Shown here: piece by piece, positions 1-64,000 of the stretch
How the letters are laid out: each line of letters begins with the position of its first letter
Numbering within the stretch: position 1 is the first letter of the stretch
IMG/VR virus record: IMGVR_UViG_3300023179_000011
Location: 135,846-199,845 of that record
Strand: one strand, 5' to 3'
Length of the DNA stretch: 64,000 nucleotides
Origin: a virus
The notes under the pieces: model-generated
Databases searched by the model: none
The model's input: the letters and a program-made list of their open reading frames with translations, nothing else
Told to the model about the DNA's origin: nothing
Translations under genes and position numbers: made by a program

Positions 1-115
1 CAACCGGCGGAGCACCACCAGCAGCAGCGGGATCCACCGCCGCTCCGGGCACTAATGCGGATTTTTCAAAGCGCGCCTTCGCCAGCGCAATGAGTTCGGG
101 GTTTACCGTGAACAT
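1..115 (-). CDS. 5' part of a hypothetical virion-type protein (runs off the left edge)
   Basis: GGAGG RBS, then ATG at 115: MFTVNPELIALAKARFEKSALVPGAAVDPAAAGGAPPV...; carries the K-x-A motif (EKSA). Confidence 0.6.
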   Translation of the reverse strand, partial: MFTVNPELIALAKARFEKSALVPGAAVDPAAAGGAPPV

Positions 116-135
116 ACAACCTCCATGTTTAACGC

Positions 136-3100
136 TTACGTATTATCTTCCACAATATGAACCGGGGTGTCCACCTCTATTTCGCCGCGGCGGTATGCCT
201 GTACAGCGTCCTGCTTGCTACGAAACACACGTGGTTTGGCTTTTTTACTAATCCGGCTAGACGCTAAGTATAACCCGGTTTGGTAGTCTTTGTTAGGAAC
301 GTAGTGCGCGCGAAACGTCGATGTCGCGAACAAATTCTTGCTCGGCAGCATTTTTTCAACGGCTTCTTTCGCGGCGTCTTCTGTGCTTGGAACGTGATAC
401 TGCATCGCATCACCGTCAAAGTCGGCGCCAAACCCTTTGGTGATTACAGGGTTCACTTCCATGACTTTGTTTTTAGTTAACTTGGGATAGAAAGCCATCA
501 TACCGTAGCGATGAAGTACCGGGGCGCGGTTGATAACAATCGGCCGCGACGACATCTGCTGATTTAACTCAGCAAACGCTTCTTTGTTTTTATCTTCAAC
601 GGCCTGCATAGCTTGCATGCGCGGAAGGCCGCGGCGAACAAGCCCCCGAACAACGAACGGCTTGTAAATATCCCACGCTTTCTCTTCTGGCAGCGCAACT
701 TCATCCATATCAAGGTCGGGATTTGGTGTAATGACGGCGCGACCGACAAGGTCTACCGTCGAACTGAGCAGCTTGCGCTGAACAGTGCCGTATTTTGGCG
801 AGTTACCAAACACGTGGCGTAGAAAACCTTTGACGTTGCGCTCGACGTTTTTAGGCTGCTGCGGCTCACCCAATCCGGTAACAGCCTTCATCGAGTCATA
901 CATGCTCAGCCGTTCGTCGCCGTAGTCGGCTAGCGCGCCAGAAGCTTCTTTCAGCGTATCGTTAGCGTCGAGCAATTCTTTGTACAGATAATTTGCGTCG
1001 GCCACGAGCGGTAACTTTTTGCTGCCCATCGTGCTCACGGGGCGGAAGAGCGGCGGCAGAACAGGGACTTTACTAATCATCCAGTCCTGCGGATGCACAC
1101 CAGTTGTTTCGGCGCTCTTTAAAAAGCCGAGCCTGCGCACGGCGGCGTCGCGAAGCGTCTTGCGGCCGGATTTGATATCTAACCGCGCCTGCTCGATAGC
1201 TTTCGGTAGATTAATGCGCTCTAGGGCCGCCTTAATCGCGCCCGGACCTGTCTTGTCGCCCAGCTGCTCGCGGCCGGCCAGCACGCCGCGAAACTGTTTT
1301 TCTGTCATGCCGAGCACGCGGCGAATAGGATCTTCCATCACCGGGTTCGGCATCGGTTCATGCAGCGTGATCTTGCTCCACCGATTACCGCCGTGGCCGC
1401 CAGTTAGCATCTCGTCAAACAAGCCGCCGGCGATAGGTTTGAGCCGCCCCTTCCAGTCGACGGTCTCGGAGCTTTTGAGTTCCCGCGGGCCGGCGAGTTC
1501 GTCCACGTCTTTGTCGGTCATAGCCATCAGGTTCGAGCGCGTCCCCTTGCGAACAACGTTGATACCAGACGCTTTGAGTTGATTAACAAACTTTTCGTAA
1601 ACGTGCGGGACTTTGGGCAGCGGCGGCGTATACCCGGCCATGAACTGCGACCAGTACTCGGGGTTCGCTTGCCCGCGCACCATTTTGGCGTCTCGAATAA
1701 CTTTGCCGGCGCCGTGAGAAAGTAACGCACCCAGATCAAGCATGCCGACGCGCTTGGCGCCTTCGCTACCGCCCTTGGCCGGCGTTCCTTCGGCCGTGTA
1801 AGCGCCCATCGCGCGCCCCTGCGCTTTGGATTCGCTTGTATGGTGCAGCTTCATAAAAAAACGTGTGCCCGTCAGTACGCCGCCAATCTTTCGACCGGTT
1901 TCAGGGTCGATTACGTCCTCGGTGTCTGACAGCCCGTGTTTAGCGAGTTCTTTCTGCGCAAACTCGATCAGGTCGTTTTTGTTATCAAAGTCCTTGAGTT
2001 TGTACGGCGAGCCAGTCTGCGCGGCTACTTTGCCCAGTGCGGCCTCAATGACCTGTGCGGGATTAATGCGGCTGATAAGGCCAAGCGGCGACACGAGTAC
2101 TTCAAACGCGTTACCGTCGCGATCCTTGGGCATCTGATCGTCGGGCACTATTTCGGCCACGACGCCCTTGTCACCAAAACGCCCGGTGAGTTTATCGCCG
2201 ACGTCCATGGGCGCTTGATTTTTTACAACAACGCTTACGCCTTTTTTTGTGTGCATGACGTCGGTCACAACACCCGGCGCGTGGTGTTCCCACGTAATCG
2301 TCTCGTTGGTGAAGTTGCCGGCACGCCCCCGGTGCACTTTACCGTACACCGTGTCCTTTTTCTTGGCGACAAGCACAAGCGGATCGCCAAATTTAACTTC
2401 AGTGCCTTTTTTAATCGCGCCGTTGTCGTCGAAGTTATCAAGAAACTTTTTATCGTATTCAGTTGGAAACAAACTCACGAACGCCTTCTTGCCAACGTGA
2501 GTATTGTCGTCCCACTCGGCTTCGTGCTGATACATGTGCTCAGACGTCAGCCGCTTGGAGGCAGATTCAGAGATAACAACAGCGTCTTCGTAGTTCTTGC
2601 CGCGAAACGGCAAATACGCCGTCCGCAAGTTCAGGCCAAGAGCCGCGCTACCGTTCTGATCAGTAAAGTTGGAGCGCGCCAGCAGTTGGCCGGGCTCAAC
2701 AACATCACCCGGCTTCACGAGCGGCGTCTGATGTAAAAAAGTCTTTCGGTTGTACGGCATCTCGTTATACAAATCGATTGTCTTTTTGTTGCCGTCTTTG
2801 TCGCGCAGCACAATACCGTCTGGCGTCACATCGACGACTTGCGCGCGTTCGGTCGCGCGAGTCGCGCCCAACTTCTCGCCCATCTCGTCTTCGTGCGAAA
2901 CTTTGTCGTCATCGGCTTTCGCAGACTGCAGCAGCGGCGCCTCGGCGTTTACGAGTGGCAACGCCTGCGTAAACATTCGGCTACCCATGATCACGCGATG
3001 ACCTTTGATCATCGATTTGATGGGCACCATGTTGGTCAGCGCAGAGAACGTGCTATCCATGTTCGGCAAACCAAATTGCGCTTCTTTTCGCGGCACATAC

Positions 3101-4539
3101 TTCAACTTGCCGTTTACGAGCGCCGCAACGACAGGCAAACCATTGTCTTCTTCGCCGGGGAACACGAGCGGCGTGTCGGCCAGTTCCTGCGGCGTCTTGT
3201 AGATCTTGTCGCCGGTTTTCATATCAATAACCGGCGTATAAATTTTGCCGTCGGAGCCCTTCATGGCGCCGCGGGCAAAACGCATATCAACGCCCACCTT
3301 GCCAGACTCAGGTGTGCGCAGGTAGTCAATAAACCCAAGATGACTTGGTTGCACGGAACGTGATTCAGCCGGTACAGCATCAAGCGACCCGATGCCGCCT
3401 TCGCCCATACGAGTGACACGAGTCTGGTGATCAAAAATTTCGGCTGGGTTGATCTCTTCAAGACTCGATCCAAGGCCGCTGCCAATAAGCGCAGCCGAAA
3501 TTGCTTTATCAAACACACCCGACGGAATGTGATCAATTGATTTCTTGGCGGTGGCTTTCCAAAGCAATTTGTTAAGCGATTGCCGATCTTTCGTGAACCG
3601 CTCGGCAATCAAATCTTCTGGCCCGACGACCGACTGATAAACCATGTTGTCTCGGTCGTCGCTTTCTGTTTCGCGCCGATTGACGGCAATGAGTTTCTTT
3701 GTGATCGCCAAAATTGTTTCGGGCGTCATGTTTTTGTATTCAGCGCCCAGTGTTCGACGCGTAACTTCTGGATCTAATTCCGTCTTGGCAAATTCAGCTG
3801 CAATAGCTTGCGCTTTCGCAATAGCGTCTGCGCCGGCAACCGGTTTGTTCACAAGTCGGGCGTAGATCTTGTCCATCGTGCCGGCGTCGCCCTTCTCCAT
3901 GTTGACGGCGGTAATCTCGTTGCCCCACGCTTTGCGAATGTCTTGATCAGACACGCCCATGGATTTGAGCAGCGGCATAAGCGGTATTTGTGCCTGCCCG
4001 ATGCTAATCTTGAACACGCCGGTTTTGGGGTCGAGGAAGTAACGATGTGATCGGCCTTTACCGGGTAATGTGTTTACGTGCGCTTCAATTTCGCCGTTGT
4101 CTTTTTCGCGCGTAAACACGCCGGGACGCAAACGCATCTGATGGGCAAGTGTGTACTCGACGCCGCCGTTGACGAATGTGCCCGAGTCAGTGAGATACGG
4201 CACGTGAGCAATCGTGGCACGGCGCTGACCAACCGGCTGCCCGGTTTTGTTATCAGTAAGCGTCCACGTACCCTGCAACCGGCGGGCAAGCGTCCCTCTA
4301 GAAAGGACAGCTTTCTTCTGATCTGACCGTGTAAAACGTTCAGGCCCTGAGTACCCAACGTCTTGAAGCTGCAACGTATACAGATCGTTTTGCAGCGGCT
4401 TGAGATTTTGCGCGCTATTCAGCGCCTGATTGAAAATGTTTTCTCGCATTAAACCAACGTCGCCAAACGTGCGCATTGTCGGCGCAACTGGCGCTGGCAT
4501 GGGCGTCGGCTTTAATTCGGGCAGTTCGGGGGCTGGCAT
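136..4539 (-). CDS. rpoBC: Multisubunit DNA-directed RNA polymerase: beta fused to the N-terminal (catalytic) half of beta'
   Basis: beta motifs GTFVNGGVE, TPESGKVG, GSRMFTQALPL, YEDAVVISES, GDKLTGRFGDKGVV, FMKLHH, GAKRVGMLD; then beta' motifs GGLFDE, PVLPPLFRP, VGRAVITP, NRAPVLHR and the catalytic GADFDGD. Confidence 0.95.
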   Translation of the reverse strand: MPAPELPELKPTPMPAPVAPTMRTFGDVGLMRENIFNQALNSAQNLKPLQNDLYTLQLQDVGYSGPERFTRSDQKKAVLSRGTLARRLQGTWTLTDNKTGQPVGQRRATIAHVPYLTDSGTFVNGGVEYTLAHQMRLRPGVFTREKDNGEIEAHVNTLPGKGRSHRYFLDPKTGVFKISIGQAQIPLMPLLKSMGVSDQDIRKAWGNEITAVNMEKGDAGTMDKIYARLVNKPVAGADAIAKAQAIAAEFAKTELDPEVTRRTLGAEYKNMTPETILAITKKLIAVNRRETESDDRDNMVYQSVVGPEDLIAERFTKDRQSLNKLLWKATAKKSIDHIPSGVFDKAISAALIGSGLGSSLEEINPAEIFDHQTRVTRMGEGGIGSLDAVPAESRSVQPSHLGFIDYLRTPESGKVGVDMRFARGAMKGSDGKIYTPVIDMKTGDKIYKTPQELADTPLVFPGEEDNGLPVVAALVNGKLKYVPRKEAQFGLPNMDSTFSALTNMVPIKSMIKGHRVIMGSRMFTQALPLVNAEAPLLQSAKADDDKVSHEDEMGEKLGATRATERAQVVDVTPDGIVLRDKDGNKKTIDLYNEMPYNRKTFLHQTPLVKPGDVVEPGQLLARSNFTDQNGSAALGLNLRTAYLPFRGKNYEDAVVISESASKRLTSEHMYQHEAEWDDNTHVGKKAFVSLFPTEYDKKFLDNFDDNGAIKKGTEVKFGDPLVLVAKKKDTVYGKVHRGRAGNFTNETITWEHHAPGVVTDVMHTKKGVSVVVKNQAPMDVGDKLTGRFGDKGVVAEIVPDDQMPKDRDGNAFEVLVSPLGLISRINPAQVIEAALGKVAAQTGSPYKLKDFDNKNDLIEFAQKELAKHGLSDTEDVIDPETGRKIGGVLTGTRFFMKLHHTSESKAQGRAMGAYTAEGTPAKGGSEGAKRVGMLDLGALLSHGAGKVIRDAKMVRGQANPEYWSQFMAGYTPPLPKVPHVYEKFVNQLKASGINVVRKGTRSNLMAMTDKDVDELAGPRELKSSETVDWKGRLKPIAGGLFDEMLTGGHGGNRWSKITLHEPMPNPVMEDPIRRVLGMTEKQFRGVLAGREQLGDKTGPGAIKAALERINLPKAIEQARLDIKSGRKTLRDAAVRRLGFLKSAETTGVHPQDWMISKVPVLPPLFRPVSTMGSKKLPLVADANYLYKELLDANDTLKEASGALADYGDERLSMYDSMKAVTGLGEPQQPKNVERNVKGFLRHVFGNSPKYGTVQRKLLSSTVDLVGRAVITPNPDLDMDEVALPEEKAWDIYKPFVVRGLVRRGLPRMQAMQAVEDKNKEAFAELNQQMSSRPIVINRAPVLHRYGMMAFYPKLTKNKVMEVNPVITKGFGADFDGDAMQYHVPSTEDAAKEAVEKMLPSKNLFATSTFRAHYVPNKDYQTGLYLASSRISKKAKPRVFRSKQDAVQAYRRGEIEVDTPVHIVEDNT

Positions 4540-4542
4540 CGA

Positions 4543-5400
4543 TCACCCCGCCTGCGATTGCTCAACTTGTTTCTTCAGCGCGATAATCTCGTCGGGATCA
4601 ACGTACGTCGGTAGAATGCCGGCGATACGGGCCTTCGACTTTGCGGCTTCTTCAACTGCTTTTGCGCGAGAGCGGTCGCGCGCCCGATCGTACATCAGTT
4701 TGGCTGCTAAACCACCAAGGCCCAGTCCCGCAGCGACATATGTGCCGCCGAGCGCCGCGGGTACGCGCTTGGCTGTGTCGTATGCGCTCGTTAACCAGTC
4801 CAGCAACGCCTGCTTCTCGGCCGCCGCTTTTTCGCTCGCCACGTCATAAGCGTTGTCGAGCGGTTTCGCCGCGCCGCCTGTAAGCGCGTCGTAATACTCT
4901 TTTTCTGCGGCGGCAATTTGCTCTTGCTGGTCGCGTTTCTTTTTACGTTTGTGCAGCGCTTCAATCAGTTTATATCCGCCAAGTCCGCCAAGCGTCGCCG
5001 CGCCAAATGTAGCGCCAGTGCCGAACGACGAACGGATGACGTTTGGGTCATATGAGTTTTGGCTTTTATTTGTCGCGGGCGTAAAGGGGCGTAAAAAGCT
5101 GAGCACCGAATCGGGCAGCATTTTGCCGACACCCTCGGTGATGTTGTCGTACACCCCGGCTACTTTTGTCTCAGTAATCTTGGGTGTATCTTCTTCGTCT
5201 TCTTTTTCTTCTCGCGGTTTGTTTAACGCCTGAGATAGTCCGCGGGCCAGATAATAAAGACTAGCGGCACCAGCGCCAGCGCCAAGGCTGCCAAGACCAG
5301 TGCGGATAATACGATTGCCCCAGAAACGCTGGTAATCTTGGGCTGTAGGTTGGCCAACAGCGGGCGCGGGTGGTGCAGCATTGTTTGCGAGTTTTTCCAT
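4543..5400 (-). CDS. Hypothetical Gly/Ala-rich protein, probably virion-associated
   Basis: 285-aa ORF; hydrophobic Gly-rich segments; EKLA, TKVA and EKQA motifs. Confidence 0.7.
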   Translation of the reverse strand: MEKLANNAAPPAPAVGQPTAQDYQRFWGNRIIRTGLGSLGAGAGAASLYYLARGLSQALNKPREEKEDEEDTPKITETKVAGVYDNITEGVGKMLPDSVLSFLRPFTPATNKSQNSYDPNVIRSSFGTGATFGAATLGGLGGYKLIEALHKRKKKRDQQEQIAAAEKEYYDALTGGAAKPLDNAYDVASEKAAAEKQALLDWLTSAYDTAKRVPAALGGTYVAAGLGLGGLAAKLMYDRARDRSRAKAVEEAAKSKARIAGILPTYVDPDEIIALKKQVEQSQAG

Positions 5401-5412
5401 TGATCGTGCTCA

Positions 5413-5760
5413 CTAGTGTTTGGGCGGAATCATGCCATAAACCTGCGCCCACTCCAACCACACGCGAAAATGCTTATTCTCGTCGTCCCAGTTGTCGCTA
5501 CGCTTTAACAGCCGATACCATCCGTTCACTATCTTATCATTTATGTTGTCAAATTCTGCTTTTTGAGCGGTATCCCACAGTTCAAACATCCTAGATTTAA
5601 AGTCGTACTGGATGTCGATATTTTCCAGTTCTTCTTGCTTTAAATCGGGCCGGTTACCATTACCGATGACTGGAAATCCGTCGAGGGTTCCGGGCCAGTT
5701 TAACTGCGCGTTGTTATGCTGGGGGCCGCCGATTTCGCCGTGATATTTGCGCAGGCTCAC
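5413..5760 (-). CDS. Hypothetical protein
   Basis: 115-aa ORF tightly packed between its neighbours. Confidence 0.65.
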   Translation of the reverse strand: MSLRKYHGEIGGPQHNNAQLNWPGTLDGFPVIGNGNRPDLKQEELENIDIQYDFKSRMFELWDTAQKAEFDNINDKIVNGWYRLLKRSDNWDDENKHFRVWLEWAQVYGMIPPKH

Positions 5761-5763
5761 AAA

Positions 5764-6132
5764 TCACCTTTCTGGTCGGTAGAGACGTAACTTCCTGTTT
5801 GTCTTAGCGCGGGCGGCGTACGCCTTGTAGGCGGCGGCGAGTTCGCGAGCTTTCAAATCTTCCTCGTCGATTTCGGGCTCTGTTATCTTGCCGGCGACGT
5901 GCCCGGCGAGCCCGCCGCCGATCGTGGCGAGCATAAGCGGCGTATACGCGATATTTCCAAGCGCAGAGGCCGACGAAGAAATATCTGAAAAAGACGGTAG
6001 CTGAAACGCCGCGCTTTTTACAAATACTTCAGCTGCTTTGACACGCAGATCGAGCGCGGCACCTGTTAAATGCTCTTCGGCGCAGCGGCGAAGAAACCCG
6101 AGTTTAAAAGCTTCTTTTTCGTTGACATCCAT
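5764..6132 (-). CDS. Hypothetical virion-type protein
   Basis: Likely start MDVNEKEAFKLGF at 6132, abutting the upstream stop; FKLGF and VKSAA motifs. Confidence 0.65.
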   Translation of the reverse strand: MDVNEKEAFKLGFLRRCAEEHLTGAALDLRVKAAEVFVKSAAFQLPSFSDISSSASALGNIAYTPLMLATIGGGLAGHVAGKITEPEIDEEDLKARELAAAYKAYAARAKTNRKLRLYRPER

Positions 6133-6133
6133 G

Positions 6134-6628
6134 TCAAAACTCTCCGGGCAAAATAAGTTTTTTGGTTGGCGCGCCAACAGTAAAGTCGGGCGTGGCATGC
6201 CTTCCGGTGTCTTTTCCTACCGGTAAAGCACCCGGCAACGCAGATGTAAAATTTGCGCCGCTGGCCAAAGATATCTTACTCTTTCTGCCCGGACGGTGTC
6301 GCCTGAACCACGCGTCAACGGCGGGGTCGTCGCGGTCGCCCTGTTCTTTTGCTTCTTTTGCCGCGGCGACCATGTTTTCAATGGCCTGCTGTAGTTCTGC
6401 GCGGTCGGCAGATAACCACGCGGCTTTTCCGGGGTTTTCAGCGGCTATATGCCGCAAACGCTTGGCCTCGTCGCTTATAGCCTGCGCCCGCTGTAAAAAC
6501 TCTTTGCGGGTGAGCACAAAAAACTCACCAGTTTGCTCGTCGTGCAGGCAGATGAAACCGTTTTGTGCGTAAAATTTAAGCCCGCGATACGAATAGCATT
6601 TGCCTGTTGAGCCGTGAACAGCGGTCAT
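6134..6628 (-). CDS. Hypothetical protein
   Basis: 164-aa ORF in operon context. Confidence 0.65.
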   Translation of the reverse strand: MTAVHGSTGKCYSYRGLKFYAQNGFICLHDEQTGEFFVLTRKEFLQRAQAISDEAKRLRHIAAENPGKAAWLSADRAELQQAIENMVAAAKEAKEQGDRDDPAVDAWFRRHRPGRKSKISLASGANFTSALPGALPVGKDTGRHATPDFTVGAPTKKLILPGEF

Positions 6629-6636
6629 TACACACC

Positions 6637-7047
6637 TTATTTACGTGACGTACCAGACCGCAGCGTACCGTTGGTGCCGGACGCTGTTGTAGGAACTGGG
6701 CAGCCGTCCTCGTCGCAGTCGGCTTTAACAGGCGGTAACGGATTTGCCCGCAGCCGCATTGAGGGTCGCGGGCCGGTGTTTTTCATTTCACCGGCAGTAT
6801 CGCCCGTATTAGGCTCGCAGTCGGGGCAGTCGGTCCAAGGATGGTTGCTGTCACCGGTCGGAATCTTGCCGGTGCCGTTGCAGCGCTTGCAGTCTTTGGT
6901 GTCGACAATCGGTTTGGCTACCGGCGTATCAGGAAGCAGAGAAGCATAAGCAGCCTCTGTAGCGACCACCCCGACAAAGTCTTTTTTGGGCGGTTCTGCA
7001 TGAGTCACCGGCAGTAGCGCTAAAAGCCATTCGATCATAGTGCGCAC
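6637..7047 (-). CDS. Hypothetical protein with a DnaJ-type CxxCxGxG...CxxC zinc finger
   Basis: CKRCNGTG and CPDC; hydrophobic N-terminus. Confidence 0.65.
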   Translation of the reverse strand: MRTMIEWLLALLPVTHAEPPKKDFVGVVATEAAYASLLPDTPVAKPIVDTKDCKRCNGTGKIPTGDSNHPWTDCPDCEPNTGDTAGEMKNTGPRPSMRLRANPLPPVKADCDEDGCPVPTTASGTNGTLRSGTSRK

Positions 7048-7068
7048 CTATTAAAGTTTACCAGTTCA

Positions 7069-8094
7069 CTAGATCCGACCGAGCGCGCCATAACTGCGAA
7101 GTTTTTTCGGAGGCCAGCCGTTCACGCCCGAGACCGCCACCATATAGCGATTTTTGATATCAGACCATCGAGCCCAGAAAGCGCCAACAGGAATATCAAC
7201 GACAGTCCCAAAAACACGGCGGCTTCCACCATTCCACGCACCCCAGCTGTTTTGAATTAACACTAACGGCTCGCCATAAAGTTTTTTAATATCGTCGCGA
7301 TCGTCTACGCCGAGATAGGCCATAGCGTGGGCCCACGAGCCTTTACGTTTACTTACGCCGTTTAAATCACGCTCGGATGAGAATCCCTCACTCCCGCAGC
7401 TACTTACGCAATAACCGTTGGCGAGGAGATCACGAAGCGCTTCGTACTCTTCGATCTCGGTGATCGTTTGCACGAGATGTAATTTACCGATTGCGCGCCA
7501 CGAGTCCGGCGGCGTTTTTGAACCGTATATGCCGGCATTGCGTGACGAATACTGCGTAAAATCAACACCGATTTCGTCATACTTTTTCCGCAACCAAAGG
7601 CCGCTGTCGTTTAACATAACACTGGCTGCTTCGGCGCAGCTCCAACCGTCACCGCCATGCCGGCGCCAGTTGTAAATTACTTCGGTTGACAACACGCCGT
7701 TGAGCCGCGCGGTGTCGCTTACTTCCGGGGCGCCTTCAAGCCGGCCGCTGTTCGGATCGGGCAGGCCGCTTGTAATCTCGCAACACAGCGTTCCGAGCGC
7801 CGAATTTCTGCTCGACCAACTCACACAATCGCCGCGACCTTGTGCTCCACCCGGCAGGCAGTCCGGGTAGAGCTTCAAGATCTCTAACACAGGAAGACTT
7901 AACTTTCCCTTGCCTGTCTCTTCCAGTGCGTACGCCGAGCATGCCATGGCGCCGTCTGGTATGCCGCCAGCAGCTTTAATTTGATCGCGGAGCGCTTCGG
8001 CGGCTTCTGGGTTGCCATACGCCCCCACAAAACCCGTTTCATACGCTGCCACAACGTCATAGACGTTTTCAAAAAATTGCTCAGTGTCGGCCAT
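7069..8094 (-). CDS. Papain-like (C1-type) cysteine peptidase
   Basis: QGRGDCVSW (oxyanion Gln and catalytic Cys), WAHAMAYLG (His), IQNSWG (Asn). Confidence 0.85.
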   Translation of the reverse strand: MADTEQFFENVYDVVAAYETGFVGAYGNPEAAEALRDQIKAAGGIPDGAMACSAYALEETGKGKLSLPVLEILKLYPDCLPGGAQGRGDCVSWSSRNSALGTLCCEITSGLPDPNSGRLEGAPEVSDTARLNGVLSTEVIYNWRRHGGDGWSCAEAASVMLNDSGLWLRKKYDEIGVDFTQYSSRNAGIYGSKTPPDSWRAIGKLHLVQTITEIEEYEALRDLLANGYCVSSCGSEGFSSERDLNGVSKRKGSWAHAMAYLGVDDRDDIKKLYGEPLVLIQNSWGAWNGGSRRVFGTVVDIPVGAFWARWSDIKNRYMVAVSGVNGWPPKKLRSYGALGRI

Positions 8095-8112
8095 TGTATT
8101 CTCCTGCTTAAA

Positions 8113-8439
8113 TCAGGCGGTCGGTTCTTCGCCCTTGGTTTCGCTCACAAGCGTCACGCCGAGCGTGCCCGGCTGCGCCGGCGGCAGCGTGTCTTCCGCA
8201 ACAAACGCCAGCACGGCCGGTTCGGAGCGGTTGCCGGCGTCGTCGATATCGACAACGCGCAGTTCCACCGACGAGCCCTGCGCAACTAGCACGTCACCCA
8301 GCTCCGTTGCCGACGGCTCATAGGCGCGAACCTCACGCGCTACGTCGCTGCCGTCTACGTACACCGACAGCTCACGTGTTACTACGTCAGCGTCAACAAC
8401 CGGACCAACCAAAACGCGATACGTCAAAATATCAGCCAT
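8113..8439 (-). CDS. Small beta-sandwich (Ig/FN3-like) protein
   Basis: AGGAG RBS before MADILTY at 8439; VVDIDDAGNRSEP resembles an FN3-type end motif. Confidence 0.6.
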   Translation of the reverse strand: MADILTYRVLVGPVVDADVVTRELSVYVDGSDVAREVRAYEPSATELGDVLVAQGSSVELRVVDIDDAGNRSEPAVLAFVAEDTLPPAQPGTLGVTLVSETKGEEPTA

Positions 8440-8569
8440 TGTTGTATTACTCCTAATTTGAAAAACTCTTACGTCTACTGGCGACGATGGCGCCGCAAAA
8501 AATTGCGCCATTACCACCAACAACCACACCACCAAGCACAGTAAAACGGCAGCTGTTGCGGCGCCCATG

Positions 8570-9022
8570 TTATTTAGCGACAACGACAGAACTCGCGACA
8601 ATGTCGCACGCCTCTCCTAGTTTTTTTAGCGTTTCCGGGTTACCGGGCAGAACGTCGTCTGTCCCCACTGTAGTTTTAAATACGTTTTCAATTGCAACAT
8701 CGAGGCCCGGGTATTTATTCACCTGATCAATCGCTAGCTCTAGCGTATGACCGTGCAGCTCTTCCCACTTCTCTGTCGTCGTGATGCGATCAGGCGCCGT
8801 GGGTCGTTGCAGCACTGTTTTTAATGACGTATACACGTCATAAATACGCGCGCGATCGGCGGCAGTGGCGCCGGAAAGCAATTTGACAATGTCTGCGGCA
8901 ACCGGCGCGTCAGCGACGACCGGACGAACTACCGCCGCATTAAAACTCGGCAGCTTTGGGCCGTTCGGAAAAACCAACGACACCAAAAGAATTAATCCGG
9001 CGACCCAAACAAGCTTTTTCAT
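8570..9022 (-). CDS. Exported or membrane-anchored hypothetical protein
   Basis: N-terminal MKKLVWVAGLILLVSLVF signal/TM segment. Confidence 0.7.
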   Translation of the reverse strand: MKKLVWVAGLILLVSLVFPNGPKLPSFNAAVVRPVVADAPVAADIVKLLSGATAADRARIYDVYTSLKTVLQRPTAPDRITTTEKWEELHGHTLELAIDQVNKYPGLDVAIENVFKTTVGTDDVLPGNPETLKKLGEACDIVASSVVVAK

Positions 9023-9297
9023 ACAACACCTTTTGACGGTTGTTCGTACTCAACAATTACGCGAAGCAGAGCCGTGCACGCGTCTACACCGCTATCACAA
9101 CCTTCGGCGGCCAGCTTGTCGCGAAGTTTGGTCACGGCAAGAATGTCGTTAACCAGCGGAACGGCGATCGACTCTTGAACAGCCGGACCAGACACAACGG
9201 AAGAAGCGCCGCGCAGTTTTGCCAGAATTTCTTTTCGGTACGTCGCGAGGAGCACCGCAACAAAAATACCTAAACTCACTAATTGAAACGTAGTCAT
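9019..9297 (-). CDS. Small membrane-anchored protein
   Basis: N-terminal TM segment; 4-bp overlap with the next gene. Confidence 0.7.
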   Translation of the reverse strand: MTTFQLVSLGIFVAVLLATYRKEILAKLRGASSVVSGPAVQESIAVPLVNDILAVTKLRDKLAAEGCDSGVDACTALLRVIVEYEQPSKGVV

Positions 9298-9332
9298 GTG
9301 TTCTCCAGTTTAAAGCAGGAAACGTTATTTTA

Positions 9333-10160
9333 TCACGCTTGCGGTACTAGTACATACGGACGGCCGTTAATTACCAACGTGCCGCCAATATTTATACCAG
9401 CATCTTTTGTGATAGGATACGCCGTTGTACGTTTACCGTACAGCTTAATGATTTCTGAAATGTCGCCTTCTTGCGGTTTTGTTACGTTTGGGTCGTAGTA
9501 GGGCGCCATGAGGTTGCCGGCGTTTAAATGCGGCAAACCGAGCGCATGCCCTAGTTCGTGGCAAATAACAGCCACGGCCATGTTAAAACTCCAATCTTCC
9601 GCTTCGTCAAACATTTGATCGAGCTGCACGTTTTCTGCGACGCCGCACGGAAGTTCGCTCCACGCGAGCGTACCACCTTTGTTATCTAAACCGTTTTTCT
9701 TACCGGCCCCAGAGCGCGCGTAAATATTGGCTTTTTTGTGCGTATCAACCCGCACAGGATCAATAGCGCACACTTCAGCCCACTGAGAAAAAGCGATGTC
9801 ATACGCTTCTGATACTTGCGCTGTTGTAAGCCCGGGCAGATGAATTTCGTGGTAGTACGAAATATTCGGTATCGGCCATTTACAAGGATCACTGCCCGAC
9901 GCCGTGATGTTAAAGTCAGGCAGGCCGCAGCGCTTCCGGTTAATTCTATGCGCGGTCTTTGGTCCGACAGTTCCGGTCGGATTCAAACCATTGAATTCTT
10001 GAAACGAGCGAATCGCCTTTTGGAGTTCCGCGCCTTTGATTTTCTTGACTTGCGCCAGCGTTTTGTCGCCGAAATACCCCAGCACGTGGAGGCGGCGAAG
10101 GATCTCGCTAACGGGTAATACATGCGAGTCGTTCTTTTGATTTGTTGGCTTCCGTGCCAT
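9333..10160 (-). CDS. Matrixin-like (M10A) zinc metalloprotease with an N-terminal peptidoglycan-binding-like domain
   Basis: AIRSFQEFNGLNPTG (PGBD), RCGLPD (cysteine switch), HELGHALGLPH, LMAPYY (Met-turn). Confidence 0.9.
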   Translation of the reverse strand: MARKPTNQKNDSHVLPVSEILRRLHVLGYFGDKTLAQVKKIKGAELQKAIRSFQEFNGLNPTGTVGPKTAHRINRKRCGLPDFNITASGSDPCKWPIPNISYYHEIHLPGLTTAQVSEAYDIAFSQWAEVCAIDPVRVDTHKKANIYARSGAGKKNGLDNKGGTLAWSELPCGVAENVQLDQMFDEAEDWSFNMAVAVICHELGHALGLPHLNAGNLMAPYYDPNVTKPQEGDISEIIKLYGKRTTAYPITKDAGINIGGTLVINGRPYVLVPQA

Positions 10161-10180
10161 AGTGCGCGTCCTTGCAAAGG

Positions 10181-10585
10181 TTATTGCGCGGCAGCCAACT
10201 CCATTAACCCGGCGGCTGCTGCGTCGTCGATTGTATCACTCAGCGTATAGACAGCGCCAACAACAGGGTTGTCACGCGTGTATTCTACGCCTGTTTTCTC
10301 GCAGTGATCGCGCCACACGTTGTTCAGCCGGCGCCGCAGTCGCATAAGTTTGCGCGGCGGAAGCGTACGTAACTCGCGCATGCTGTTCTGAATCGCGTCC
10401 GCGGAGTTCTTTTCTCGGCAATGAATGATCACCTGCACAATGATCGAAATGATCATGATGATGGTGATAGGATCAAACTGATACGAGTTATTACCCTGAG
10501 CGACAAGCTCGTCCGTGAGCTTGTCTCTCAGGGCTGACAGCGCAGGCGACTCGTTCACACGGCGCTGCAGTTCTTCTGTAGTCAT
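10181..10585 (-). CDS. Hypothetical protein with one hydrophobic segment
   Basis: 134-aa ORF; ITIIMIISIIVQVII. Confidence 0.65.
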   Translation of the reverse strand: MTTEELQRRVNESPALSALRDKLTDELVAQGNNSYQFDPITIIMIISIIVQVIIHCREKNSADAIQNSMRELRTLPPRKLMRLRRRLNNVWRDHCEKTGVEYTRDNPVVGAVYTLSDTIDDAAAAGLMELAAAQ

Positions 10586-10956
10586 CAGTTTGCCGCCCGT
10601 TCAGCGCGCATTTTTTCGACAGCGATCGCTTCCATGTAGCGATAACGCGCGTCGATCATCTGAGCGCGGATCTCAGTCCGACCCGCCAGATACTTCCAGA
10701 TCAGCGCGCTGTTCAGCACGACAATCTGTGTCGCGCCGACAATAGCCGTGATCGCCTTGGTAAGCGTTTCGGCCTGCGACTGATCAACCCAGCCAACGAG
10801 CACAGCAACAGCAATCAGGTTCGTTACCGCGCCGACAGCCATAGTCCAAAATTCAGGCGTCAGCCAGTTGCCAGAATCGCCGCTTACATCGTCAGCCGCG
10901 GCATTTAAAACGCGCAGCTCTTCACGAACTGTTTCAACACTTTTTTTCGTAGCCAT
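10585..10956 (-). CDS. Two-TM membrane protein, holin-like
   Basis: AGGAG RBS before MATKK; WLTPEFW followed by two hydrophobic helices. Confidence 0.6.
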   Translation of the reverse strand: MATKKSVETVREELRVLNAAADDVSGDSGNWLTPEFWTMAVGAVTNLIAVAVLVGWVDQSQAETLTKAITAIVGATQIVVLNSALIWKYLAGRTEIRAQMIDARYRYMEAIAVEKMRAERAAN

Positions 10957-10985
10957 AACTTCTCCTAGAAAAAAGACGTGCCCGT

Positions 10986-11013
10986 ATTGTACTAACCACA
11001 AAATTCAACGCAA
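10986..11013 (-). promoter_or_regulatory. Sigma70-like promoter TTGCGT-N16-TACAAT
   Basis: Intergenic, upstream of the membrane/protease genes. Confidence 0.4.
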
Positions 11014-11019
11014 GTCGGA

Positions 11020-12030
11020 TTAACGCCCAAACATACTGGGGACGATGGCGTGCATCATGCCGCCCCATAACCCCATATCTTGTAACTTTGCCTGCCCCGC
11101 TGGTGTTAAACCGGCGAGCGCTGATAAGGCTTTTCCGGCGACCGTCGCGGTTGCCAAACCGACGCCGGCAGACGCAATACCGTTAATTACGTCTACTGGC
11201 CGAATAATAGGCGAGCGCATGTTGGTGCTGATACCGCTCATTAGCCCGGTGGCTGCGGCAGCAAACTGCGGCGGCGTATGGTTTTGAAACCCGCGGTACA
11301 TTCCCATATTCACATCCTGCCACGCCGCGCTGTTGAACTGCGGCACCGACACTGTTGGAGCAAACATCGGGTCGTCTGCAAACGACTTCTTGGTCATCTT
11401 AGCTTCGTAGGGGTAGACGACCGGTGTTTTGTTATTTGTAAGAAGACCGCGCAACATGCTCGTACGGAGCGCGCGCGCATTGGCGTACGAATTCAACCCG
11501 GCGACGCCAACACCGCTCAGAGCGCCCATCAGGCCGAGCGTGCGGCGCAGTTTGCCGCGCTCCAGATAGCGTGCTGGAAAAACTTGCTCTGCCAGCGCGC
11601 CCGCGCCATATCCGAGGCCGCCGGCGAGCAACCCGGTCATCAGCCCGTTCGACAGCGGCGTGGGGCCGCCGAGCATGGCGTTGCCGGTGTTCCACACGGT
11701 AGGCAGGCCGGGTACAAGCGAACCGACTTTAATGATGATCTCTTCTGCCGGATCTGGCTGTGCCGGCCCGCGCGTCACAATTGCAACGTTATAACCAGCT
11801 TGCTTCATCTCGTCGGCGTACGCGGCGCTTGCTGTTTTGTTTGTCTCCGCTGGCGCATACAGCGTGACCAAACCGACGTCTGGCTCCCACGTCGCGACCG
11901 TCGTCGCCAGCAGGCCCGCGGCGAGCGCGGCGTGTTCGTGAGCGGTTTTAAGCTGAAACGCCGCCGGAAGCAGCGTTGAAACACGCTCCGGGACAGCCTG
12001 CCACTCGTAAATAGTCGCGGTTGCAGTCAT
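11020..12030 (-). CDS. Hypothetical Gly/Ala-rich virion-type protein
   Basis: 336-aa ORF; NKTASA motif; Gly-rich hydrophobic helices. Confidence 0.7.
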   Translation of the reverse strand: MTATATIYEWQAVPERVSTLLPAAFQLKTAHEHAALAAGLLATTVATWEPDVGLVTLYAPAETNKTASAAYADEMKQAGYNVAIVTRGPAQPDPAEEIIIKVGSLVPGLPTVWNTGNAMLGGPTPLSNGLMTGLLAGGLGYGAGALAEQVFPARYLERGKLRRTLGLMGALSGVGVAGLNSYANARALRTSMLRGLLTNNKTPVVYPYEAKMTKKSFADDPMFAPTVSVPQFNSAAWQDVNMGMYRGFQNHTPPQFAAAATGLMSGISTNMRSPIIRPVDVINGIASAGVGLATATVAGKALSALAGLTPAGQAKLQDMGLWGGMMHAIVPSMFGR

Positions 12031-12036
12031 AGCGCG

Positions 12037-12306
12037 TCAGCTTAAACCAAGTAAAAAACGAACAAACACCAAAATCCACGCTAATACGCCACTGATAGCA
12101 AAAAAAACAACAACCGCGCTTAGGCTTATCACGCGCCCAAGCTGCTGAATTGGAATGTCTTTCAACAGTCGCCACGCTTTGAGGTAATCAATCGCGCCCG
12201 GCTGCTTCGGGGGCGTGGGCGCAGGTGGAGTGTTTGGTTCCGGCGTGACGGGATCTTTTTTACGTCCGAGCAGCCCGCGCAGCCGGTCGAGTAGCGAGTC
12301 AGCCAT
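12037..12306 (-). CDS. Small C-terminally anchored membrane protein
   Basis: Likely start MADSLL; long C-terminal hydrophobic stretch. Confidence 0.6.
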   Translation of the reverse strand: MADSLLDRLRGLLGRKKDPVTPEPNTPPAPTPPKQPGAIDYLKAWRLLKDIPIQQLGRVISLSAVVVFFAISGVLAWILVFVRFLLGLS

Positions 12307-13960
12307 GGTTCTTTCCCCAGTTTTTGATTGTGTCGAAAACATCGTTGCCGTAAAGCTGGGTTGCTTTATCGAACATGTTCATCTGCGGCAGCGTTCCAGT
12401 CGCGGCAGCTTGGGCCATTTGATAGCGATACTGCGGATCGAGCATTGACCGGTACTGGTGCGCTTTCATTCTCGACGCCAGAATAAAGTCGCCGCGCTGT
12501 TTGGCTTTTAACAGATGATCAACCACATTTTCGTACACGGGTTTGTTGTGGTCGAACACAAACGGTGTGCGAAAATTTAATAAATTGCCAAACTGCTGCG
12601 CATACACACTGTTCTCGGCCGCTTTGACCTGCGAACCGATGACACCGCGCGGAGCATGAAACCGAAACTTTGTCGGCGTATGGGTGATACCCTTGTACTT
12701 TGGCTTTGGATCATCAACGTGCCAGTCCTGCGGCGATTGCGCGATTAATCGCCGCAAGATTTCATGCTTGCGGTCGTATTCGCGGCGGTCGGAGTGCGTT
12801 TTCGCGCTACGCAGCTCGTCAAGAATGCTGGGTTTCTTTTTTTCTGGCTGCGCGGCGGATGATTTGATGCCGCCGATGGTCGTATTTGAAATCGGCGGCG
12901 ACGCGGGCAGGGCTGAAGAATTAACAACGGGGGTTGTTCCGCCGTTTGGTTTTGATTGTTGCTGCATCCCGCGGCGAATCTGACCGGGCGGTGTTGTCAC
13001 AATTTTAAAGGCTTTGCCGTGCCACTGATCAAAATCAATTGGATCCTGAGCACCCTTCTCTATTTCTTTGACTTTTTCGTAGTACTGCGGATCTTCGGAC
13101 AGGTGATCCTTGGCAATTTCTTTGGCAACTTGATCGTTTCTTGTGTGTTCGTGCTCATGTTTAGCTCCTTCGGCTAACGAGTCAGCAGAAAATTCCCGAT
13201 CGGGTAAATTATCACCTTTTCCGCCCGCTAACAGGTCTTTTTGTCCCGAGCGGGAAAAATTTGTACTTTTGGCCGCCGTATTATCCCGTACGGGAGTGTT
13301 GCTAGCGGCTTTCAGCTCTCCCCTACTGATGGGGTTACTAAACCGATGCCCTTCGTCACTTTCGGCAGGGGTTTCGTAACCCTTGGCTTTGCCGTTGTCG
13401 AGAAGAATGCCCTTGCGGCGGGCGGCTACCGTGATGTGGAACGGATGATCGTCGTTCGGGAGCGCGGATAAGCCGTAGCTCTTGCGAAGCGCCGATAAAG
13501 CCGGGCTGCTGACCTGAATCGCCCAGACTTTGCTGACGCCGTCGACGTTTTTGACGTCAATCTCTTTCAGCCCGCCGAGCGTGTAACCAAACATGTGGCC
13601 GCGCTCGTTAATTTTGTCGGCGCCAATAGACGCAACCTCGTCCGCCGTCATCACCGATATATGCGCATTTACAATGTGCGCTTCGACGTTTGGGACGTTG
13701 AAGACGCCAGCCGTCGGAAGTTCGGTTCCGGGCTCAACCAGCGCGTCGAACACACCACGGACAAGGGCGTTCGGTACAGATAACAAAAGCCAGCCGGACT
13801 TGGCGAGATAGAGCCGGCCGGCGAGCGGGTAACTTGTGGCCGCCTGCTTGTTGCCGCCACGATACAGCCAGCCGAGCGCGTTGCCGGCGGCGTAGGCAGG
13901 ATGCTCGCGAAAGTATTGCGGGTCCCAAGCGATCGGATCGAGTGCTGAGAGGCTGTCCAT
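12299..13960 (-). CDS. Modular protein: 2H phosphoesterase domain + DUF5661-like module + unknown modules
   Basis: Paired AHISV / FHITV (HxS/HxT) motifs; EHEH...IAKDHLSEDPQYY module; modules separated by KQAA, KAAS, KGA and KAAE. Confidence 0.75.
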   Translation of the reverse strand: MDSLSALDPIAWDPQYFREHPAYAAGNALGWLYRGGNKQAATSYPLAGRLYLAKSGWLLLSVPNALVRGVFDALVEPGTELPTAGVFNVPNVEAHIVNAHISVMTADEVASIGADKINERGHMFGYTLGGLKEIDVKNVDGVSKVWAIQVSSPALSALRKSYGLSALPNDDHPFHITVAARRKGILLDNGKAKGYETPAESDEGHRFSNPISRGELKAASNTPVRDNTAAKSTNFSRSGQKDLLAGGKGDNLPDREFSADSLAEGAKHEHEHTRNDQVAKEIAKDHLSEDPQYYEKVKEIEKGAQDPIDFDQWHGKAFKIVTTPPGQIRRGMQQQSKPNGGTTPVVNSSALPASPPISNTTIGGIKSSAAQPEKKKPSILDELRSAKTHSDRREYDRKHEILRRLIAQSPQDWHVDDPKPKYKGITHTPTKFRFHAPRGVIGSQVKAAENSVYAQQFGNLLNFRTPFVFDHNKPVYENVVDHLLKAKQRGDFILASRMKAHQYRSMLDPQYRYQMAQAAATGTLPQMNMFDKATQLYGNDVFDTIKNWGKNHG

Positions 13961-13974
13961 AGCGCGCTTTCAAA

Positions 13975-14046
13975 CTGCCTGAGTAGGACTCGAACCTACA
14001 ACCCCAGCATTAACAGTGCCGTGCACTACCATTGTGCTATCAGGCA
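13975..14046 (-). tRNA. trnN: tRNA-Asn(GTT)
   Basis: Cloverleaf: TGCCTGA/TCAGGCA acceptor stem, CTGTTAA loop, TTCGAGT T-loop; CCA not encoded. Confidence 0.95.
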
Positions 14047-14183
14047 AGGTATGTCACGGGGTCGCGCTAATACTTGGATTCGTCATACCTCCAACCGCAT
14101 GATGAGAAACTGCCGCATACGCGGACACCAGCAGCAAGAGGCAAAATACGGCGGAAGCGCCCCATGCGACTACGCTTAATTGT

Positions 14184-14540
14184 TTACGGACGGTCATTGT
14201 CATGCTCGTGCTCCAGTTCGCGGTCACGTTCGTGCACAATGGTTACTTTGATACCGGCACCCGACAATAACGATATTGCCAGATCCGTTAAAGTGGAACC
14301 GCCCATGCCCGCCAGCACGCAAATGCCGATCAGGCCGTAGACGTTTTCGGCTTTCCGATAGTTTTGATACCAAATCAGGGCGATGGCGAGGCCGAGAAAA
14401 CCGGCGTTCAGCATCGCACTGATGATAGCTAGTTTAGACAGTTTCTTAGCAAACCGCAAAAGCGTTGCCAGCCCGGCAAACGCAGCCGCGCCAAAAGCGC
14501 TTAAAAGCACCGACAACGAATGTAATGTTTCGTCGCCCAT
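14184..14540 (-). CDS. Putative holin (three TM segments)
   Basis: 118 aa, three hydrophobic helices, GICVLAGMGG, charged C-terminal tail. Confidence 0.65.
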   Translation of the reverse strand: MGDETLHSLSVLLSAFGAAAFAGLATLLRFAKKLSKLAIISAMLNAGFLGLAIALIWYQNYRKAENVYGLIGICVLAGMGGSTLTDLAISLLSGAGIKVTIVHERDRELEHEHDNDRP

Positions 14541-14575
14541 GATTTGTAACCGCCTGTAATTACTGGTGTTATAAA

Positions 14576-14797
14576 TGTGTCAAAAGCCCCTGCGATCCCC
14601 TGTCCGCAGGCCCTATCACGGCCGAAGCCGCGATTCTGCAGCAACTTTCAAGGACATAATTTCGTCCCGTGTGGCATTTGCTGCTCCTCCGCCCGTGAGC
14701 CCGACAAAATCTGACCACGGAACCTGTAACCCCCGCGGCATCCCTGCCTTAGAAGCTACGCCTAACCAGTCGACCACCACGACTAACTTTTGACACA
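14576..14797 (-). ncRNA. Candidate structured ncRNA (~220 nt)
   Basis: 11-bp closing helix TGTGTCAAAAG/CTTTTGACACA; internal CGCGGC-TTCG-GCCGTG, CCTGCG/CGCAGG and GCAGCAA/TTGCTGC helices. Confidence 0.55.
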
Positions 14798-14875
14798 ACT
14801 CTAGTTTAACATTTTTTATCCGGCGTAAGATAACGTCGAATAAACCGCAGCGACAAATTGTCAAAGAGCGCGCCG

Positions 14876-15328
14876 CTAAATGTACAGCGCGGGAACATTG
14901 CTGCACAGCCCGGCTGGTTCAAATTGCTCAATCCAGCCGGGAGCTGTCTCAGGAAGAAAAGCGATCGAGCGCGGCGCCAACTCGTGCGGCGCGGGCGTCC
15001 AAATAAATTGCGCGCTGGTTAGCGTAGGCGCGGTGCTATCGAAAAGGGCGTGCGCGCCCACGTTGCACAGCGCGTCGAGCGTTTCGCAGTCAAAGCAGCG
15101 CGACCAGACACGCTGCTTGGAAAAAAACCCGGGCGGGGCTGAATTAAATCCGCTGTCAAAGGGCAATAAAAAACTACCCTGATAAAACACGACGTTTGCG
15201 CACACGTGCCAGCCGGCGTCTAGCGCGGCTTTAAGATATGCCAGCCGATTTTCTTTCTCAGGCTGCGGGCCAACAGTGTTGCCAAGATTGGCAATTAAAA
15301 TACCTTCAAACCGCGTGTTACGCGCCAT
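14876..15328 (-). CDS. Degenerate glycerophosphodiester phosphodiesterase-like protein
   Basis: IANLGN...EN...LKAALDAGWHVCANV aligns by eye with IAHRG...EN...VExDV, but the catalytic residues are replaced. Confidence 0.5.
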   Translation of the reverse strand: MARNTRFEGILIANLGNTVGPQPEKENRLAYLKAALDAGWHVCANVVFYQGSFLLPFDSGFNSAPPGFFSKQRVWSRCFDCETLDALCNVGAHALFDSTAPTLTSAQFIWTPAPHELAPRSIAFLPETAPGWIEQFEPAGLCSNVPALYI

Positions 15329-15415
15329 GCCTGCTTCCCTGACTTGTTAATAGCCGCCACGTGTTTGTATGTGGCGTATCCTACTCGTGACTGCAACGTG
15401 TGTCCACGAGAAGAG

Positions 15416-16450
15416 TCAAAGAATCTTGGCGGCAATCAGACATCCGCGCGCAACAGCGTGCAGCGGATCTTTAGCGTGACGAACTTCTTTCACAGGAAGA
15501 GGGAAGCCGTTCTCTTCCAACTTCTTGGTGAACATTTCGACGAAGCCTTTTGCGCGCGTTGTGCCGCCGGCTACAGATATCAAAATCGGCTCTTTGAACT
15601 TTGGGAGCGCTTTGTGGTCGCGCAGCGCAGCAGCCAGCTGCTTCGTTGTATAGTCGATCAGACGCTCGTAGTACACGCTCACGGCGGCAAGAATCGCGTT
15701 GTCGCCCCCGCCCTCGCCGATGACAAACGTGCCGTGCTCTTTTTCCGCTTGCACGACCGAATCCGGCTCGTTTGTTGCTACGGCCGTCATGCGATCGATC
15801 CAGTCGCCGGACTTCGTCGTCGAGAACAGCACTGTTGGCTCGCCGTTAAGCATCACGCATACGTTCACCATGCCGGCGCCCCACGACAGGCCGATGCCGG
15901 TGTAATCGTCATGTTCCAGCTCTGAGTAGCACAGCGCCTCGGCTTCGTTAATAGCGCGTGCGGCGTAACCCTGCTCCGCCAGCACAGTGCGCACGACGTC
16001 TTCGTGGTACGCGACGTCAAAATCGTCGTCTTCTTGATCGACGGGCTGCGCCGGCACGCAAAAGATCAGCTTTTCATTAGGCTGGCTCGCTGTTCCGACC
16101 ACTTCCTTGAGAATAAACGCAAGTACGCGTTTCGCTTCTTTTTCCTTCGGGCTAACCACGCCGCGAAACATAGGGCGCTTAGCCGAGTCATTGCGCTCGA
16201 CGGCCTTCTCGATGGCGTCTTGGCCGAGAATGATAAAACTTCCGTCGGCGTCTTTAACGAAAACCTTGCCCTGCAGGCCCTTTTCGATCATTTTTGTGGC
16301 CACGGGTGTCGTCGGCTTGATGACGTAAAAAGCATCGCGAAAGTCTTTGTACTGCACGTTGCCGACCACGTGAGGGTCGGTTGTAGAGTTTGCGGCGGCG
16401 TCTTGGGCCAGCACGATAAACGATGTTCCAACGTCGAGACCTTTGGCCAT
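15416..16450 (-). CDS. Actin-superfamily ATPase (MreB/FtsA/ParM-like fold)
   Basis: GLDVGT (phosphate 1), INEAEA (connect 1), SWGAGMVN (phosphate 2), VAGGT (adenosine). Confidence 0.85.
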   Translation of the reverse strand: MAKGLDVGTSFIVLAQDAAANSTTDPHVVGNVQYKDFRDAFYVIKPTTPVATKMIEKGLQGKVFVKDADGSFIILGQDAIEKAVERNDSAKRPMFRGVVSPKEKEAKRVLAFILKEVVGTASQPNEKLIFCVPAQPVDQEDDDFDVAYHEDVVRTVLAEQGYAARAINEAEALCYSELEHDDYTGIGLSWGAGMVNVCVMLNGEPTVLFSTTKSGDWIDRMTAVATNEPDSVVQAEKEHGTFVIGEGGGDNAILAAVSVYYERLIDYTTKQLAAALRDHKALPKFKEPILISVAGGTTRAKGFVEMFTKKLEENGFPLPVKEVRHAKDPLHAVARGCLIAAKIL

Positions 16451-16452
16451 GA

Positions 16453-16803
16453 TTACTTTCCTTTCAATTGCGCGAGCTTGGACACAGACAAACTAATATC
16501 ATCCTGTGTTTGAATTGTTTTGCCAAGTTCGAGTTGTTGCGTTTTTTGTAAATTGCCGGTGTTAATTTCCCCGACATATTTCCCCGTGTCAATTTCGATC
16601 TTTGTTTTGCCGGTCGCGCTGTCTTTTTCTGTCATAGCTGCGCGCAACGTATTTGCCGCGGGGGCAAACGACATCGGCGCGTGTTCGCGCGTTACGGGTA
16701 CGGCAAACCGCACAATCAGCAAATCTACGCGGCCAACAACATAACCAAACGCAAAACTGAAAAAAACACAGAGAAAAATTGTAGAGTATGTCAGTGTCAA
16801 CAT
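16453..16803 (-). CDS. N-terminally membrane-anchored hypothetical protein
   Basis: N-terminal TM helix; directly upstream of the actin-like gene. Confidence 0.65.
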   Translation of the reverse strand: MLTLTYSTIFLCVFFSFAFGYVVGRVDLLIVRFAVPVTREHAPMSFAPAANTLRAAMTEKDSATGKTKIEIDTGKYVGEINTGNLQKTQQLELGKTIQTQDDISLSVSKLAQLKGK

Positions 16804-17501
16804 GTTTCAGGCTTGCGCCATCCTCGGTGTGATTTGATGCGGCCCGCGTTTACGCTACGCATATGGCAATCGCGCAGGCCGTTATGGCGGCAGAAGTCCT
16901 TGAGATTGTGAATGATAACTAAATCACCGTCAGGATTAAGGAAGTTATACGTCTTGGCGTACTTCTCGCGGATGACGTTGCGACCACGAGCACGCAGTTC
17001 TTTCATCCGCTGTTCAGGAATCGCGTGCACACCTGTTTTCATCTCGACGGATTTAGTGCCGCCAATGCTGGCCCACTTTTGGCGAGTCTTGGCGTCCATG
17101 TTAGCAAAACCGGAGCCGCCGTTGTGCGAGCGTTGTTGGGCGATTTTGCGCTGCTCCGGCGTAAGCAAAAACCGCCCCGCTGCGTTGCGATTCAGGCACA
17201 ACTCCGGGCCCAGATGCTCGGTATCGGCGTGCGCTGACTTAATCAAAAGCGTTTCGGCATCTGAAAGTTCTTTGGCTGCTTTTTTCGACTCGCGGCGATA
17301 TTCAGCCTTCAAGATAACTTTAAGCGCGTCGCCCTGATACTCGTCGTGTGCTGCATCGTTGTAATGCGCGAAAGTGACAGGAGAACCAAAGTACTGGTGA
17401 TCTTCATCGGGCGAGCGGTCGGTGACGCGCGAGCCGTAATAAAACTTATACCCCAGCGACGGATACAAGATCACGTACAAATAGTACCAGCGTTTACGCA
17501 T
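16797..17501 (-). CDS. GIY-YIG-like free-standing homing endonuclease
   Basis: YLYVILY...YYGS N-terminus; basic C-terminal NUMOD-like tail (KSHRGW). Confidence 0.7.
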   Translation of the reverse strand: MRKRWYYLYVILYPSLGYKFYYGSRVTDRSPDEDHQYFGSPVTFAHYNDAAHDEYQGDALKVILKAEYRRESKKAAKELSDAETLLIKSAHADTEHLGPELCLNRNAAGRFLLTPEQRKIAQQRSHNGGSGFANMDAKTRQKWASIGGTKSVEMKTGVHAIPEQRMKELRARGRNVIREKYAKTYNFLNPDGDLVIIHNLKDFCRHNGLRDCHMRSVNAGRIKSHRGWRKPETC

Positions 17502-17574
17502 ACACTGAATCCGTTCAGCGCGAGTTTTCAGCCAAATCCTTTTGACTGCCGGTGTTTTAATTACCGGGCTGGAA

Positions 17575-17724
17575 CTATTTTAACAATTTGTGCGCGATAG
17601 TCGAAACTACCGTATATGTAAGCGCGATTGCAATTAACCACAAAATAGAGATTACAACGCGCCGCATACGCATGTTTGTATGCCAATAACGCGCCCGGAT
17701 TTCGTCAGGGTCGTGCAGTTGCAT
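17575..17724 (-). CDS. Small membrane peptide (49 aa, not in the ORF track)
   Basis: Hand translation MQLHDPDEIRARYWHTNMRMRRVVISILWLIAIALTYTVVSTIAHKLLK. Confidence 0.5.
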   Translation of the reverse strand: MQLHDPDEIRARYWHTNMRMRRVVISILWLIAIALTYTVVSTIAHKLLK

Positions 17725-17795
17725 AAGTTGCGCGTCGAGAGCAGTTTGATCTGCGTCAGTTTGAATTACTCACGGTTCCCAAGGCATATAGAGGC

Positions 17796-18284
17796 TCACA
17801 CTTCGATTTTTTTTCCGTCGCGTAACACAAAGATACCCAGCTTTTCTTCCAGTCGGCGATACACAACACCGGCCTCACGAAACATCTCGTCGCCGCGGTC
17901 GCAGCTCTCTTGCCAAGCGCCGTGCGCCGGCGGATGAGCTAGCCCGATCACTTCAGTAATCCCGGCACAGATAATTGCCCGCGCACAATCGGCGCATGCA
18001 AACCACGGGCAGTACAGCGTGGCGTGTTTTGTCGGCATTCCCAGTTTTGCCGCGTGATAAATAACATTACGCTCGGCGTGCTCGATGTAGGCGTACTTCA
18101 ACGGGCGCTGCAGACGGTCATCGTTCTTTTTAACGGAGGCCGGCAAACAGTTCGCGGCGGAAACAATATCGCCGCGCGTGGTCACTAGCACCGCGCCGTT
18201 CTGCGTGTGAATATCATCAGCCTGCCTAGTTGCAACGTGGCAGGCAATACGAAGATAAAACAAAGGATCAATGATGTTTGGCAT
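17796..18284 (-). CDS. dCMP deaminase
   Basis: HAERN and PWFACADC zinc-deaminase motifs. Confidence 0.9.
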   Translation of the reverse strand: MPNIIDPLFYLRIACHVATRQADDIHTQNGAVLVTTRGDIVSAANCLPASVKKNDDRLQRPLKYAYIEHAERNVIYHAAKLGMPTKHATLYCPWFACADCARAIICAGITEVIGLAHPPAHGAWQESCDRGDEMFREAGVVYRRLEEKLGIFVLRDGKKIEV

Positions 18285-18463
18285 CGTTGTAATAAATGCG
18301 GGCTGAATACTGGCAGCAGGACCGCTCGTGTCCCGCTTGTGCTCGTGTGTCGTTGGGGCGAAGGAGGCGCTTGGAAACGTTTGAAACCCGGCAACCAGTA
18401 TCCGGCACCACGGCTAACCAAGTGTGGTGCAAACACCGGGAGGACAACCGGTGTTTTGCGGCG

Positions 18464-19000
18464 TCACGTCCGGTCTGGCGCAGAACGGGCGGGAGTGACC
18501 CGCTCGCAGCGCATTCCGGCTACCATGCCGCAACTCTCCCGCGTGTATGTATCTGTTGACTTATAAGTCATCAAAATCCGCCGCATCTTTTCGCAATCTT
18601 CGTAGCTGTCTTCGAGCTGGTTTTCATAAAAGATCGTGAGGTACGCGGCAACGGTGGGATGCGCGCCAGACAACGAGTCAAGCTCGTTAATACGTTTGGC
18701 GTAGTTGTCAGCCACCTCGGTTTCCATCTGGATAGCGCGGTCCAAGATATCGCTGATATTTGTGTACCGCGGAAAACTGTGGTCATCGGCAGTGGGCAGC
18801 TCGTAGTTCAAACCAAACAAGCGATGCGTGAATTGTAAGACATGCTCTAGCTCGCCCTTAGCCGCTTCGTGTAAAAACTCGCGATACTCTTCGGCGTGTA
18901 GGCCGGTCACAGCGCCGGCGTGGTACAAATAAAACTTCAAATGCGTCCACTCATTGCGCAAATCCGAGTTCATCTTCTCGATAAATTCTAGCAGAGTCAT
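18464..19000 (-). CDS. Ferritin/bacterioferritin-like protein
   Basis: NEWTHLKFY, ELEH, E..VADNY four-helix carboxylate pattern. Confidence 0.75.
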   Translation of the reverse strand: MTLLEFIEKMNSDLRNEWTHLKFYLYHAGAVTGLHAEEYREFLHEAAKGELEHVLQFTHRLFGLNYELPTADDHSFPRYTNISDILDRAIQMETEVADNYAKRINELDSLSGAHPTVAAYLTIFYENQLEDSYEDCEKMRRILMTYKSTDTYTRESCGMVAGMRCERVTPARSAPDRT

Positions 19001-19578
19001 AACGATTGCTCCTTCAGGTAAGCCGCAAGCCGTTCAGCCTGCGGTGTTTCTTCTTTAATGATTTGCTCGTAGCAGACCGCGCCGTACTGCCGAAAGATCT
19101 GCACGTTGTTTACAAACCAGCCCATATGGTAACCAGCCCGCATAAAGTTGACTAGATGAATTGTCGCCTCTTCGTCATACACATAGTTGTGACAGCCGAA
19201 CTTGTGCGCCCAGTATTCGCGCGGTTGGCAGTTAATATGTCCATGTCCGCCTTGGCCGGGTTGTGCTGCGCTAAAAATAATCGTAGGCGCCGTCTGCACT
19301 AACTTTTGCACAAACAGATCGGCCAGTTCGGGGTTAATGTGCTCGGCAACTTCTAAACACAAGCAGATGTCGTAACCCCGGCATGTGTCGAACTGCGGGT
19401 CGAACACGCTGAACTTGTCGTGCGGGGAGCGTGGATCTGGATCGATACCGTCGACGATAAAGCCAGCCGCTCGGAGGGCGTCGACATAGATACCGGGGCC
19501 GCAACCGACGTCAATAATTTTCATGCCGCCGACTATACCGCGCGGTATCACGCCGCGCAATACAGCCCGCGCAAACAC
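18997..19578 (-). CDS. Class I SAM-dependent methyltransferase
   Basis: IIDVGCGPG, CLEVAEH; alternative start at 19524. Confidence 0.85.
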   Translation of the reverse strand: MFARAVLRGVIPRGIVGGMKIIDVGCGPGIYVDALRAAGFIVDGIDPDPRSPHDKFSVFDPQFDTCRGYDICLCLEVAEHINPELADLFVQKLVQTAPTIIFSAAQPGQGGHGHINCQPREYWAHKFGCHNYVYDEEATIHLVNFMRAGYHMGWFVNNVQIFRQYGAVCYEQIIKEETPQAERLAAYLKEQSL

Positions 19579-19579
19579 G

Positions 19580-20287
19580 CTACAGCTTTTTTAAGATCGC
19601 TGCCACAAGCGGATGACGCACGACGTCAGAGTGGGCAAATTGCACAATATCAATGCCGGCGATGCCCTTGAGTTTCGTAACAACTTCATTCATGGGCGGC
19701 GGCGAAATCGGCAAGTCTGTTTGCTGCGGATCGCCCGTCACAATGATCTTCGAGTTCTGGCCGAAGCGCGACAAAAACAGCTTGAACTGCGTGTACGTGG
19801 CGTTCTGCGCCTCGTCAAATACGCAGATCGAATCATTGAACGTGCGGCCGCGTAGATAACATAACGGCGCCAGCACAATAGCTTTGTTTACAAACTCGCG
19901 TTTGGGGCCAAACTTGCCCAAGAGCACGTCCATGGTGTCGTACAGCGGCTGCATGTACGGATTGACTTTCTCGCCAAACGAACCGGGGAGATAGCCAAGC
20001 TTTTCGCCGGCGTCTACGATTGGCCGGGTGAGCACGATTGAGGCGGCACGTCGGGCCAGCACCTCATTGATAGCAAAAGCCATTGCCAGAAACGTCTTGC
20101 CAGAGCCGGCGGAGCCCAGCAAGAACGTGATGTCATTATCGTTTAGTGCCTTCCATGCACGGCGCTGTGTTTCAGTGCGCCACTCAATTTCGCAGGGCGT
20201 CAGCGGGGCTTTTGCTTTTTCTTGTTGTTCCTGTCGTTTCTTAGATTTTTTTTCGGCTCTTCGCGCATTCCGTTGCTTGGCAGCCAT
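19580..20287 (-). CDS. phoH: PhoH-family ATPase
   Basis: GSAGSGKT, LGYLPG, YLRGRTF, DEAQN, GDPQQTD. Confidence 0.95.
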   Translation of the reverse strand: MAAKQRNARRAEKKSKKRQEQQEKAKAPLTPCEIEWRTETQRRAWKALNDNDITFLLGSAGSGKTFLAMAFAINEVLARRAASIVLTRPIVDAGEKLGYLPGSFGEKVNPYMQPLYDTMDVLLGKFGPKREFVNKAIVLAPLCYLRGRTFNDSICVFDEAQNATYTQFKLFLSRFGQNSKIIVTGDPQQTDLPISPPPMNEVVTKLKGIAGIDIVQFAHSDVVRHPLVAAILKKL

Positions 20288-20321
20288 AACGACTCGCTTT
20301 CAAGTTGTGTTGCCGACCTCG

Positions 20322-22637
20322 CTATTCGTAGTAAAAAGGATTACGAACATTTGGAACATACGAACGCGCTGTTTGGGCAGCGTTGGTTACCCCGCGCCGC
20401 ACATCATTTGCTGTATTTACGACCGCATTCCGTGCCGTACCGTATGCGGTTCCCGCGGCGTCGCCAATCGCTGCGCCGGTGTTGTGAATGCCTTGGCCGA
20501 TTGCTTGCGGAACTGCCGCGGCAGCTTGCGCGGCGTTATTTACACCACGCCGCACATCATTGGCTGTGTTTACAACAGCGTTGCGTGCCGCGCCATATGC
20601 TGTTCCCGCGGCGTTGCCAATTGCAGCGCCGGTGTCGTGAATGCCTTGCGCGGCGGCGGCGCCTGTATTGTAAATACCGCGGCCGGCGGCCATTGGTACT
20701 GCCGCAACAGCTTCACCAACACCCGAACCGAATTGCTGCGCCGAGCTAATGTACGGATCCACGACAGGTGCTGTAGCGCGATACGCACCATACGTCGCGC
20801 CGGCAGCAATCGGCACGGCGGTCGCAGTGCGGGCGGCGTTCATCATTGTGCTGCCCGGAACCTGTGTGCCAGCCCAGCGAGCGACGTTTCCGGCGCCACG
20901 GGCAACCTGACCGGCGCCGTACATACCGGCGCCCGTTGCCGCGCGAATGCCGCCACCGACAGCGTTACCTACGCCGCCGCGCATCATTTGTTGCGCCCCG
21001 CCGCGAGCCATCTGCGCGCCGCGATTTACGGCAGCCGAGCCCAGCTCGCCGGCCGCGGCGCCTGTCGCACGACTTATCGTGCGCGCCGTACCAGCCATGG
21101 CGCGGCCGCCCCCGCGGGCCGTCGCGCCGAGACCTTTGCCGAGAGCTTTGACACCAGCAGTAAAAAGACTGCTCTCTTTTTCACCGTGCGACTGCTGCGC
21201 GTTTGTTGCGTCTGTCGGCACAGGACTGAGCGCCGAGCGTTGCTTGTCGTCAATGATCTTATTGCTGCCGCGCGCACTCGGCGTGCAGCTCATTTCCGTT
21301 GTGCCGCGAGGCGCACTGGAGCGCGCTTTTTTCTCTTTCTTATCTTTCTTCTTGCTGCCGACCGGGCGACACGAATCATTGCTGTAGGGCTTTTTGCCCG
21401 GCACCGGCTCATACCCTGTCCAGCACCGACCAGCTGCTTTGCCGAACTCTAGCGCCGAGCCCTGCTTGATACCCGTTGTGCTCGCGTTTTGCAGCTGCGG
21501 CATGAGCTGTTCAATGATATTTCTATTGTGGGTCAAAAAGTCGTACATCTGCCGCGCTTGTCCGCTGCTCATGTTGGGATCCCGTCCCATAAGCATCGTG
21601 GCGCCGAACTCGGGGCTCAGCTGGCTTAGAGCGTTGATTTGATCCATCGGGCCGCGGCCGCCGCCCAACATGCTGTACAAGCCGTTGGCGCCCTGACCAA
21701 CCATCCGGCGTGCGCCGTCGCCAAACATGCCAGCTCCGGCGGCGCCCAGACCAGCTGCGCCAAGGCCCAGCGCGCCAAGACCCGCGCCTAAACCGGTGTT
21801 CCCGCGGCCGCCCATGAACGCGCCGGCGAGCGCCAGCGGAACACCGGCGCCAATTGCGTAACGCGCCTCGATCGGCAGGCTGTTCCACATGCCCATCAAG
21901 CCGCCGTTATTGGGATTCGCTTCGGCGTGCTGCGCAGTAGACATCTGTGTATTCATCTGCTGCGCGCCAATATTTTCTGCCGTCGGTTCGCTGCCGATGC
22001 CCATAGCTTTGCCGGCGTAGTGCATGCCAGCTGCGCCTGCGCCCGCACCGACCGCTAAATTCAGTGGATTGCGCGCGTTTGTCATTGCGGACGAGCCGCC
22101 GCCCATCCACTCAGGAAGGTGCTTCGCGGCGGCTTGTGTGCGACCGATCGTGCGATCGCCCCAACGTTGGCCTGCCGGCACCGCGGCGTCACTCATGAAA
22201 CTAGAGACAAAATCGTCAGCACGATTCAGACCGCGGCGCATGGTATTCATCGTGCGTTGACCAAGACCGCCAACAGCGTCAACCGCTTGGCCGGCGAGTC
22301 GTCCGGGCGTGCCGTGATACAACGACGCGGCCTGCCCTTGGGCTGCGCGAGCCGCCGCGTCAAGACGGCTTGGCCCTGTCGGTTTCGCGGTGAGGGGCAC
22401 AGCTTTGTAACGGTCTTTGAGCGGAATGGTCAGCGGATCGACTACGTTTTGGCGCATGCCGCGTTGATAACCACGTGTGGCGCTCGTGCCGCGATTGACG
22501 AGTTGTTTTCCGCCGCGCACAGCGTCATCGGCAAGACCTGTTACGGCTTTGGTCCCGGCGCCAAGAATATCGCGCAGTAACTTATTTGCTTCTTTTTCGT
22601 GCCCGCCGATGTGTTGACCAAACTCATATGCGTTCAT
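20322..22637 (-). CDS. Large Gly/Ala-rich virion-type protein
   Basis: Starts MNAYEFG...EKEA; internal ALEFGKAAG followed by a CWTGY...SC module; C-terminal repeats. Confidence 0.75.
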   Translation of the reverse strand: MNAYEFGQHIGGHEKEANKLLRDILGAGTKAVTGLADDAVRGGKQLVNRGTSATRGYQRGMRQNVVDPLTIPLKDRYKAVPLTAKPTGPSRLDAAARAAQGQAASLYHGTPGRLAGQAVDAVGGLGQRTMNTMRRGLNRADDFVSSFMSDAAVPAGQRWGDRTIGRTQAAAKHLPEWMGGGSSAMTNARNPLNLAVGAGAGAAGMHYAGKAMGIGSEPTAENIGAQQMNTQMSTAQHAEANPNNGGLMGMWNSLPIEARYAIGAGVPLALAGAFMGGRGNTGLGAGLGALGLGAAGLGAAGAGMFGDGARRMVGQGANGLYSMLGGGRGPMDQINALSQLSPEFGATMLMGRDPNMSSGQARQMYDFLTHNRNIIEQLMPQLQNASTTGIKQGSALEFGKAAGRCWTGYEPVPGKKPYSNDSCRPVGSKKKDKKEKKARSSAPRGTTEMSCTPSARGSNKIIDDKQRSALSPVPTDATNAQQSHGEKESSLFTAGVKALGKGLGATARGGGRAMAGTARTISRATGAAAGELGSAAVNRGAQMARGGAQQMMRGGVGNAVGGGIRAATGAGMYGAGQVARGAGNVARWAGTQVPGSTMMNAARTATAVPIAAGATYGAYRATAPVVDPYISSAQQFGSGVGEAVAAVPMAAGRGIYNTGAAAAQGIHDTGAAIGNAAGTAYGAARNAVVNTANDVRRGVNNAAQAAAAVPQAIGQGIHNTGAAIGDAAGTAYGTARNAVVNTANDVRRGVTNAAQTARSYVPNVRNPFYYE
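20373..20648 (-). repeat. Two in-frame copies of a 153-bp-period coding repeat
   Basis: QGIH(D/N)TGAAIG(N/D)AAGTAYG(A/T)ARNAVVNTANDVRRGV(N/T)NAAQ occurs twice. Confidence 0.85.
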
Positions 22638-22785
22638 GAGTGTTCTCTTCCTGTTTTGTTATTTGTGTTGGCGCTGGATAACTACACCGACCGCCTTCGC
22701 AACATGTTTCCAAAATAATGTGACAGAACGGACATACCAGCTTGCCGCGAATTTCAATGCCGCGGCTTTCACACTGCGGGCACAT
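22624..22785 (-). CDS. Small zinc-ribbon protein (53 aa, not in the ORF track)
   Basis: MCPQC...CPFC...CC; TAATG overlap with the upstream stop. Confidence 0.65.
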   Translation of the reverse strand: MCPQCESRGIEIRGKLVCPFCHIILETCCEGGRCSYPAPTQITKQEENTHERI

Positions 22786-23417
22786 TACCACTCAAACTCC
22801 ACCGGCTTGCGCGTCTTATAGCTGAAGTTAACATCGAGTGGCGATTGAAAGCGCACGTTAGGTAGCGGAAGTTTGGGCGCCACGGCAGCGGTACCGCCGA
22901 GCAGTCCAGCCGCCGCAAGTGTCGGAACGCCGAGCGGAGCATCGCCTACTGCGCGCACACCCTTACCAACAGCCTGCAGCCCCTCGCCGGCTAGGTTCAC
23001 CGCATGCCCGGCGCCGCGTACCGCAGAGCCGCCTAGTCTCATGCCGTGACCAAGCACGCCGCGAATATCGCGGGTCGTGCGCGTGCTGCCGCTACCAATG
23101 TTGTTAATCATGCGCTTACCGGTCGTCTGCATGCCGCGACCTGTGCCCAATAGCAAGCCGCCAAGACCAGTCGAGTTACCAAGGCTAGTCCCGTCTTTAG
23201 GGCTGAACGTGGGCCGAGCCTTCGAGCCGACAATCTCGCCGGCGCCCTGTATGCCTCGGCCGAAACCTTTGACGACGCTCTGCGCGCCCCGATTGATCGT
23301 CTGCGCCCCACGGCCGATGCCAGACGCCGCGTTGGCAAGCCTCGCAACAATCTTTTCAAACCCGCCCGCCTGTTTTTCTAGCCGGCCGACGCTGTATCCA
23401 AACTCATACGCGTTCAT
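22785..23417 (-). CDS. Gly-rich basic virion-type protein
   Basis: Starts MNAYEFGYSVGRLEKQA. Confidence 0.75.
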   Translation of the reverse strand: MNAYEFGYSVGRLEKQAGGFEKIVARLANAASGIGRGAQTINRGAQSVVKGFGRGIQGAGEIVGSKARPTFSPKDGTSLGNSTGLGGLLLGTGRGMQTTGKRMINNIGSGSTRTTRDIRGVLGHGMRLGGSAVRGAGHAVNLAGEGLQAVGKGVRAVGDAPLGVPTLAAAGLLGGTAAVAPKLPLPNVRFQSPLDVNFSYKTRKPVEFEW

Positions 23418-23435
23418 GCTTACTGCTCCTTGATA

Positions 23436-24122
23436 TTAAAAGCTAGCCAGCGGGGTGTTCGCCTGCCCGCCGCCGTAGATACCGGGGCCGCTGGGCTGAA
23501 ACTGTTCCGCCTGCTGTCCGCCGCCGACACCCATTGCGCTCATGCCCAAACTTCCCGCCGCGCCGGCAACTGGCAGGACAAAAGGCGCCGCTTGCATCGG
23601 ATTTTTAATTCCGGCGTTATAAACTTTACCCATCATGCCCGGATTTTGAACTGTTGGGAGCACTTTCTGAATGCCGCCGCTCAGTGCGCGATTCGCGTTA
23701 TTGACCGCGGCGGTGCCCTTGGTCAAAAACTGTTGCGAGCCGCGCGTGAGGGCTCTGCCTGTGTTCGTGAAGCCCGCGCGCGCGAGTTGTTTTCCGCCGC
23801 CGGCAATTGCGCGCCCGACGCCCTTGGCTGCGAAACCCCAGCCGGGAATAAAGCTCAGCGCGCCGCTCAAACCAGCCATGCCGGCGTCCATAAAGCGGCC
23901 GTTGTACAAATGGCGAGATACGTCGTTAATAGCTGTCGGAACGCCGGTGAACGGATTTGAATATAGCGCCGTGTCAGCGATCAAACCGCGTTGAGTGGGA
24001 TCGCCCATCGGATTGATCTGGCTCATGGTCGAACCAGTCCCTAGTACTTTGTCACCAAGAGCATTCTGCGCCCGTTTTTCCGTTGCCATACCAACGCGAT
24101 ACCCAAATTCATATGGTTGCAT
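23436..24122 (-). CDS. Gly/Ala-rich virion-type protein
   Basis: Likely start MQPYEFGYRVGMATEKRA. Confidence 0.75.
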   Translation of the reverse strand: MQPYEFGYRVGMATEKRAQNALGDKVLGTGSTMSQINPMGDPTQRGLIADTALYSNPFTGVPTAINDVSRHLYNGRFMDAGMAGLSGALSFIPGWGFAAKGVGRAIAGGGKQLARAGFTNTGRALTRGSQQFLTKGTAAVNNANRALSGGIQKVLPTVQNPGMMGKVYNAGIKNPMQAAPFVLPVAGAAGSLGMSAMGVGGGQQAEQFQPSGPGIYGGGQANTPLASF

Positions 24123-24145
24123 AACGAACTCGGCGTTAATGAAGT

Positions 24146-24685
24146 TTATGTCGCAGGACGGCATTCGCGGCTGCAGCGAAACACTAGTGAGTATCGCCGA
24201 CCGACGACCGGAAGTATTTCATGGTTCCAATTGTAGCGAATTTCATCGCGCATTTGTACAAGACTTCTCGGCGCTAAATTCACCGAGAACGACTTTTTCT
24301 CTCGGGTAAATACCATCGTGGCCGGCGAAACAAGGCTTAATACAGTAATTACCGGGCCACCCTCGGGAAGATCGATGTGCGGTTTGATCACCTGTTTTTC
24401 TAGATACTGATTCAGAGTGATCGAGTCCGGGCGCTGGTCGACAAGGTTTTGCGCCACAAGCCGGTTCAGCAGAAATTGAAAATGCGCTGGAATCGTATCT
24501 GACAAAATATCTTGCGGATACGGAATTGACGAACCCCAGCGCTGAATGACGTTGCGCAGTTTGGCGTGGCGGCGTGTGTGCTTGGTCGGAATGCCGTCTT
24601 CGATGTGTATAAGTAACGTCTGCGCTTCTTCCGGCGAGATAAAATCTTCAACGAGATTGAGCGTGCCAATATCAGACGGAATCAT
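24146..24685 (-). CDS. alkB: AlkB-family 2OG-Fe(II) dioxygenase
   Basis: LNQY...PHID...WNHEI...RYSLVFR (HxD...H...R). Confidence 0.85.
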   Translation of the reverse strand: MIPSDIGTLNLVEDFISPEEAQTLLIHIEDGIPTKHTRRHAKLRNVIQRWGSSIPYPQDILSDTIPAHFQFLLNRLVAQNLVDQRPDSITLNQYLEKQVIKPHIDLPEGGPVITVLSLVSPATMVFTREKKSFSVNLAPRSLVQMRDEIRYNWNHEILPVVGRRYSLVFRCSRECRPAT

Positions 24686-25071
24686 GAGTTACCCGTTGTC
24701 AGCCGATTGTATTGCGAACAGCGCCGGTTGTTGCGCATTTCACGGCGAAAAGTGGCCGCTAGTTTGCGGACGTTCTTGTTGTAGCAATGATAGTTAAAAA
24801 AATGCCCAAACATGAAGTGGCAGGGTGTATCGCACAGCGTCATGAGGTTGCTTTCCACCAGCTCCAATTCCGGCGCGAGACTCACCGGAAAAACATGATG
24901 CACTGTTAAGTTATTTGTTCGCCCGCAGACTTCGCACGCCGGATGTTTCTTTAAGTGCTCGGCGCGGACTCGTCGCCACTCACCTGCGCGCTGCCGCTGC
25001 TCAAGGATGTAGCGCGGGCGCAACCAGAGCGGCAGCCAGCTGACGAGATAGTCGCGCAAATATGTGAACAT
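24682..25071 (-). CDS. HNH endonuclease
   Basis: CEVCG...HHVFP...NLMTLC..CH. Confidence 0.85.
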   Translation of the reverse strand: MFTYLRDYLVSWLPLWLRPRYILEQRQRAGEWRRVRAEHLKKHPACEVCGRTNNLTVHHVFPVSLAPELELVESNLMTLCDTPCHFMFGHFFNYHCYNKNVRKLAATFRREMRNNRRCSQYNRLTTGNS

Positions 25072-25193
25072 GGCCGGACTTTCGTGCTGCCGCGAACATA
25101 CGGCGGGTCATACGGACAGTTTTTACATTTTTTGCCGCAACAGGATCGCTGCGCCAGAAGAACTTCGCGAGATAACGGCGGATACTTACTCAC
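24951..25193 (-). CDS. Small Cys-rich protein (DUF5522-like)
   Basis: RSCCGKKCKNCPY; overlaps the start of the HNH gene. Confidence 0.5.
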   Translation of the reverse strand: MSKYPPLSREVLLAQRSCCGKKCKNCPYDPPYVRGSTKVRPCSHICATISSAGCRSGCARATSLSSGSAQVSGDESAPST

Positions 25194-25443
25194 ACTCGTT
25201 GTACTTCACAACCAGATACGTCCCCAGAAACGCGCCGAGCGCCAGAGGCACGACATAGAGCGGATTCTTGGAGTACGAGATCACGCCGTAGGCCCCCAAG
25301 CTATACAAGAAAGAACTTACAATGGCGGCGTTCACGGGCTGTCGTTTGCCGACACAGATCACATACATCGCGTACAAGATATCAATGACCACATAGGTCA
25401 CAAAGATCATGCCCGCCGTAGGCCAGTGAAAATCCTGCCACAT
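25186..25443 (-). CDS. Small multi-TM membrane protein
   Basis: MWQDFHW...; three hydrophobic helices. Confidence 0.65.
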   Translation of the reverse strand: MWQDFHWPTAGMIFVTYVVIDILYAMYVICVGKRQPVNAAIVSSFLYSLGAYGVISYSKNPLYVVPLALGAFLGTYLVVKYNECE

Positions 25444-25450
25444 AGCTGCC

Positions 25451-25804
25451 TCACATGACCGTTGTCGCGTGTGTAAACTTCTTTTCGTAGTGCGAGTAGA
25501 TCTCTGCAAACGCCACGCCCCACGCAGCGTCGTGCGCTAATTTATTGAACGCCTCGTCAGTCTCGGCGTTATCTAAACGATGGTTCCACGCCCGCGCATG
25601 CGCCCACTCGTGAAGCAGCACGTCCATGGCGCGCGATTCATCCAGACTCTTGTCGATCTGGATATGGAACTTCTTGCCCTGCTTCCAGCAGCGGCCCTCT
25701 AGTTTAGATAGCTTTACCCGCCGCACGCTCACGGGAAAAGCCGCGGGACACTCGTCTTTGAGCATCCGCAGGAGGGCCTGATAATATCTAAAACGAGCCG
25801 CCAT
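25451..25804 (-). CDS. Minimal zinc-metallopeptidase-like (SprT-like) protein
   Basis: VLLHEWAHA...HDAAWG. Confidence 0.65.
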   Translation of the reverse strand: MAARFRYYQALLRMLKDECPAAFPVSVRRVKLSKLEGRCWKQGKKFHIQIDKSLDESRAMDVLLHEWAHARAWNHRLDNAETDEAFNKLAHDAAWGVAFAEIYSHYEKKFTHATTVM

Positions 25805-25879
25805 GCTCCGTCCTCCTGAAGGGCGTCCTTGCCACAACAGGGTGATTATACTGGAGCCGGCGGGCTTTGGCGGCAGTGA

Positions 25880-27802
25880 TTATTTAGCGTTATTTTGCAG
25901 CTGCGCTAACACAGCCGCGGCGCTCTTTTTAACTTCTTCTTCGCCCGAGTCTTCCGACTTTTCTTCGGATTTTTCTTCTTTTTCGTCGCTTTCGGGTTTT
26001 TCTTTCTTTTTGCTGAACCCGGCGCCAATGCTCGCGCCGATGTTGCCGCCCATGTGAGCGCCAGCGCCGAGACCAGCCGCCCCACCAGCCAGCAAGCCCA
26101 GCCCAGCGCCCGGGCCGCCGCCAAGGGCTCCGCCGCCCAGTGCGCCCAGAATCCCGCCACCAGCGCCGCCGGCAAGACCGCCTAGACCGCCCCCAGCCAG
26201 CCCGCCGAGCACCGAGAGCACAGAAGCCTCTTTCTTTTCCCACGACGGCTTACCCAGCGCAGCACTGGCGCCAGCATAACCCAGCCCAGCGCCGCCGACA
26301 GCGCCAGTCGTACCGCCACGCACAATTGCATTCCGCATGTAAGCGTCCGCGTACGGCGAAATCTGCCCCGGACTACGAACCGGAATCTTCTTTCCGCCGC
26401 GTGTTATTGTTCGACCGCCGCGCTGTATAAATCGTTTGATCGCGTCGGCCAGTTGCGCCGTGCTGGGGCCAAAAAGCGTCTTACCAATACGCGGACTTGC
26501 CGCTGCAAGCGCAAGGGCGCCAAGTGCGCCGCCCACACCGCCACCAATCATACCCACGCCGGTACTGGTGCCTTTTACAGCACCGCGACCGAGACCTTCC
26601 ATGCGGTGACCAGACGGCGATGTGACGGCGCCCAGACCGGCGCCAACACCGGCCGTGACCGGCAGCGTCACGAACGCTTGTTTCTGCCTTTGTCGATTAA
26701 ATGCCAAAGCAGCAGCAACTTTTGCGGCAGCAGGCGTGATCGGTGTCATCGGTTTTGGTGCGGTTGGTGCGGGCGGCGTCATCGGCAAGCTTTTTGTAGG
26801 CATTGGAAGTCCTCGTTCTGGTCCCCAGTGAGCGGGCGGTTGAAACTTTCCAGCAGGATTAGCCGCTGGCGCAAAAGGTGGTTGTGCGATTATCGGCGCT
26901 TGCGGTCGAACTGGCAGCCCCTGCTGCTGGCCCCAGCGCGAAAACAAATTTTCATACTCGCCTAAATCTCGATGCAGTGTTGGCTGCATCGGCTGCGGCG
27001 CGTAATTATTAATAATACTACGATACTTTGGAATATTTTTTTGCGTGACAAAATCCATTGTCTGTTGCGGCGTGCTGCCCAGCTGTCGACCCATCTCTAC
27101 CGTGCGATCAAAACCACGCTGCCCAAGCGCATCAAGTTTATCTGCTACATATACATTACGCGCAGTGGGGGATGTCGCGAGCACGTGCGAATAACCTTTG
27201 GGCGCACCGGGCGGCGGTTGCAAATACGGAATACGACTCCACGCGTCCGTGTCGTGTGTGCGAATCGCCGTACGCAACTCACGTTGACCGGCGCGATCTA
27301 AACCGCTAACGTTTCGCGCCAGTTGCTTATTTCTATTTAAAAACTGCTTGACGTACCGCGCGCCCAACTCAGAGTGCATCAAATCTGGTCGCGCTTCCAG
27401 TACAGCCGTCGTGGTCCCCATAGATGGATTTGCTTTTAACACCCGATGCGCCTGATCAATCTCGCTGTGACGGGCTACGTCATGTAGAAGCGCGCCCAAC
27501 GTGCTGCGTTGCCGCACAGCGAGCGGCGCGTCGGCGGCAAGGCGCTGCGCGTTACGCGTAACGTTAAACACGTGCGGCGCGCCGTGCGCAACATCGGGGC
27601 CGAGGTGCCGCGCAGCATCCGCGGCCTGCCGACCAAGAAGTTTGTAGGATGCTGTCTCGCGCAAAGCCGGCGATAAGCCTTTTACTGCGGCCATGCGTGC
27701 TTCGGGCGCCAGTCGCATTAGATATTTCATGAGCGCAGGCGCAGCTTGTTTGCTCATTTGCGCGCCCACTTGCATTCCAAATTGCTCGGGCGTCACGCGC
27801 AT
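25880..27802 (-). CDS. Modular virion-type protein containing an HD phosphohydrolase domain
   Basis: LLHDVA...HSELGA...IRTHD...ADKLDA; begins TPEQFG...SKQAA; later KVAA, KQAF, KEAS and KSAA (the ORF track starts at 27940). Confidence 0.75.
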   Translation of the reverse strand: MRVTPEQFGMQVGAQMSKQAAPALMKYLMRLAPEARMAAVKGLSPALRETASYKLLGRQAADAARHLGPDVAHGAPHVFNVTRNAQRLAADAPLAVRQRSTLGALLHDVARHSEIDQAHRVLKANPSMGTTTAVLEARPDLMHSELGARYVKQFLNRNKQLARNVSGLDRAGQRELRTAIRTHDTDAWSRIPYLQPPPGAPKGYSHVLATSPTARNVYVADKLDALGQRGFDRTVEMGRQLGSTPQQTMDFVTQKNIPKYRSIINNYAPQPMQPTLHRDLGEYENLFSRWGQQQGLPVRPQAPIIAQPPFAPAANPAGKFQPPAHWGPERGLPMPTKSLPMTPPAPTAPKPMTPITPAAAKVAAALAFNRQRQKQAFVTLPVTAGVGAGLGAVTSPSGHRMEGLGRGAVKGTSTGVGMIGGGVGGALGALALAAASPRIGKTLFGPSTAQLADAIKRFIQRGGRTITRGGKKIPVRSPGQISPYADAYMRNAIVRGGTTGAVGGAGLGYAGASAALGKPSWEKKEASVLSVLGGLAGGGLGGLAGGAGGGILGALGGGALGGGPGAGLGLLAGGAAGLGAGAHMGGNIGASIGAGFSKKKEKPESDEKEEKSEEKSEDSGEEEVKKSAAAVLAQLQNNAK

Positions 27803-27958
27803 GCGATCCCCTGTGGCTTGAATAGAGTTTTGAATCTTTCGTGTGGCAACGTGCTGAACGATTTTTTCGAATAACTTGCGGCGCGATAACGCCAGCTCGG
27901 TGAGTTTGCTTACGGGCAGGTTTGGCATAAACAACAACACGCAGAGAGCAACAATAAT

Positions 27959-28612
27959 TTACCATGCCCTCCCGAGTTCCACGCCATCGACCCGCGCGAG
28001 CCAAATATCATTAGAAACTGCGCCGCCGGTCACGACAATATTCACCGATTTATTTACATCATCGGCCGCGATGGTGACGCCGTAAAAAGAATCTGTTTTA
28101 ACATCTGTCCCAAGCGTGCTCACCGCTCCGACCAGACTGACAGTGTTGTTGATATTTTTAACGGCAAATTTGCGCACAAAATGCGCTATATGTCCTCCAA
28201 AAGAAACGCCAACACCGGCGGTCCGCACGCCCATAATCGTCGCTGTAGCGCACAAAATGCGCCAGTCTGGAATGGTAAGCCGTGCCGAGGAGCCGTCGAG
28301 AAATAACGTCGTGGCGGTTGTATTGATTGACGTATTGCGCAGTAAAAAACTCACGCTTTGCATGACGGAAAAGCCGCTGAAACTGCCCGCCGAGTACGCC
28401 TGCATGCCGTACCGGTCGGCTGCGGCTAAAGCGCCACCCAGAATTGCCGAATACTCGGCGCTGGCGCTATTCCCGCCAAACGACGGCTGGACGCTATTTG
28501 CGCCCGCGCCCGCCACAAGAAGCGTATCTGGCGTGGGAAACCCGCTGACTGTGTCCGGGTCTAATTGCGTGTTTTTTAATACACCGCCGCCAAGGTCGAA
28601 CGTGTTTGCCAT
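27959..28612 (-). CDS. Hypothetical beta-rich structural protein
   Basis: 217 aa, Gly/Ser/Thr/Val-rich, resembles tail or baseplate proteins. Confidence 0.6.
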   Translation of the reverse strand: MANTFDLGGGVLKNTQLDPDTVSGFPTPDTLLVAGAGANSVQPSFGGNSASAEYSAILGGALAAADRYGMQAYSAGSFSGFSVMQSVSFLLRNTSINTTATTLFLDGSSARLTIPDWRILCATATIMGVRTAGVGVSFGGHIAHFVRKFAVKNINNTVSLVGAVSTLGTDVKTDSFYGVTIAADDVNKSVNIVVTGGAVSNDIWLARVDGVELGRAW

Positions 28613-28627
28613 ACGAATGCCTCACAC

Positions 28628-31600
28628 CTACTCGTCCGAGTCAAGAATGCTTTTACTGGGCTGCGGTTTTACGTCTGGATATTTTAACAGCCGGCGCTTC
28701 TTCTTTGAAAGCGGTCGTTTTGGTGTCAGCGACAGCTCTTTAAACACGGCGCCAGTTTTCTCCTGCGCCTCGTCTTTTGTGAGTTCTCTGCGCCGCCGCT
28801 TGAGATACTTTTTTAACTCCTGCTCCTGATAGGCTTGGAGCATGGTTTTAATTCCGTCAGCGCGCGTTCGAGACACCAGCTTGGCCGGATCGATCGCCCA
28901 GTGCTGCAGCGCCCAACCGCGACGGGGCGTGGGATTAGACATAAACGGCCCGCCATGGCGCGCTTTGAAGCTCGCCCAGCGCTTAATCTGGCGCGTATCT
29001 TCGTCGGGGATTCTGCGCCCAGAATTGTAGTTCTGGTACCACTCCAGCCAGCCTTTAGGATCGTGTTCGGTCACCCATTCGGGTTTCCATTCGCCCAAAC
29101 TCGCTAGCCGCGGACCTTCTTTCTCGTAAAGCGACTTATACACGCCCATGCGATGTAACTGGCCGGGTGTAAAATCAGGCGTGAAGTTGGGGACATCGGC
29201 CGCGGATTTTTTCACTAAAAGGTCGCGAAGTTCTTGCGGCACGTCGGCGCCCGCGCGAATAGCGTCACGAATATGTTGTTTTTGAAATGCAACAACAGCG
29301 TTGTTGAATGTGCGATCGTTTAACTCAAGATTGGGGGTGTACTGCGGAGCTGGGAGCAGCTTTGCAAACGCTGGTTGTTTGTTGCCGTGGAAAAACACAT
29401 AAAGTTTTTTGCCTAACTCGTTTTTAGCCGCACCAAAACTAAAATCTGGATGTGTCAATTTTTCGGTAAGCCGGTCGTATCGCTTCGCGTCGGTCAGTTG
29501 CGCTGGTTGTGTGGGCGCCGCCGATAGCGCGTCGCGCAAAATGTCATGCAAGTTGCCGCGATGATAAGTGTCGAGCGCGATACGTCGTTCCGCAAGTAAC
29601 TCACGGGGCGACAAATTTTGTGCAGCTTCTTCTGGTTTGAGTTTTTTCAACCAGTTGCGATACAGTTTTGAACCGGCGCGCCAAGCTCGGGCTTCGGCCA
29701 GTAGTTGTGCGTTTCCGTATCGTTGCGCCAGATTTGCGGACTGACGCGCAGTCATACGCGACAAATCAATATGGTGGCCGAGTTCGTGAAAAAGGATGTC
29801 TGGGCTGTTTAACAGATTGGGCGCGCCAACAATACGCGCGCCAACGACCTGTGTGGGTTTGGCCGATTGCCCGAGAATAAAATTTTGCGCGTCTGAAAGC
29901 GAAGGATTTCCGGCTGCGTAAAACGCATTTAAACCGTCACCATACGACGGCGCATTGATTACGCGCGGCGGATGAATAAAACGACGACTGGCCGCTGTTG
30001 AATCTTGATTTGTAGCGGCAGTTACAACCTGTCGAATTGTTTTTGGTAAACGCCAGCCGCGCACCAGACCCGGATCGTCAACCTCTAAACTCTGCGCCGT
30101 CATCATGACCGGCGCGTCTTTGGGTAGTACCGGCCGGCTTAAAAACTTTTTTTGTCTATCGGCAAAGTGTTTTGCAAAGTTATACGTTTTTGCGCCCGTA
30201 TTATTTGACCAACTTGTCGCGCGCTCAATCAGTCGCGCCATACGTTCTGGACTCAATTTGCCAGCAAACGTTTGCGTCAACCCTTTATTTAACGCGCTGG
30301 TCACAAGCCGAGAAGAGATCGCTTGCTTCTCTTGTTCTTTTTCTTCCTTGTAACGCGAACCCTCTTCTTTCAGAATCTTGCGAAACAGCTCGTTGACTTG
30401 CTCTTTCTCGGCCGTGAGATGTTCCAATACTTCGTCGCCGGTGCGCTCGCGCTGATAACCCATGAGCTTGCCCAGAAAGCTCGGGTCTTGGCTGGCGCTT
30501 AGATATCTTTGAACTTGGACGTTCTTGAGTTCTTCAGGTAGATCCCGATGCGAGTCAAAGCGCAGACCGCGGCCACGGGCTTGCTGGCTGCGAGACTCGT
30601 GCCAATGCGGGTCTAGGAGCTGGATGAGGCTCGTGCCCTTGGTCGACAACCCTTCGGCGCCAGCAGGGCCAATTAAGAGCGCCCGCAGCTTGCCTTGGTT
30701 GTATGCGTCCACGGCAGCTTGGCGCGCCTTTGTGCTAACGCCGCCGTGGAAAAACGCATGCGGGATCTTGGCTTTCTCTAGCCCAGCTGCATACGGGGCC
30801 AAGCCGGAGTCAATGAAGTTCGAGTAGATAATCGCCTTCTTGCGCTTGTCTTCGTTCAGTGTTTTCTGCAGATTCTGAAACGCTGTTTGTAACTTGGCGC
30901 TCTGCTGAAATGCCTTGGCCGGGTCTTTGTCAGCGCGAAACGGCTGCGTAGAAAGACTCACTTGGCGCAGGCCAGTCAAGAAGCTATTAAGTTTAGCCAG
31001 CTCGTCTTTCGATAGGGGAAACTCTTGGTCCAGTTTCCAAAGAAACCCCGGGGGAATCTTCGTGCGGATGGCTTTCTGAATCTTTTGCTGTTCCGCGCTC
31101 AGCGGCACTCGCACAACAGTATCATTAACATTTACGCCTTCTGGGGCTTTGCTTGGGTGATAATCCACCTTGCCGCGCAACAAGCTGCGCAATTCTTTCT
31201 CGTTCTTGACGACTGGCTTCACACCCGGTTTCACGCCGCGCAGCCAGCCAAACAAGCCCGGCCGCACGGTCTTGTAATCTATGTAGCGCTTCTCAAACTC
31301 TTCTGGCGTGATCTCTTTGTTATTCAACATGGACAACAAGTTAGCCAGATCGGTTGGCGAATTTGTGATCGGCGAGCCTGTTAATAACATCAGGCGCTTG
31401 GCTTGCGCGGCGGCTTCGGCAGCTCCGGCAGAACTGGCGCTTCCCGGATTACGAAGCCTGTGCGCCTCGTCCATGATCAGCGTGTCAGGCGGCTGCTGGA
31501 ACTTCTTGCCCAGCGCCAAACCCGTGTAGCTCATGATTTCAGGGTCTGAGTTGCGGGTAAATTTGGCAATCTCCTTTTCAAAGTTGCCGCGCAAACTTGC

Positions 31601-31912
31601 TGGCACAACAATTCCATAATCTTCGCCGTAGCGCTTTTTCGCTTCTTCAGCAGCGGCCAGCGACGTAGACGATTTACCCGAACCTAAGCCGTGATACACG
31701 AGCAGGCGCGGATTTGCTCCGACAATCTGGTCTGATACCCGTGTTTGATGCGGATAAAGTTGAATGTCGGGGTTGAGATCGGCGACCTTGAGCCACACGC
31801 TGTCGGGCAGCGCAGACTTTTTATTTGGCGGCGATGCTTGTTTTAAACGCGCAGGCGCAACGCGTAGCACCTGCGCGAGTGTGTCTGATGTGTCGCCCAA
31901 AATGCTGTTCAT
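28628..31912 (-). CDS. SNF2-type SF2 helicase fused to an HExxH module and a further conserved viral module
   Basis: HGLGSGKS, DEAH, TGSP, EGL, QARGRGLR; then FHELGHH; then FTPDFTP...GWLEWY...GRR..DEDTRQIKRW. Confidence 0.85.
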   Translation of the reverse strand: MNSILGDTSDTLAQVLRVAPARLKQASPPNKKSALPDSVWLKVADLNPDIQLYPHQTRVSDQIVGANPRLLVYHGLGSGKSSTSLAAAEEAKKRYGEDYGIVVPASLRGNFEKEIAKFTRNSDPEIMSYTGLALGKKFQQPPDTLIMDEAHRLRNPGSASSAGAAEAAAQAKRLMLLTGSPITNSPTDLANLLSMLNNKEITPEEFEKRYIDYKTVRPGLFGWLRGVKPGVKPVVKNEKELRSLLRGKVDYHPSKAPEGVNVNDTVVRVPLSAEQQKIQKAIRTKIPPGFLWKLDQEFPLSKDELAKLNSFLTGLRQVSLSTQPFRADKDPAKAFQQSAKLQTAFQNLQKTLNEDKRKKAIIYSNFIDSGLAPYAAGLEKAKIPHAFFHGGVSTKARQAAVDAYNQGKLRALLIGPAGAEGLSTKGTSLIQLLDPHWHESRSQQARGRGLRFDSHRDLPEELKNVQVQRYLSASQDPSFLGKLMGYQRERTGDEVLEHLTAEKEQVNELFRKILKEEGSRYKEEKEQEKQAISSRLVTSALNKGLTQTFAGKLSPERMARLIERATSWSNNTGAKTYNFAKHFADRQKKFLSRPVLPKDAPVMMTAQSLEVDDPGLVRGWRLPKTIRQVVTAATNQDSTAASRRFIHPPRVINAPSYGDGLNAFYAAGNPSLSDAQNFILGQSAKPTQVVGARIVGAPNLLNSPDILFHELGHHIDLSRMTARQSANLAQRYGNAQLLAEARAWRAGSKLYRNWLKKLKPEEAAQNLSPRELLAERRIALDTYHRGNLHDILRDALSAAPTQPAQLTDAKRYDRLTEKLTHPDFSFGAAKNELGKKLYVFFHGNKQPAFAKLLPAPQYTPNLELNDRTFNNAVVAFQKQHIRDAIRAGADVPQELRDLLVKKSAADVPNFTPDFTPGQLHRMGVYKSLYEKEGPRLASLGEWKPEWVTEHDPKGWLEWYQNYNSGRRIPDEDTRQIKRWASFKARHGGPFMSNPTPRRGWALQHWAIDPAKLVSRTRADGIKTMLQAYQEQELKKYLKRRRRELTKDEAQEKTGAVFKELSLTPKRPLSKKKRRLLKYPDVKPQPSKSILDSDE

Positions 31913-31925
31913 AGCAGCCGCACAA

Positions 31926-32774
31926 TTATTTTGACGCGCTGATATTTAAATCAGCCACGGGGTTGGGGCCCAGCGTCGCTTTGGCCGCCAGTGCCTGCTC
32001 ATACTGCTGGATCTGAGATTCTATCCAATCCACGTACAAACTCACACGGGTAAAAGCGCTGTCATCTCCGTACGTGCCGTCTGGTTTGCCGTCCGCGTGT
32101 GCTAAAAACGAACTAATCCCCGCCAGCTCATTACCGATAAACATGCCGCCCCCTGAATCTCCGGGGGCAATCATGAACTCCAGCGGTAAGCGCCCGGTTT
32201 TCCGCGGAGAACAAGCCACCACGGAGAGAAACGCCGACGATAATTTGTTGTGACCGGCGCGGCGTTTATTGTCGGATGTCTTTGCGCCGGTGACAAAATT
32301 ACCCGTCGCGCCCCAGCCCGCAATAGTCACATTTTGCCCGATCTCGTCGTTTTTGCGATACAGCGGTACATAGAAGTCCAGCTTAAAATCGTTATCAACA
32401 TAACACAGCGCGATGTCGTGCAGCCCAACCCGCTCTTCGTCATAATCGGCGTGCTGGATTTTATACGCGACACGATATTTTTTGTCGCCTACATGAATTG
32501 CGTCATCTTGCGCGCCATTAATAACGTGCGCGGCAGTTAAAGCCCAGCGCGGTTTAATAATGACCGCGGACGCATGCTGCTCATGGTGCTTATCGCAGTC
32601 CTTACAGTCGATGTTATTGCTGATCCGCACCACAAATGGAAACTTTTTGCCGAACTCAATGTATTGTTCGTCTGGTGTGCTGGGGTCGATCGTGCCGGCC
32701 ATTGCGACACGCGAAGAGACGACAAAAACGATCACGTAACGTAGCAGGCGGGCAAACAGTTCTTGCGCATTCAT
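31926..32774 (-). CDS. Trypsin-like (S1) serine protease with an N-terminal signal/TM segment
   Basis: LTAAH, HDIAL, GDSGG. Confidence 0.92.
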   Translation of the reverse strand: MNAQELFARLLRYVIVFVVSSRVAMAGTIDPSTPDEQYIEFGKKFPFVVRISNNIDCKDCDKHHEQHASAVIIKPRWALTAAHVINGAQDDAIHVGDKKYRVAYKIQHADYDEERVGLHDIALCYVDNDFKLDFYVPLYRKNDEIGQNVTIAGWGATGNFVTGAKTSDNKRRAGHNKLSSAFLSVVACSPRKTGRLPLEFMIAPGDSGGGMFIGNELAGISSFLAHADGKPDGTYGDDSAFTRVSLYVDWIESQIQQYEQALAAKATLGPNPVADLNISASK

Positions 32775-32812
32775 GGCAAGCCCCCAGTCTTAGATATGTA
32801 AGTGTTGTTATC

Positions 32813-34825
32813 TCATGCTTGTTGTTGTGGCTGTAGGAGTTTCATCGATTTGGCAAACATGTGCGGATCGAGCTTGGGCTGCGGCGGAAGTTTAGGCGAG
32901 CGCCACAGGCTCTGATTCAGACCCGTGAGGCCGTATCCCGCGGCGCCCATCAGGCCCATGGCGCCAATACCGGCGCCTACGCGGCCACGGAAACCTTTCG
33001 TGAGGTCTTTGAGCGCTTGGCCTTTATGCGTGACCAACACAGGTTCAAAAATATCACTGAGTGCGACACGATTGGGCAGCCAAGCGTTAGGGTCGCCCTT
33101 GAACTTGCCGCCGATCAGGCGCTCATACAAGCTTGCCGGACCGCCCCCGCAGTGCGTACCGACGCAGTTTCCGCGACCAAACATACGTCGAAACGTATTC
33201 AAGCCAGCTACTTCGCCAACAGCTGTCTGCCCGGCGGCCACGCCAGCATACGGGTCGATGCCCATGCGCTTGGCGGCGTCTAAAAACTCTTTCTCGTTTT
33301 TAATTTTGGCGCGAAACTGTTCTTTAACTCGCAGCCACAAAGTCGGTTTGTGGCCCACTGGTTGATTTTTGCCGCGATAATACCCGGGCGGATTCTGACT
33401 CGAACCCTCGGTGACTGTGTGTTTATAAACATTGTCAGCGCCGTGAGGAACTAGCCGTTGGGGCCGTTCTTCTAGCTGGCGCTCAACAGTTTTAATCCAA
33501 CCGCCGTCGTGTAAACCGGTATTGTCACGATAACCGTCTAGCCAGTCGCGCACAGCGTCACGAGCGCCGCGAAAGCCTTTATGCCACCAACCCTTAACGG
33601 CATCTTTAGGTAAATTTGCGCCGTGCGCCGCGATGTAATCAGCTGGTGTACTGCCAAGATTTGTAGCGCTCATGCCGCCGTGTAATAAACTAGGCACAAA
33701 CGTCTCAAACTGCTTCGGTTTAAATAACTTTGACTTGGGCAACGCGGCGGGATTTCCACCAGCTGCTTCAAGAAGAGCTTCGATCGTGCGCTTTTGAGTC
33801 GGCGTCTGCGGGCCGCGTGCTTCGAGACTGCGGGCAAGATTGTCCCAACGTTCTGGCGCTGTCCGGCGAAGATTCTGAGCAATTTGCTTGAATTTAGGAT
33901 TCTTCGCGGCCAGTTCGTCAAAGCGTTTGGCAAGTGCTTCTTGGCGTTCAGTGCTACCTGTCAGTTGTGTTAATTCGCGTTCAAAGTTTTTTGCTTTTGT
34001 GTCTGGCCCGTCAAAAAACCCACCCTCAAAAGTTGGCGACCATTTTTCGCGAACACGCCCGCTAGGGCTGGTTGTCAGTTCACCTGTTTGTGTTTTGCCT
34101 GCGTCTTCTGAGACTCGCGCCAGAAAACGCTTGAAACCTTTGACAGCTTTGGTCTTCGCGGCGACAGCTTTATTTACTTCCGCGAGATCGGGCCGCGGAA
34201 CTTTTGGTGGCGTGGCAGATTTACCAGCGCGGACTGCGGCGTCGTATGTGTCCCACGCTTTTTGTCGCGCTTGCAGCTGCGCTAATTGCCTTGTCCGACC
34301 GCGCAGGCGTTCTTTGGCGTTGCCATACGCCTCGGTGCCCTGCATGTTCTCTTTAGCGTCGGCCGCTACAGACTTGCGCCACGCTTTCGGATCGCGCATC
34401 TGGGGTGAATACAACTCGCCGCGGTCGTTGATGAGATACGGCAGCGGGGGGCCAAGTTCTCCTTTGGGTACGCCTGTTACGCTCCAGTGCGGGCGCACAT
34501 ACGGGCCAGCAACTTGGCCGTGGGCGCCCGGACCGCCCGACGCAGCGTGTGACCCGCGCACTAACGTGGTTGTAAATCCGTCGCCGCCGTCCTGTAAGCC
34601 AGATAGGCCGAAATCGCCCGGCTGAACTTCCTGCATGACCTTTTTTAGATCCACAAGGCCGTTGGGCAGCGTGGCGTCAGGAGCCGCTTCCAGAATCTTG
34701 CGGTACTGCGGGTACTCGCGAAAAATGTACTCCAGCAGACTTACGCCGGGCGGAAGCGCTGCAATGCCGGCGCCTACGGGGCGGTAATCAAACGGCGCTT
34801 TTGACGAAGATTCTTGTGTGGGCAT
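32813..34825 (-). CDS. Large hypothetical protein, probably virion-associated
   Basis: 670-aa ORF; Gly-rich hydrophobic C-terminus like its neighbours. Confidence 0.7.
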   Translation of the reverse strand: MPTQESSSKAPFDYRPVGAGIAALPPGVSLLEYIFREYPQYRKILEAAPDATLPNGLVDLKKVMQEVQPGDFGLSGLQDGGDGFTTTLVRGSHAASGGPGAHGQVAGPYVRPHWSVTGVPKGELGPPLPYLINDRGELYSPQMRDPKAWRKSVAADAKENMQGTEAYGNAKERLRGRTRQLAQLQARQKAWDTYDAAVRAGKSATPPKVPRPDLAEVNKAVAAKTKAVKGFKRFLARVSEDAGKTQTGELTTSPSGRVREKWSPTFEGGFFDGPDTKAKNFERELTQLTGSTERQEALAKRFDELAAKNPKFKQIAQNLRRTAPERWDNLARSLEARGPQTPTQKRTIEALLEAAGGNPAALPKSKLFKPKQFETFVPSLLHGGMSATNLGSTPADYIAAHGANLPKDAVKGWWHKGFRGARDAVRDWLDGYRDNTGLHDGGWIKTVERQLEERPQRLVPHGADNVYKHTVTEGSSQNPPGYYRGKNQPVGHKPTLWLRVKEQFRAKIKNEKEFLDAAKRMGIDPYAGVAAGQTAVGEVAGLNTFRRMFGRGNCVGTHCGGGPASLYERLIGGKFKGDPNAWLPNRVALSDIFEPVLVTHKGQALKDLTKGFRGRVGAGIGAMGLMGAAGYGLTGLNQSLWRSPKLPPQPKLDPHMFAKSMKLLQPQQQA

Positions 34826-34940
34826 AGTGCAACCGTCGCTTTTGCTAACAATATCTCGCCCATTCTACTGCGCTCTATTCTATTACAAAAGACGAGCCGG
34901 GCAGAAAACTCGTTACGGCGGCCCCAAAACAGTTACCGGA

Positions 34941-34955
34941 GCGCTGATAGCTAAA
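34941..34955 (+). repeat. Junction motif GCGCTGATAGCTAAA (left boundary of the first unit)
   Basis: Inverted 14/15 copy at 35672-35686. Confidence 0.85.
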
Positions 34956-34995
34956 AAAACGCTTAGCAGCCGGAAGTAGTTAACTCCCGGACTGC
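34953..34995 (-). terminator. Intrinsic terminator
   Basis: GCAGTCCGGGAGT/ACTTCCGGCTGC hairpin, then a T7 run. Confidence 0.7.
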
Positions 34996-35031
34996 GTCTG
35001 CGTTCTTCGGCGGAGGTTGTCGATACAACAC

Positions 35032-35565
35032 TCACGCCTCGTCATCGGCATCGTCTTCGTCTGCAGCGCCGTACAACTCTTCTTCGAGTTCACGGCGGTA
35101 GCGGGCGAAACGAGCTTTGACAACTTCGAGACCTTCGGCCGTGGTCTCCTGCACGCCCTTATTGGGGTACAGGCCGCCGTAGCGGGCCGCGCGCTCTTCG
35201 ATGTCTCGCAGGTATCGAACGGCGGCGCGGTAACTGGTGAACGTGTTGTCCCAGTCGCCGTAGCCGTCGTAGTTCGTGCCTTCCGAGATGTAGAAGAAAC
35301 CAGCGCGGTCCTCGACGTCGAGCGCAGCTTCGTAGCTGTCGTTCTCTCCGTCGGCCTTGGCGAGACAGTCATCGCAGTACATCACCGGCTCCCATCCGAA
35401 GGAGTCGGTTTCGCCTTGCGTGATAACCGTCGCCGCGTTTTCGCACTCGCAGTTGTAGCCCTCGCACTTGTCGAAGCTGACAACGAAAGTGCCACCGGGG
35501 CCGGCGCCGAACTGCAGAGTCTTACCAACGTCGGCAGGGATACGGGCCTTGATCGTCAGTGCCAT
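35032..35565 (-). CDS. Acidic hypothetical (early-type) protein with Cys pairs
   Basis: AAGGAG RBS; own promoter and terminator. Confidence 0.75.
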   Translation of the reverse strand: MALTIKARIPADVGKTLQFGAGPGGTFVVSFDKCEGYNCECENAATVITQGETDSFGWEPVMYCDDCLAKADGENDSYEAALDVEDRAGFFYISEGTNYDGYGDWDNTFTSYRAAVRYLRDIEERAARYGGLYPNKGVQETTAEGLEVVKARFARYRRELEEELYGAADEDDADDEA

Positions 35566-35648
35566 GATTATCTCCTTGGATGTATGGCGGTGAGACGGCT
35601 AGAGACACAACACGTGGCTTACCAGCAAAGAGCTAGGCTCCTCACTAA

Positions 35649-35676
35649 ATATACCCGGTTTTAGCCGTTTATTTAG
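35649..35676 (-). promoter_or_regulatory. Putative phage promoter CTAAATA-N17-ATAT, copy 1
   Basis: Identical spacing in six copies, each upstream of a minus-strand unit. Confidence 0.75.
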
Positions 35677-35679
35677 GTA

Positions 35680-38076
35680 TCAGCGCCCGGGCTTGCCGGC
35701 CGTCTGTCTGGTCGCGGCGTCAGCCTTGAAGCCGCCTAACGTCTTCTTGCCGTAGTGCGCAAGCAAGGGCGCAGAGGACGCCAGCATGTACGTGGGTAGG
35801 CCGACGAACGCCGCTCGGCCGCCCTTGAGCTTCATCTGACGCATGAGCTTGGCGCCACGACGAGACGCATCAAACTCAGACGCCAACATAGGCACTGCGC
35901 CGGCTGTACCAGCGATTGCCGAGTTGCGCGAATTAGTTTCGTTGTTCGAGAGAAGCGCTCCGGCCGTGCCCAACGCAATCGACGGCCGGCCGATTCTGTT
36001 TCCATACATTAGCGCTTTGCCGCCCATGTGGTGCCCTAACTCGTGCGCTAATACGCCGGGATTTTTCACATTCCAAGCATGGCCAATCGTCGGTTTTGAT
36101 ATCCCAACCCCCGGATTTGCCGGCGTATAAAACGCGGGACTTTGTCGCACGCTATCCGCAGCTGAGCGCCGCATTCTGTGCGTTATGTTATTCATGATAT
36201 CGCTAAACCAGCGGCCGGTCTGTCGCGGCGGCAGTTTTGGTTCAATCATGCGCGCAACGGCAAGATTATCTGTCACATCTACGCCTTGACTAGTCGCATA
36301 ATTACGGAGTTGCTGCCACGCCTGCGCGCTTTCAGGTGTCGGGGTCGCAGTCATTTCTGGCCGTGCAACACGGTTCATGTACGTGCTTAGCGGCACGCCA
36401 ATCGTTGCCTGTGTCGCGGGCATGCCGCCGAGATACCAACCAACTGAGTGGCCTAAACCGGGCTTAGCGGGTTCTTTTTTTTTAACGTCATCGGCTGCGA
36501 GCTTGGCAAACTGCGCACCAAATTCCATCGCGCTGGAGCACTTGCAGTTCCATTTGCGCAGGGATTTATTAATGCGCGAATCAGGATCAGACTTGGTCTT
36601 GCTGCCGGTGTTTACCCGCTTCATGCCACACATCCGCGAGCAGAAAGAGTTCTGGCGCTTGGCCCGTTCGCCCGTGGGTTTACTCTCAGTCACGGGGGCT
36701 TTTAAGTTCCCGCCTGTCTCACGTTCGTAGCTTTTGCGCCCCTTTTCATTGAGCCCGCCTTCAGGATTCTTACCGGCCGAACGCTGCCAAGCTGGTGTGC
36801 CGGCCATCTTCTCGCCGCCTACAGAGTTAGCCGTCCCAAACGCTGCGTTACCTGTAATATCACCCGTCGAAGACAACGCGCCGTATGAATTAATGGGATT
36901 AGCGTTGGGAGATGAACCGCCGCCAACCGGGGGTAGCTGGCCAGACGGAGCAGGGGAACCCATGTTCGGGGGTTGCGCGGCCGGGGCCTGTGGTTGAGCC
37001 TGCGGCGCCTGTGCTTGCATGCCCATAGGCAGGGGCGTACCCATCGCAGGCATGGCGTAGCGCTTAATTCCGGCGTTTGCAGGCATCCGGGCGGCCTCTC
37101 GGGCCTCCATTTCAGCCTGTTCATTCTCTAGCGCCTGCATAATCGGCTGCGACAAAACAGCAGAAAGCTTCGCCATTAACGGGTTTACTTCACTTTTTGG
37201 CTTTATTTCCGAGTTACATCTTTCGCCCTTGGTTTTGACGACCTTGGGTGGATTTTCACCTGCAACCGTGGGCTTATCACTGGCCGGTTGCTCGATATAC
37301 ACCTCTTTGGTATCCGCTTTCTTGGATAATTTTCTGTAAATATCGAGCGCGACAGAATTTACAGCCGATTGTTTATGAGTTGTCATGGGAGATTTGTTTG
37401 CAAAGGCTGCATTAATAGGAGATTGGCTCGTGGAACCGGTTACATGCGGTAAAAACCCGACAACTCCACCAACGCCAAGGTTCATAACACCGTTTGCGAC
37501 CCCAATACCCTTTTCTAATGTCTCTGTGGGGAGTTCGCCGTGTTGTGTTACATAGCGCTGGGTCTGATTCTGAAGTTGCTGGACGTCTTTATAAGCTTTA
37601 GTAGCTTTGTCGACGGTACTTTTGTTGACGTTTGCGAAAGTCTTGGGAAGTTTTGAGTTTACAAGTTTATCAGAGAGTTCCAGTTGCCGTGCGGACAGGA
37701 CAGCAGCGTTAGGTAGGCGCTTGAGCAACCTGTACGAGCGCATGGGGTTAAAAAACAGCACGCTTTCCCTTGCTGCATTTTGGAACAACTTCTGCAGCAT
37801 CGGTGAACCGACGCGTTTTGATAACATTCCGGCAGCTGCAAGGCCCGCGGTTGTGCCCAGCGTACTTAACCCGGCCGCAGCAGCAGTGTCTCGGGCAGCA
37901 GCACCGGGCGAAAAGTCTGCTTTCTTTGATTCGGGTTCTGGTTCTTTGTCTTTTTTCTCGTCAGACGCGTACATGGGGAGTTTCTTTTTCGTCGGATACT
38001 CGTGCGCCCAGCGTTTGGCGATGTCTGGATGTTCTGCCCAGAGAAATCGACGCTGTTTTTCAGAACGAAATGGCAT
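35680..38076 (-). CDS. Modular virion-type protein with a DUF6321-like module and a C-terminal Zn-peptidase module
   Basis: GKNPEGGLN...FCSRM...RKWNC; LAHELGHH...SEFDASRRG; many K-x-A sites and AMEFGAQFAKLAA. Confidence 0.75.
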   Translation of the reverse strand: MPFRSEKQRRFLWAEHPDIAKRWAHEYPTKKKLPMYASDEKKDKEPEPESKKADFSPGAAARDTAAAAGLSTLGTTAGLAAAGMLSKRVGSPMLQKLFQNAARESVLFFNPMRSYRLLKRLPNAAVLSARQLELSDKLVNSKLPKTFANVNKSTVDKATKAYKDVQQLQNQTQRYVTQHGELPTETLEKGIGVANGVMNLGVGGVVGFLPHVTGSTSQSPINAAFANKSPMTTHKQSAVNSVALDIYRKLSKKADTKEVYIEQPASDKPTVAGENPPKVVKTKGERCNSEIKPKSEVNPLMAKLSAVLSQPIMQALENEQAEMEAREAARMPANAGIKRYAMPAMGTPLPMGMQAQAPQAQPQAPAAQPPNMGSPAPSGQLPPVGGGSSPNANPINSYGALSSTGDITGNAAFGTANSVGGEKMAGTPAWQRSAGKNPEGGLNEKGRKSYERETGGNLKAPVTESKPTGERAKRQNSFCSRMCGMKRVNTGSKTKSDPDSRINKSLRKWNCKCSSAMEFGAQFAKLAADDVKKKEPAKPGLGHSVGWYLGGMPATQATIGVPLSTYMNRVARPEMTATPTPESAQAWQQLRNYATSQGVDVTDNLAVARMIEPKLPPRQTGRWFSDIMNNITHRMRRSAADSVRQSPAFYTPANPGVGISKPTIGHAWNVKNPGVLAHELGHHMGGKALMYGNRIGRPSIALGTAGALLSNNETNSRNSAIAGTAGAVPMLASEFDASRRGAKLMRQMKLKGGRAAFVGLPTYMLASSAPLLAHYGKKTLGGFKADAATRQTAGKPGR

Positions 38077-38289
38077 GGCGTAGCTCGTAGGACAATGAAC
38101 TCAGAGGAAATCCCGGATAGTTGAGCTGAACTAGTCGGAAAAACCTACAAGTTGGTGCGCGCGGCTGTTCCCAAGCTGAATACGCCTCATTTTGGCAGAA
38201 GAAGGCTGAGAAGAAAAGGGTGTTTGAGCGTCTGGTATAGTGGAAGGTGGCTTGGGGAAGAGATTGGACGCTTGGACATGGAGGTTACT

Positions 38290-38619
38290 ATGAAAACGCT
38301 ACAGATTTTGTTATTTAGCCTGTTATGCGTGATAGGGCTGGGATCCGTGCGCGCTGATTCGGTGTTAATGTTCTCGGCTGACTGGTGCAAGTACTGCCAG
38401 ATGGCCAAAAAAGACATGCTGGAGAACAAAGACGAGGTTGATACGTGGGCCGTGGATATTATTGATACCGATGTGAGCAAGGAAATCGTGAAAGAGTACC
38501 GGGTTCGGACTCTCCCGACGTTTATCTATCTAAATGACGCCGGGGAAGAGGTCGACCGGCAGGTAGGCTACAAGGGCTACCGCCAGTTGAAGCGCTGGGT
38601 CGAAAAGAATAAGCGCTGA
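38290..38619 (+). CDS. Exported thioredoxin-like protein
   Basis: GGAGG RBS; signal peptide; FSADWCKYC; TLPTF; stop codon lies inside the junction motif. Confidence 0.88.
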   Translation: MKTLQILLFSLLCVIGLGSVRADSVLMFSADWCKYCQMAKKDMLENKDEVDTWAVDIIDTDVSKEIVKEYRVRTLPTFIYLNDAGEEVDRQVGYKGYRQLKRWVEKNKR

Positions 38620-38627
38620 TAGCTAAA
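38613..38627 (+). repeat. Junction motif GCGCTGATAGCTAAA
   Basis: Exact copy; continues TAAAC as in promoter copies 1 and 3. Confidence 0.85.
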
Positions 38628-38640
38628 TAAACAGCGCCAG

Positions 38641-38666
38641 CCCCGGAGGCACGATTACCTCCGGGG
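38641..38666. terminator. GC-rich hairpin between convergent genes
   Basis: CCCCGGAGG/CCTCCGGGG; no clear U-tract. Confidence 0.55.
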
Positions 38667-38676
38667 CGCGCCGCTG

Positions 38677-39072
38677 TTAGTTTTCCAGCCGGTCGAGCAT
38701 GGCCAGCTGCCGCTCGAAGATCTTCTGCACGAGCGGGAGACGCTTCTTCACGATCTTCTGGACCTGCTCGTTCATCGCCACGAGCATGGCGCCGTTTTCG
38801 GCCGCCCAGCGCGCACCGACACCCGACTCGAAGAACTCGGCGACCAGCTCCAGCTCTTTCGAGGAGAAGCGCTTTGCCAGTTCCTTCTTGAACACGTCAT
38901 TGAACGTGTCCACGGTGAACACCTCCATGAACGCCGTCCGCCACGCGTTCGCGATCGTCGCCGGCATACCACCGACGTTGATCATGTTCTCCACCACCTG
39001 ATCGACCTGTGTGTCGAAGATCTCGGCGGCGGCCATGGCGGTTGCGAGGCGGTCAAACAACTTCTGGTCCAT
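38677..39072 (-). CDS. DUF2059-like helical protein
   Basis: RFSSKELELVAEFFESGVG pattern. Confidence 0.65.
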   Translation of the reverse strand: MDQKLFDRLATAMAAAEIFDTQVDQVVENMINVGGMPATIANAWRTAFMEVFTVDTFNDVFKKELAKRFSSKELELVAEFFESGVGARWAAENGAMLVAMNEQVQKIVKKRLPLVQKIFERQLAMLDRLEN

Positions 39073-39163
39073 CGTACTAACTCCCTATGCCAATTATCGC
39101 TGGCGCGGCAGAGTCGGCTTGATATACAACGCGCACATCAAGTAGTACCGGGCTCTACATGTG

Positions 39164-39191
39164 ATATGCCCGGATTTTGATAGATATTTAG
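39164..39191 (-). promoter_or_regulatory. Putative phage promoter, copy 2
   Basis: CTAAATA-TCTATCAAAATCCGGGC-ATAT. Confidence 0.75.
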
Positions 39192-39195
39192 CCCG

Positions 39196-39254
39196 GCGCT
39201 GATAGCTAAAGGAAGCGCTCGCAGCCCCGGGGCTTGGGCGGCACCCGGGGCTGC
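39196..39254 (-). terminator. 11-bp GC hairpin plus junction motif
   Basis: GCAGCCCCGGG/CCCGGGGCTGC at 39221-39254; GCGCTGATAGCTAAA at 39196-39210. Confidence 0.65.
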
Positions 39255-39296
39255 AATACACTTCCGCGCAGCAGTGGTTACACTACTGCGCACACA

Positions 39297-39953
39297 TCAG
39301 GTCGTCGCCGTGGCGAGGGCCGTGGCGGCCTTCACGGCGCGGCGGCCCTTGCTGTTCTTGATCGCGGCGGCACGGGCCTTGGCGATCTCCTCCTTGTCCA
39401 CACCCGCCGTGAAGAGGGTGTAGCAGGTCTCGGCGAGGACGCCGGCGGTGACCGCGCAGGTGAGCACGCTCACGAGCTTGGCCGTACCGACCGTAGCGCC
39501 AGCAGCGACCGCGAGGCCGCCGATGGTGCTGCCGACCAGCGCGCCGCCGGTGATGGCGACGCCGATCGCCGCGGCGCCGCACAGGATCTTGACGGCGTAG
39601 GTGTTCACCTTCAGCCAGTCCACCGACCGCGTCGAGACGAGGTTGCGGACGTAGCTGAGGGCTTCACGGACCTTGCCGCCGGCGTGACGCATCTGATCGC
39701 CGATCCACGAAAGGACGGAGGCCGCCCACTCGTAGATGGTGTTGAAGATGCGCCCCATGAACTCCCAGACCGCACGACCCACCGACAGCAGGCTGTCGAG
39801 CAGATTGTCGAGCGACTGACCGAGACCCTTGCCGGCCGTCTCGCAGAAGCCGGGCTCGCGCCGAGCGGCACGGGTGACCTTGCCCTTCTTGGCCGTCGCC
39901 TTCACGCCAGCGTGGCCACCGACAGCGGGAGCAGCAGAAACAGCGTTAACCAT
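39297..39953 (-). CDS. Ala-rich membrane protein, very GC-rich coding
   Basis: 218 aa; hydrophobic core with basic ends. Confidence 0.75.
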   Translation of the reverse strand: MVNAVSAAPAVGGHAGVKATAKKGKVTRAARREPGFCETAGKGLGQSLDNLLDSLLSVGRAVWEFMGRIFNTIYEWAASVLSWIGDQMRHAGGKVREALSYVRNLVSTRSVDWLKVNTYAVKILCGAAAIGVAITGGALVGSTIGGLAVAAGATVGTAKLVSVLTCAVTAGVLAETCYTLFTAGVDKEEIAKARAAAIKNSKGRRAVKAATALATATT

Positions 39954-40052
39954 CGCAACCTCTTCTTTCTATAGAGAGGAGTAAAGTTACACCTTACCCG
40001 GGTAACATGCGGGGGTAATCGGCAACACGCCGATACCAGAGGGGGTCACTAG

Positions 40053-40080
40053 ATATACCCGGTTTTTCGGGTTTATTTAG
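40053..40080 (-). promoter_or_regulatory. Putative phage promoter, copy 3
   Basis: CTAAATA-AACCCGAAAAACCGGGT-ATAT; preceded by GCTGATAG. Confidence 0.75.
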
Positions 40081-40083
40081 CTA

Positions 40084-41226
40084 TCAGCCAATCGACCGGG
40101 TCTTGAGCACCAGCTTTTCCTGCGCGGGCCATAACAGCATCTGCTGCATGGTATCCACGCTGGTGACATCCTTAAGCAGCTTGAGAGCTACCTGCGGATT
40201 CACCTGTATTACCTCGGAAGCTGGCTTCTCCTCTTTGCACGCCCGAGATAAATCTTCATACCGTGTGTACGTATCCCACACCCAATCCTCGCCGTTCTCG
40301 GGGTTGTGCTTTTTCAGCTCCCCGGTCACGTAATGATTGGTCTGCACAAGGCCGTGTTTCCTTGTGCGGATGTAGGTATGTTCCCCGGTATGTGTTACGA
40401 CCGCGTGTTCTTTACTCTGCGTACCGACCACGTGCGCGAAGAATGGCACCATGGTTTGCTGCGTACGCAGATGAAAAACAAGCTTTTCGTAACTTGGCAT
40501 TTTGTCGCAGACCGCTCGGACCCGCTGTAACGCCGGCCACGCTTGGAGCAGATCTTTGACAGATGCCGCGGTGTTTGTCACGTATGCAAACATCGCAGAC
40601 AACGATCCCCACCAGCCCGTGTCTGTGCCGTCCTCGTCTTCTTCGTCGACAAGAGACTTCACAATTGGGGCTTGATTGACAACCAACGCCCACTGGGCAG
40701 ACATCGCGCTGACGACGCCCACCATGCCCGCAACGCCCACCGAAGTGTAGCTTTTGCGGCCACGATGAAAGCGAAGCAGCTTGGTGTGCTTGCCAGTAGA
40801 GGGAGGCGTCACCCAGTCCATGTTGCGCACAATGACTGGGGTGGAATTCACATCGAAGCTTGCAGAACTACATCCACAACCGTACATCTCGGCAAGAGAC
40901 GTAAAGTCGTAAATTAAGTTCCCCAGCAGAAGCTTGCCGACAGGGACTTCAGCGTGCCGCGCAATGCACCGAAGTTCCTGCGGATACTCAAGGTCTGTAC
41001 CCGTCAGGATCCAGCCCCCAAGTCGTCCACCGCCGCTTGTCACACTCTTTACGACACTTTTCATGGTGTCAGAAAGGTGCGGCAAGATTTCCTCGTCGAC
41101 ATGGGTTTCCACGTCTTCGAGGATGGACTGGATCGCGTCGCCATTTTGACGAGCGAACCCGGCCCAGCGTTCGTCCGGTGGTTCCTCCAGATCGATGTCA
41201 TGAATCTTCCCGGTGAAAAGTTTCAT
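40084..41226 (-). CDS. Ntn-hydrolase of the acid ceramidase/NAAA type
   Basis: IDLEEPPDERW (alpha part), CSSA...VRNMDW (nucleophile Cys), QTNH. Confidence 0.8.
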   Translation of the reverse strand: MKLFTGKIHDIDLEEPPDERWAGFARQNGDAIQSILEDVETHVDEEILPHLSDTMKSVVKSVTSGGGRLGGWILTGTDLEYPQELRCIARHAEVPVGKLLLGNLIYDFTSLAEMYGCGCSSASFDVNSTPVIVRNMDWVTPPSTGKHTKLLRFHRGRKSYTSVGVAGMVGVVSAMSAQWALVVNQAPIVKSLVDEEDEDGTDTGWWGSLSAMFAYVTNTAASVKDLLQAWPALQRVRAVCDKMPSYEKLVFHLRTQQTMVPFFAHVVGTQSKEHAVVTHTGEHTYIRTRKHGLVQTNHYVTGELKKHNPENGEDWVWDTYTRYEDLSRACKEEKPASEVIQVNPQVALKLLKDVTSVDTMQQMLLWPAQEKLVLKTRSIG

Positions 41227-41576
41227 GACACACCGTCTTTCTTAGACCTCGGCGACAGACCGAAGTCGCTGTCGGCTCCCGGAAACGGCACCGGGATGTT
41301 GAGCTTGCCGCAGCACTGGGCAGCCAACGACTCCAGCCGCTCGATGTAGTCCATGCGGACACGATCGCGCGCGTCGTTCAGCTCTTTCACGCGCGCGATC
41401 GACCCCAGCAGCTTTTTGTTATCTGCTGAGACCTGCTCGATGCGCTCGAACGCCGTGTTGAGTGTGGTGGCGAGGAAGCCGACCACCTTGCCCAGCTCGG
41501 CTACTTTTTCTTCTGTGGACACCGGAGCGTCGGCGGGGAACCACTTGTTGACGTCCGTCTCAAACAGCTGACTCAT
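41223..41576 (-). CDS. Coiled-coil hypothetical protein
   Basis: AAGGAG RBS; heptad pattern. Confidence 0.7.
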   Translation of the reverse strand: MSQLFETDVNKWFPADAPVSTEEKVAELGKVVGFLATTLNTAFERIEQVSADNKKLLGSIARVKELNDARDRVRMDYIERLESLAAQCCGKLNIPVPFPGADSDFGLSPRSKKDGVS

Positions 41577-41650
41577 CGGTCATTCTCCTTAGCCGCGCAA
41601 AGCGGCAAAAAGACACAGAACACCCCGACACACTACCGGGGTACCAGTAA

Positions 41651-41678
41651 ATATGACACGAATTACGCGTCTATTTAG
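41651..41678 (-). promoter_or_regulatory. Putative phage promoter, copy 4
   Basis: CTAAATA-GACGCGTAATTCGTGTC-ATAT. Confidence 0.75.
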
Positions 41679-41683
41679 CTGCC

Positions 41684-41738
41684 GCGCTAATAGCTAAAAA
41701 AAGCGCCCGCAGGCGGAGGTCATACCTACGGGCGCTTT
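41684..41738 (-). terminator. Intrinsic terminator plus junction motif
   Basis: AAAGCGCCCG/CGGGCGCTTT hairpin, T-run, GCGCTAATAGCTAAA at 41684-41698. Confidence 0.75.
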
Positions 41739-41740
41739 GC

Positions 41741-41965
41741 CTACTGGGCCGAGAGGGTGGTCCACTCGCCGCTGTAGGTCTCATCCAACGGATTGATGAT
41801 CCGCGGCTTGGCTGCGTGTGCGACAGGCTTGGCAACTGGGTTAGACGCCGGTACGGGCGCCGTCATCCGGTGCTGCATGTCGCGCCACGCCGGCGACGGC
41901 TGGAGCTTGTCAGAGATCCAACCAATCGCCGCCAGACCACCAAAGATCATGAGGGCCGTGGTCAT
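41741..41965 (-). CDS. Small N-terminally anchored membrane protein
   Basis: AAGGA RBS; TM helix. Confidence 0.65.
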   Translation of the reverse strand: MTTALMIFGGLAAIGWISDKLQPSPAWRDMQHRMTAPVPASNPVAKPVAHAAKPRIINPLDETYSGEWTTLSAQ

Positions 41966-42032
41966 GCTATTTCCTTCCTTTCAATCATGACGGGCAAAGC
42001 GTAATTTTTGGCTTACGCCTATCCGTCACTTA

Positions 42033-42060
42033 ATATGACAGGAAATAGCTGGGTATTTAG
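42033..42060 (-). promoter_or_regulatory. Putative phage promoter, copy 5
   Basis: CTAAATA-CCCAGCTATTTCCTGTC-ATAT. Confidence 0.75.
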
Positions 42061-42061
42061 C

Positions 42062-42145
42062 TCACATCCAGATGATGATGTCGAGGCCCAGATCCTCGTC
42101 TTCTTCGTCGTCTGAGGTAAAGATATCAAAGGCGGCGGCGCACAT
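42062..42145 (-). CDS. 27-aa acidic peptide (not in the ORF track)
   Basis: GGAGG RBS; MCAAAFDIFTSDDEEDEDLGLDIIIWM; TGA stop overlaps AGCTAAATA; perfect TATAAT at 42184-42189. Confidence 0.55.
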   Translation of the reverse strand: MCAAAFDIFTSDDEEDEDLGLDIIIWM

Positions 42146-42280
42146 ATGTACCTCCAGACGACAGGTTATTAAATCGTGTCGCAATTATACGATTTTGATA
42201 ACACGTCCCGAAGCTTAAGAAGTTCGTATGCGTTTTTCTTACAGCTATTTGACGTAAATCTTTGCGCGACAATACGTTAC

Positions 42281-42330
42281 GGCTAATAGCTAAAAAAAAG
42301 GCGCCCAAGACTTTCGTCGAGGGCGCCTTT
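42281..42330 (-). terminator. Intrinsic terminator plus junction motif
   Basis: AAGGCGCCC/GGGCGCCTT hairpin, T-run, GGCTAATAGCTAAA. Confidence 0.75.
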
Positions 42331-42425
42331 CCCAGAGTGCACTGTGGCATGCGGTGTGATATAGGAGGCCGGTCTGAAGAGCCAAAAAACACACCGAAAC
42401 ACCACAGCAACCCCGTTAAGGAGAA

Positions 42426-42519
42426 TACCTCGCTGGGAATTGCACCCAGCCTGCCGCGAGGGTTTAAGCCTCGCTGCCGCGCACCAAACGTGCGCCGCCG
42501 GCAGTGTCTCTAGTGAGGT
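42426..42519 (-). ncRNA. tRNA-like RNA with an expanded D-arm region
   Basis: ACCTC/GAGGT-A end stem; GCGAGG-CTTAAAC-CCTCGC arm; GCTGGG-TGCAATT-CCCAGC T-like arm; extra GCGCAC/GTGCGC hairpin. Confidence 0.6.
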
Positions 42520-42550
42520 GCAACCGCGCGGCCGCGCGGCTTAACTAACC

Positions 42551-42778
42551 CTAGACAGGCTCGAACTCGGCGTCGACAACCGTGTAGCTGTCGAAGTCGT
42601 CGTTCAGGATCGCCGCTTCCGCGGGGATGCACTCGCAGACGCCCAGTGCAAGGCTGCAGTGCAGGCAGCGCTCAGTGTCGACGTCCGGCGGCGCAATCGC
42701 CGCAGCCAACACAAACAGCATGTCCCGGTAGTCGTCCACATTGACCTTCACCGCCGGGTTGTTGCGCGGACCAGCCAT
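42551..42778 (-). CDS. Small Cys-containing hypothetical protein
   Basis: AAGGAGG RBS before MAGPRNN; CLHC...CEC. Confidence 0.65.
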   Translation of the reverse strand: MAGPRNNPAVKVNVDDYRDMLFVLAAAIAPPDVDTERCLHCSLALGVCECIPAEAAILNDDFDSYTVVDAEFEPV

Positions 42779-42964
42779 AATCTCGTCCTCCTTGAAGAGA
42801 AATAAAACAACCGCCGTCTCGTGGCGGCACAACGCTAATGGTCTCTCGCCATTAGACGGCCCCACCTATCACCGGGCAGGGGGTACGGCTGAGGATTGCT
42901 TAGCTCCCACGTAAAACCAGCCCACCTAGTGACTGGCGCGGCAGGAGCTATAGGTCCTCAATAG

Positions 42965-42992
42965 ATATGCCGTGTTTTTGGCAGATATTTAG
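42965..42992 (-). promoter_or_regulatory. Putative phage promoter, copy 6
   Basis: CTAAATA-TCTGCCAAAAACACGGC-ATAT. Confidence 0.75.
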
Positions 42993-42998
42993 CTAGGA

Positions 42999-43044
42999 GC
43001 AGATAGCTAAAAAAAAGCCGGCAGGGGAGCGCACCCCTGCCGAC
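42999..43044 (-). terminator. Intrinsic terminator plus junction motif
   Basis: GGCAGGGG/CCCCTGCC hairpin, T8 run, GCAGATAGCTAAA. Confidence 0.75.
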
Positions 43045-43104
43045 TCTTGGCGAATTAACGAGTCGCCACCCGTGCCGAAGCGACCAACCGGTCGCCAAAA
43101 GAAT

Positions 43105-43456
43105 CGTTAGCACAAGAAACGCTCGTGAGGACAGGTATCACTACCCGCCTACGCTCTGCAGCCGTTTGTTAGGTCACAGACAGGTTCGCGTTGTACGGAC
43201 GCAAACCTTTGTTATTTAAAACTAGTCTGGCAGGTCTTTCACCTGCATCACCCGCTCCCCTAGACGTAATGTTTAGTGTAGTCGAGTGGAATCACTTGGA
43301 ATAGCCAACGAGGCCCGGGCGGGGCAGCCCGCTATTCCGCCATTTACCCTAACGGTTCCTGCAAAACATTTCACGAAAACTGCTCGCCCAGCCCTCTGCA
43401 TGCACCTAGAGATAGGTTCATACACATGCTTCTCACGAGCGTTTCTTGTGCCAACG
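43105..43456 (-). ncRNA. Candidate large structured ncRNA (~350 nt)
   Basis: 25-bp terminal helix (20 bp perfect, plus one G-U on the minus strand); several internal hairpins; no credible ORF. Confidence 0.6.
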
Positions 43457-43480
43457 CGGGTATTGTAACACCCGAATGAG

Positions 43481-43768
43481 CTACGTCAACGTGTCGATAT
43501 AGTGCTGCGTCGAGCACACATAACGCGTGACGATTTCTTCGGCATCACACCCGGGGCAGCGCTGGTCTAACTCTTGGACCAGCGTGCCCATCGACCGGCG
43601 GATATTTAACAGCGCGCGCCGAAGTTGTTTTACTTCGATCTCCGCATCTGTTTTATATCTCGTCCCGCTCTTGGTGTTTACTGTCGGCGCCAATGCTGTC
43701 TTCTCCTTGTTTACTACTTCCGTCCACCACTGGTTGTTCCAGTTCACTGCCTTCTGACTCGCTGGCAT
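43481..43768 (-). CDS. Hypothetical protein
   Basis: 95-aa ORF; overlaps the upstream ORF, start uncertain. Confidence 0.5.
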   Translation of the reverse strand: MPASQKAVNWNNQWWTEVVNKEKTALAPTVNTKSGTRYKTDAEIEVKQLRRALLNIRRSMGTLVQELDQRCPGCDAEEIVTRYVCSTQHYIDTLT

Positions 43769-43949
43769 CTTTATACGCTATCAGCAGCGCTTCCTTGAGT
43801 GTGTCAATCAGGGTGTTTGCGCACGTGTCGATCACTTTACGCTGATACTCCAGCTTGTCAATCGTCTCGCGCATCTCGTCTCTGGTTTTTACCAGCGTCT
43901 CGGCCAGCTTGAGCAGCGATTGCGCCAACGCTATCGACAGATTGTCCAC
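43653..43949 (-). CDS. Coiled-coil hypothetical protein
   Basis: AAGGAG RBS, GTG start. Confidence 0.55.
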   Translation of the reverse strand: MDNLSIALAQSLLKLAETLVKTRDEMRETIDKLEYQRKVIDTCANTLIDTLKEALLIAYKDASESEGSELEQPVVDGSSKQGEDSIGADSKHQERDEI

Positions 43950-44036
43950 ACAGTTCTCCTTTCACAGATAGGCTTTTTGGCCAACCAGTTCACCAACCAC
44001 ACACCAACAACGGGCTCTGCTGTTTCTTCGGTCATG

Positions 44037-44651
44037 TTAGTCCCACAGGGCTTGGTAGTACTTACCGAAGAGCGTCGTACCACGGCGGATACGCTCCTCG
44101 TGTGCTTTCAACCCGTCGAAATCGCACTTCACCCGCTTCATGTGCTCGGCGATGTTATCAATATCGGCCAAATCATCACGACCTTGCCAGAACTGATCGT
44201 CATGATCTGGGTCGTTCAACTGCTCGAACGCCCAGATCATCTCACCTATGATCCACTCCCAACGCTTTTCATGGTTCTGGTCGGGCGCGCAGCAATTCTT
44301 TTCTTCTTCGGTCAACGGCGGCGCAGCGCTGGACCGAAGTTCTTCCGGGACATCTTCGTCGTCAGTTAAAGGATACCCGTGCTGGGTTTTCTTCAACTGT
44401 TTGAGCAGCGGAAGAATAATCGGCGCGAGCGTGTCGTCTACGCTCCACGTGTCGTAGTAGTGGATCTTGATCACAACTTTCCGCTTGCGGAACCGACCGT
44501 GAAACCACTCGCAGAACGGACCTAGCCACGTCTTGCTCAACCACTCGCCGATCTCGTGACAGCGATCTTCAGAGACGCCAACCCACTGAAGCAAATCAGC
44601 AATCTGATACGGACCCCACCATTTGGGCGCTTTGCCAATGTAAACTTTCAT
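44037..44651 (-). CDS. Conserved phage hypothetical protein
   Basis: GGAGG RBS; YDTWSVDDTLAPIILPLLKQLK...HGYP pattern recalled from T4-like phage hypotheticals. Confidence 0.75.
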   Translation of the reverse strand: MKVYIGKAPKWWGPYQIADLLQWVGVSEDRCHEIGEWLSKTWLGPFCEWFHGRFRKRKVVIKIHYYDTWSVDDTLAPIILPLLKQLKKTQHGYPLTDDEDVPEELRSSAAPPLTEEEKNCCAPDQNHEKRWEWIIGEMIWAFEQLNDPDHDDQFWQGRDDLADIDNIAEHMKRVKCDFDGLKAHEERIRRGTTLFGKYYQALWD

Positions 44652-44944
44652 GAGTCCTCCTTGAACCTCTGCCACTGATGTTGACAGTCTGGGCACTCCC
44701 AATACGACACGCCGTCGTAATGCTTGGGGTGGCTGTACGGCAGTTGGACGCCGATCAGCCTACTGAACTTGTATGGCGGCGAGTAAGACTTTTCAATGAG
44801 TTCCCGAAGTCCATCGTCCGACATAATTTTGCACCAGTCTTGCCCGCGCAAGACAGTAAAGATATCTCCAGCACACCAATCCGCGTCACACTCTGGGCAG
44901 TGGCCAAAGTGATCAAGCCGCGCCGTTTTCTCATTCAACAGCAT
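44648..44944 (-). CDS. Small zinc-binding hypothetical protein
   Basis: CPEC...CPDC. Confidence 0.7.
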   Translation of the reverse strand: MLLNEKTARLDHFGHCPECDADWCAGDIFTVLRGQDWCKIMSDDGLRELIEKSYSPPYKFSRLIGVQLPYSHPKHYDGVSYWECPDCQHQWQRFKEDS

Positions 44945-45176
44945 TGGTTGTCTCCTGTGGCTTCCAAACGACAAACCTATCGACACCCGGCAAAACGTTT
45001 AACGTTCTACCGTTGTCCCACTTGACGCCGATTTGTTGCCAGTCCGCCGGACCATCCAGCGAAAGATATACGATTGTCCCCTTCAATCCTGCTGGCATAC
45101 CCTCTTCAACCGGAATTATTTTTGAGTTCGGGTTTGTCATGGGAGCCAGCAATTTGATGCGATCTCCGACTTTCAA
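44931..45176 (-). CDS. DUF4314-like SH3-type protein
   Basis: GDRIKL...GTI...VKWDNGRTL...VDRF. Confidence 0.75.
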   Translation of the reverse strand: MKVGDRIKLLAPMTNPNSKIIPVEEGMPAGLKGTIVYLSLDGPADWQQIGVKWDNGRTLNVLPGVDRFVVWKPQETTNAVE

Positions 45177-45431
45177 TGGATGTACCTTTCAAAAAAAAGA
45201 AAAACCGGGCGGGCCCTTTACGTTCCGGCCCTATAACCCAAGACGAGCTGCAGCTCTTCTTGGAAACCCTCCACGTCGAAATCCACGCCGCGAGATTCCC
45301 GCAGCGGTCTTCGATTGGTAAGGGATACCCGGTTAGACAACGGTGCGCTCAGGTATGCTAGCTGTCGCTGAATAGAAAGCTTGGGCCGTGGGCATACCAT
45401 TTTGGCCTAGTTTTTTCTACTCCCGTTGTGA

Positions 45432-45785
45432 TGGAGGCGGCGGGAATCGAACCCGCGTCCTGAGATGTTTCAGTTCAGACGTCTACGTGCGTATCTGGTG
45501 AATTTAGTCTCACCTGAGTGTCACCCTACCAGCGCGGTAACAGTACAGGCCAGCTCTGAACAAATTTAAACTAGCAGGACAGAGCAGTGAGCTAGGCGAG
45601 TCGGATTTGGCGACCGCTAGACAACCCTTCCGACTGGGGCTGGTTCGCGGGCTGCTGATTTTACTCAGGCAGCGATGGCAAGAGTGTTGCCGACTAACAT
45701 TTGATCGAGTTTTAACGTGGCCACCCGATCAACCACGACACGCAGTCTTGAACCTCCGTCATCCAGTCGATACCAGTACGCCCCC
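45432..45785 (-). ncRNA. ssrA: tmRNA; tag (A)GNTLAIAA
   Basis: GGGGGCG/CGCCTCC-A acceptor stem with G3-U70; TTCGATT T-loop; TAGTC upstream of the resume codon; tag ORF at 45665-45691. Confidence 0.93.
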
Positions 45786-45908
45786 GGACTCTCGCCGCAA
45801 GGATGTGGTGGTTACACGTAAGTATACGCTCCCACGAACATTAAGGCCCTATAACTTCCCCTTGCATTTCGCAGCGCTGTACACACGCTGCCGAGAGATT
45901 GTTTGATA

Positions 45909-46136
45909 TTACGCCGCTGGAGTTTCGTCAACGAGTGCTATTCTCCAACCGTTTCCGCCGTCTATGTGTGCGCCAGCCTGCATCATTTTGACGGCAATGT
46001 CAATGTTAATTTCGTCCACGCCGTTTGCGCGTTGTTGCGATCTGAACTCGGCTTCTGTCAGGGCAACATGTTTTATTTCGTTTTTTGGCCTGCGCATTTC
46101 ATGCAAACCCTGAAGCGCAGCTGCACTAAGCAACAT
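45909..46136 (-). CDS. Hypothetical protein
   Basis: AAGGAG RBS before MLLSAAAL. Confidence 0.6.
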   Translation of the reverse strand: MLLSAAALQGLHEMRRPKNEIKHVALTEAEFRSQQRANGVDEINIDIAVKMMQAGAHIDGGNGWRIALVDETPAA

Positions 46137-46184
46137 AATAGACTCCTTTGTTTGATGGAAAAAACTAAACAGTAAAACTACCGA

Positions 46185-46258
46185 TAACCCGGGTGGGAGT
46201 CGAACCCACAACAAGTAGATCCTAAGTCTACCGCCTCTGCCAGTTGGGCTACCGAGTT
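46185..46258 (-). tRNA. trnL: tRNA-Leu(TAG), short variable loop
   Basis: GTAGA-CTTAGGA-TCTAC; 5-nt variable region. Confidence 0.9.
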
Positions 46259-46378
46259 GAATGTGGTTTATTCAGGTTGCACCACCACAAGGTTTTTTAT
46301 CGCACCTGACCTTTGCCTGCCGTTTATCGTAGGGCACGCGACAGGCCGTGTGCTCCCTTGAACGTGCCCTTACGGGCA

Positions 46379-46451
46379 TGACCCCACGGGGATTCGAACC
46401 CCGGTAAACGGAACGAAAATCCGTTGTCCTAGGCCACTAGACGATGGGGCC
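46379..46451 (-). tRNA. trnE: tRNA-Glu(TTC)
   Basis: ACGGA-TTTTCGT-TCCGT; canonical D and T arms. Confidence 0.88.
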
Positions 46452-46459
46452 GCCGCGAC

Positions 46460-46600
46460 CTAAGTATTGTTCGCGCATTCTTTCTTTTCAAGCTGCCGTT
46501 CTTTCTTCCAGAAAAGACGCTTGCCGAACGGCTTCATGTGCTTATTGCAGTCCATAGTTTTTGGGCGTACGTGAAGCAGTCCGCGTTTCTTTGTGGTCAT
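46460..46600 (-). CDS. 46-aa basic peptide (not in the ORF track)
   Basis: AAGGAG RBS; MTTKKRGLLHVRPK...KPFGKRLFWKKERQ. Confidence 0.6.
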   Translation of the reverse strand: MTTKKRGLLHVRPKTMDCNKHMKPFGKRLFWKKERQLEKKECANNT

Positions 46601-46625
46601 GTTGCTCCTTTGATAACAAAACCAA

Positions 46626-46696
46626 TGGGCCACCGGGGAGTCGAACCCCGCGTTGCGAGTTAATAAGACTCGCTTGCCAACCGGTTTCCGCGGCCC
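46626..46696 (-). tRNA. Atypical tRNA-like RNA (nominal anticodon TAT, Ile)
   Basis: 7-bp acceptor stem and canonical T arm, but G8, no clear D stem, a 6-bp anticodon stem and T37. Confidence 0.5.
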
Positions 46697-46759
46697 GCGT
46701 GGGCGGGGTGCCAGTAGCTTGGGCTACTACCAGCACCCCGCCGTCAGCGAGTCTACGCT

Positions 46760-47128
46760 TCAGCGGTAGCGTTTGCACGCATACCACCGGCCATCCCTGC
46801 CACGCGCGACCCCTTGGTCTACAACAGCTCTGCCGCTATTGCTGTAGCAGCAGTTTCCCAACGCCTCTTCGGGCGTCGAGCCCATGCCGACGCCTTCATA
46901 GCCGGCGTTCCCGCCGTGATGTCCCATGCGGCCATTGCTGGCCTGCAGCTCTGCCACCCCCTGCGCTGTAGCCGTATGACCAGCTCCAGCATAAGACGTA
47001 GCATATGAGTAAGACTTCACAGGAGTCGAAGCTTGAGGTGTCGTGTAGTAGCGTCGGTGTCGCGGGGCAGCATGCGCAACGCTGACAAGAAACAACGCGA
47101 CGACTACACACATGAGAAAACGGAACAT
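46760..47128 (-). CDS. Secreted protein with a minimal CAP/SCP-like motif
   Basis: Signal peptide; MGHHGG...YEGVG...NCCY...GVA.G..WYAC. Confidence 0.65.
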   Translation of the reverse strand: MFRFLMCVVVALFLVSVAHAAPRHRRYYTTPQASTPVKSYSYATSYAGAGHTATAQGVAELQASNGRMGHHGGNAGYEGVGMGSTPEEALGNCCYSNSGRAVVDQGVARGRDGRWYACKRYR

Positions 47129-47218
47129 AACGATCCTCCATGACCATGTCGCGGGTGTGCGCGACGTAAGAAGAAACAAACCCCACACCGGGTTACACAA
47201 AAAACGACCAGACTGCTT

Positions 47219-47593
47219 TTACGCCGCCATCAACTTGCGCCGCTTGGCGGCCGCGCGGCGAAGCTTGACAGCAGGAAGTCCGCGGGGCCGGCACAAGCTG
47301 TACTGCACCGCCGCGGCCAGCAGCGCGTTGGAATTGCGCTGCGAAAACACGTATCCGCCGTTTCGGTCATTAGCCAGAAACGGATTACCCCGCCACTTGT
47401 CGGGACTCTTCGGATACTTCTTGACGCGCTCGTCCAGCCACGCCTCAGCAGCGTGCTGCCGAACCTTGTAGAACGTGTTCATCGCCATGGCCCGGAGGCC
47501 GAGCGTTCTACGATACACGTTCACCTGCTCGTAGATCTCCCGCATGAACGACCGACAACCGCAGCCCTTGGGGGCCACAAACTGGATCTTCAT
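47219..47593 (-). CDS. Basic hypothetical protein
   Basis: AAGGAG RBS; 124 aa. Confidence 0.7.
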   Translation of the reverse strand: MKIQFVAPKGCGCRSFMREIYEQVNVYRRTLGLRAMAMNTFYKVRQHAAEAWLDERVKKYPKSPDKWRGNPFLANDRNGGYVFSQRNSNALLAAAVQYSLCRPRGLPAVKLRRAAAKRRKLMAA

Positions 47594-47700
47594 CAGAATC
47601 TCCTTCTATCATCCCTGAACTTACAGCTGTTACGCACAGCTGTTTCCCATAGAAATCACCGTCGCGTAAAGACGATGATTATTCGAATCGGCCGCGGGCC

Positions 47701-48033
47701 TTATTCGTCGGCAGAGAGCGCGTCGAGATCGTGAATGATTCGACGCATGTAACCGACAGGTGGCATCGGAGCCCAGCTCTTGGCGCGCTCAGCGTCATAG
47801 GGCTGCCAATGGGGCGCATCACACGCGTCGACGAGGCCCCACTTATTGTTATGAAAAAGGTGCGGACACAGCTCGATGTCTTTGTTGCCTTTTTCACTTT
47901 TAATTGAATTGGGTGTGAAGCTGTACTTACCGATCCCGATGCCGATGTCGGGACCGAAATAATAAACTTCCTGCCCTTCCTGTGGCGGGTCTTTATGCGA
48001 CGACCGCCAACCGAACCGATCTTCTTCTGCCAT
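47701..48033 (-). CDS. Hypothetical protein
   Basis: GGAGG RBS; 110 aa. Confidence 0.7.
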   Translation of the reverse strand: MAEEDRFGWRSSHKDPPQEGQEVYYFGPDIGIGIGKYSFTPNSIKSEKGNKDIELCPHLFHNNKWGLVDACDAPHWQPYDAERAKSWAPMPPVGYMRRIIHDLDALSADE

Positions 48034-48049
48034 GCTACCTCCGAAACAA

Positions 48050-48123
48050 TAGCCGCAAAGGGACTCGAACCCCTAACCCCCTGCGTGTAAAGCAGGTGCT
48101 CTAACCAATTGAGCTATGCGGCT
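48050..48123 (-). tRNA. trnV: tRNA-Val(TAC)
   Basis: CCTGC-TTTACAC-GCAGG; canonical cloverleaf. Confidence 0.95.
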
Positions 48124-48205
48124 GTTTGCGTGGCTGGTTGAGAAGGCAACCATTTACCCAAGCCCAACACCTTGCGAATGCGTTGGCACCACGTTTATGC
48201 AGAGT

Positions 48206-48279
48206 TAGGGCCGGTGGGACTCGAACCCACAACACAGGGATTTTAAGTCCCTTGACTCTGCCAATTGGTCTACGACCCC
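48206..48279 (-). tRNA. trnL: tRNA-Leu(TAA), short variable loop
   Basis: AGGGA-CTTAAAA-TCCCT; 5-nt variable region. Confidence 0.9.
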
Positions 48280-48293
48280 GTGCGCACCAATCG

Positions 48294-48653
48294 TCAGACG
48301 GGTGCCGGATCGTTTACCTCGTCTAGCCACGCGGGCTTCGGGTTCTTGTTGGGGTGTGAGATCCAACGATACAGCTCGCGCTCTGTCGGGCTGTGCGTGC
48401 CCATAGCGTCGCGAATCACCATCGATTCCCGAAGCTGCTCGAAAACCCGCTGAATGTCCAGAAACTCACGATATGTAAGTCCCTGTTCCAATTCACGCTC
48501 ACGCGCGAGAACCGTGCGCAACTCGTTGAGATGCACGTTTATCCGCGCGTTGTAATATCCGGCCCGCCGAGCCAGCTCGTCATCGTTGTATGCTGCTGCT
48601 GCCATTCCAGACGTACCTCTTGTCACCAATTTGGCACCACCACCGCTGCCCAT
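48294..48653 (-). CDS. Hypothetical protein
   Basis: Helical ORF; true start probably near 48600. Confidence 0.55.
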   Translation of the reverse strand: MGSGGGAKLVTRGTSGMAAAAYNDDELARRAGYYNARINVHLNELRTVLARERELEQGLTYREFLDIQRVFEQLRESMVIRDAMGTHSPTERELYRWISHPNKNPKPAWLDEVNDPAPV

Positions 48654-48816
48654 CGTTCCAGTAAATGGGTGTCACAGTCGGGGATGGGGGTTGCACCGCG
48701 GTCGGAGCCGGATGCGCCTTCTGATACTCTTCATAGCTCTGCCACGCTATTCCTGCAAGCATCAGCAGCGCCGTCACCAAACCGATCACGTTGCCCTTGA
48801 TTTCGATACCCTTCAT
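48580..48816 (-). CDS. Small membrane-anchored protein
   Basis: GGAGG RBS; TM helix, Pro-rich linker, Trp-rich beta hairpin. Confidence 0.65.
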   Translation of the reverse strand: MKGIEIKGNVIGLVTALLMLAGIAWQSYEEYQKAHPAPTAVQPPSPTVTPIYWNDGQRWWCQIGDKRYVWNGSSSIQR

Positions 48817-48845
48817 TTCAAAACCTCCTTGTTTGGAAATGATCT

Positions 48846-49265
48846 TTAAACAACTCCTCCCAAAATCGCGGACAACTTATACGTTGCCGCCATGTGCGTG
48901 TGTTTTGTTTGATTGTTTTTTGCCGCCGTTTTGCGCAATGAAAAATTGTGTTTAGCTTGTTGTAATATTTGCGCCGGGACTGCGTATACTTCGCCATCTA
49001 AAAGGTCGTATACGCCAAAGTAATCAAACATTTTTTGGCTGTAATGTAGGCAATAATTTGGCCCAGTTTTTTTTAGCGGAACGTGAATACAGCCGTTGGT
49101 CGGCGTAACAGCTTTGCATTGAAAACGCAACAACTTGCCGTCACGTTCCGCTATAAGATCAATTCTGGAAATGTCGCCTTCTTCGGTAAAAATTGAATAG
49201 CCTAGTTTGGCTAATGCAAGCCCGACGGCGAACTGCCCGATATTGCCTTTTCTTTTTGTGTGCAT
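48846..49265 (-). CDS. PD-(D/E)xK endonuclease (free-standing homing type)
   Basis: KGNIG...RIDLI...RFQCK; AT-richer than its neighbours; lies between tRNA genes. Confidence 0.75.
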   Translation of the reverse strand: MHTKRKGNIGQFAVGLALAKLGYSIFTEEGDISRIDLIAERDGKLLRFQCKAVTPTNGCIHVPLKKTGPNYCLHYSQKMFDYFGVYDLLDGEVYAVPAQILQQAKHNFSLRKTAAKNNQTKHTHMAATYKLSAILGGVV

Positions 49266-49323
49266 AATGTCCTCCGTGACACTAGAAGATTATAAATCTT
49301 GTAGTGTTTGCACACAATATAAA

Positions 49324-49395
49324 TAGGGGTGACCGGTACTGCCCCGGTTTCAATAGATTAAAAGTCTATTGCATCACTGTTAATGCTTCACCCCC
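49324..49395 (-). tRNA. trnK: tRNA-Lys(TTT) with a non-canonical core
   Basis: ATAGA-CTTTTAA-TCTAT; A8, T14, no D-loop GG, T-loop GGCAGTA. Confidence 0.8.
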
Positions 49396-49403
49396 GCGCG
49401 TTT

Positions 49404-49961
49404 TTACCGCGCCCCAACGGTCATAAGGCGGCAAGAACCGTCGTTGCAGGCCGCGGCCTCAGACGCTTCTTGCAGTTCCTCACGCGTGACTTCCTGTGGA
49501 TGACTGCCCATTTCGTGGATCAGCCATTTGCCGCGGATTTTGTGCATAATCAATTTGAACTCGCACAACTCCCACGGCGGCAGCATGGCGCTGCGCTCAC
49601 GAAACTCCGAATAGGGCAGTTCTTCGTCTTCTTTGCCGGCAAGTGTTTCTTGCACGACATTGATGACGACGACCTGCCCGCGGTCATCCGCCTCGACAAA
49701 GTCAACTCGCACGACGCGCATGTAGCAGTCGACCTCGTCAAAGAACTGCTTCAATTCCTCTGTGAACTGTTCTCTATTGGGAAAGTTCGGCGTCATTGTG
49801 TCGATTACACCCTCGACACTTTTCATGTTGCTGGCGTGAAAGTTCTGCTGCACGACAGCTTCGATTGCCTGCATCTCTTTCCGGCCGCGAGCATTCAGCT
49901 CGCCGCCGAACGAAACTGCTGACAACAACATCAGAACCGCAGTGGTCATTATCTTTATCAT
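49404..49961 (-). CDS. Exported NTF2/SnoaL-like protein
   Basis: Signal peptide; alpha-then-beta pattern ending KIRGKWLI. Confidence 0.6.
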   Translation of the reverse strand: MIKIMTTAVLMLLSAVSFGGELNARGRKEMQAIEAVVQQNFHASNMKSVEGVIDTMTPNFPNREQFTEELKQFFDEVDCYMRVVRVDFVEADDRGQVVVINVVQETLAGKEDEELPYSEFRERSAMLPPWELCEFKLIMHKIRGKWLIHEMGSHPQEVTREELQEASEAAACNDGSCRLMTVGAR

Positions 49962-50243
49962 CTCGCTGACTCCTTGTTAAGCAAATGTGCGCAAAGCCGC
50001 CAAAAAGCGACCAGCCCACAAACGCACCTGTTACCGTTACTGCTTCCCCCATCTGGAGAGACTGCGCGGCCATTAGCCCAATCGCCGCGCCAGCCACAGT
50101 ACAGATAACAATCAAGATCTCACGCATAATCGGGTATGGCATGGTATCCCTCCCCGCTGTTCCCGAACATGATGCCAGTTTCCGCAAACACGTATTTGCG
50201 GGGCACAAGGAATATGCCCGAATATTGCCAAAAATTTAGGCAG

Positions 50244-51383
50244 TCAGGCGGGGGCGCAAACAGGCCCTTCGCAGCGTTTGTGCTCGACCCAATTGGGCGG
50301 CAAAGTGTACCAGCCTTTGTCGTACAACTGGTAAATCTTTTGAAACGCTTCATCATACATAGCGCCGCACGCTTCTAGGCTGTAGGTTTGTCTAGCGGCT
50401 TTTGCAATTGCTGCGCGATTTAGGGAGTGTACCTGTTTTAAGGCCAGCAGCCAGTCCGCGAGTGTTTTGCAGCGAAAACCGTTGAAACCTCGCTGCACTG
50501 TTTCTGTGAACGCGCCGTAATCAGTCGCGACAAGCGGCGTTCCACATAAAAGACCCTCAACGCCAGACCCGCCGAAAGGCTCGATAAAATTGGTTGGCAT
50601 TAAAGAACAGATAGCGTTGCGTAAAAACTCACTTCGCGCCGTTCCGGTTAACGGCCCATTGTAGATGATATTTGGGTGAGCCCATTTTGTGTGGTCGCCT
50701 TGTCCGCTCAACACAATTTTTGGGCCGCCAGCCGGAAGATGTTTAGCAATTTCATGCAGCGTGTCCAAACCTTTGCAGCCGTCAATACGCCCAAGAAACG
50801 CGTAATACTTTCCCGGCTTAAAACTTGGTGTCCATTCTGTGATATCAAAATAGTTTGGAATCACGAACTCATAGTGCGTACCGCCGCGGCCGTCTTTACC
50901 AGCGTGGTAGTGTCGCCACGCATAGCTTTCAAATATCTTTATCGTGCCGTCTACTAGCGTCGGATAGCCTATACCAGTTTCAACGTGAATGTTGTTTGGG
51001 AAATCTTGCAGCAGCCGAGAATGCGCGTGACCAAATGGGTGACAGATAATATCTCTTGGTTTGACACGTTGCTGCATAGCCGGAACAAGCCGTGTTTCAA
51101 ACAAATTGTGCTGCGGTGTTCCTACCGCAGCGTCGTCGCCGTGAAATGATTTTTTGTCTCGCTTGCCAAGTATGTTTTCAAATTCGTCTGCCGTGAGCAT
51201 TTCAACCTGCTCGTCGGCTAGGCTTTCACTGCCGGCGTTTGCATATTCAATTACACGGTAACCGTACATGCGCATCATTTTGGAAAAGCGCAGAGCTTTT
51301 CCAGTGAACGCGCAATGCGAGTATGCAGCTGTGTGTTGCGTGTGAAAAATACCAACAAGATGTAGCGTCGGCTTTTCTGCCAC
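50244..51383 (-). CDS. GT-B (GT4-like) glycosyltransferase
   Basis: FLGRI...KG; EPFGGSGVEGLLCGTPLVATDYGAFTETV. Confidence 0.9.
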   Translation of the reverse strand: MAEKPTLHLVGIFHTQHTAAYSHCAFTGKALRFSKMMRMYGYRVIEYANAGSESLADEQVEMLTADEFENILGKRDKKSFHGDDAAVGTPQHNLFETRLVPAMQQRVKPRDIICHPFGHAHSRLLQDFPNNIHVETGIGYPTLVDGTIKIFESYAWRHYHAGKDGRGGTHYEFVIPNYFDITEWTPSFKPGKYYAFLGRIDGCKGLDTLHEIAKHLPAGGPKIVLSGQGDHTKWAHPNIIYNGPLTGTARSEFLRNAICSLMPTNFIEPFGGSGVEGLLCGTPLVATDYGAFTETVQRGFNGFRCKTLADWLLALKQVHSLNRAAIAKAARQTYSLEACGAMYDEAFQKIYQLYDKGWYTLPPNWVEHKRCEGPVCAPA

Positions 51384-51399
51384 GGATGGCTCCTTAAAA

Positions 51400-51837
51400 C
51401 TAGGCGCAGTCAGAAAACGGTAGCCACTTTTGTTCTGGCCAATTAGGTTGAGTTTTTTTTAACTCTTCCGCTGCTTTCATAAGACTGTCAGCTAGCACGG
51501 TCCGATTTTTTTGGGTTGGTGCGGCGATAAACAAACTGTATTCATTGCGCGGACCAAACCAAATAGTCATTCCTGTTTTATCTGTTTTGGTTGTTGCATC
51601 GTCGCTCAGCTTTAGCAAATCTTTAAGGTAGTTATTTTCATTCACAATAACAGCGATGGTTGCGGCAAGTTCATTTACGTGATCGTTTTTGAAGCCGACA
51701 AAGCGAATGCCGTTCTTTGCAATTTCCAGCAGTTTTGTAATTGCCCATGAGCTTTCCTCCAGCGCCGCTAATAACGTCGCCGAACTCGTCATCTCTTCTT
51801 TTGGCCGATCGCAGTTTTTTTTCCCGCAGCATCCCAT
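51400..51837 (-). CDS. Hypothetical protein
   Basis: 145-aa ORF. Confidence 0.65.
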   Translation of the reverse strand: MGCCGKKNCDRPKEEMTSSATLLAALEESSWAITKLLEIAKNGIRFVGFKNDHVNELAATIAVIVNENNYLKDLLKLSDDATTKTDKTGMTIWFGPRNEYSLFIAAPTQKNRTVLADSLMKAAEELKKTQPNWPEQKWLPFSDCA

Positions 51838-52160
51838 AGTGTTTCCTTTTGTATTGGTAGGTGTCTCGGTAGGCGACGTAAAGAATCAATCCGCCCCATA
51901 CCAGTATTACGCTGACAAAAATAAGCCATTTCGCAAGCATGTCAATCTAATCGCATAAGTTTTCGCGCCGAACGAAACTCAGTCTGGCAAATTGCGCGGT
52001 CTGTTAGACACTTGTCGGCGACGGGAATATACACGACTTTTGTTTTATACACGTAACGCCGCTCAGTTTCTTTGGGCGACCAGCCACGACGTATTTCAAG
52101 TGCTCGGGCTGCGATTTCTTCTGGGCTTGGCGGCGGTACACGAAGAGCCATGTTGTCTCC

Positions 52161-52526
52161 TTAGCCGTACAGTTTAAAAATTTTGCGCTTTTTTGGCGCG
52201 GCGTCTATCTGTGCTTGAGCGGCGGGCTGTTGTGTTTCTGGCGCGCGTATCCGCACAACATGGGTCGCCAAGCGTTCGCGCAAATTGATTGCCGTCAACT
52301 CTTCGTGGCGGCGGCGGGCTTCTTGGCGAAAGTGATCCATGCGGCGTTTTCGTTCTGCAAACCACTGTCGCTCGCGCTGCAAATCGCGCCACAGCCAATA
52401 TAAAAACAACCCAGCCACAGCGGTCGCCGATGTGACACCAGCGTAACCGGCAACAGGTACATTATGCGGCTGCTCAACGCGTTCGGCTGTTGTTGAGTCC
52501 GTGTTTGATTGCATAACACGCGGCAC
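52161..52526 (-). CDS. Membrane-anchored coiled-coil protein
   Basis: One TM helix followed by a charged helix. Confidence 0.6.
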   Translation of the reverse strand: MPRVMQSNTDSTTAERVEQPHNVPVAGYAGVTSATAVAGLFLYWLWRDLQRERQWFAERKRRMDHFRQEARRRHEELTAINLRERLATHVVRIRAPETQQPAAQAQIDAAPKKRKIFKLYG

Positions 52527-53082
52527 ACGCCGGCAAGTATTTTTCTTCGCAACCTAGCTCTACAGACGGCCCGGCTAACGTGGGTTGACCGTCGCACAGC
52601 TTGAGGTTGAACACAGCTTTGCGCAAGCAGAATGTACAGATTGTTTTGATTTCTTCAATAGCGTCTGCCAACTCTAATAGTCGCTGTGAAGCTGGGAAAA
52701 GTTGGCGGCGAAAATCGGTCCGCAACCCGTAGCAGATGACTGGAATTCCATCTCTGTTATATGGCGGATACGTGCAGGCGTGCGCTACATTATGCAGCTG
52801 ATCAACTGCTTCTACGGACAAAAACTGCGCCTCGTCGACGAGAAGGCACACAACGTCATTGAGATCTGGGAGCTGGCAGGCGCCTGTTGCTGGCACTAAG
52901 ACATCCGCTGGAGCTTCGAGTCCGACCCGAGTTTTAATGATATCTTTACCGAATCGAACATCTAGAGCGGGCTTCAGCAACAATACCTTTTTGTTTTGCT
53001 GGCGGTAGTTGTGGGCTACCGCCAGCAAATTCATTGTTTTTGCGCTGCCGACGGTGCCGTAGCGAAAATAGAGTTTAGCCAT
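52474..53082 (-). CDS. tdk: Thymidine kinase
   Basis: YGTVGSAKT, VDEAQF, GLRTDF, CxxC...CxxC. Confidence 0.95.
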   Translation of the reverse strand: MAKLYFRYGTVGSAKTMNLLAVAHNYRQQNKKVLLLKPALDVRFGKDIIKTRVGLEAPADVLVPATGACQLPDLNDVVCLLVDEAQFLSVEAVDQLHNVAHACTYPPYNRDGIPVICYGLRTDFRRQLFPASQRLLELADAIEEIKTICTFCLRKAVFNLKLCDGQPTLAGPSVELGCEEKYLPACAACYAIKHGLNNSRTR

Positions 53083-53605
53083 TTGCGGTTTTGGCTTTTT
53101 CCTTTTTCTTTTCAGCTTTTTCAGCGAGCGATATGGCGCGTTTGACAAGCAACCTGCCAGCCATATCTACAAACGGCAAATTACGTTTTGTGGCTTCTTC
53201 ACGCAACCAGCCAACGATCATATCAACATTGTCTTTGCACCACTGAATACCCTTATCGTCCATGATGCGAGCGCGCGCATTGCAACTACATGTCGGCGAA
53301 GCCTTGATGCCAATTTTTGACAGCAATTTTTTAAGTTCCGCGCCGGCGCCTTCGGTCGGCGGCGGTGGCGGCACATTGACGGCCTGCGCTTGTTCTTGGC
53401 GTTTAAGCAATTCTCTTTGTCGCTGGATTGCGATGGCGCGCATCTCTTCGTTAATAGATCTTTTTTTGGGGTATTTTGCGTGGTCCGTATCGATCGTCCA
53501 TGTATCACCGTCTTGCGCTACAACACACGGCATGACGTCGTGTAGTTTATAGCCCCGCTCAAGGCAACGACCAATGAGGGCTTTTTTGTGACACGTAATA
53601 AGCAT
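53075..53605 (-). CDS. Hypothetical phage protein
   Basis: LKKLLSKIGI...CSCNARA..MD..G..WC..N...IVGWLREEA module. Confidence 0.7.
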   Translation of the reverse strand: MLITCHKKALIGRCLERGYKLHDVMPCVVAQDGDTWTIDTDHAKYPKKRSINEEMRAIAIQRQRELLKRQEQAQAVNVPPPPPTEGAGAELKKLLSKIGIKASPTCSCNARARIMDDKGIQWCKDNVDMIVGWLREEATKRNLPFVDMAGRLLVKRAISLAEKAEKKKEKAKTANG

Positions 53606-53709
53606 GGCAGCGTCCTTACCTCCTATTATTTTGCGCAGCGCGCGTACGAGGGTAACTCACACCTGAACATACCGCGCCGAAATTGTTTTTGCAACGCGGC
53701 TGACTGGTC

Positions 53710-56700
53710 TTACGGTAGCGGATTATCGCCTAAATTGCGCTGCGTAAACGCCTCCGCGCAAGTGATCGGCAGTGGTGACGGAAAATCTATAGGCGTGTCC
53801 AATACTCCGCAATCGCATATTCCATCGTTTGAGAATTTAGTCACAGGGCGCGTTAAGGCTTCATCTGTCACATCAACAAATTCGCCGTCGACGCACATAA
53901 ACAATTTAACTTCTGTGCGGACAGCAAATGTTGGTTCTTTGACGTTAAACGTTATAAATTCTTCGCCGTACTCTGGAAAAGCCGAATTACGGTAAGAAAC
54001 TGTAAATTCACATATTTTACAATCGTCATTGCAGCGTGCCGTTCCAAGAATCCACGCGTATGTTGCGCCCGGAATGGGATGACAATTTTTATAACCGCCA
54101 CCCGGCAGACCTAAAAATACATTTGAAATGTCGATTACTTTGTAAACGTAACCTTGGCCAATAGCCGGGGGGCAGCGCTGAGATAAATCGAGAAGACCTA
54201 CGCACGTTTCTTCTACGCCGTCGTCGTCCCCATCCCAACAGATCTGACCAATACCACATGACGGACCAGAACACGAACTTTTTCGTATAGATTTGGTGAC
54301 AACACAATTTGTGCAATTTGCGTTACTTTTTTCGCATTTTGGATTTGTTGTACAGGGCGACCACGTATAAGTCGCTGGGATTGTTGGGCAGTTGCCGCAC
54401 TTGAAACCGTTTTTGCCGCAACAATCAGACTGCGTGGCGCATGTTTCTGTCCCGGTGGCAATTTCTTTGCACACGCCTTTGCATGGGTCGCACTTTGTAT
54501 TAAACGGTACGAGTTCGCACGCGGCGGTGTTGTCTTCGTATTCTTGGCAGCACGGTTTATTGCCGCAATTAATTGAATCACAAGTTTCAAACGGTTGCCA
54601 GCCCGTTTGTCGATCTGGCGGATCTAGTTTTGCTGCTGCAAGGCAATCTTCGTAGTTGGTGCCGATACATTCGCCGTTTATGATATTTCCACCGCCGTCA
54701 AACGTTAATTGGCAGCACGCCCCGCACTTTGTGCCGTCAGCGCATTGCGAACTCCATGAATTCTTGCCTTCGCCGCAACCCTTGCCGCCGTCGTTACCGC
54801 AGCAGTTTTGTTTTGTCTCGCAGCGTTTAGCGCCGGTTGTATCTGTGCAGATTCCGTGACAGGGGTTGCAGTCATCATTAAAGTCGATATCCGCGCATGT
54901 GACGCCAAGACACTGCGAGTCTTGGCAGCATTTCTTCGTTGCGCATTTAACCGTTGTACATGTTTCAAACGGGTGCCACGTGGCAGCGAAAAAAGGCGGA
55001 TTATTCTGCGCTGTACATTCAGCCTGTGTAACGTTTGAACAGTTGGCTGCTACAACAACGCCTTCTTCATACTCTACAACGCAGCACACACCGCACTTTG
55101 AGCCATCTGCGCAGTCGGAACTCCACGTGTGCGTCTGATCCTGTCCGCACACGGCGCCGCATTTGCCGCCATCAGATCCGCAGCACGCCTCTTTAGACGA
55201 GCATGATTTTTTGTCGGCTTCGATGTCGGTGCAGATGCCTTTGCAGGGGTCACATTCTTTATTGAAATCAATATCAACACAGCCAATTTTTTTCGCGCAA
55301 TCTTCACCGCAACATTTTTTTGTTGCGCATTTAATTGAGCTACAAGTTTCAAACTCGCGCCACGACGTTACTGTGCCCGGCGGATCGTTCGCTTCGGTAC
55401 ACGACTTGCTTGTACCTTTGGCGCAATTTGCGTTAGTTAATTTTCCGTCTTCGTCGTAGCTCAACGTGCAGCATACGCCGCACTTGGCGCCGTCACCGCA
55501 GGCGCCGCTCCAGCTGTGTGTCGCGACTTTTTCGCAGGCGCCGCATTTTTGTCCGTCTTCGCCGCAACAGGCTTGTTTTGTTTTGCAAGACGTTTTACCC
55601 GTCGCGATCTCTGTGCAAACGCTGCTACATGGATCACACGTTTTGTTGAAATCAATTTGTATGCAGGTAAATACGTCACTGCCCGGGCATTTTGGTCCGC
55701 AACACGTTTTTGTAGCGCATTTTACAGATTCACATGTTTCAAACGCTCTCCAACTAGCGACAATGTTATCGCCGTTATCTAAAGCTAAACACGCATCTTT
55801 TGCTATTTTTTGGCAGTCGGCTGATTTTATTTCTCCGTCATCGTCTAATACTATTTTGCAACAGACGCCGCACGCATTTGCGTCTGCGCATGCGGCTGAC
55901 CACGACTTAGTTGCCGGACCGCCGCCGCAATCTTTTTGATCTTCACAAGATTTGCCGTCGCCCCCGCAGCAATCTTGTTTTGTTTTGCAGGTTTTTTCGC
56001 CGCTCGCAACGTCCGTACAAAGCCCTTTGCACGGATCGCATTTTTTATTGAAATCTACTTCTACGCACGCGTCTTCGCCCGCGCAGTTTTTATCGCAGCA
56101 TTGTTTAGTCGCGCATTTTGCGGATTCACATGTGGCGTTGTCAACCCACTTGTACGTGACGTTCGGCACTTGGCCGACTGCCTGACACTCCTGTTTAGTG
56201 TTTTTAATGCACTCTGCTGAAATTGTTTTTTCGCCGTCGGTGGTAACCTTGCAGCAGACACCGCATTTTTCGCCACTACCGCACGGCCCGGCCCAACCGG
56301 CTTTTTTAGGTATTTTTGTTCCGTCGCTTTTTGTGCACTCTTCGCAGTCGTAGTTATTGTTGCCGCAACACTCGGCTTTTGTTTTGCACGTAATTTCACC
56401 GGGATTTCCAGCCGCGTCATATGCCGTACATAACCCCGCGCACTCGTCACAATCTTTGTTGAAATCAACGTCAATGCAGGCGTTCTTCCCTGTGCACTCG
56501 TCTACATCACAGCACTTCTTTGTTGCACATCGCGCGTTTTCACAATTTGTAAACGGTTTCCATGTCCAAAACACATTTGCGTTTACATTGCCGGCTTCGT
56601 TAGCGCACTGATCTTGATCTAACTCTTTGCACTCAACTTTGATAGTTTTGCCGTTGGTATCCGTTGTCACGCCGCAACAGACGCCGCATTTATCCGCGTC

Positions 56701-58926
56701 AGCGCACGAAGCGTCCCACGAGAATTTTGCGTGATCGCCGGGATTGCACGGTTCACATTTTTTACCGTCAGCTCCGCAACAGTCGTCTTTTGTTTTGCAT
56801 TGGACGTCTGTTTCGTTTCCGTCTTCGTCGTATTCGGTGCACAAACCTTTGCATTGATCACATTCTTGATCGTAGTCAACGTCGATGCACTGAGACTTGC
56901 CGCATGATGTTTCTTTGCAGCATTTTTTAGGCCGGCAAATTACAGAGTCGCATGTTTCGTATTGACGCCAAACGCCGGCTTTGTTTGGATCTTCGTTTAT
57001 TTCGGCGCATTCTTTGTACGTGATCTCTTGGCACGAGGAATCTACAATTTTTCCGTCTTTATAAGTGAGTTCGCAGCATACACCACATTTTTCGTTTACG
57101 TCGGCAATGTTTGTGCAGATCGGCGACCAGCTGTGTGTTTTACAATCAGCAGGGCCGCTGCACTTTTGATCGTCATCGCCACAGCACGACGTTTTGGTAG
57201 CGCATGATTCGTCGTTTGTTTCAAGCTCAACACACCGACCGGCGCACTCGTCACAGTCGTCTTCAAAATCAACAGTTTTGCAACCTATTTTGCCGGTTTC
57301 CTCACAAATTATTCCGCAGCATTGTTTTGTTGCGCACTTTGTGCTCTCGCACGTTTCGAATGCGCGCCAACTCGCTACGATGTTGTCGCCGTTATCTTGC
57401 GCTTCGCATTCTGTTTTTGTGGTGTCGGATTGGCACTCGGTGTCCTCTACGCCGGTACCATCTTCTTTTAAAGTGATGATGCAACACACGCCGCATTTTT
57501 CGGCGTCGGCGCACGCAGAACTCCAAGAAAATTCTGCCACGTTTCCTTCTTTGCACGGGTCACTTTGACATTTTTTTCCGTCTTCTCCGCAACAATCTTG
57601 TTTTGTTGCGCAACGTTTTTCGTTGTCTGCGTTTTTAACACAAAATCCGCGGCATTTATCCTCGCATTTGTCTTTACTAACTTTAACGCAAACAACCTGT
57701 TTTGATTCTTCGCATTCAACCTCGCGACAACAATTTACACCGTCGCAAAAAGAGCAGGTCTCGAATGGAAACCACGCACCTTTGCTTTTGCCCATCGGGG
57801 TTTTTAAATTTTCACATTCGTCTCGTGTCTTCGGACCTTCATCACACTCTTTGCCGATTTCTTTGGTTTCATCTTCGTTGTAAACGGTTGCGCAGCAAAT
57901 TCCGCATTCATCCGGATTGCTTCCGCAGCTAGCCTTTTCCCACAAAAATTTTGCGCCTTCTGGACATAGAATATTGATACATTTTTCTTCGCCTTCTCCG
58001 CAGCAATCTTGTTTTGTTTTACAGCTGGACTGCGGGCATTTATTGTTAACGTCTTGACCTTTTGGGGGGCGGCTAAAAGATAAGTCTGTGCATACGCCAA
58101 TACACGAATCGCACGTTGCCTTGTCGCCGTGCCGGCAGGCGGCCCGCTTTTCGTCGCCTAATTCGAGTTCGTAGCAGCAGACGGGATTGCAAACATCTTC
58201 GTTGTCTGTATTAGCGTGCCATACTCCGCCAACACCCGCCCCATCTCCCTCCGCCGTTTCGCACGTTTCTTTGGTAATAGGGTCGCCATTTGCGTCCTCC
58301 TTCCGCGCCCGACCATTGCGGCAGCAGATTCCACAATTAGTGCAACTAATTGCCTCCCATGCTTGCGGAATAGTATGTTTGGGTTCTTCGCCTTCTTCAC
58401 CGTTTTTGCAATGCGCAATGCAGCGTGAATTGTCGTCGCGGCAACACTGCGTTATTGTGTCGCAATTTACATCTCGATCGTCAGTTATTTCTTCGCCATT
58501 TTCGTCGTAAGCGAATGTTGTGCATTTACCAGCACAGCGATCGCAGTCTTCTGGCTCTGGATAACAACGAACTTGCTGGCAATCTTTTACTTTTTTGCAG
58601 CAAGGTTTATCGCCGCAACAGCATTTGTCGGGATCTTGCTGCGGCGAACGAGATAAACCGCCACCAACTTTAACAAGCTTTCCGCCTTGAACAATGAATA
58701 CTGGGTCGCTGTCTTCGCAGTCTACGCAGCACTCAGCAACGCGACCATACGGTACGTTTATCGTGTTTCCATTTAGGAGCGTAATTGTTTTATTTTTTGT
58801 GCAGTCAGCGGCACTAATTTTGCCGACGTCGTTTTCGCCGATAGGTACGCACGCGTTCCCGCCTTTAACGGGAAATCCGTCATTGCCGTAAAGATAAATA
58901 CAACAGACTTGTGAGCCGGCGGGCAT
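53710..58926 (-). CDS. 1738-aa cysteine-rich tandem-repeat protein
   Basis: Ten CG(V/I/A)CC-containing units plus a partial eleventh, each ~125-135 aa; 20 Cys counted in one unit. Confidence 0.85.
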   Translation of the reverse strand: MPAGSQVCCIYLYGNDGFPVKGGNACVPIGENDVGKISAADCTKNKTITLLNGNTINVPYGRVAECCVDCEDSDPVFIVQGGKLVKVGGGLSRSPQQDPDKCCCGDKPCCKKVKDCQQVRCYPEPEDCDRCAGKCTTFAYDENGEEITDDRDVNCDTITQCCRDDNSRCIAHCKNGEEGEEPKHTIPQAWEAISCTNCGICCRNGRARKEDANGDPITKETCETAEGDGAGVGGVWHANTDNEDVCNPVCCYELELGDEKRAACRHGDKATCDSCIGVCTDLSFSRPPKGQDVNNKCPQSSCKTKQDCCGEGEEKCINILCPEGAKFLWEKASCGSNPDECGICCATVYNEDETKEIGKECDEGPKTRDECENLKTPMGKSKGAWFPFETCSFCDGVNCCREVECEESKQVVCVKVSKDKCEDKCRGFCVKNADNEKRCATKQDCCGEDGKKCQSDPCKEGNVAEFSWSSACADAEKCGVCCIITLKEDGTGVEDTECQSDTTKTECEAQDNGDNIVASWRAFETCESTKCATKQCCGIICEETGKIGCKTVDFEDDCDECAGRCVELETNDESCATKTSCCGDDDQKCSGPADCKTHSWSPICTNIADVNEKCGVCCELTYKDGKIVDSSCQEITYKECAEINEDPNKAGVWRQYETCDSVICRPKKCCKETSCGKSQCIDVDYDQECDQCKGLCTEYDEDGNETDVQCKTKDDCCGADGKKCEPCNPGDHAKFSWDASCADADKCGVCCGVTTDTNGKTIKVECKELDQDQCANEAGNVNANVFWTWKPFTNCENARCATKKCCDVDECTGKNACIDVDFNKDCDECAGLCTAYDAAGNPGEITCKTKAECCGNNNYDCEECTKSDGTKIPKKAGWAGPCGSGEKCGVCCKVTTDGEKTISAECIKNTKQECQAVGQVPNVTYKWVDNATCESAKCATKQCCDKNCAGEDACVEVDFNKKCDPCKGLCTDVASGEKTCKTKQDCCGGDGKSCEDQKDCGGGPATKSWSAACADANACGVCCKIVLDDDGEIKSADCQKIAKDACLALDNGDNIVASWRAFETCESVKCATKTCCGPKCPGSDVFTCIQIDFNKTCDPCSSVCTEIATGKTSCKTKQACCGEDGQKCGACEKVATHSWSGACGDGAKCGVCCTLSYDEDGKLTNANCAKGTSKSCTEANDPPGTVTSWREFETCSSIKCATKKCCGEDCAKKIGCVDIDFNKECDPCKGICTDIEADKKSCSSKEACCGSDGGKCGAVCGQDQTHTWSSDCADGSKCGVCCVVEYEEGVVVAANCSNVTQAECTAQNNPPFFAATWHPFETCTTVKCATKKCCQDSQCLGVTCADIDFNDDCNPCHGICTDTTGAKRCETKQNCCGNDGGKGCGEGKNSWSSQCADGTKCGACCQLTFDGGGNIINGECIGTNYEDCLAAAKLDPPDRQTGWQPFETCDSINCGNKPCCQEYEDNTAACELVPFNTKCDPCKGVCKEIATGTETCATQSDCCGKNGFKCGNCPTIPATYTWSPCTTNPKCEKSNANCTNCVVTKSIRKSSCSGPSCGIGQICWDGDDDGVEETCVGLLDLSQRCPPAIGQGYVYKVIDISNVFLGLPGGGYKNCHPIPGATYAWILGTARCNDDCKICEFTVSYRNSAFPEYGEEFITFNVKEPTFAVRTEVKLFMCVDGEFVDVTDEALTRPVTKFSNDGICDCGVLDTPIDFPSPLPITCAEAFTQRNLGDNPLP

Positions 58927-58932
58927 GATAGC

Positions 58933-61263
58933 TTAAATATAAAAGCCCGTGATAATCACTGTGGCGGAATAGTTATCATAACGCGTGCCGGGAGCGGTTA
59001 CCCGCAACACAACGTTTTTGATTCCGTTAACAGTGTTCGTAAGCGCGGCCGCCGAGTAAAGGCACAATACACCGCCGGGGGTGTTTAAATTTGAATCGAT
59101 TTCGACAGGTGCCGGCATAAGATTTTGATTGTCTGTTGCGTTATAGACAACAATTGTTGGTGCGGTTAAAGAAGATCCGCCAACAGTGGTTTGCGCTGCT
59201 TCGCACAAAACGAACACAGACGTCAACACAAATGTGCCGCCAGCTGTCGTAAATAACAGTGTGTCTGCTGCGGCGACTCCGGCTGTTTGTAACGACACGT
59301 TTGATAATTTTTTAGTAACAAGTGCGCTTAGTGTTGCACTATATGCTTGTACGTCAACGCCAATGACTAGTTGTGGCCCTGTCGCGCCACGAGGGCCAGT
59401 AGAACCTGTTGAGCCGGTTGGTCCGGCCAGCCCTTGCGCCCCTGTTGCTCCACGCGGACCTGTTGCGCCTGTTTGCCCGCGCGGCCCTGTAGCGCCTGTA
59501 GGGCCGTTAATACCAATATCGCCCGCTGAGCCAACCGGTCCGGTTGCGCCAACGTCACCTGCAGGTCCGGTTGCGCCGGTAGGTCCAATCGGGCCCGTTG
59601 CGCCTTGCGGGCCCGTTACACCCATAAGGCCAGAAATACCCGATACGCCAGTCGCGCCTAGTGGACCGCTTGGACCTGTTGGGCCAGACGCGCCAACAAC
59701 ACCGGTGGCTCCTGTTATTCCTGTCGCGCCAGTTGCGCCAACAGATCCAGTTGCACCAGTTAAACCAGTTAAACCGGTCGCGCCAAGTGCGCCGGTAGCG
59801 CCTTGTATTCCAGTTGGGCCTGTAACGCCGGTCGCTCCGCTGGGGCCGGTATCGCCCGCGGGCCCAACTAAAACGCCAATGTTTCTCCATGTTGTACCGG
59901 TCCAATATAAACCGGTACCGACTATTGCGTTTAAAGGCAGCTCTGAAGACGTAAGCGCGCCATAACCAACAATCCAAATATCTCCAATTTGCGCTGTTCC
60001 TGTTGGCGGCCACACATCAGAAGTGCCGCGCATAACAATACTGACACCAGTGGCTCCGGTTGCGCCGCGCAAACCAGTGGCACCGGAAAAACCAGTTGCG
60101 CCCGTTTGCCCAATCAGGCCCGCCACGCCCGTAGCGCCGGTTGGACCAGCAGGGCCTGTCGCGCCGTTAACACCTGTGGCGCCTTGTGACCCGGTTAAAC
60201 CAGTTGCACCTGTCGGACCGGCTATTCCGGTAGAGCCAACGGGACCTGTTACGCCTGTCTGGCCTGTTATGCCTGTTGCGCCTGTTGAGCCTACGGGGCC
60301 TGTGGCGCCAGTAACGCCATCGCTGCCTGTTGTTCCGGGAATACCTTGCGCCCCGGTAGCGCCAGTCGCGCCAGTATCGCCATTTAAACCCGCGACACCA
60401 GTTGCGCCTACAACGCCTGTTGCGCCTACAACGCCTGTTGCGCCTGTTGGGCCAGCTGAGCCGGTGGCGCCTGAAACGCCCGCAACCCCGCTAGCCCCCA
60501 TAACGCCTGTGGGTCCGGCTATACCTGTCGGCCCTGTGGATCCTTGAACACCTTGCGACCCTGCGGGTCCTGAAATACCCTGTACGCCCTGTGGACCTTG
60601 TTGTCCAGCAGGGCCTTGTAAACCTTGCGGACCGGCAACTCCCGTTGCTCCTGTTGCGCCTGTTATACCCGCAGGACCTGTTGCGCCATCAATCCCCGTA
60701 GCGCCTGTCGGCCCAGCAATTCCTGTTGCGCCTGTAGCGCCAGACGCGCCAGCCGGGCCAACACCGCCTGTCAAACCAGTTGGACCTGCGATACCTGTAG
60801 CGCCAGCAAAACCGCGAGGACCAGTCGCGCCAGTTGAACCGACAGGCCCAGTAGAGCCAGTAACACCTTGTGCGCCACTCACGCCAGTCGCGCCTGTTAT
60901 ACCGGGAACGCCGGCTACTCCAGTAGCGCCTGTAGCGCCAGATAAACCAGTTGGGCCTGCGGCCCCGACTGGCCCTGTTGGCCCGGTTAAACCCGTCGCG
61001 CCGGTCGTGCCTTGATATCCCTGCAGCCCAGTAGCGCCGGTAACGCCAATAATTCCTGACGCACCAGTAGCGCCACGAGAGCCGGTTGGACCCATGGCCC
61101 CAACAACGCCAGTGGCTCCGCGCGGTCCTGTTGCGCCAGTTGGGCCAATCGACCCTTCTGTTGCGCGCAGCACCGGAAATAGCGCGCCAGTTATTTTTTT
61201 TTCAGCGCTAGACGTTTCTGAATTTTGATTAGCGTCGAAATTAGTTGAGCGCTTGTCGGTCAT
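58933..61263 (-). CDS. Collagen-like (Gly-X-Y) fibre protein
   Basis: Two long GAT/GPT/GVT tracts separated by a short globular insert; C-terminal beta domain. Confidence 0.9.
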
Positions 61264-61309
61264 TGTGCTATCCCTGCGGGCATGTATCCTGCCCTATAAA
61301 ATAGCATAT

Positions 61310-61561
61310 TCAGAGCCGCAGGTCGCTGTCGTCAAAAGTATCTTCTAGGCGATCTAACAGCCGTGACAAACGATGGCGGCTTGGGTAATACCGCCGCTGC
61401 TTGTTTAAAATTCGCGAGTATTTTGTCGTGTGATATCGGCGATACCGCAGACGTAAGCGCCGCGGGTTTAAAGCTTTGCGCCAGTGATATGCGCGAGCAG
61501 CTGAGTAGCCCGTTGCGCCGAATACAACCCCAAAAAAGAAACAGGCGACAAGCGCAACCAT
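61310..61561 (-). CDS. Small membrane-anchored basic protein
   Basis: N-terminal TM helix, Arg-rich. Confidence 0.55.
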   Translation of the reverse strand: MVALVACFFFGVVFGATGYSAARAYHWRKALNPRRLRLRYRRYHTTKYSRILNKQRRYYPSRHRLSRLLDRLEDTFDDSDLRL

Positions 61562-61583
61562 TTTATCCTCACGTTAAACGGCA

Positions 61584-61727
61584 TTAGCGTGAAACATGCG
61601 CCATGCCAATATTTCCAATAGCAAAACCCAGAAACGTAACAGCCAACCAATAGTTGCCGCGCCACAAATGCTCCCCGGCAACGTACAGATACACGACCGC
61701 GATGCTAAGTGTTAACCAGCTACCCAT
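61584..61727 (-). CDS. 47-aa two-TM peptide (not in the ORF track)
   Basis: MGSWLTLSIAVVYLYVAGEHLWRGNYWLAVTFLGFAIGNIGMAHVSR. Confidence 0.6.
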   Translation of the reverse strand: MGSWLTLSIAVVYLYVAGEHLWRGNYWLAVTFLGFAIGNIGMAHVSR

Positions 61728-61737
61728 AATTTAGATA

Positions 61738-61780
61738 AAAAAAGACCCGCCGAGTGAGCATCGTTGAGAGGCCCGGCGGG
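61738..61780 (-). terminator. Probable intrinsic terminator
   Basis: CCCGCCG/CGGCGGG stem, then a T-run on the minus strand. Confidence 0.5.
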
Positions 61781-61804
61781 CGTGCTGCACGCGATAAATT
61801 TTGA

Positions 61805-61966
61805 TCAAGTTGTCGGGGAGATGGGCGGCACCGGAAGCGGCGTCACGACCGTTTTCGGTTTCACTGTGATCGTGCCGTCGTCGTGGTACGTGACGTCAAG
61901 CCCGGCTGCGGTGCAAAGTATTCCAGCAGCGCAAAAAACAGCAACAGCAATCAAAAACCAAGTCAT
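61805..61966 (-). CDS. 53-aa membrane peptide (not in the ORF track)
   Basis: MTWFLIAVAVFCAAGILC... Confidence 0.55.
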   Translation of the reverse strand: MTWFLIAVAVFCAAGILCTAAGLDVTYHDDGTITVKPKTVVTPLPVPPISPTT

Positions 61967-61974
61967 AACGCGCC

Positions 61975-62241
61975 CTATTTTCTCGCATTTTGCTCAAACG
62001 GAAATCTGGCTTTTGCGCCAATTGCTGCGCCAATGCTGCCGCCAATTACCACTATCCACGGCAACGATTCCACGTACCACCGCACGGTTAGATAGCCATA
62101 TTCGTGATCGCGCGCCATTGTTTTTTCTAAGCGTGGAACATGTAACATGATATCAATTTCAGTGCCGATAATTGAGACCGCGATCCACGCGCCAAGCGCC
62201 GCGCCAGCAGCCGCCCGAAGAGTGGTCATAATCGCGGTCAT
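61975..62241 (-). CDS. Small two-TM protein
   Basis: 88 aa with two hydrophobic helices. Confidence 0.6.
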   Translation of the reverse strand: MTAIMTTLRAAAGAALGAWIAVSIIGTEIDIMLHVPRLEKTMARDHEYGYLTVRWYVESLPWIVVIGGSIGAAIGAKARFPFEQNARK

Positions 62242-62278
62242 TTTGAGTTAAGGCTTTACATAAGGTGTGGAGCGCAAC

Positions 62279-62566
62279 TCAGACCAGCGGCGTTACCGCC
62301 GGAAACATCGCAAGCCATTGCGGCTCGTTCAATTCCTGACCCGCACCGCTTGCAAGCAGGCCGTCGATGGCCGACTTGTACGGCTCACGCTCACAATGCT
62401 CTGCTCTCACAGCCACGAGCACGCCACCGGACGAGGAGCGCGGTGCATCTGCCGCCGGGCGCAGGCACGTTTCGCCGGCTGGCATGCCGACAGCGGCATC
62501 GACGTTGAGCCGCGTGGCCTCGTACGCAGTGGCATCGACCAGAAAGAAGCGATTCACAGCGCCCAC
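62279..62566 (-). CDS. Hypothetical tail-associated protein
   Basis: Directly follows the lectin-like gene with overlap. Confidence 0.6.
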   Translation of the reverse strand: MGAVNRFFLVDATAYEATRLNVDAAVGMPAGETCLRPAADAPRSSSGGVLVAVRAEHCEREPYKSAIDGLLASGAGQELNEPQWLAMFPAVTPLV

Positions 62567-63357
62567 TTTCCGTAGAGGTAGTTATTGACCGTAGTCATCT
62601 GGGCATCAGTCATGGCGAAATTGTAGATGAGAATTTCGGCCATGATGCCTGGGAACAGGTCGCCCGTGGCGCTAGGTGTCCCAGTCCCACGGGCACCAAT
62701 ACCGACAGCCGCACTCGTGTTGTTCAGCGTGCCACCTACGACAGACGTGTTGCCAGCGGACGATTTGTTGACGAACGCAAAGCCAGCGCCTGCCACTGCG
62801 CGACGTGCTGCAACCAGAGCCCATGCATTCTGTGTGACTGAGACTGTTGCCGGCACGTTGCTGAATGTGCTGCCGCTAGCGATGCCAGTCGACCAAAATG
62901 GCGACAGGCCGCCGTTCACGACAAGCTCATAGGAAGTGCCGGCGGCAGACAGATAGTCGCCTTTATTCAGGATTGCCGGGAACCGCACGCTGCCGGTCGT
63001 GTACGTTCCGATCCTGACAACGGCGAAAAACGTGAAGGCGTCGAGGTCCAGCGAGTTGGCGTCAGGAATCCGCAGGAAGTCGCTCGTGCCGTCGAACTCC
63101 AAAACTGATTTGCCTGCCTTGTTGTTTTCACGCAGGAGCGGCCGGTCGTTTGCCGTAGATTGCGTGGCGCTGTTGCCGTTGCCGCTCTTGTCTGCCCAGC
63201 GGGCCACGCCACCGTTCGCGCTGACCGTGCTGCCGCCGGTCGTGGCATCGAACAGCGTGCTGCGGTCGGAGGCATCCAGCCACGCCACCAGACCGCCAAG
63301 TGTGCGCGGGTCCAGAATCGCAGAGCGGGGCCGCAGCAATCGGGCGTTCATCGGCAT
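62554..63357 (-). CDS. LamG/concanavalin-like tail-associated protein
   Basis: LVAWLDASD...W.DKSGNG..ATQ...RP; ends MAEILIYN...YLYGKW. Confidence 0.8.
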   Translation of the reverse strand: MPMNARLLRPRSAILDPRTLGGLVAWLDASDRSTLFDATTGGSTVSANGGVARWADKSGNGNSATQSTANDRPLLRENNKAGKSVLEFDGTSDFLRIPDANSLDLDAFTFFAVVRIGTYTTGSVRFPAILNKGDYLSAAGTSYELVVNGGLSPFWSTGIASGSTFSNVPATVSVTQNAWALVAARRAVAGAGFAFVNKSSAGNTSVVGGTLNNTSAAVGIGARGTGTPSATGDLFPGIMAEILIYNFAMTDAQMTTVNNYLYGKWAL

Positions 63358-63386
63358 GGGAGGTGCGCTCTTGTGGTGATGTATGG

Positions 63387-64000
63387 TCAGACAACGCGCC
63401 AGCGTGAGTCGGTCGCGTCGTACACGATCAGGGCAGCGCCACCGTTGGCGTCCATCACGTAATCACCAGCCCATGGCACGATGAACCTGTTGGCTGCGGC
63501 GCTGCTGGTGCTCTGGTGTTTCAGCGTGATTGCAAACGATCCGACATTGATGAGCAACTCCGCTTGGCCGCTCGCCCCGGCCGCGATGCCGGTGATGTTT
63601 CGCGCTGCACTGCTACTCAGGCGAATGATGTCCGCTGTCGCCGGAAGGGTATAGTCATTCTGGTCCGCCGACAAAGACGTTGGCGTTGACACCACGTTGA
63701 CAGACGGCGTGATCTGCTGCCAGTTTGATGTGTTGAAAGTAGAGCCGCTTGTCCCGGCCGCACTTCGCCTGTACGCAACGCCCAGATACGAAACGAGTGC
63801 GCCTTTTGCATACGCAGTGCTTGGTTGCCACTCAGCAATCGCCGCCCAGTTGAGCGAGGACGTTGACAGGCCGGCGGGGTCGATCTTCGCATCCGTCACG
63901 CTGCCATCGGTTGGCGTGCGGGTGTCGCTCAACCGGCTGTCGTTACCCTGGCAGGCCGTGCCACTGGTCGTGCCGTATGTGACGCTGACCGCGCCAGACG
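63387..64000 (-). CDS. C-terminal part of a tail-fibre-like protein (open to the right edge)
   Basis: Frame stays open past 63932 (ACQGNDSRLSD); WQPSTAYAKGALVSYLG is a CBM5/12-like motif. Confidence 0.75.
   Translation of the reverse strand, partial: SGAVSVTYGTTSGTACQGNDSRLSDTRTPTDGSVTDAKIDPAGLSTSSLNWAAIAEWQPSTAYAKGALVSYLGVAYRRSAAGTSGSTFNTSNWQQITPSVNVVSTPTSLSADQNDYTLPATADIIRLSSSAARNITGIAAGASGQAELLINVGSFAITLKHQSTSSAAANRFIVPWAGDYVMDANGGAALIVYDATDSRWRVV

Follow-up and report, generated by a model that had tools for sequence, protein, structure and literature searches.

The array at 34.9 to 43.0 kb of the window (the whole 64-kb stretch of DNA analyzed here) raises the question of whether a short box that recurs between its genes is the site of a directed cassette exchange system or part of a regulatory junction at which genes are shuffled by other means. 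The sequence-only reading had proposed site-directed exchange and had named integron cassettes and the PeSL elements of T4-type phages as analogies.

The box is well in excess of chance. The pattern GCTRATAGCTAAA has 13 matches in the window at up to two mismatches, compared to 2.17 expected, a number reached in 0 of 100 shuffles, and all of the copies listed in the sequence-only reading exist. Exact plus-strand 13-mers start at 34943, 38615, 39198, 41686, and 42282, and the plus-strand copy at 42999 has one mismatch; on the minus strand, the copy at 40076-40088 is exact and that at 35672-35684 has one mismatch. At up to one mismatch, 8 of the 10 copies in the whole 199,845-bp genome lie at 34.9 to 43.0 kb of the window, and the reversed control pattern has 0 matches. 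Five complete relatives carry 5 to 8 copies each, with 4 to 7 per genome clustered in ∼5 to 8 kb (control, 0 to 1 matches per strand). Outside the region, the motif is almost absent from all six genomes. Relatives were recovered via protein searches; scanning viral contigs for an exact 14-mer gave ∼90 single matches, evidently due to chance. The box array is kept in 11 further loci of related phage genomes, and across eight loci with anchor proteins down to 32 to 55% identity, box and promoter are nearly invariant while the flanks diverge. A more distant clade keeps the promoter and has no box in the loci retrieved, which extend up to 8 kb on each side of the 380-aa gene homologue. Among ∼200-kb uncultured lake phages of one clade, the box array is the hyperplastic region for accessory genes.

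Two forms of the box are found on the gene (minus) strand. In the R form, a strong predicted terminator hairpin and a U-run are followed by TTTAGCTATCAGCGC, the last T's of the U-run being the start of the R box. The F form, GCGCTGATAGCTAAATAAA, is the R box inverted and is present at promoters that come immediately after a coding region; it gives the upstream gene its stop codon and then leads into the promoter, with TGA-TAG plus TAA in the remaining two frames. The stop codons of three genes overlap the box. As the sequence-only reading had noticed, each plus-strand copy adjoins a hairpin. Minus-strand folding energies of these hairpins range from −28 to −44 kcal/mol; the U-run has at least 7 U's at four hairpins and is weaker at T2 (UUUAUUU) and T3 (UUCCUUU). 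The order hairpin, U-run, R box, 9 to 12 nt, promoter occurs at 39.2, 41.7, and 43.0 kb and many times in relatives, in a junction of 25 to 45 bp with variable spacing. Judged from its letters, this junction would be unusually compact and well defined, ending translation in three frames, ending transcription, and restarting it. Three other functions were ruled out: a fixed dimer-binding dyad (TTTAGC-N-GCTAAA), because the spacing between R box and promoter varies among junctions; a general requirement of terminators for the R box, because the box is nearly confined to the array, with none seen in the distant clade; and promoter activity of the plus-strand copies, because no −10 element could be read at the right spacing. 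An Rfam search over the array gave nothing beyond one sub-threshold match on a terminator.

The reverse copies form the upstream edge of a promoter-like motif, as had been proposed. In its short form, CTAAATA-N16-YATAY, this motif has six copies, all on the minus strand and all in the array, with 0 in 100 shuffles. Written as the non-sigma70 promoter AGCTAAATA-N16-yATATy, it has six copies compared to 0 expected, and the fuller consensus is AGCTAAATA-N16-yATATy-TAGTGA. A sigma70 consensus scan gave no match at any of the six sites. In a logo of 44 instances from eight loci the spacing is exactly 16, and six of the eight copies in the genome are inside the 8 kb. The promoter class appears to be rare and phage specific (∼8 copies per genome). 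The phage encodes its own multisubunit RNA polymerase (beta subunit). It also has a sigma-like protein that is divergent, was seen only via region 4, NCBIfam, and PDB sequence matches, all below curated cut-offs, and was not matched by the Pfam Sigma70_r2 profile. This sigma-like protein is a possible partner of the rare promoter class, and together with it the polymerase of the phage presumably reads the array promoter; any timing given to the expression of the array units would be equally presumptive.

TABLE 1 Parts of the array (window coordinates; R, F, P, and T denote R boxes, F boxes, promoters, and terminator hairpins; ΔG in kcal/mol)
Feature	Position	Strand	Remarks
R box 1 (U-run, then TTTAGCTATCAGCGC)	34941..34955	−	After 177-aa gene terminator, upstream of 670-aa core gene
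Terminator hairpin T1	34956..35010 (limits approximate)	−	ΔG −28.9
177-aa cargo gene	35032..35565	−	No family; GC3 0.75
F box (35672-35686) into P1	35649..35686	−	CTAAATA at 35676, −10 at 35649; TGA 35682-35680 is the stop of the 798-aa gene
798-aa gene	35680..38076	−	DUF6321 domain; HELGH motif in sequence; homologues 346 to 869 aa, C-terminal end variable among relatives
Thioredoxin-like gene	38290..38619	+	Only plus-strand gene of array; stop TGA 38617-38619 inside box
R box 2	38613..38627	−	Common to 131-aa gene terminator and 3' end of convergent thioredoxin gene
131-aa cassette	38628..39195	−	P2 39191-39164; gene 38677-39072, weak DUF2059 match, GC3 0.88; T2, ΔG −40.1
R box 3	39196..39210	−	After T3 (39211-39265, ΔG −43.6); direct repeat with R box 2 around 131-aa cassette
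218-aa cargo gene	39297..39953	−	GC 0.685; GC3 0.87
F box (40076-40088) plus P3	40053..40088	−	TGA 40086-40084 is the stop of the 380-aa gene
117-aa gene (41223-41576) and 380-aa gene (40084-41226)	40084..41576	−	One unit under P4; 380-aa protein has weak AAT/NAAA (Ntn-hydrolase-like) matches
R box 4 (41684-41698), directly then P4 (41678-41651)	41651..41698	−	Translocation breakpoint relative to L009 and L012
Unit of P5 (42060-42033), 74-aa gene (41741-41965), and T4	41699..42060	−	T4, ΔG −30.9
27-aa acidic peptide ORF	42062..42145	−	Stop TGA 42064-42062 adjoins P5 partial box; read from sequence
R box 5	42282..42294	−	After T5 (42295-42335, ΔG −28.5)
Unit of P6 (42992-42965) and 75-aa gene (42551-42778)	42336..42992	−	∼215 nt noncoding before T5
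R box 6, directly then P6	42999..43011	−	1 mismatch; after T6 (43012-43048, ΔG −31.2)

The cargo genes are mutually unrelated by blastp and without known family, and several have GC3 values of 0.75 to 0.88, compared to 0.577 ± 0.071 for the genome's 80 long ORFs; unrelated cargo and GC-rich genes had both been noted from the sequence. Megablast and tblastn searches of sequenced phages gave no match, the 380-aa and 670-aa array proteins having none in a collection of sequenced phage records, and ARAGORN predicted no tRNA over 41.5 to 46 kb. The array may be the place where these phages try new accessory genes, plausibly ones for host interaction or anti-defence.

Gene content and order are not kept between related loci: insertions, deletions, replacements, and one block translocation were found, with joints inside the box or promoter. 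The two cleanest cases are indels. The 131-aa cassette lies between direct R boxes, and the relative L010/L109, which lacks it, has a single R box at the empty site; L109 has an extra 185-aa gene at the 40053..40088 site, between two direct F boxes. In junction alignments, the direct repeats around inserted units consist of the box alone, and nothing else is duplicated. The earlier view of units held between inverted repeats is therefore right for the transcription unit, whose promoter end and terminator end are an F/R pair, but not for the boundaries of insertion. Replacements were equally varied. Through the R box, the terminator of the 74-aa gene is joined to four different right flanks and that of the 218-aa gene to three (junction table), and the 3' end of the thioredoxin gene is joined to five different terminators. 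Four different C-terminal ends of 798-aa gene homologues precede one and the same promoter, and the promoter and leader of the 177-aa gene are joined to different cargos in relatives. In six loci (at least four distinct genomes), the 218-aa-gene terminator and the 670-aa gene have no cargo between them, and other loci carry at least five different cargos in this slot; cargo counts are approximate, since ORF calling mis-framed some GC-rich cargo genes. The block of the thioredoxin and 798-aa genes differs in its place relative to the 117/380/218-aa block: it is upstream in L106, L108, and L110 to L113 and downstream in the window and L109. The translocated block has blastn ends at 41678/41684 and 38631. 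One hybrid promoter has its crossover in the promoter spacer. Crossover points are thus spread over R box, F box, and promoter spacer.

All of these genomes are metagenome assemblies, and contigs can be mis-joined at repeats, so that the rearrangements might be chimeras formed at the repeated motif. This is very improbable. Reads and k-mers in such assemblies are expected to be much longer than the shared identity of 15 to 45 bp, and each arrangement was found again in independent samples (window and L115; L106, L011, and L117; L111 and L118; L112 and L119), which argues against assembly chimeras.

Breakpoints were assessed from non-collinear junctions and direct junction alignments, the full set of blastn HSP ends being too noisy owing to divergence fade-out inside genes. 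For 25% of the non-collinear blastn junction ends, the nearest box or promoter is no more than 10 bp away, compared to 4.9% for random positions, although the pairs are not independent; much of the variation within the 798-aa gene has no relation to the box. Since no intergenic spacer of the array lacks a box, breakpoints and boxes are expected to coincide to some extent, and the argument for crossover at the box depends on joints that fall within its 13 to 15 bp and not elsewhere in spacers of 100 to 230 bp. The box might be purely a gene expression signal, made up of stop codons, part of the −35 region, a terminator element, or a regulator site, with joints coinciding with it through the survival of unit-preserving recombinants, which in such spacers necessarily have joints near a box. 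Its overlap with the stops of three genes, the upstream edge of the promoter, and the U-run fits such a role. We consider it unlikely, since the joints lie inside the 13 to 15 bp of identity in every case examined at the sequence level and since units were inserted between direct boxes where the empty site has a single one. Furthermore, P2, P4, P5, and P6, the promoters that follow a terminator, are without the GCTGAT half of the box, so the full box is dispensable for predicted promoter function.

A dedicated integron-like or homing-like system, in which the box is bound by an unrecognized recombinase or nuclease, of phage or host origin, that catalyzes excision and integration of cassettes, would fit the fact that the box has hardly changed, in either orientation, between such divergent genomes. 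The box contains two 6-bp palindromes (TAGCTA and AGCGCT), and its direct repeats around cassettes resemble those of att-bounded cassettes. Known terminator function gives no account of the near-invariance of the R box after the U-run, where it has no obvious termination role; this near-invariance might reflect recognition of the box by a protein, which would speak for a directed mechanism. An HNH nuclease gene is present elsewhere in the genome, which is also rich in proteins without a family match. However, the sequence-only reading saw no recombinase in the window, and none of the Tyr or Ser type was found in six near-complete genomes (this one and five relatives), all without PF00589, the family of IntI-type tyrosine recombinases; this genome also has no rve-type transposase (the search covered Tyr, Ser, and rve-type enzymes). 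The spread of crossovers over three elements rather than one point, the variable R box-promoter spacing, which leaves no fixed dyad site, and the boxless loci of the distant clade also count against a dedicated enzyme, and we regard it as improbable. It is a long shot that the box is recognized by a phage protein (a new kind of recombinase or nuclease, or else the sigma/RNA polymerase machinery) that actively couples unit boundaries to cassette exchange. If true, this would make the array an integron-like platform for gene capture, carried by a virulent jumbo phage, whose built-in adaptor provides a three-frame stop and a fresh promoter.

Thus, of the site-directed cassette exchange proposed earlier, the exchange with joints in box or promoter was borne out, and the dedicated recombinase was not. 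The anatomy of the junction, its conservation, and the crossover joints are the observed part of the explanation. Given that no Tyr or Ser recombinase was found in six near-complete genomes and that crossovers are spread over box and promoter, they are best accounted for by a PeSL-like regulatory junction that doubles as a substrate for short-homology recombination, and we think that this is probably what the array represents. The region would consist of self-contained transcription units joined by one composite junction (terminator/R box, promoter, F box). Repeated many times within 8 kb and common to related phages, its sequences of 15 to 45 bp would offer short homologies for crossover; whole units would be deleted, inserted, or exchanged when direct copies recombine, with insertion possibly via excised circles, and selection would retain products that are still complete as promoter-gene-terminator units. 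The work would be done by general or short-homology recombination rather than by a dedicated enzyme. A RecA-family match is present, marginally above its curated cut-off. Against short homology, 13 to 15 bp is short for efficient homologous recombination.

Among known systems, integrons share with the array a one-direction series of unrelated small genes, a recurring imperfect inverted-repeat junction that often contains a stop codon, and gain and loss cassette by cassette. The analogy fails beyond this: integron cassettes are promoterless, whereas the array units all have their own promoter and most their own terminator; the array has no IntI and no fixed crossover point; and its junction is short and unrelated in sequence to attC (57 to 141 bp, with paired core sites ending in GTTRRRY). 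Of what is expected of a transposon or MITE, a transposase plus target-site duplications outside inverted repeats, neither was found: searches for rve-type, Tyr, and Ser enzymes gave none, and inserted units show no duplication beyond the box. Morons of lambdoid phages, described by Hendrix, Juhala, and colleagues, are reportedly promoter-gene-terminator units inserted between conserved genes. The 131-aa cassette has these features: it is an autonomous unit (P2, T2) of deviant composition (GC3 of 0.88 versus 0.58) that is present or absent between the same neighbors, as at the empty site in L109. Morons differ in being scattered single insertions with unrelated boundaries, while the array units have one conserved junction.

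The closest likeness is to the promoter-early and promoter-middle stem-loops (PeSL/PmSL) of T4-like myoviruses (Arbiol et al. 2010, PMC2839356; Comeau et al. 2014, PMC4122927), and here the earlier analogy was apt. PeSLs are an established precedent for gene shuffling with joints in or beside the motif (PMC2839356, PMC4122927). In both systems, a composite of a terminator stem-loop directly upstream of a promoter recurs between small, variable ORFan genes in a hyperplastic region; the joints of insertions, deletions, replacements, and displacements are in or beside the motif; degraded half elements are present; and a dedicated recombinase is not known. In contrast to PeSLs, with their sigma70-like early or MotA-type middle promoters, the array promoter has the −35 region AGCTAAATA and belongs to a rare class. 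The array also has a discrete box of 13 to 15 bp that occurs in either orientation: the R form is fused to the U-run, and the F form gives three-frame stops before the promoter. A further mark of the PeSL class is that excised mini-circles, or deletions between tandem elements, can be detected in the course of infection. The non-sigma70 −35 region, the phage's own multisubunit RNA polymerase and sigma-like protein, and the unmatched 380-aa and 670-aa proteins indicate that the array works in a PeSL-like way without being a member of the T4 family. Modular shuffling mediated by promoters and terminators, so far described in T4-like phages, would thus extend to unrelated, uncultured large freshwater phages with their own RNA polymerase.

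Loci related to the array (window 34.9-43.0 kb) were collected from viral contigs with the 670-aa core gene (four loci) and the 380-aa gene (eight loci) as anchors, the contigs being largely shared, and from metagenomes with the 380-aa gene as the anchor (48 loci). The viral-contig relatives include five near-complete genomes of 194 to 205 kb. The source record itself (G000) is a 199,845-bp phage genome, 98% complete by CheckV, and the window is its final 64 kb. Because almost all genes in window 20-64 kb are on the minus strand, the anatomy is described in that direction. The conserved box, searched as GCTRATAGCTAAA with up to 2 mismatches, was present in 13 copies in the window (2.17 expected), a count reached in 0 of 100 shuffles. 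With up to 1 mismatch, 8 of the 10 copies in the genome were inside the array, and a reversed control pattern had no copy in the whole genome. The five complete relatives carried 5 to 8 boxes each, mostly clustered within about 5 to 8 kb, with 0 to 1 control matches per strand. The box and its promoter are nearly invariant, including in loci where the identity of the anchor proteins is as low as 32 to 55%.

On the gene strand the box takes two forms. In the R form (six copies), a terminator hairpin is followed by a U-run and then by TTTAGCTATCAGCGC. The F form, GCGCTGATAGCTAAATAAA, lies immediately 3' of a coding region and stops all three frames (TGA-TAG, C-TAA, and A-TAA, as read from the sequence); genes whose stop codon is a box TGA are listed in the table. 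A weight-matrix scan of the genome placed R-type boxes in the array and otherwise only at G000:50007 and G000:8136. The box at G000:8136 is a stray copy 3' of a hairpin; a stray F-type box without a promoter lies at G000:50014-50026, between two minus-strand genes.

A promoter-like motif in two parts, CTAAATA-N16-YATAY, takes its upstream element from the 3' half of the F form. It has six copies ahead of units, all on the minus strand, and none in 100 shuffles. Eight related loci yielded 44 instances with a spacing of exactly 16 and the consensus gctg.taGCTAAATAa..gccaAaa.CcgGgcATATctAgTGa. Promoters that follow a terminator retain (A)GCTAAATA only, and therefore the GCTGAT half lies outside the promoter proper. 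Eight promoters of this class were found by a genome weight-matrix scan, six in the array and the others at G000:80671 and at window 50247, where the promoter heads a tRNA-rich region. The sequence-only reading had put a hairpin beside each plus-strand box, a U-tract at four of them, and the reverse copy at the upstream edge of a promoter. All of its motif coordinates were correct, each of the six plus-strand copies adjoined a hairpin (minus-strand fold, −28 to −44 kcal/mol), the U-run had at least 7 U in four cases and was interrupted in two, and the promoter copies bore out the third claim. Its prediction that the motif would be rarer elsewhere also held, both in this genome and in the relatives.

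A sigma70 consensus scan picked up none of the six array promoter sites. The genome has an RNA_pol_Rpb2_6 (Pfam) match (E 4e-52, 1468-aa frame) and, at G000:101287-102108 (minus), a divergent 273-aa sigma70-family protein that aligned with RpoD and SigA over regions 2 to 4 (E 1e-5 to 1e-9, under all curated cut-offs); Pfam Sigma70_r2 did not match it. Polymerase and sigma factor are both present in virions of Salmonella phage Arash (PMC10585845). Since this phage has its own polymerase and a sigma-like protein, it is reasonable to infer that a phage enzyme, a plausible reader, would transcribe from this promoter class.

Table. Array features, cargo composition, and box junctions in the window and related loci (L numbers)
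Feature	Position	Strand	Observation
F-form TGA	35682-35680	minus	Stop codon of 798-aa gene
F-form TGA	40086-40084	minus	Stop codon of 380-aa gene
Box TGA, own orientation	38617-38619	plus	Stop codon of thioredoxin gene
Shared promoter + leader	window 35570-35650	minus	
Shared promoter + leader	L112 12030-12100		
Shared promoter + leader	L113 12025-12095		
Shared promoter + leader	L108 12000-12070		
177-aa gene			GC3 0.75
117-aa gene			GC3 0.79
74-aa gene			GC3 0.80
75-aa gene			GC3 0.84
218-aa gene			GC3 0.87
131-aa gene			GC3 0.88
74-aa-gene terminator			Four different right sides
218-aa-gene terminator			Three different right sides
Thioredoxin 3' end			Five different terminators
One promoter			Comes after 798-aa homologues with four distinct C-terminal ends

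Gene-order maps of the related loci showed a common backbone with differences at the level of cassettes. The window and its twin L115 (98%) both had the 131-aa cassette (38628-39195), bounded by direct 15-bp R boxes. L109 lacked it: its sequence matched the left flank of the window through the R box and then the right flank, so that the empty site holds one box. L109 also had an extra 185-aa gene, with a direct F box on either side, at exactly window 40076-40088. In L106, L108, and L110 to L113, the block of the thioredoxin gene and the 798-aa homologue lay upstream of the 117/380/218-aa block; in the window, L115, and L109 it lay downstream. Blastn ends of the translocated block (41678/41684 and 38631) fell within boxes. 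Six loci (representing four or more distinct genomes) had an empty slot between the terminator of the 218-aa gene and the 670-aa core gene; in others the slot was filled, by no fewer than five different cargos, and each filling had the order R box, promoter, cargo, terminator, and R box. Several of these cargos shared the promoter and leader of the window 177-aa gene, with unrelated coding regions, and L112 had one hybrid promoter, with the crossover within the promoter spacer. When left and right flanks were listed for every box, they were found to join combinatorially (see the table). Among 564 ends of non-collinear blastn junctions, from pairs that are not independent, 25% had a box or promoter no more than 10 bp away, versus 4.9% for random positions; many other such junctions were module changes within the 798-aa gene. 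Assembly chimeras are an unlikely source of the arrangements, since the same ones recurred in independent samples. Content and order thus differed among relatives as the sequence-only reading had anticipated, with the joints examined lying inside a box or promoter, and the comparison supports cassette exchange at the motif.

The 798-aa gene (35680-38076; DUF6321, HELGH motif) has homologues in L106, L108, L109, and L110 to L113, which range from 346 to 869 aa through internal gain and loss of modules and have at least five different C-terminal ends, every one finishing in an F box. The leader, of about 75 nt, is common with its promoter to cassettes with unrelated 177-, 122-, 103-, and 93-aa genes. 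It has a start-proximal hairpin, with compensatory changes, followed by GCTGGTAAGCCACGTGTTGTGTCTCCAGCC, and may be a conserved regulatory leader. Direct GGTAACTGTTTT repeats (two to three copies; window 34895-34940, minus; L109 16560-16610) lie between R box 1 and another conserved motif, TTTTGTAATAGAATAG...GTAGAAT, upstream of the 670-aa gene and are missing in some relatives; repeats and motif are possibly a second promoter class with putative binding sites.

The cargo was suggested to be compositionally distinct and GC-richer, and GC3 agreed: cassette genes ranged from 0.75 to 0.88, versus a genome baseline of 0.577 ± 0.071 (80 long ORFs). A non-coding stretch of about 215 nt (42336-42550, minus) separates the 75-aa gene from terminator T5; ARAGORN found no tRNA in it, and a sub-threshold Rfam ctRNA_p42d match (42289-42332) lies outside it, where the terminator and R box 5 are. 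Words over-represented in the genome include CCTGTTGCGCC / GGCGCAACAGG (11 copies) and TTTTGATATCA / TGATATCAAAA, pieces of a TTTTGATATCAAAA-type palindrome (8 copies).

Some members of a distant clade (380-aa protein, 37 to 41% identity) retain the promoter directly after that gene. In L126, L128, L136, L139, and L149 it reads CTAAATC-N16-CATAT-N-GTGAGCGC, about 40 nt past the 380-aa homologue, and is preceded by a TAG stop within GATAGGCTG. Neither the 13-mer box nor R-type terminators were found in the fetched loci of this clade (up to 8 kb either side). The promoter class therefore probably predates the box array, and a general requirement of terminators for the R box is unlikely. The R box sits past the expected RNA 3' end and yet is strongly conserved. 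It may have been homogenised by the recombination, it may descend from the stop box at the end of the inverted thioredoxin gene and have spread with the block's moves, or a putative protein may bind it.

Neither PF00589 nor PF00239 was found in G000 or the five relatives, nor rve in G000. The genome has an HNH gene distant from the array and a RecA-family match marginally above the curated cut-off. Crossovers were located in the R box, the F box, and the promoter spacer, and the spacing from R box to promoter varied by 9 to 12 nt. Given these matches, the crossovers spread over both box forms and the promoter spacer, the variable spacing, and the lack of Tyr/Ser-family or rve matches, short-homology recombination between repeated regulatory sequences fits and would lead to cassette exchange. 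The findings do not fit an integron-like enzyme that always crosses over at one fixed point. Of the site-directed exchange system first proposed, exchange at the motif is supported by the comparative evidence, but a dedicated recombinase is not, PF00589 and PF00239 being absent from all six genomes; nor is the integron analogy, in the absence of PF00589 and of a fixed crossover point.

The analogy to promoter-early stem-loop (PeSL) elements was borne out in behavior. PeSL and promoter-middle (PmSL) elements of T4-like phages undergo recombination between repeated regulatory sequences; genes are displaced, and some elements are degraded to halves (PMC2839356, PMC4122927). Mini-circles of PeSLs have been looked for in infections by outward-facing PCR. 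The array junctions likewise appear to behave as recombination points between such repeats. Unlike PeSLs, the array is without a sigma70-type promoter and the phage is not T4-like, which places it outside PeSL membership on both counts. Beyond the PeSL plan, the array junction adds a bidirectional stop-codon box.

Follow-up and report, generated by a model that had tools for sequence, protein, structure and literature searches.

The 3'UTR of a small zinc-knuckle ORF in a lake phage encodes a 95-nt tRNA-like element which, judged by its sequence, is tRNA-derived and is probably a non-decoding tRNA mimic. It was found on the minus strand of the window, by which we mean the whole stretch of 64,000 nucleotides analysed here; these 64 kb stand at the end of an IMG/VR phage record that is 199,845 bp long and 98% complete. 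The phage was recovered from freshwater and lake metagenomes and encodes a multisubunit RNA-polymerase gene. All the window genes around the element lie on the minus strand, and five tRNA genes and one tmRNA, detected with ARAGORN and Rfam, are located 3–6 kb away from it. The element is surrounded by a run of short promoter-gene-terminator cassettes that follow the same border rule, the terminator being followed by TTTTAGCTAT in every cassette. The order within its own cassette is structured leader, 75-aa ORF, GC hairpin, element, long hairpin and intrinsic terminator, with the following features.

42551–42778, minus strand: 75-aa ORF upstream of the element, with an invariant CxxC...CxC (29 homologues, alignment A5).
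42522–42541, minus strand: GC-rich hairpin between the ORF stop and the element, directly upstream of the latter (predicted fold).
42426–42520, minus strand: tRNA-like element, short form, 95 nt (MFE fold; 117.6 bits with model R1; alignment A4).
42515–42520, minus strand: 5' strand of the end stem, (C)ACCUC (pair counts).
42505–42514, minus strand: 10-nt single strand ACUAGAGACA at the place of the D arm, identical in 7/7 variants.
42500–42504, minus strand: 5' strand of the middle stem, CUGCC, pairing with GGCAG at 42455–42451.
42476–42498, minus strand: hairpin A, an extra hairpin at the D-arm position, loop GUUUG (covariation).
42456–42474, minus strand: hairpin B, an anticodon-arm look-alike, GCGAGG-CUUAAAC-CCUCGC, with a 6-bp stem and a nominal anticodon UAA.
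42451–42455, minus strand: 3' strand of the middle stem, GGCAG, from the distal CGGCAG copy (fold, RNAalifold and pair counts).
42432–42450, minus strand: T-like arm, GCUGGG-UGCAAUU-CCCAGC, with a 6-bp stem and a T-loop-type loop (U-A to C-G covariation at one pair).
42427–42431, minus strand: 3' strand of the end stem, GAGGU, acceptor-like (pair counts); 42426 is the variable base after the stem.
42342–42407, minus strand: second long hairpin (predicted fold), in this phage only.
42289–42332, minus strand: intrinsic terminator closing the cassette, followed by the border motif TTTTAGCTATTAG.

The 75-aa ORF matched no Pfam or PHROG family, and its AlphaFold2 model (mean pLDDT 60.6) was too poor for a fold search. 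Its conserved leader of about 200 nt (window 42779–42990, minus strand) shows compensatory changes in at least three hairpins and ends with a terminator-like hairpin (42828–42810) and a U-tract immediately before the RBS. This leader has no Rfam match, is deleted in the related locus L152 and is a candidate attenuator or riboswitch-like leader. Two other observations concern the neighbourhood. A non-coding stretch of about 340 nt (window 43110–43449, minus strand) follows a sigma70-like promoter and is closed by a 19-bp long-range stem; it gave no Rfam match at E≤5. The next cassette (window 42062–42154, minus strand) has a strong RBS and encodes a conserved, highly acidic peptide (MCAAAFDIFTSDDEEDEDLGLDIIIWM) some 30 aa long, whose gene is called at 29–31 aa in most relatives.

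When the 94 nt of the original prediction were folded, a minimum free energy of −50 kcal/mol was obtained (z −4.15; 0/200 shuffles folded as well), the dominant structure accounting for 67% of the ensemble. Its start is most likely at 42520, one base before that of this 94-nt call. Pairs 2–6 of the end stem are formed in 7/7 variants, where A-U is seen to become G.U and C-G to become U.G; at the outermost position two variants have C-G, two have A-U and three a mismatch, and the element encodes no CCA. The T-like arm abuts the end stem without any spacer, 5–6 bp plus 6 bp making a stack of 11–12 bp, and its loop UGCAAUU contains the equivalents of U54 and A58, with a G at the psi-55 place. The loop of hairpin B has the canonical 7-nt anticodon signature (C32, U33, A37). 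The D arm, with its stem of about 4 bp and its G18 G19 loop, is absent; the 10-nt single strand and the extra hairpin are found instead. The middle stem encloses hairpins A and B and has four pairs kept in 7/7 variants, with one G-C to G.U change. Hairpin A (GCGCAC-GUUUG-GUGCGC with outer GC/GC, 8–9 bp) has changed on both sides in 6/8 pairs across the variants, and its loop becomes CUGAUCA in a longer form of the element. Hairpin B carries the loop CUUAAAM in all variants, its closing pair being G-C or C-G.

The pieces listed in the original prediction, namely the end stem with an A at 42426, the CUUAAAC loop, the T-like arm, the extra hairpin GCGCAC-GUUUG-GUGCGC (inside 42498–42476) and CUGCC(G) at 42504 with two CGGCAG copies, are all in place on the minus strand. 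The two copies had suggested two possible folds. Both can form in the window sequence, but only the distal pairing is conserved: the proximal CGGCAG reads CGACAG in L148 and L165, and the long form lacks it altogether. Since the proximal copy is not kept in relatives, the idea of an alternative-fold switch fails. We also rejected kissing between the loops GUUUG (hairpin A) and UAAAC (hairpin B), which could occur in the window, as L148 and L165 alter both loops with no compensation. The second long hairpin is indeed present before the terminator (42407–42342), but none of the relatives carries one.

We then compared the element with its relatives. About 20 related loci were fetched through homologues of the 75-aa ORF; the element is found 3' of the ORF in seven distinct versions and is absent in over half of these loci. 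The short form (95 nt) is present in the window, L005, L148/L149 and L165, and the long form (115–119 nt) in L006, L152 and L164. An eighth variant came from a metagenome contig (run X10). On alignment A4, which holds the seven variants, 30 pairs were written out and then counted, and controls were made by sliding the partners by 1–3 columns. Paired cells amounted to 94.3%, compared with 34–44% in the slid controls, a conservation that is partly due to recent shared ancestry since modules are exchanged between these phages. Pairs changed on both sides numbered 10 (0–1 in the slid controls) and the covariation score was 0.27 (0.00–0.06 in the slid controls); because the sample consists of about eight closely related variants in two forms, many of the covarying cells reflect one short-versus-long split and not independent events. 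Examples of such changes are U-A to C-G in the T stem, G-C to C-G at the closing pair of hairpin B, and C-G to U-A together with A-U to G-C in hairpin A. The relatives folded independently and the RNAalifold consensus gave the same architecture, and G.U pairs in L005, L006, L148 and L152 assign the RNA to the minus strand. The arms, whose loss in homologues would have spoken against the original prediction, are kept in eight variants.

While the stems vary, no change is seen across the seven variants in the T loop UGCAAUU, in the B loop CUUAAAM, in CUGC/GCAG or in the linker ACUAGAGACA. The X10 variant has six substitutions within the element and all of them preserve the structure: a double A-U to G-C change at 42491/42483, three G-C to G.U changes and one A to G change in the T loop. 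Compared with the linker, B loop and T loop of the seven variants, the T loop alone is altered in X10; it reads UGCGAUU, the A to G change falling at the purine-57 position.

Looking at the likeness to tRNA, we found that the standard tools pass over the element. The Rfam tRNA model RF00005 gave no match at the gathering score, nor when the limit was relaxed to E≤10, whether 1.2 kb or 116 nt were searched. ARAGORN did not call the element at default settings, with introns or at the 80% threshold, and a relaxed run produced 164 calls, mostly spurious and none of them at the element. With the Rfam tmRNA (RF00023) and Y-RNA models there was no match to the element at E≤10, and the only other matches were at chance level, with mascRNA (E=1.2) and with the Tymovirus TLS (RF00233, E=6.3, covering the 15-nt T arm alone). 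ARAGORN and Rfam, both recommended with the original prediction, recognised the element as neither a tRNA nor a Y RNA.

In contrast to these family models, R1, a covariance model built from the element, reached true tRNAs when 3.1 kb were searched with the filters off. The best non-self matches were a tRNA-like gene at 46618–46695 (E 5e-5) and tRNA-Val (8.5e-4), followed by tRNA(UAG) (1.7e-3) and tRNA(UAA) (0.027), and R1 also matches ordinary tRNAs at unrelated phage loci. In the R1 matches to ordinary phage tRNAs, the linker lines up with U8-A9 and with the first half (5') of the D stem, and ACUAGAGACA looks like a relic of tRNA positions 8–16. It is because of these matches and of this alignment that we consider the element to be tRNA-derived. 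The identity of the loop in hairpin B points to a particular tRNA: CUUAAAA, one of the versions of CUUAAAM, also forms the anticodon loop in the tRNA(UAA) that the phage itself encodes (48206–48279). In a scan of the 200-kb genome, the loop on a stem of at least 4 bp was found in two hairpins only, hairpin B and the tRNA(UAA) arm. By our own estimate, a fixed 7-nt loop would match any of the phage's seven anticodon loops by chance in about 4 cases in 10,000. None of the true tRNAs of the phage encodes CCA, and the missing CCA of the element therefore fits processing by the host.

Several tRNA genes of these phages are themselves unusual. A second non-canonical tRNA-like gene (window 46618–46705, minus strand) combines a 7-bp acceptor and a normal T arm with a D region that is degenerate and an arm GCGAGU-CUUAUUA-ACUCGC (UAU-type loop, U at position 37), and is preceded by a 15-bp hairpin; it was missed by default ARAGORN and at the Rfam gathering score, and it shares AGCGAG...CUCGC with hairpin B. 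Two relatives have a syntenic 101-nt tRNA(UAU) (L160/L161, G001:110159–110285 and G002:115449–115575; L166:10169–10269) with two extra variable-region hairpins, the loop of one being CUGAUUA, close to the CUGAUCA of the long-form hairpin A. This tRNA scores 53.9 bits with the Rfam tRNA model and is not called by ARAGORN. The "Leu" tRNAs of the phage, UAA (48206–48279) and UAG (46185–46258), both on the minus strand, are 74 nt long and lack the long variable arm that a tRNA-Leu of bacterial type usually has; the relative G001 has an 88-nt tRNA(UAA) (L166:11218–11305).

The apparent tRNA origin, the patchy distribution and the presence of another degenerate tRNA-like gene in the window (46618–46705) would also suit a decaying tRNA(UAA) pseudogene, or a hitch-hiking remnant, devoid of function. 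However, every stem shows compensatory or G.U-type substitutions with 94% of the pairing kept, and the loops and the linker are invariant though the short and long forms are only 63–72% identical overall. We therefore regard a functionless remnant as very unlikely.

We also considered an aberrant but functional decoding tRNA for UUA/UUG, D-armless and using hairpin A as a D-arm substitute. The canonical C32, U33, A37 signature of the 7-nt loop agrees with decoding, and so does the geometry of the short form, in which the middle stem and arm B give 11 stacked pairs compared with 10 tRNA layers and the end stem and T stem give 11–12 pairs; in the window the base after the stem is an A, like in the phage's other tRNAs. 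The comparison of the variants argues in the other direction. Arm B has 6 bp in the short form, whereas that of the long form reaches about 13 bp, interrupted by internal loops, and is about 6 layers longer; the base after the end stem can be A, G, U or C, and the first pair is mismatched in 3/7 variants. Moreover ARAGORN and the Rfam tRNA model reject the element, and a normal tRNA(UAA) is already present in the phage and in relatives with or without the element. A link between the presence of the element and the tRNA(UAA) content was rejected as well, as both kinds of relatives possess this tRNA. Decoding is unlikely, and the probability that we leave to it is very small, the smallest of all the readings considered, but not zero because the geometry of the short form, taken alone, is compatible with it. 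The original view of a tRNA-like RNA that is not a decoding tRNA is thus supported by the comparative anatomy of the variants.

The distribution of the element was studied next to its structure. In L002, L150, L151, L153–L157 and L163 the ORF leads straight to the terminator and the element is absent. In L003, L004 and L147 (L147:2246–2900) an unrelated hairpin-rich insert of about 600 nt is found at the element's position; it gave no Rfam match at E≤1 and no match with R1. Searches with R1 showed that each element-bearing genome has a single copy, without paralogues, and found no copy in the whole 198-kb genome G001 (that of L002). Among GenBank phages, blastn detected no relative of the region, the tRNAs alone being matched. 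Exact-pattern scans gave 0 matches in 185,579 prokaryote genomes, both halves in two already known relatives only in IMG/VR, and one identical copy plus one chance match in the JGI metagenomes. The element is so far confined to one small clade of lake phages.

Within this clade, the ORF and the element do not evolve together. The ORFs of L148 and L164 are 88% identical, yet they are followed by different forms of the element, whereas L148 and L165 have ORFs that are 72% identical with elements 98% identical, the same values (72% and 98%) being obtained for L152 and L164. Strains are polymorphic too: in one lake sample the element form occurs together with the alternative-insert form, and a different metagenome contig has 139 other letters in place of 42305–42536. 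From this mismatch of identities and this polymorphism it follows that the content of the 3'UTR is a recombining, strain-variable module, and the distribution of the element is the pattern of an accessory, conflict-type module. A conditionally useful function fits such a distribution better than core mRNA processing does. As a separate observation, five relatives (L005:3343–3460, L148:2354–2470, L165, L152 and L164) have a different module 3' of the element. It is made of a hairpin CCUUUC-NNNN-GAAAGG that half-covers a strong SD, then of a 19–29-codon frame MRPPNKGRSVMSGSQERAR... that runs into the terminator; this frame could be a small basic peptide or merely RNA structure.

The distance from the ORF stop to the element is 8–30 nt across the variants, which is too short for a promoter of its own. 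As there is no room for a promoter, the RNA must be made within the mRNA, and then either be cut out or act in cis. A cis-acting processing or stability signal of the t-element or mascRNA type can account for this position; here the stack of end stem and T arm would guide RNase P (and RNase Z) to the transcript, set the 3' end of the ORF mRNA just behind the GC hairpin and leave a released piece without any job. The GC hairpin right before the element also speaks for it, since it is found in 5/7 variants and covaries (in L148, L165 and L006), and plant mitochondrial t-elements act in this way (PMC1920247). On the other hand, L152 and L164 lack this hairpin, the ORF occurs without the element in over half of the related phages, and neither the invariant anticodon-type loop nor the linker nor the branched body is required for cleavage. 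We hold such a signal to be rather unlikely.

A role in cis could also be played by a binding platform for a phage protein, either the 75-aa CxxC...CxC protein or the phage CsrA, that would regulate its own cassette. The element always lies within the cassette of the zinc-knuckle ORF, and invariant single-stranded segments suit recognition by a protein; but the ORF is kept in many phages that have no element, ORF and element are swapped independently, and no loop holds the GGA motif for CsrA. This makes a binding platform quite improbable in our view.

The explanation that we favour has, in our judgement, an even chance of being right. It states that the element is an excised, trans-acting, tRNA-derived and non-decoding look-alike, coming from the 3'UTR of the zinc-knuckle ORF and occupying a protein that reads tRNA. 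The trans-acting mimic is preferred to a cleavage signal because the invariant loop, the invariant linker and the branched body exceed what such a signal needs. The RNA would be transcribed as part of the 3'UTR of the small zinc-knuckle ORF mRNA. The tRNA body would have been rebuilt by loss of the D arm and gain of a branched two-hairpin domain, and the parts kept would be those that proteins recognise: the 11–12-bp stack of end stem and T stem, the T-loop elbow, which the invariant 10-nt linker probably holds in place, and the exact tRNA(UAA)-type anticodon loop. A stack of 11–12 bp with a T-loop elbow is the feature by which RNase P, RNase Z and the CCA-adding enzyme know their substrates. 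We think it most likely that host RNase P cuts the element out of the mRNA at its 5' end, followed by 3' trimming and perhaps by CCA addition; the enzymes would be those of the host since the phage has no CCA-adding enzyme and its tRNAs do not encode CCA. The released RNA would then act in trans by occupying a reader of the anticodon arm and elbow of tRNA-Leu(UAA), for example an enzyme that modifies tRNA or a defence enzyme with which the host cuts tRNAs. The fold with its conserved and covarying pairs, the resemblance to tRNA, the loop shared with tRNA(UAA), the exchangeable accessory status and the co-transcription context are shown by the data; the excision, the action in trans and the kind of target are what we infer.

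Anti-phage tRNases that cut anticodon arms, and countermeasures based on phage tRNAs, are documented (PMC10264068, PMC11555353, PMC13056530). Among the papers searched we found no decoy of such a build, and the role of decoy is a putative one. Searches of the phage genome revealed no CCA-adding enzyme, RtcB or Rnl2-type ligase; the Rnl1 search gave no match even among the control genomes. That Ro60, the CCA-adding enzyme, RtcB and Rnl2 are missing from the phage counts against the mimic, as no tRNA-repair or tRNA-mimic pathway is indicated.

A bolder version, which we think unlikely, is that the element could be a phage-made "bait" tRNA, a D-armless chassis released by RNase P that would soak up an anticodon-arm nuclease or another tRNA-reading immune effector. 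The bait would display one anticodon stem-loop (Leu-UAA), or two in the long form, where the second loop CUGAUCA resembles Ile-GAU. The real tRNAs of the cell and of the phage would be protected in this way, and strains would swap the element as a counter-defence module. Phage tRNA genes are now viewed as weapons against host tRNA-cutting enzymes; if true, a bait rather than a replacement would be a different phage tactic and would show a tRNA gene rebuilt into a new RNA. The small size of the element and its natural short and long forms make it readily testable. Annotation pipelines miss it, since it belongs to no Rfam family.

We finally compared the element with known systems. The element shares with canonical and phage tRNAs (RF00005) the order end stem, anticodon-type arm and T arm, the T-loop-type loop and the lack of an encoded CCA; it differs by the missing D arm, the extra CUGCC/GGCAG helix and the variable length of the anticodon-like arm. 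Thus the acceptor/T-arm stack and a 7-nt loop with U33 and a purine at 37 are those of a tRNA, whereas the model score, the D-arm cloverleaf, the fixed geometry and the conserved discriminator are lacking. D-armless mitochondrial tRNAs show the same swap of the D arm for a short unpaired stretch, the other arms remaining, but they take part in decoding and their anticodon arm is unbranched and constant in length, whereas the element has an added hairpin and a variable arm.

In bacteria and phages, the tRNA-like ncRNA YrlA is a substrate of RNase P and has CCA added to it (Chen et al. 2014, PMC4201824). Y RNAs of the YrlA type are likewise non-decoding, have a tRNA-like domain and occur in phages near tRNA genes. 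In contrast to YrlA, the element has no Ro-binding stem, and its ends are tRNA-like and free instead of being closed by a long helix; no Ro60/TROVE protein (PF05731) was found in the 98%-complete phage genome, whereas control genomes do match. Plant mitochondrial t-elements have a non-canonical tRNA-like fold behind an RNA whose 3' end is produced by RNase P cleavage (PMC1920247). The position of the element 8–30 nt after the stop codon fits the placement of t-elements and of mascRNA behind MALAT1, directly behind an RNA whose 3' end could be defined; these RNAs keep little beyond the acceptor and T arm, whereas the element also holds the invariant anticodon-type loop and linker.

The tRNA-like domain of tmRNA has the same topology as the element, with a single-stranded substitute for the D loop, a helix opening into a larger body and a stacked T arm; but the third pair of the element is C-G, so that there is no G3.U70, and its body is tiny. 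A tmRNA-like tag frame was rejected, as the peptides that would end at the UAA of the loop vary from one variant to another, and a separate full tmRNA is present in the phage at 45429–45785 (Rfam). Tymovirus-type TLSs are 3'-terminal, aminoacylatable and have a pseudoknotted acceptor, whereas the element lies inside a transcript and belongs to a DNA phage. Taken together, where they were tested, the defining features of each of these families are not found as a set in the element, which is a variety of phage tRNA-like ncRNA without an Rfam family.

Follow-up and report, generated by a model that had tools for sequence, protein, structure and literature searches.

We describe a minus-strand locus that, with a probability of roughly three in four, is best explained as a stand-alone gene for a new, highly structured non-coding RNA of ~448 nt, carried by an uncultured ~200-kb phage. 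The window analysed here is a stretch of 64,000 nucleotides that forms the terminal 64 kb of a 199.8-kb IMG/VR virus record, and it is close to certain that the locus within it is a real, new structured RNA gene. The predicted transcript would span 43456-43009, from a promoter-like site to an intrinsic terminator, and would comprise a closing helix (P1), an ornate inner domain and a conserved 3' tail (Table 1). The original prediction of a novel structured RNA on the minus strand holds as to kind and strand, whereas its estimate of ~350 nt was too short because it left out the conserved 3' tail. The ~300-nt ornate part that it described does belong to the RNA, yet it is optional, as the same gene occurs in related phages without this domain.

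The RNA gene is placed within a run of small accessory cassettes. A tmRNA gene and four tRNA genes were located 2-5 kb upstream on the same strand (Rfam and tRNA scans), and the fifth tRNA gene of the window is far off, at 13975. The RNA gene is single-copy in its own genome (199.8 kb) and no target duplication was seen.

Table 1. Features of the RNA gene and its immediate surroundings, in window coordinates
Feature	Position	Strand	Basis or details
sigma70-like promoter (predicted)	43462..43489	-	-35 TTGACG 43489-43484, 16-nt spacer, TG-extended -10 TACAAT 43467-43462
P1 5' strand (25-bp closing helix)	43432..43456	-	complementarity, consensus fold, pair counts
ornate inner domain, 302 nt	43130..43431	-	consensus fold, pair counts, covariance model R1
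P1 3' strand (closing helix)	43105..43129	-	complementarity and pair counts
conserved 3' tail (hairpin A, linker, hairpin B)	43049..43104	-	homologue alignment
intrinsic terminator	43009..43048	-	15-pair G+C-rich stem 43048-43013, then eight U to 43009
95-aa ORF upstream of the RNA gene	43481..43768	-	adjoins the RNA gene in long and short alleles

Fold, covariation and transcription signals

The two arms of P1 are 25 nt long and 96% complementary, and their sole mismatch forms a G-U pair on the minus strand, in agreement with the minus-specific 25-bp closing helix proposed from the sequence of the window. The 352-nt minus strand folds with a predicted energy of -164.6 kcal/mol, as compared with -113.1 +/- 6.0 kcal/mol for 100 dinucleotide shuffles, none of which was as good (z -8.6), whereas the plus strand of the same 352 nt is weaker (z -5.8). 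The inner helices listed in the original prediction are all in place in the predicted fold: GGAATAGC/GCTATTCC pairs at 43298-43305 / 43331-43338, and GCAGGT-GAAAG-ACCTGC, GGTTTGCGT/ACGCGAACC and ACCTA/TAGGT are found in both the minimum-energy fold and the consensus fold. The inner domain comprises 15 helices surrounding a long-range helix stack (43369-43348 with 43173-43151). Its invariant junction strands include a 30-nt run, GUGAAAUGUUUUGCAGGAACCGUUAGGGUA, and its conserved loops are UCUC, GAAAG, GUGA and CCGUACA.

An analysis of homologues, of the kind suggested together with the original prediction, detected strong helix-wise covariation. Across 14 homologues (13 distinct), a 118-pair consensus is 99.0% paired and compensatory double changes occur at 27 of the 118 pairs. 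Sliding the 3' partners by 1-3 columns left 2-7 double-change pairs and 32-45% pairing, and column shuffles yielded 18.9 +/- 1.9 double-change pairs, with none of 500 reaching 27; an earlier set of nine sequences gave the same picture. The compensatory changes among these 14 homologues therefore indicate a structure beyond chance. They are spread over several helices: P1 has double changes at 9 of its 25 pairs (99.7% of cells paired, the outer 10 bp being nearly invariant), H15 has six, with up to four pair types per position beneath the invariant loop CCGUACA, H4 has four, H8 three and H10 two, and H13 and H14 also carry them.

The long-range core helices show zero variation among the 14 homologues and are thus predicted only. 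Much of the covariation tracks one deep split (9 versus 5 sequences), so that independent events are fewer than the cell counts suggest. A search for extra tertiary pairs was swamped by the phylogenetic signal of this split, and candidate pairs such as columns 118-172 and the L4 ACGAG / CUCGU complementarity are ideas only.

G-U pairs account for 192 of the 1652 pair cells (12%), so that pairing would drop to 87.4% on the opposite strand. The RNA is thereby assigned to the minus strand, and selection for an inverted repeat in the DNA is ruled out. A conserved reading frame is excluded by indels of 1, 2 and 4 nt among the homologues. The RNA core is also more similar in nucleotide sequence than the adjacent ORF is (88.5% versus 65.8% identity in L043; 82.2% versus 69.9% in L009).

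The promoter-like site preceding P1 scores 10/12 plus the TG extension in a scan with the sigma70 consensus. Its -10 element is separated from the first base of P1 by 5 nt and its -35 hexamer, TTGACG, overlaps the last codons of the upstream 95-aa ORF. The -35/16-nt/-10 layout is found at a constant distance from P1 in 16 of 16 loci, and its retention despite three unrelated upstream contexts speaks for a genuine start at P1. Promoter activity of 43462-43489 is predicted from the sequence, as are the expression, ends and stability of the RNA.

A small hairpin is possible at 43457-43480, between the -35 element and P1, and at the same place in L004-L009 and L103-L106. Its stems differ by haplotype yet keep pairing (CGGGT/ACCCG, TGGAT/ATCCA, GGGA/TCCC or ACGG/CCGT, with one U-G in L007) and the -10 hexamer sits in its loop or 3' arm. 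This hairpin could reflect a transcript start further upstream, or chance among four or five haplotypes.

The further hairpins and the terminator expected downstream of P1 were found (Table 1). Hairpin A (43096-43079) is invariant and is joined by the linker UCGGCACGGG to hairpin B (43068-43048), which occurs as five different stems, all of them pairing, with the loop core CUCGUUAA kept. The tail is common to long and short alleles (with and without the inner domain, respectively), and the top of the terminator stem shows a compensatory GC/AU change among homologues. A terminator scan of the minus strand from 45400 to 43456 returned zero terminator-like sites, the first strong one being the RNA gene's own, so that transcription of the upstream operon could also continue into the RNA gene. 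Directly after the RNA gene, CTAAATA-N17-ATAT can be read at 42992-42965, a phage-type promoter motif that marks the start of the next cassette.

Distribution of the RNA and alleles without the inner domain

Homologues were sought through the neighbouring 204-aa protein, through the adjacent 95-aa ORF and through invariant words in viral, metagenome and genome collections, and the RNA was recovered at candidate loci using nhmmer and R1, a covariance model built on the inner 300 nt. It was detected in 13 further loci, which gives the 14 homologues when the window is included. All RNA-bearing loci are records or fragments of ~194-207-kb phages. One copy lies on a 5-kb contig binned into a bacterial metagenome-assembled genome (MAG), and no copy was detected among 100 genomes related to this MAG. 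The GenBank phage collection holds no DNA similar to the RNA locus, and phages encoding the 204-aa neighbour at 38-51% identity (L010-L030) gave no nhmmer or covariance-model match. Two invariant words were found only in eight IMG/VR records of the phage clade, besides chance matches, and a 19-nt word only in records of the clade within the metagenome and genome collections, apart from one match (L091) that we ascribe to chance. We likewise rejected as chance most 15-mer matches, several 16-mer matches and five of the six new matches to a 17-mer from the tail. The RNA family thus appears confined to one phage clade, and this narrow distribution, in uncultured freshwater phages, is a weakness of the case.

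NCBI names the source of one relative of the 95-aa ORF (P0012) as a Betaproteobacteria MAG, and the best cultured match of the 204-aa neighbour is Limnohabitans phage DC31 (41% identity). These are weak hints that the host may be a freshwater betaproteobacterium.

Three related loci (L101, L107/L108 and L115) carry the promoter-like site, P1, the tail, the terminator and the 95-aa ORF without the inner domain. In these short alleles the outer arms of P1 are kept and capped by a loop of ~13-16 nt, forming a hairpin of 16-22 bp. The arms of the L107/L108 allele, which is listed in 29 protein-index blocks and was read in 24 contigs, resemble those of L009, and R1 had zero matches anywhere in the 157-kb record of L115. 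An apparent loop similarity that would have suggested a common origin of the short alleles dissolved on alignment, and a shared origin of the two short hairpin types is not evident. The short alleles form two separately supported clades, each with long-allele sisters, in a tree built from the 95-aa protein. Core and tail haplotypes also occur in different combinations: L008 matches the window at 100% identity in its tail and at 81% in its core. Together, these observations make recombination of co-circulating phages or repeated loss likely. L008 and L009 also show homology to the window that begins exactly at the ATG of the 95-aa ORF.

Since alleles without the inner domain exist, at least some of these phages can do without it, and since P1 and the tail are kept in such alleles, they have a role of their own. 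The ornate domain is an optional cargo upon a conserved small-RNA scaffold (P1, tail and terminator), and this scaffold is present in every related phage that has the locus.

Known RNA families and rival explanations

The RNA locus was compared with the 4227 models of Rfam 15 at gathering scores and, for the 901-nt stretch 42700-43600, with lax filters and E values up to 10. No known family was recovered, as the original prediction had supposed, and the only matches were four at chance level (E 1.9-3.3); as a positive control, the tmRNA of the phage itself is recovered with this library at 149.5 bits. The ROOL model gave no match to 42700-43600 at the gathering score or at E up to 10, and neither did that of GOLLD; RNase P models were absent from the matches at E up to 10, as were those of group I and group II introns and of small self-cleaving ribozymes; and the tmRNA model matched at 45429-45785 only, with nothing at the RNA locus. 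The RNA is therefore a new family, uncatalogued by Rfam 15, among a known kind of ornate phage RNAs. An IMG/VR paper on candidate RNAs reports 8495 unnamed candidates (PMC10690425), and the RNA may be one of them.

The closest known examples of this kind are ROOL and GOLLD, non-coding RNAs of phages and prophages that are large, stand-alone and built of many helices, that often lie beside tRNA genes and that show strong covariation and invariant junctions, with no known protein partner or function (PMC12286853). Their cryo-EM structures are RNA-only cages, homo-oligomers held together by kissing loops and A-minor contacts, and many GOLLD RNAs exceed 800 nt (PMC12286853). The RNA described here is of the same functional kind, as it is phage-borne, large, multi-helix, stand-alone and covarying, with invariant junctions and with tRNA and tmRNA genes nearby. 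It differs in that neither model matches it, in being at most about half as long (352 nt, or 448 nt once the tail is counted), in being closed by a 25-bp helix, in its organization as optional cargo on a small-RNA scaffold and in its restriction to one phage clade. The sole hint of a comparable self-assembly is the palindrome GUAC in the invariant loop CCGUACA, which might permit contacts between molecules. The phi29 pRNA offers a parallel on this point, being phage-encoded, with ends in a long helix and loops that mediate intermolecular contacts; it has no homology to the RNA here and belongs to a phage of different type and size class, and by itself a palindrome of 4 nt within a loop of 7 nt carries little weight.

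Other known RNAs resemble the gene in outline. Y RNAs, including bacterial YrlA, have paired 5' and 3' ends, a conserved stem base and a lineage-variable module on top, whereas the RNA here is three to four times longer. A Y RNA was rejected, as the phage has no TROVE gene and no YrlA model match was obtained, and a retron msr-msd RNA was rejected because the 199.8-kb genome gave no RVT_1 match and the neighbours lack such a domain; in the absence of a reverse transcriptase and of a Ro/TROVE gene, both readings were dropped. An intron was also discarded, since the gene has a promoter-like site and a terminator of its own and the short alleles do not look like simple removal of the domain atop P1.

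The main rival explanation, which we regard as somewhat unlikely, is that the RNA arises by processing from the 3' end of the transcript of the upstream operon (45400-43481), P1 being an RNase III-type processing stem. Cleavage would free the ornate domain, and the stub left on the mRNA would stabilise it; in the short-allele phages the same hairpin would serve as a plain processing or stabilising site. A helix of at least 20 bp is the usual RNase III substrate, and P1 resembles rRNA processing stems and T7 RNase III sites, in which a long near-perfect helix flanks a functional RNA or separates units. The persistence of P1 as a hairpin of 16-22 bp in alleles without cargo, the lack of any terminator-like site on the minus strand between 45400 and 43456, so that the RNA's own is the first strong one, and the hairpin with possible covariation that overlaps the -10 element and fits a start further upstream all agree with such processing. 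Processing stems nonetheless differ from P1 in that the promoter-like site here puts the start at its first base, and T7 RNase III sites usually contain internal loops. Moreover, three unrelated upstream sequences hold the promoter layout at the same spacing from P1, and strong conservation extends into the tail past P1, where hairpin B covaries; a trailer that is thrown away would have no need of this. Processing is compatible with an internal promoter and with a stand-alone RNA gene as the main reading.

The presence/absence polymorphism located exactly at the top of P1, the short alleles in two supported clades with long-allele sisters and the shuffled core and tail haplotypes would suit a mobile or selfish RNA (an intron-like or ribozyme-based element) that had entered the loop of an already existing phage small-RNA hairpin. 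We consider this very unlikely given that no group I, group II or small self-cleaving ribozyme model matches at E up to 10, that removing the domain at the top of P1 leaves no loop, that the short-allele loops have no clear counterpart at the domain ends, that word scans of IMG/VR and of the metagenome and genome collections place the domain at one locus only, in single copy in the genome, and that no endonuclease, reverse transcriptase or recombinase lies nearby. Inverted repeats of 25 bp flanking a 302-bp segment, a size typical of invertible promoter switches and of MITEs, could also denote a feature of the DNA itself (an invertible segment, a MITE with terminal inverted repeats or a cruciform site). 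This reading is already contradicted and is scarcely credible: the G-U in the arms is kept in 14 of 14 long alleles, one-sided changes from A-U to G-U would be mismatches in DNA, 12% of pair cells are G-U and the internal helices covary, the locus is single-copy with neither target duplication nor a recombinase or transposase nearby, and loci without the segment retain both arms, unlike the empty site of a transposon. Extreme divergence from a known class (RNase P RNA, tmRNA, 6S, Y RNA, ROOL or GOLLD) would be in keeping with a length of ~350 nt, paired ends and the proximity of tRNA and tmRNA genes, and an RNA that has diverged so far can escape Rfam models. Such an origin is nevertheless highly improbable, because 4227 models run with lax filters at E up to 10 over 901 nt returned chance-level matches only, the same library finds the phage tmRNA at 149 bits and the phage lacks the Ro/TROVE gene expected for a Y RNA.

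Possible mode of action and neighbouring genes

Retention of the promoter layout, which is unlike the phage-type motif of the next cassette, makes transcription by the host sigma70 RNA polymerase, probably early in infection, the simplest reading for the stand-alone RNA gene. Transcription would start at or beside the first base of P1, which would clamp the 302-nt multi-helix domain in the place of its own loop and be followed by the two hairpins and the terminator. A 5' end buried in a long helix and a 3' terminator hairpin are the usual marks of a stable RNA, and the fully paired 5' end and terminator hairpin predicted here would probably make the transcript long-lived.

Covarying stems below invariant loops and junctions are typical of RNAs with a fixed fold that bind a partner, assemble or catalyse. 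By analogy, the ornate domain may adopt a fixed tertiary fold and act in trans as a folded RNA, either binding a host or phage factor or self-assembling as ROOL and GOLLD do. Its location in a tRNA/tmRNA region among small accessory cassettes, together with the alleles that lack the cargo, points to an accessory, trans-acting RNA, and its function would be accessory rather than core. We put forward a trans-acting, ROOL/GOLLD-like mode of action tentatively, as a plausible reading. That the 300-nt domain is a self-contained RNA machine (an RNA-only assembly like ROOL and GOLLD, or a ribozyme), carried as swappable cargo in a small-RNA hairpin, is a bolder and unlikely proposal; if true, it would define a modular 'cargo-in-hairpin' architecture of RNA genes, with alleles exchanged by recombination, that has not been described before.

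Large, elaborately folded bacterial or phage RNAs without known function are rare, and each past case (RNase P, tmRNA, OLE, ROOL and GOLLD) led to new biochemistry. The RNA reported here has clear covariation and is short enough for probing and cryo-EM, and related phages that have the same gene minus the ornate domain are natural controls, offering a ready-made comparison with and without it. It would also provide a second, unrelated example of ornate RNAs linked to tRNA regions of phages, an as yet unexplained association.

The 95-aa ORF is conserved and has no Pfam or PHROG match. AlphaFold models its product as a helical protein (pLDDT 74.6), for which Foldseek returned no match at E up to 0.001. 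We considered this protein as an RNA-binding partner, and the family and fold searches support the idea neither way. No recombinase, transposase, nuclease or reverse transcriptase domain was detected in the neighbours of the RNA gene (Pfam and PHROG), and the 199.8-kb genome encodes no reverse transcriptase (RVT_1), Ro/TROVE or RtcB gene. A 98-aa ORF (43653-43949, minus strand) has a good ribosome site, AAGGAG, and shares 116 nt, in another frame, with the beginning of the 95-aa ORF.

Several other features of the window were recorded. The tmRNA gene (45429-45785, minus strand) is full-length, scoring 149.5 bits with Rfam, and its middle part is markedly different among relatives; ARAGORN did not report a tmRNA there. 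The abiF RNA motif (RF03085), usually tied to abortive-infection genes and found here in a phage, matches 61745-61780 on the minus strand at 44.6 bits (gathering score 37). A 380-aa protein (40084-41226, minus strand) shows weak matches to the acyl-CoA:6-APA acyltransferase and NAAA beta-subunit families, which is unusual for a phage. Finally, a 1467-aa protein (136-4539, minus strand) combines Rpb2 (RNA polymerase beta) and Rpb1 (beta-prime) domains in a single chain, and its nearest cultured relatives, at 31-33% identity, are found in Salmonella phage Arash and in Vibrio phages D69, D181 and D148.
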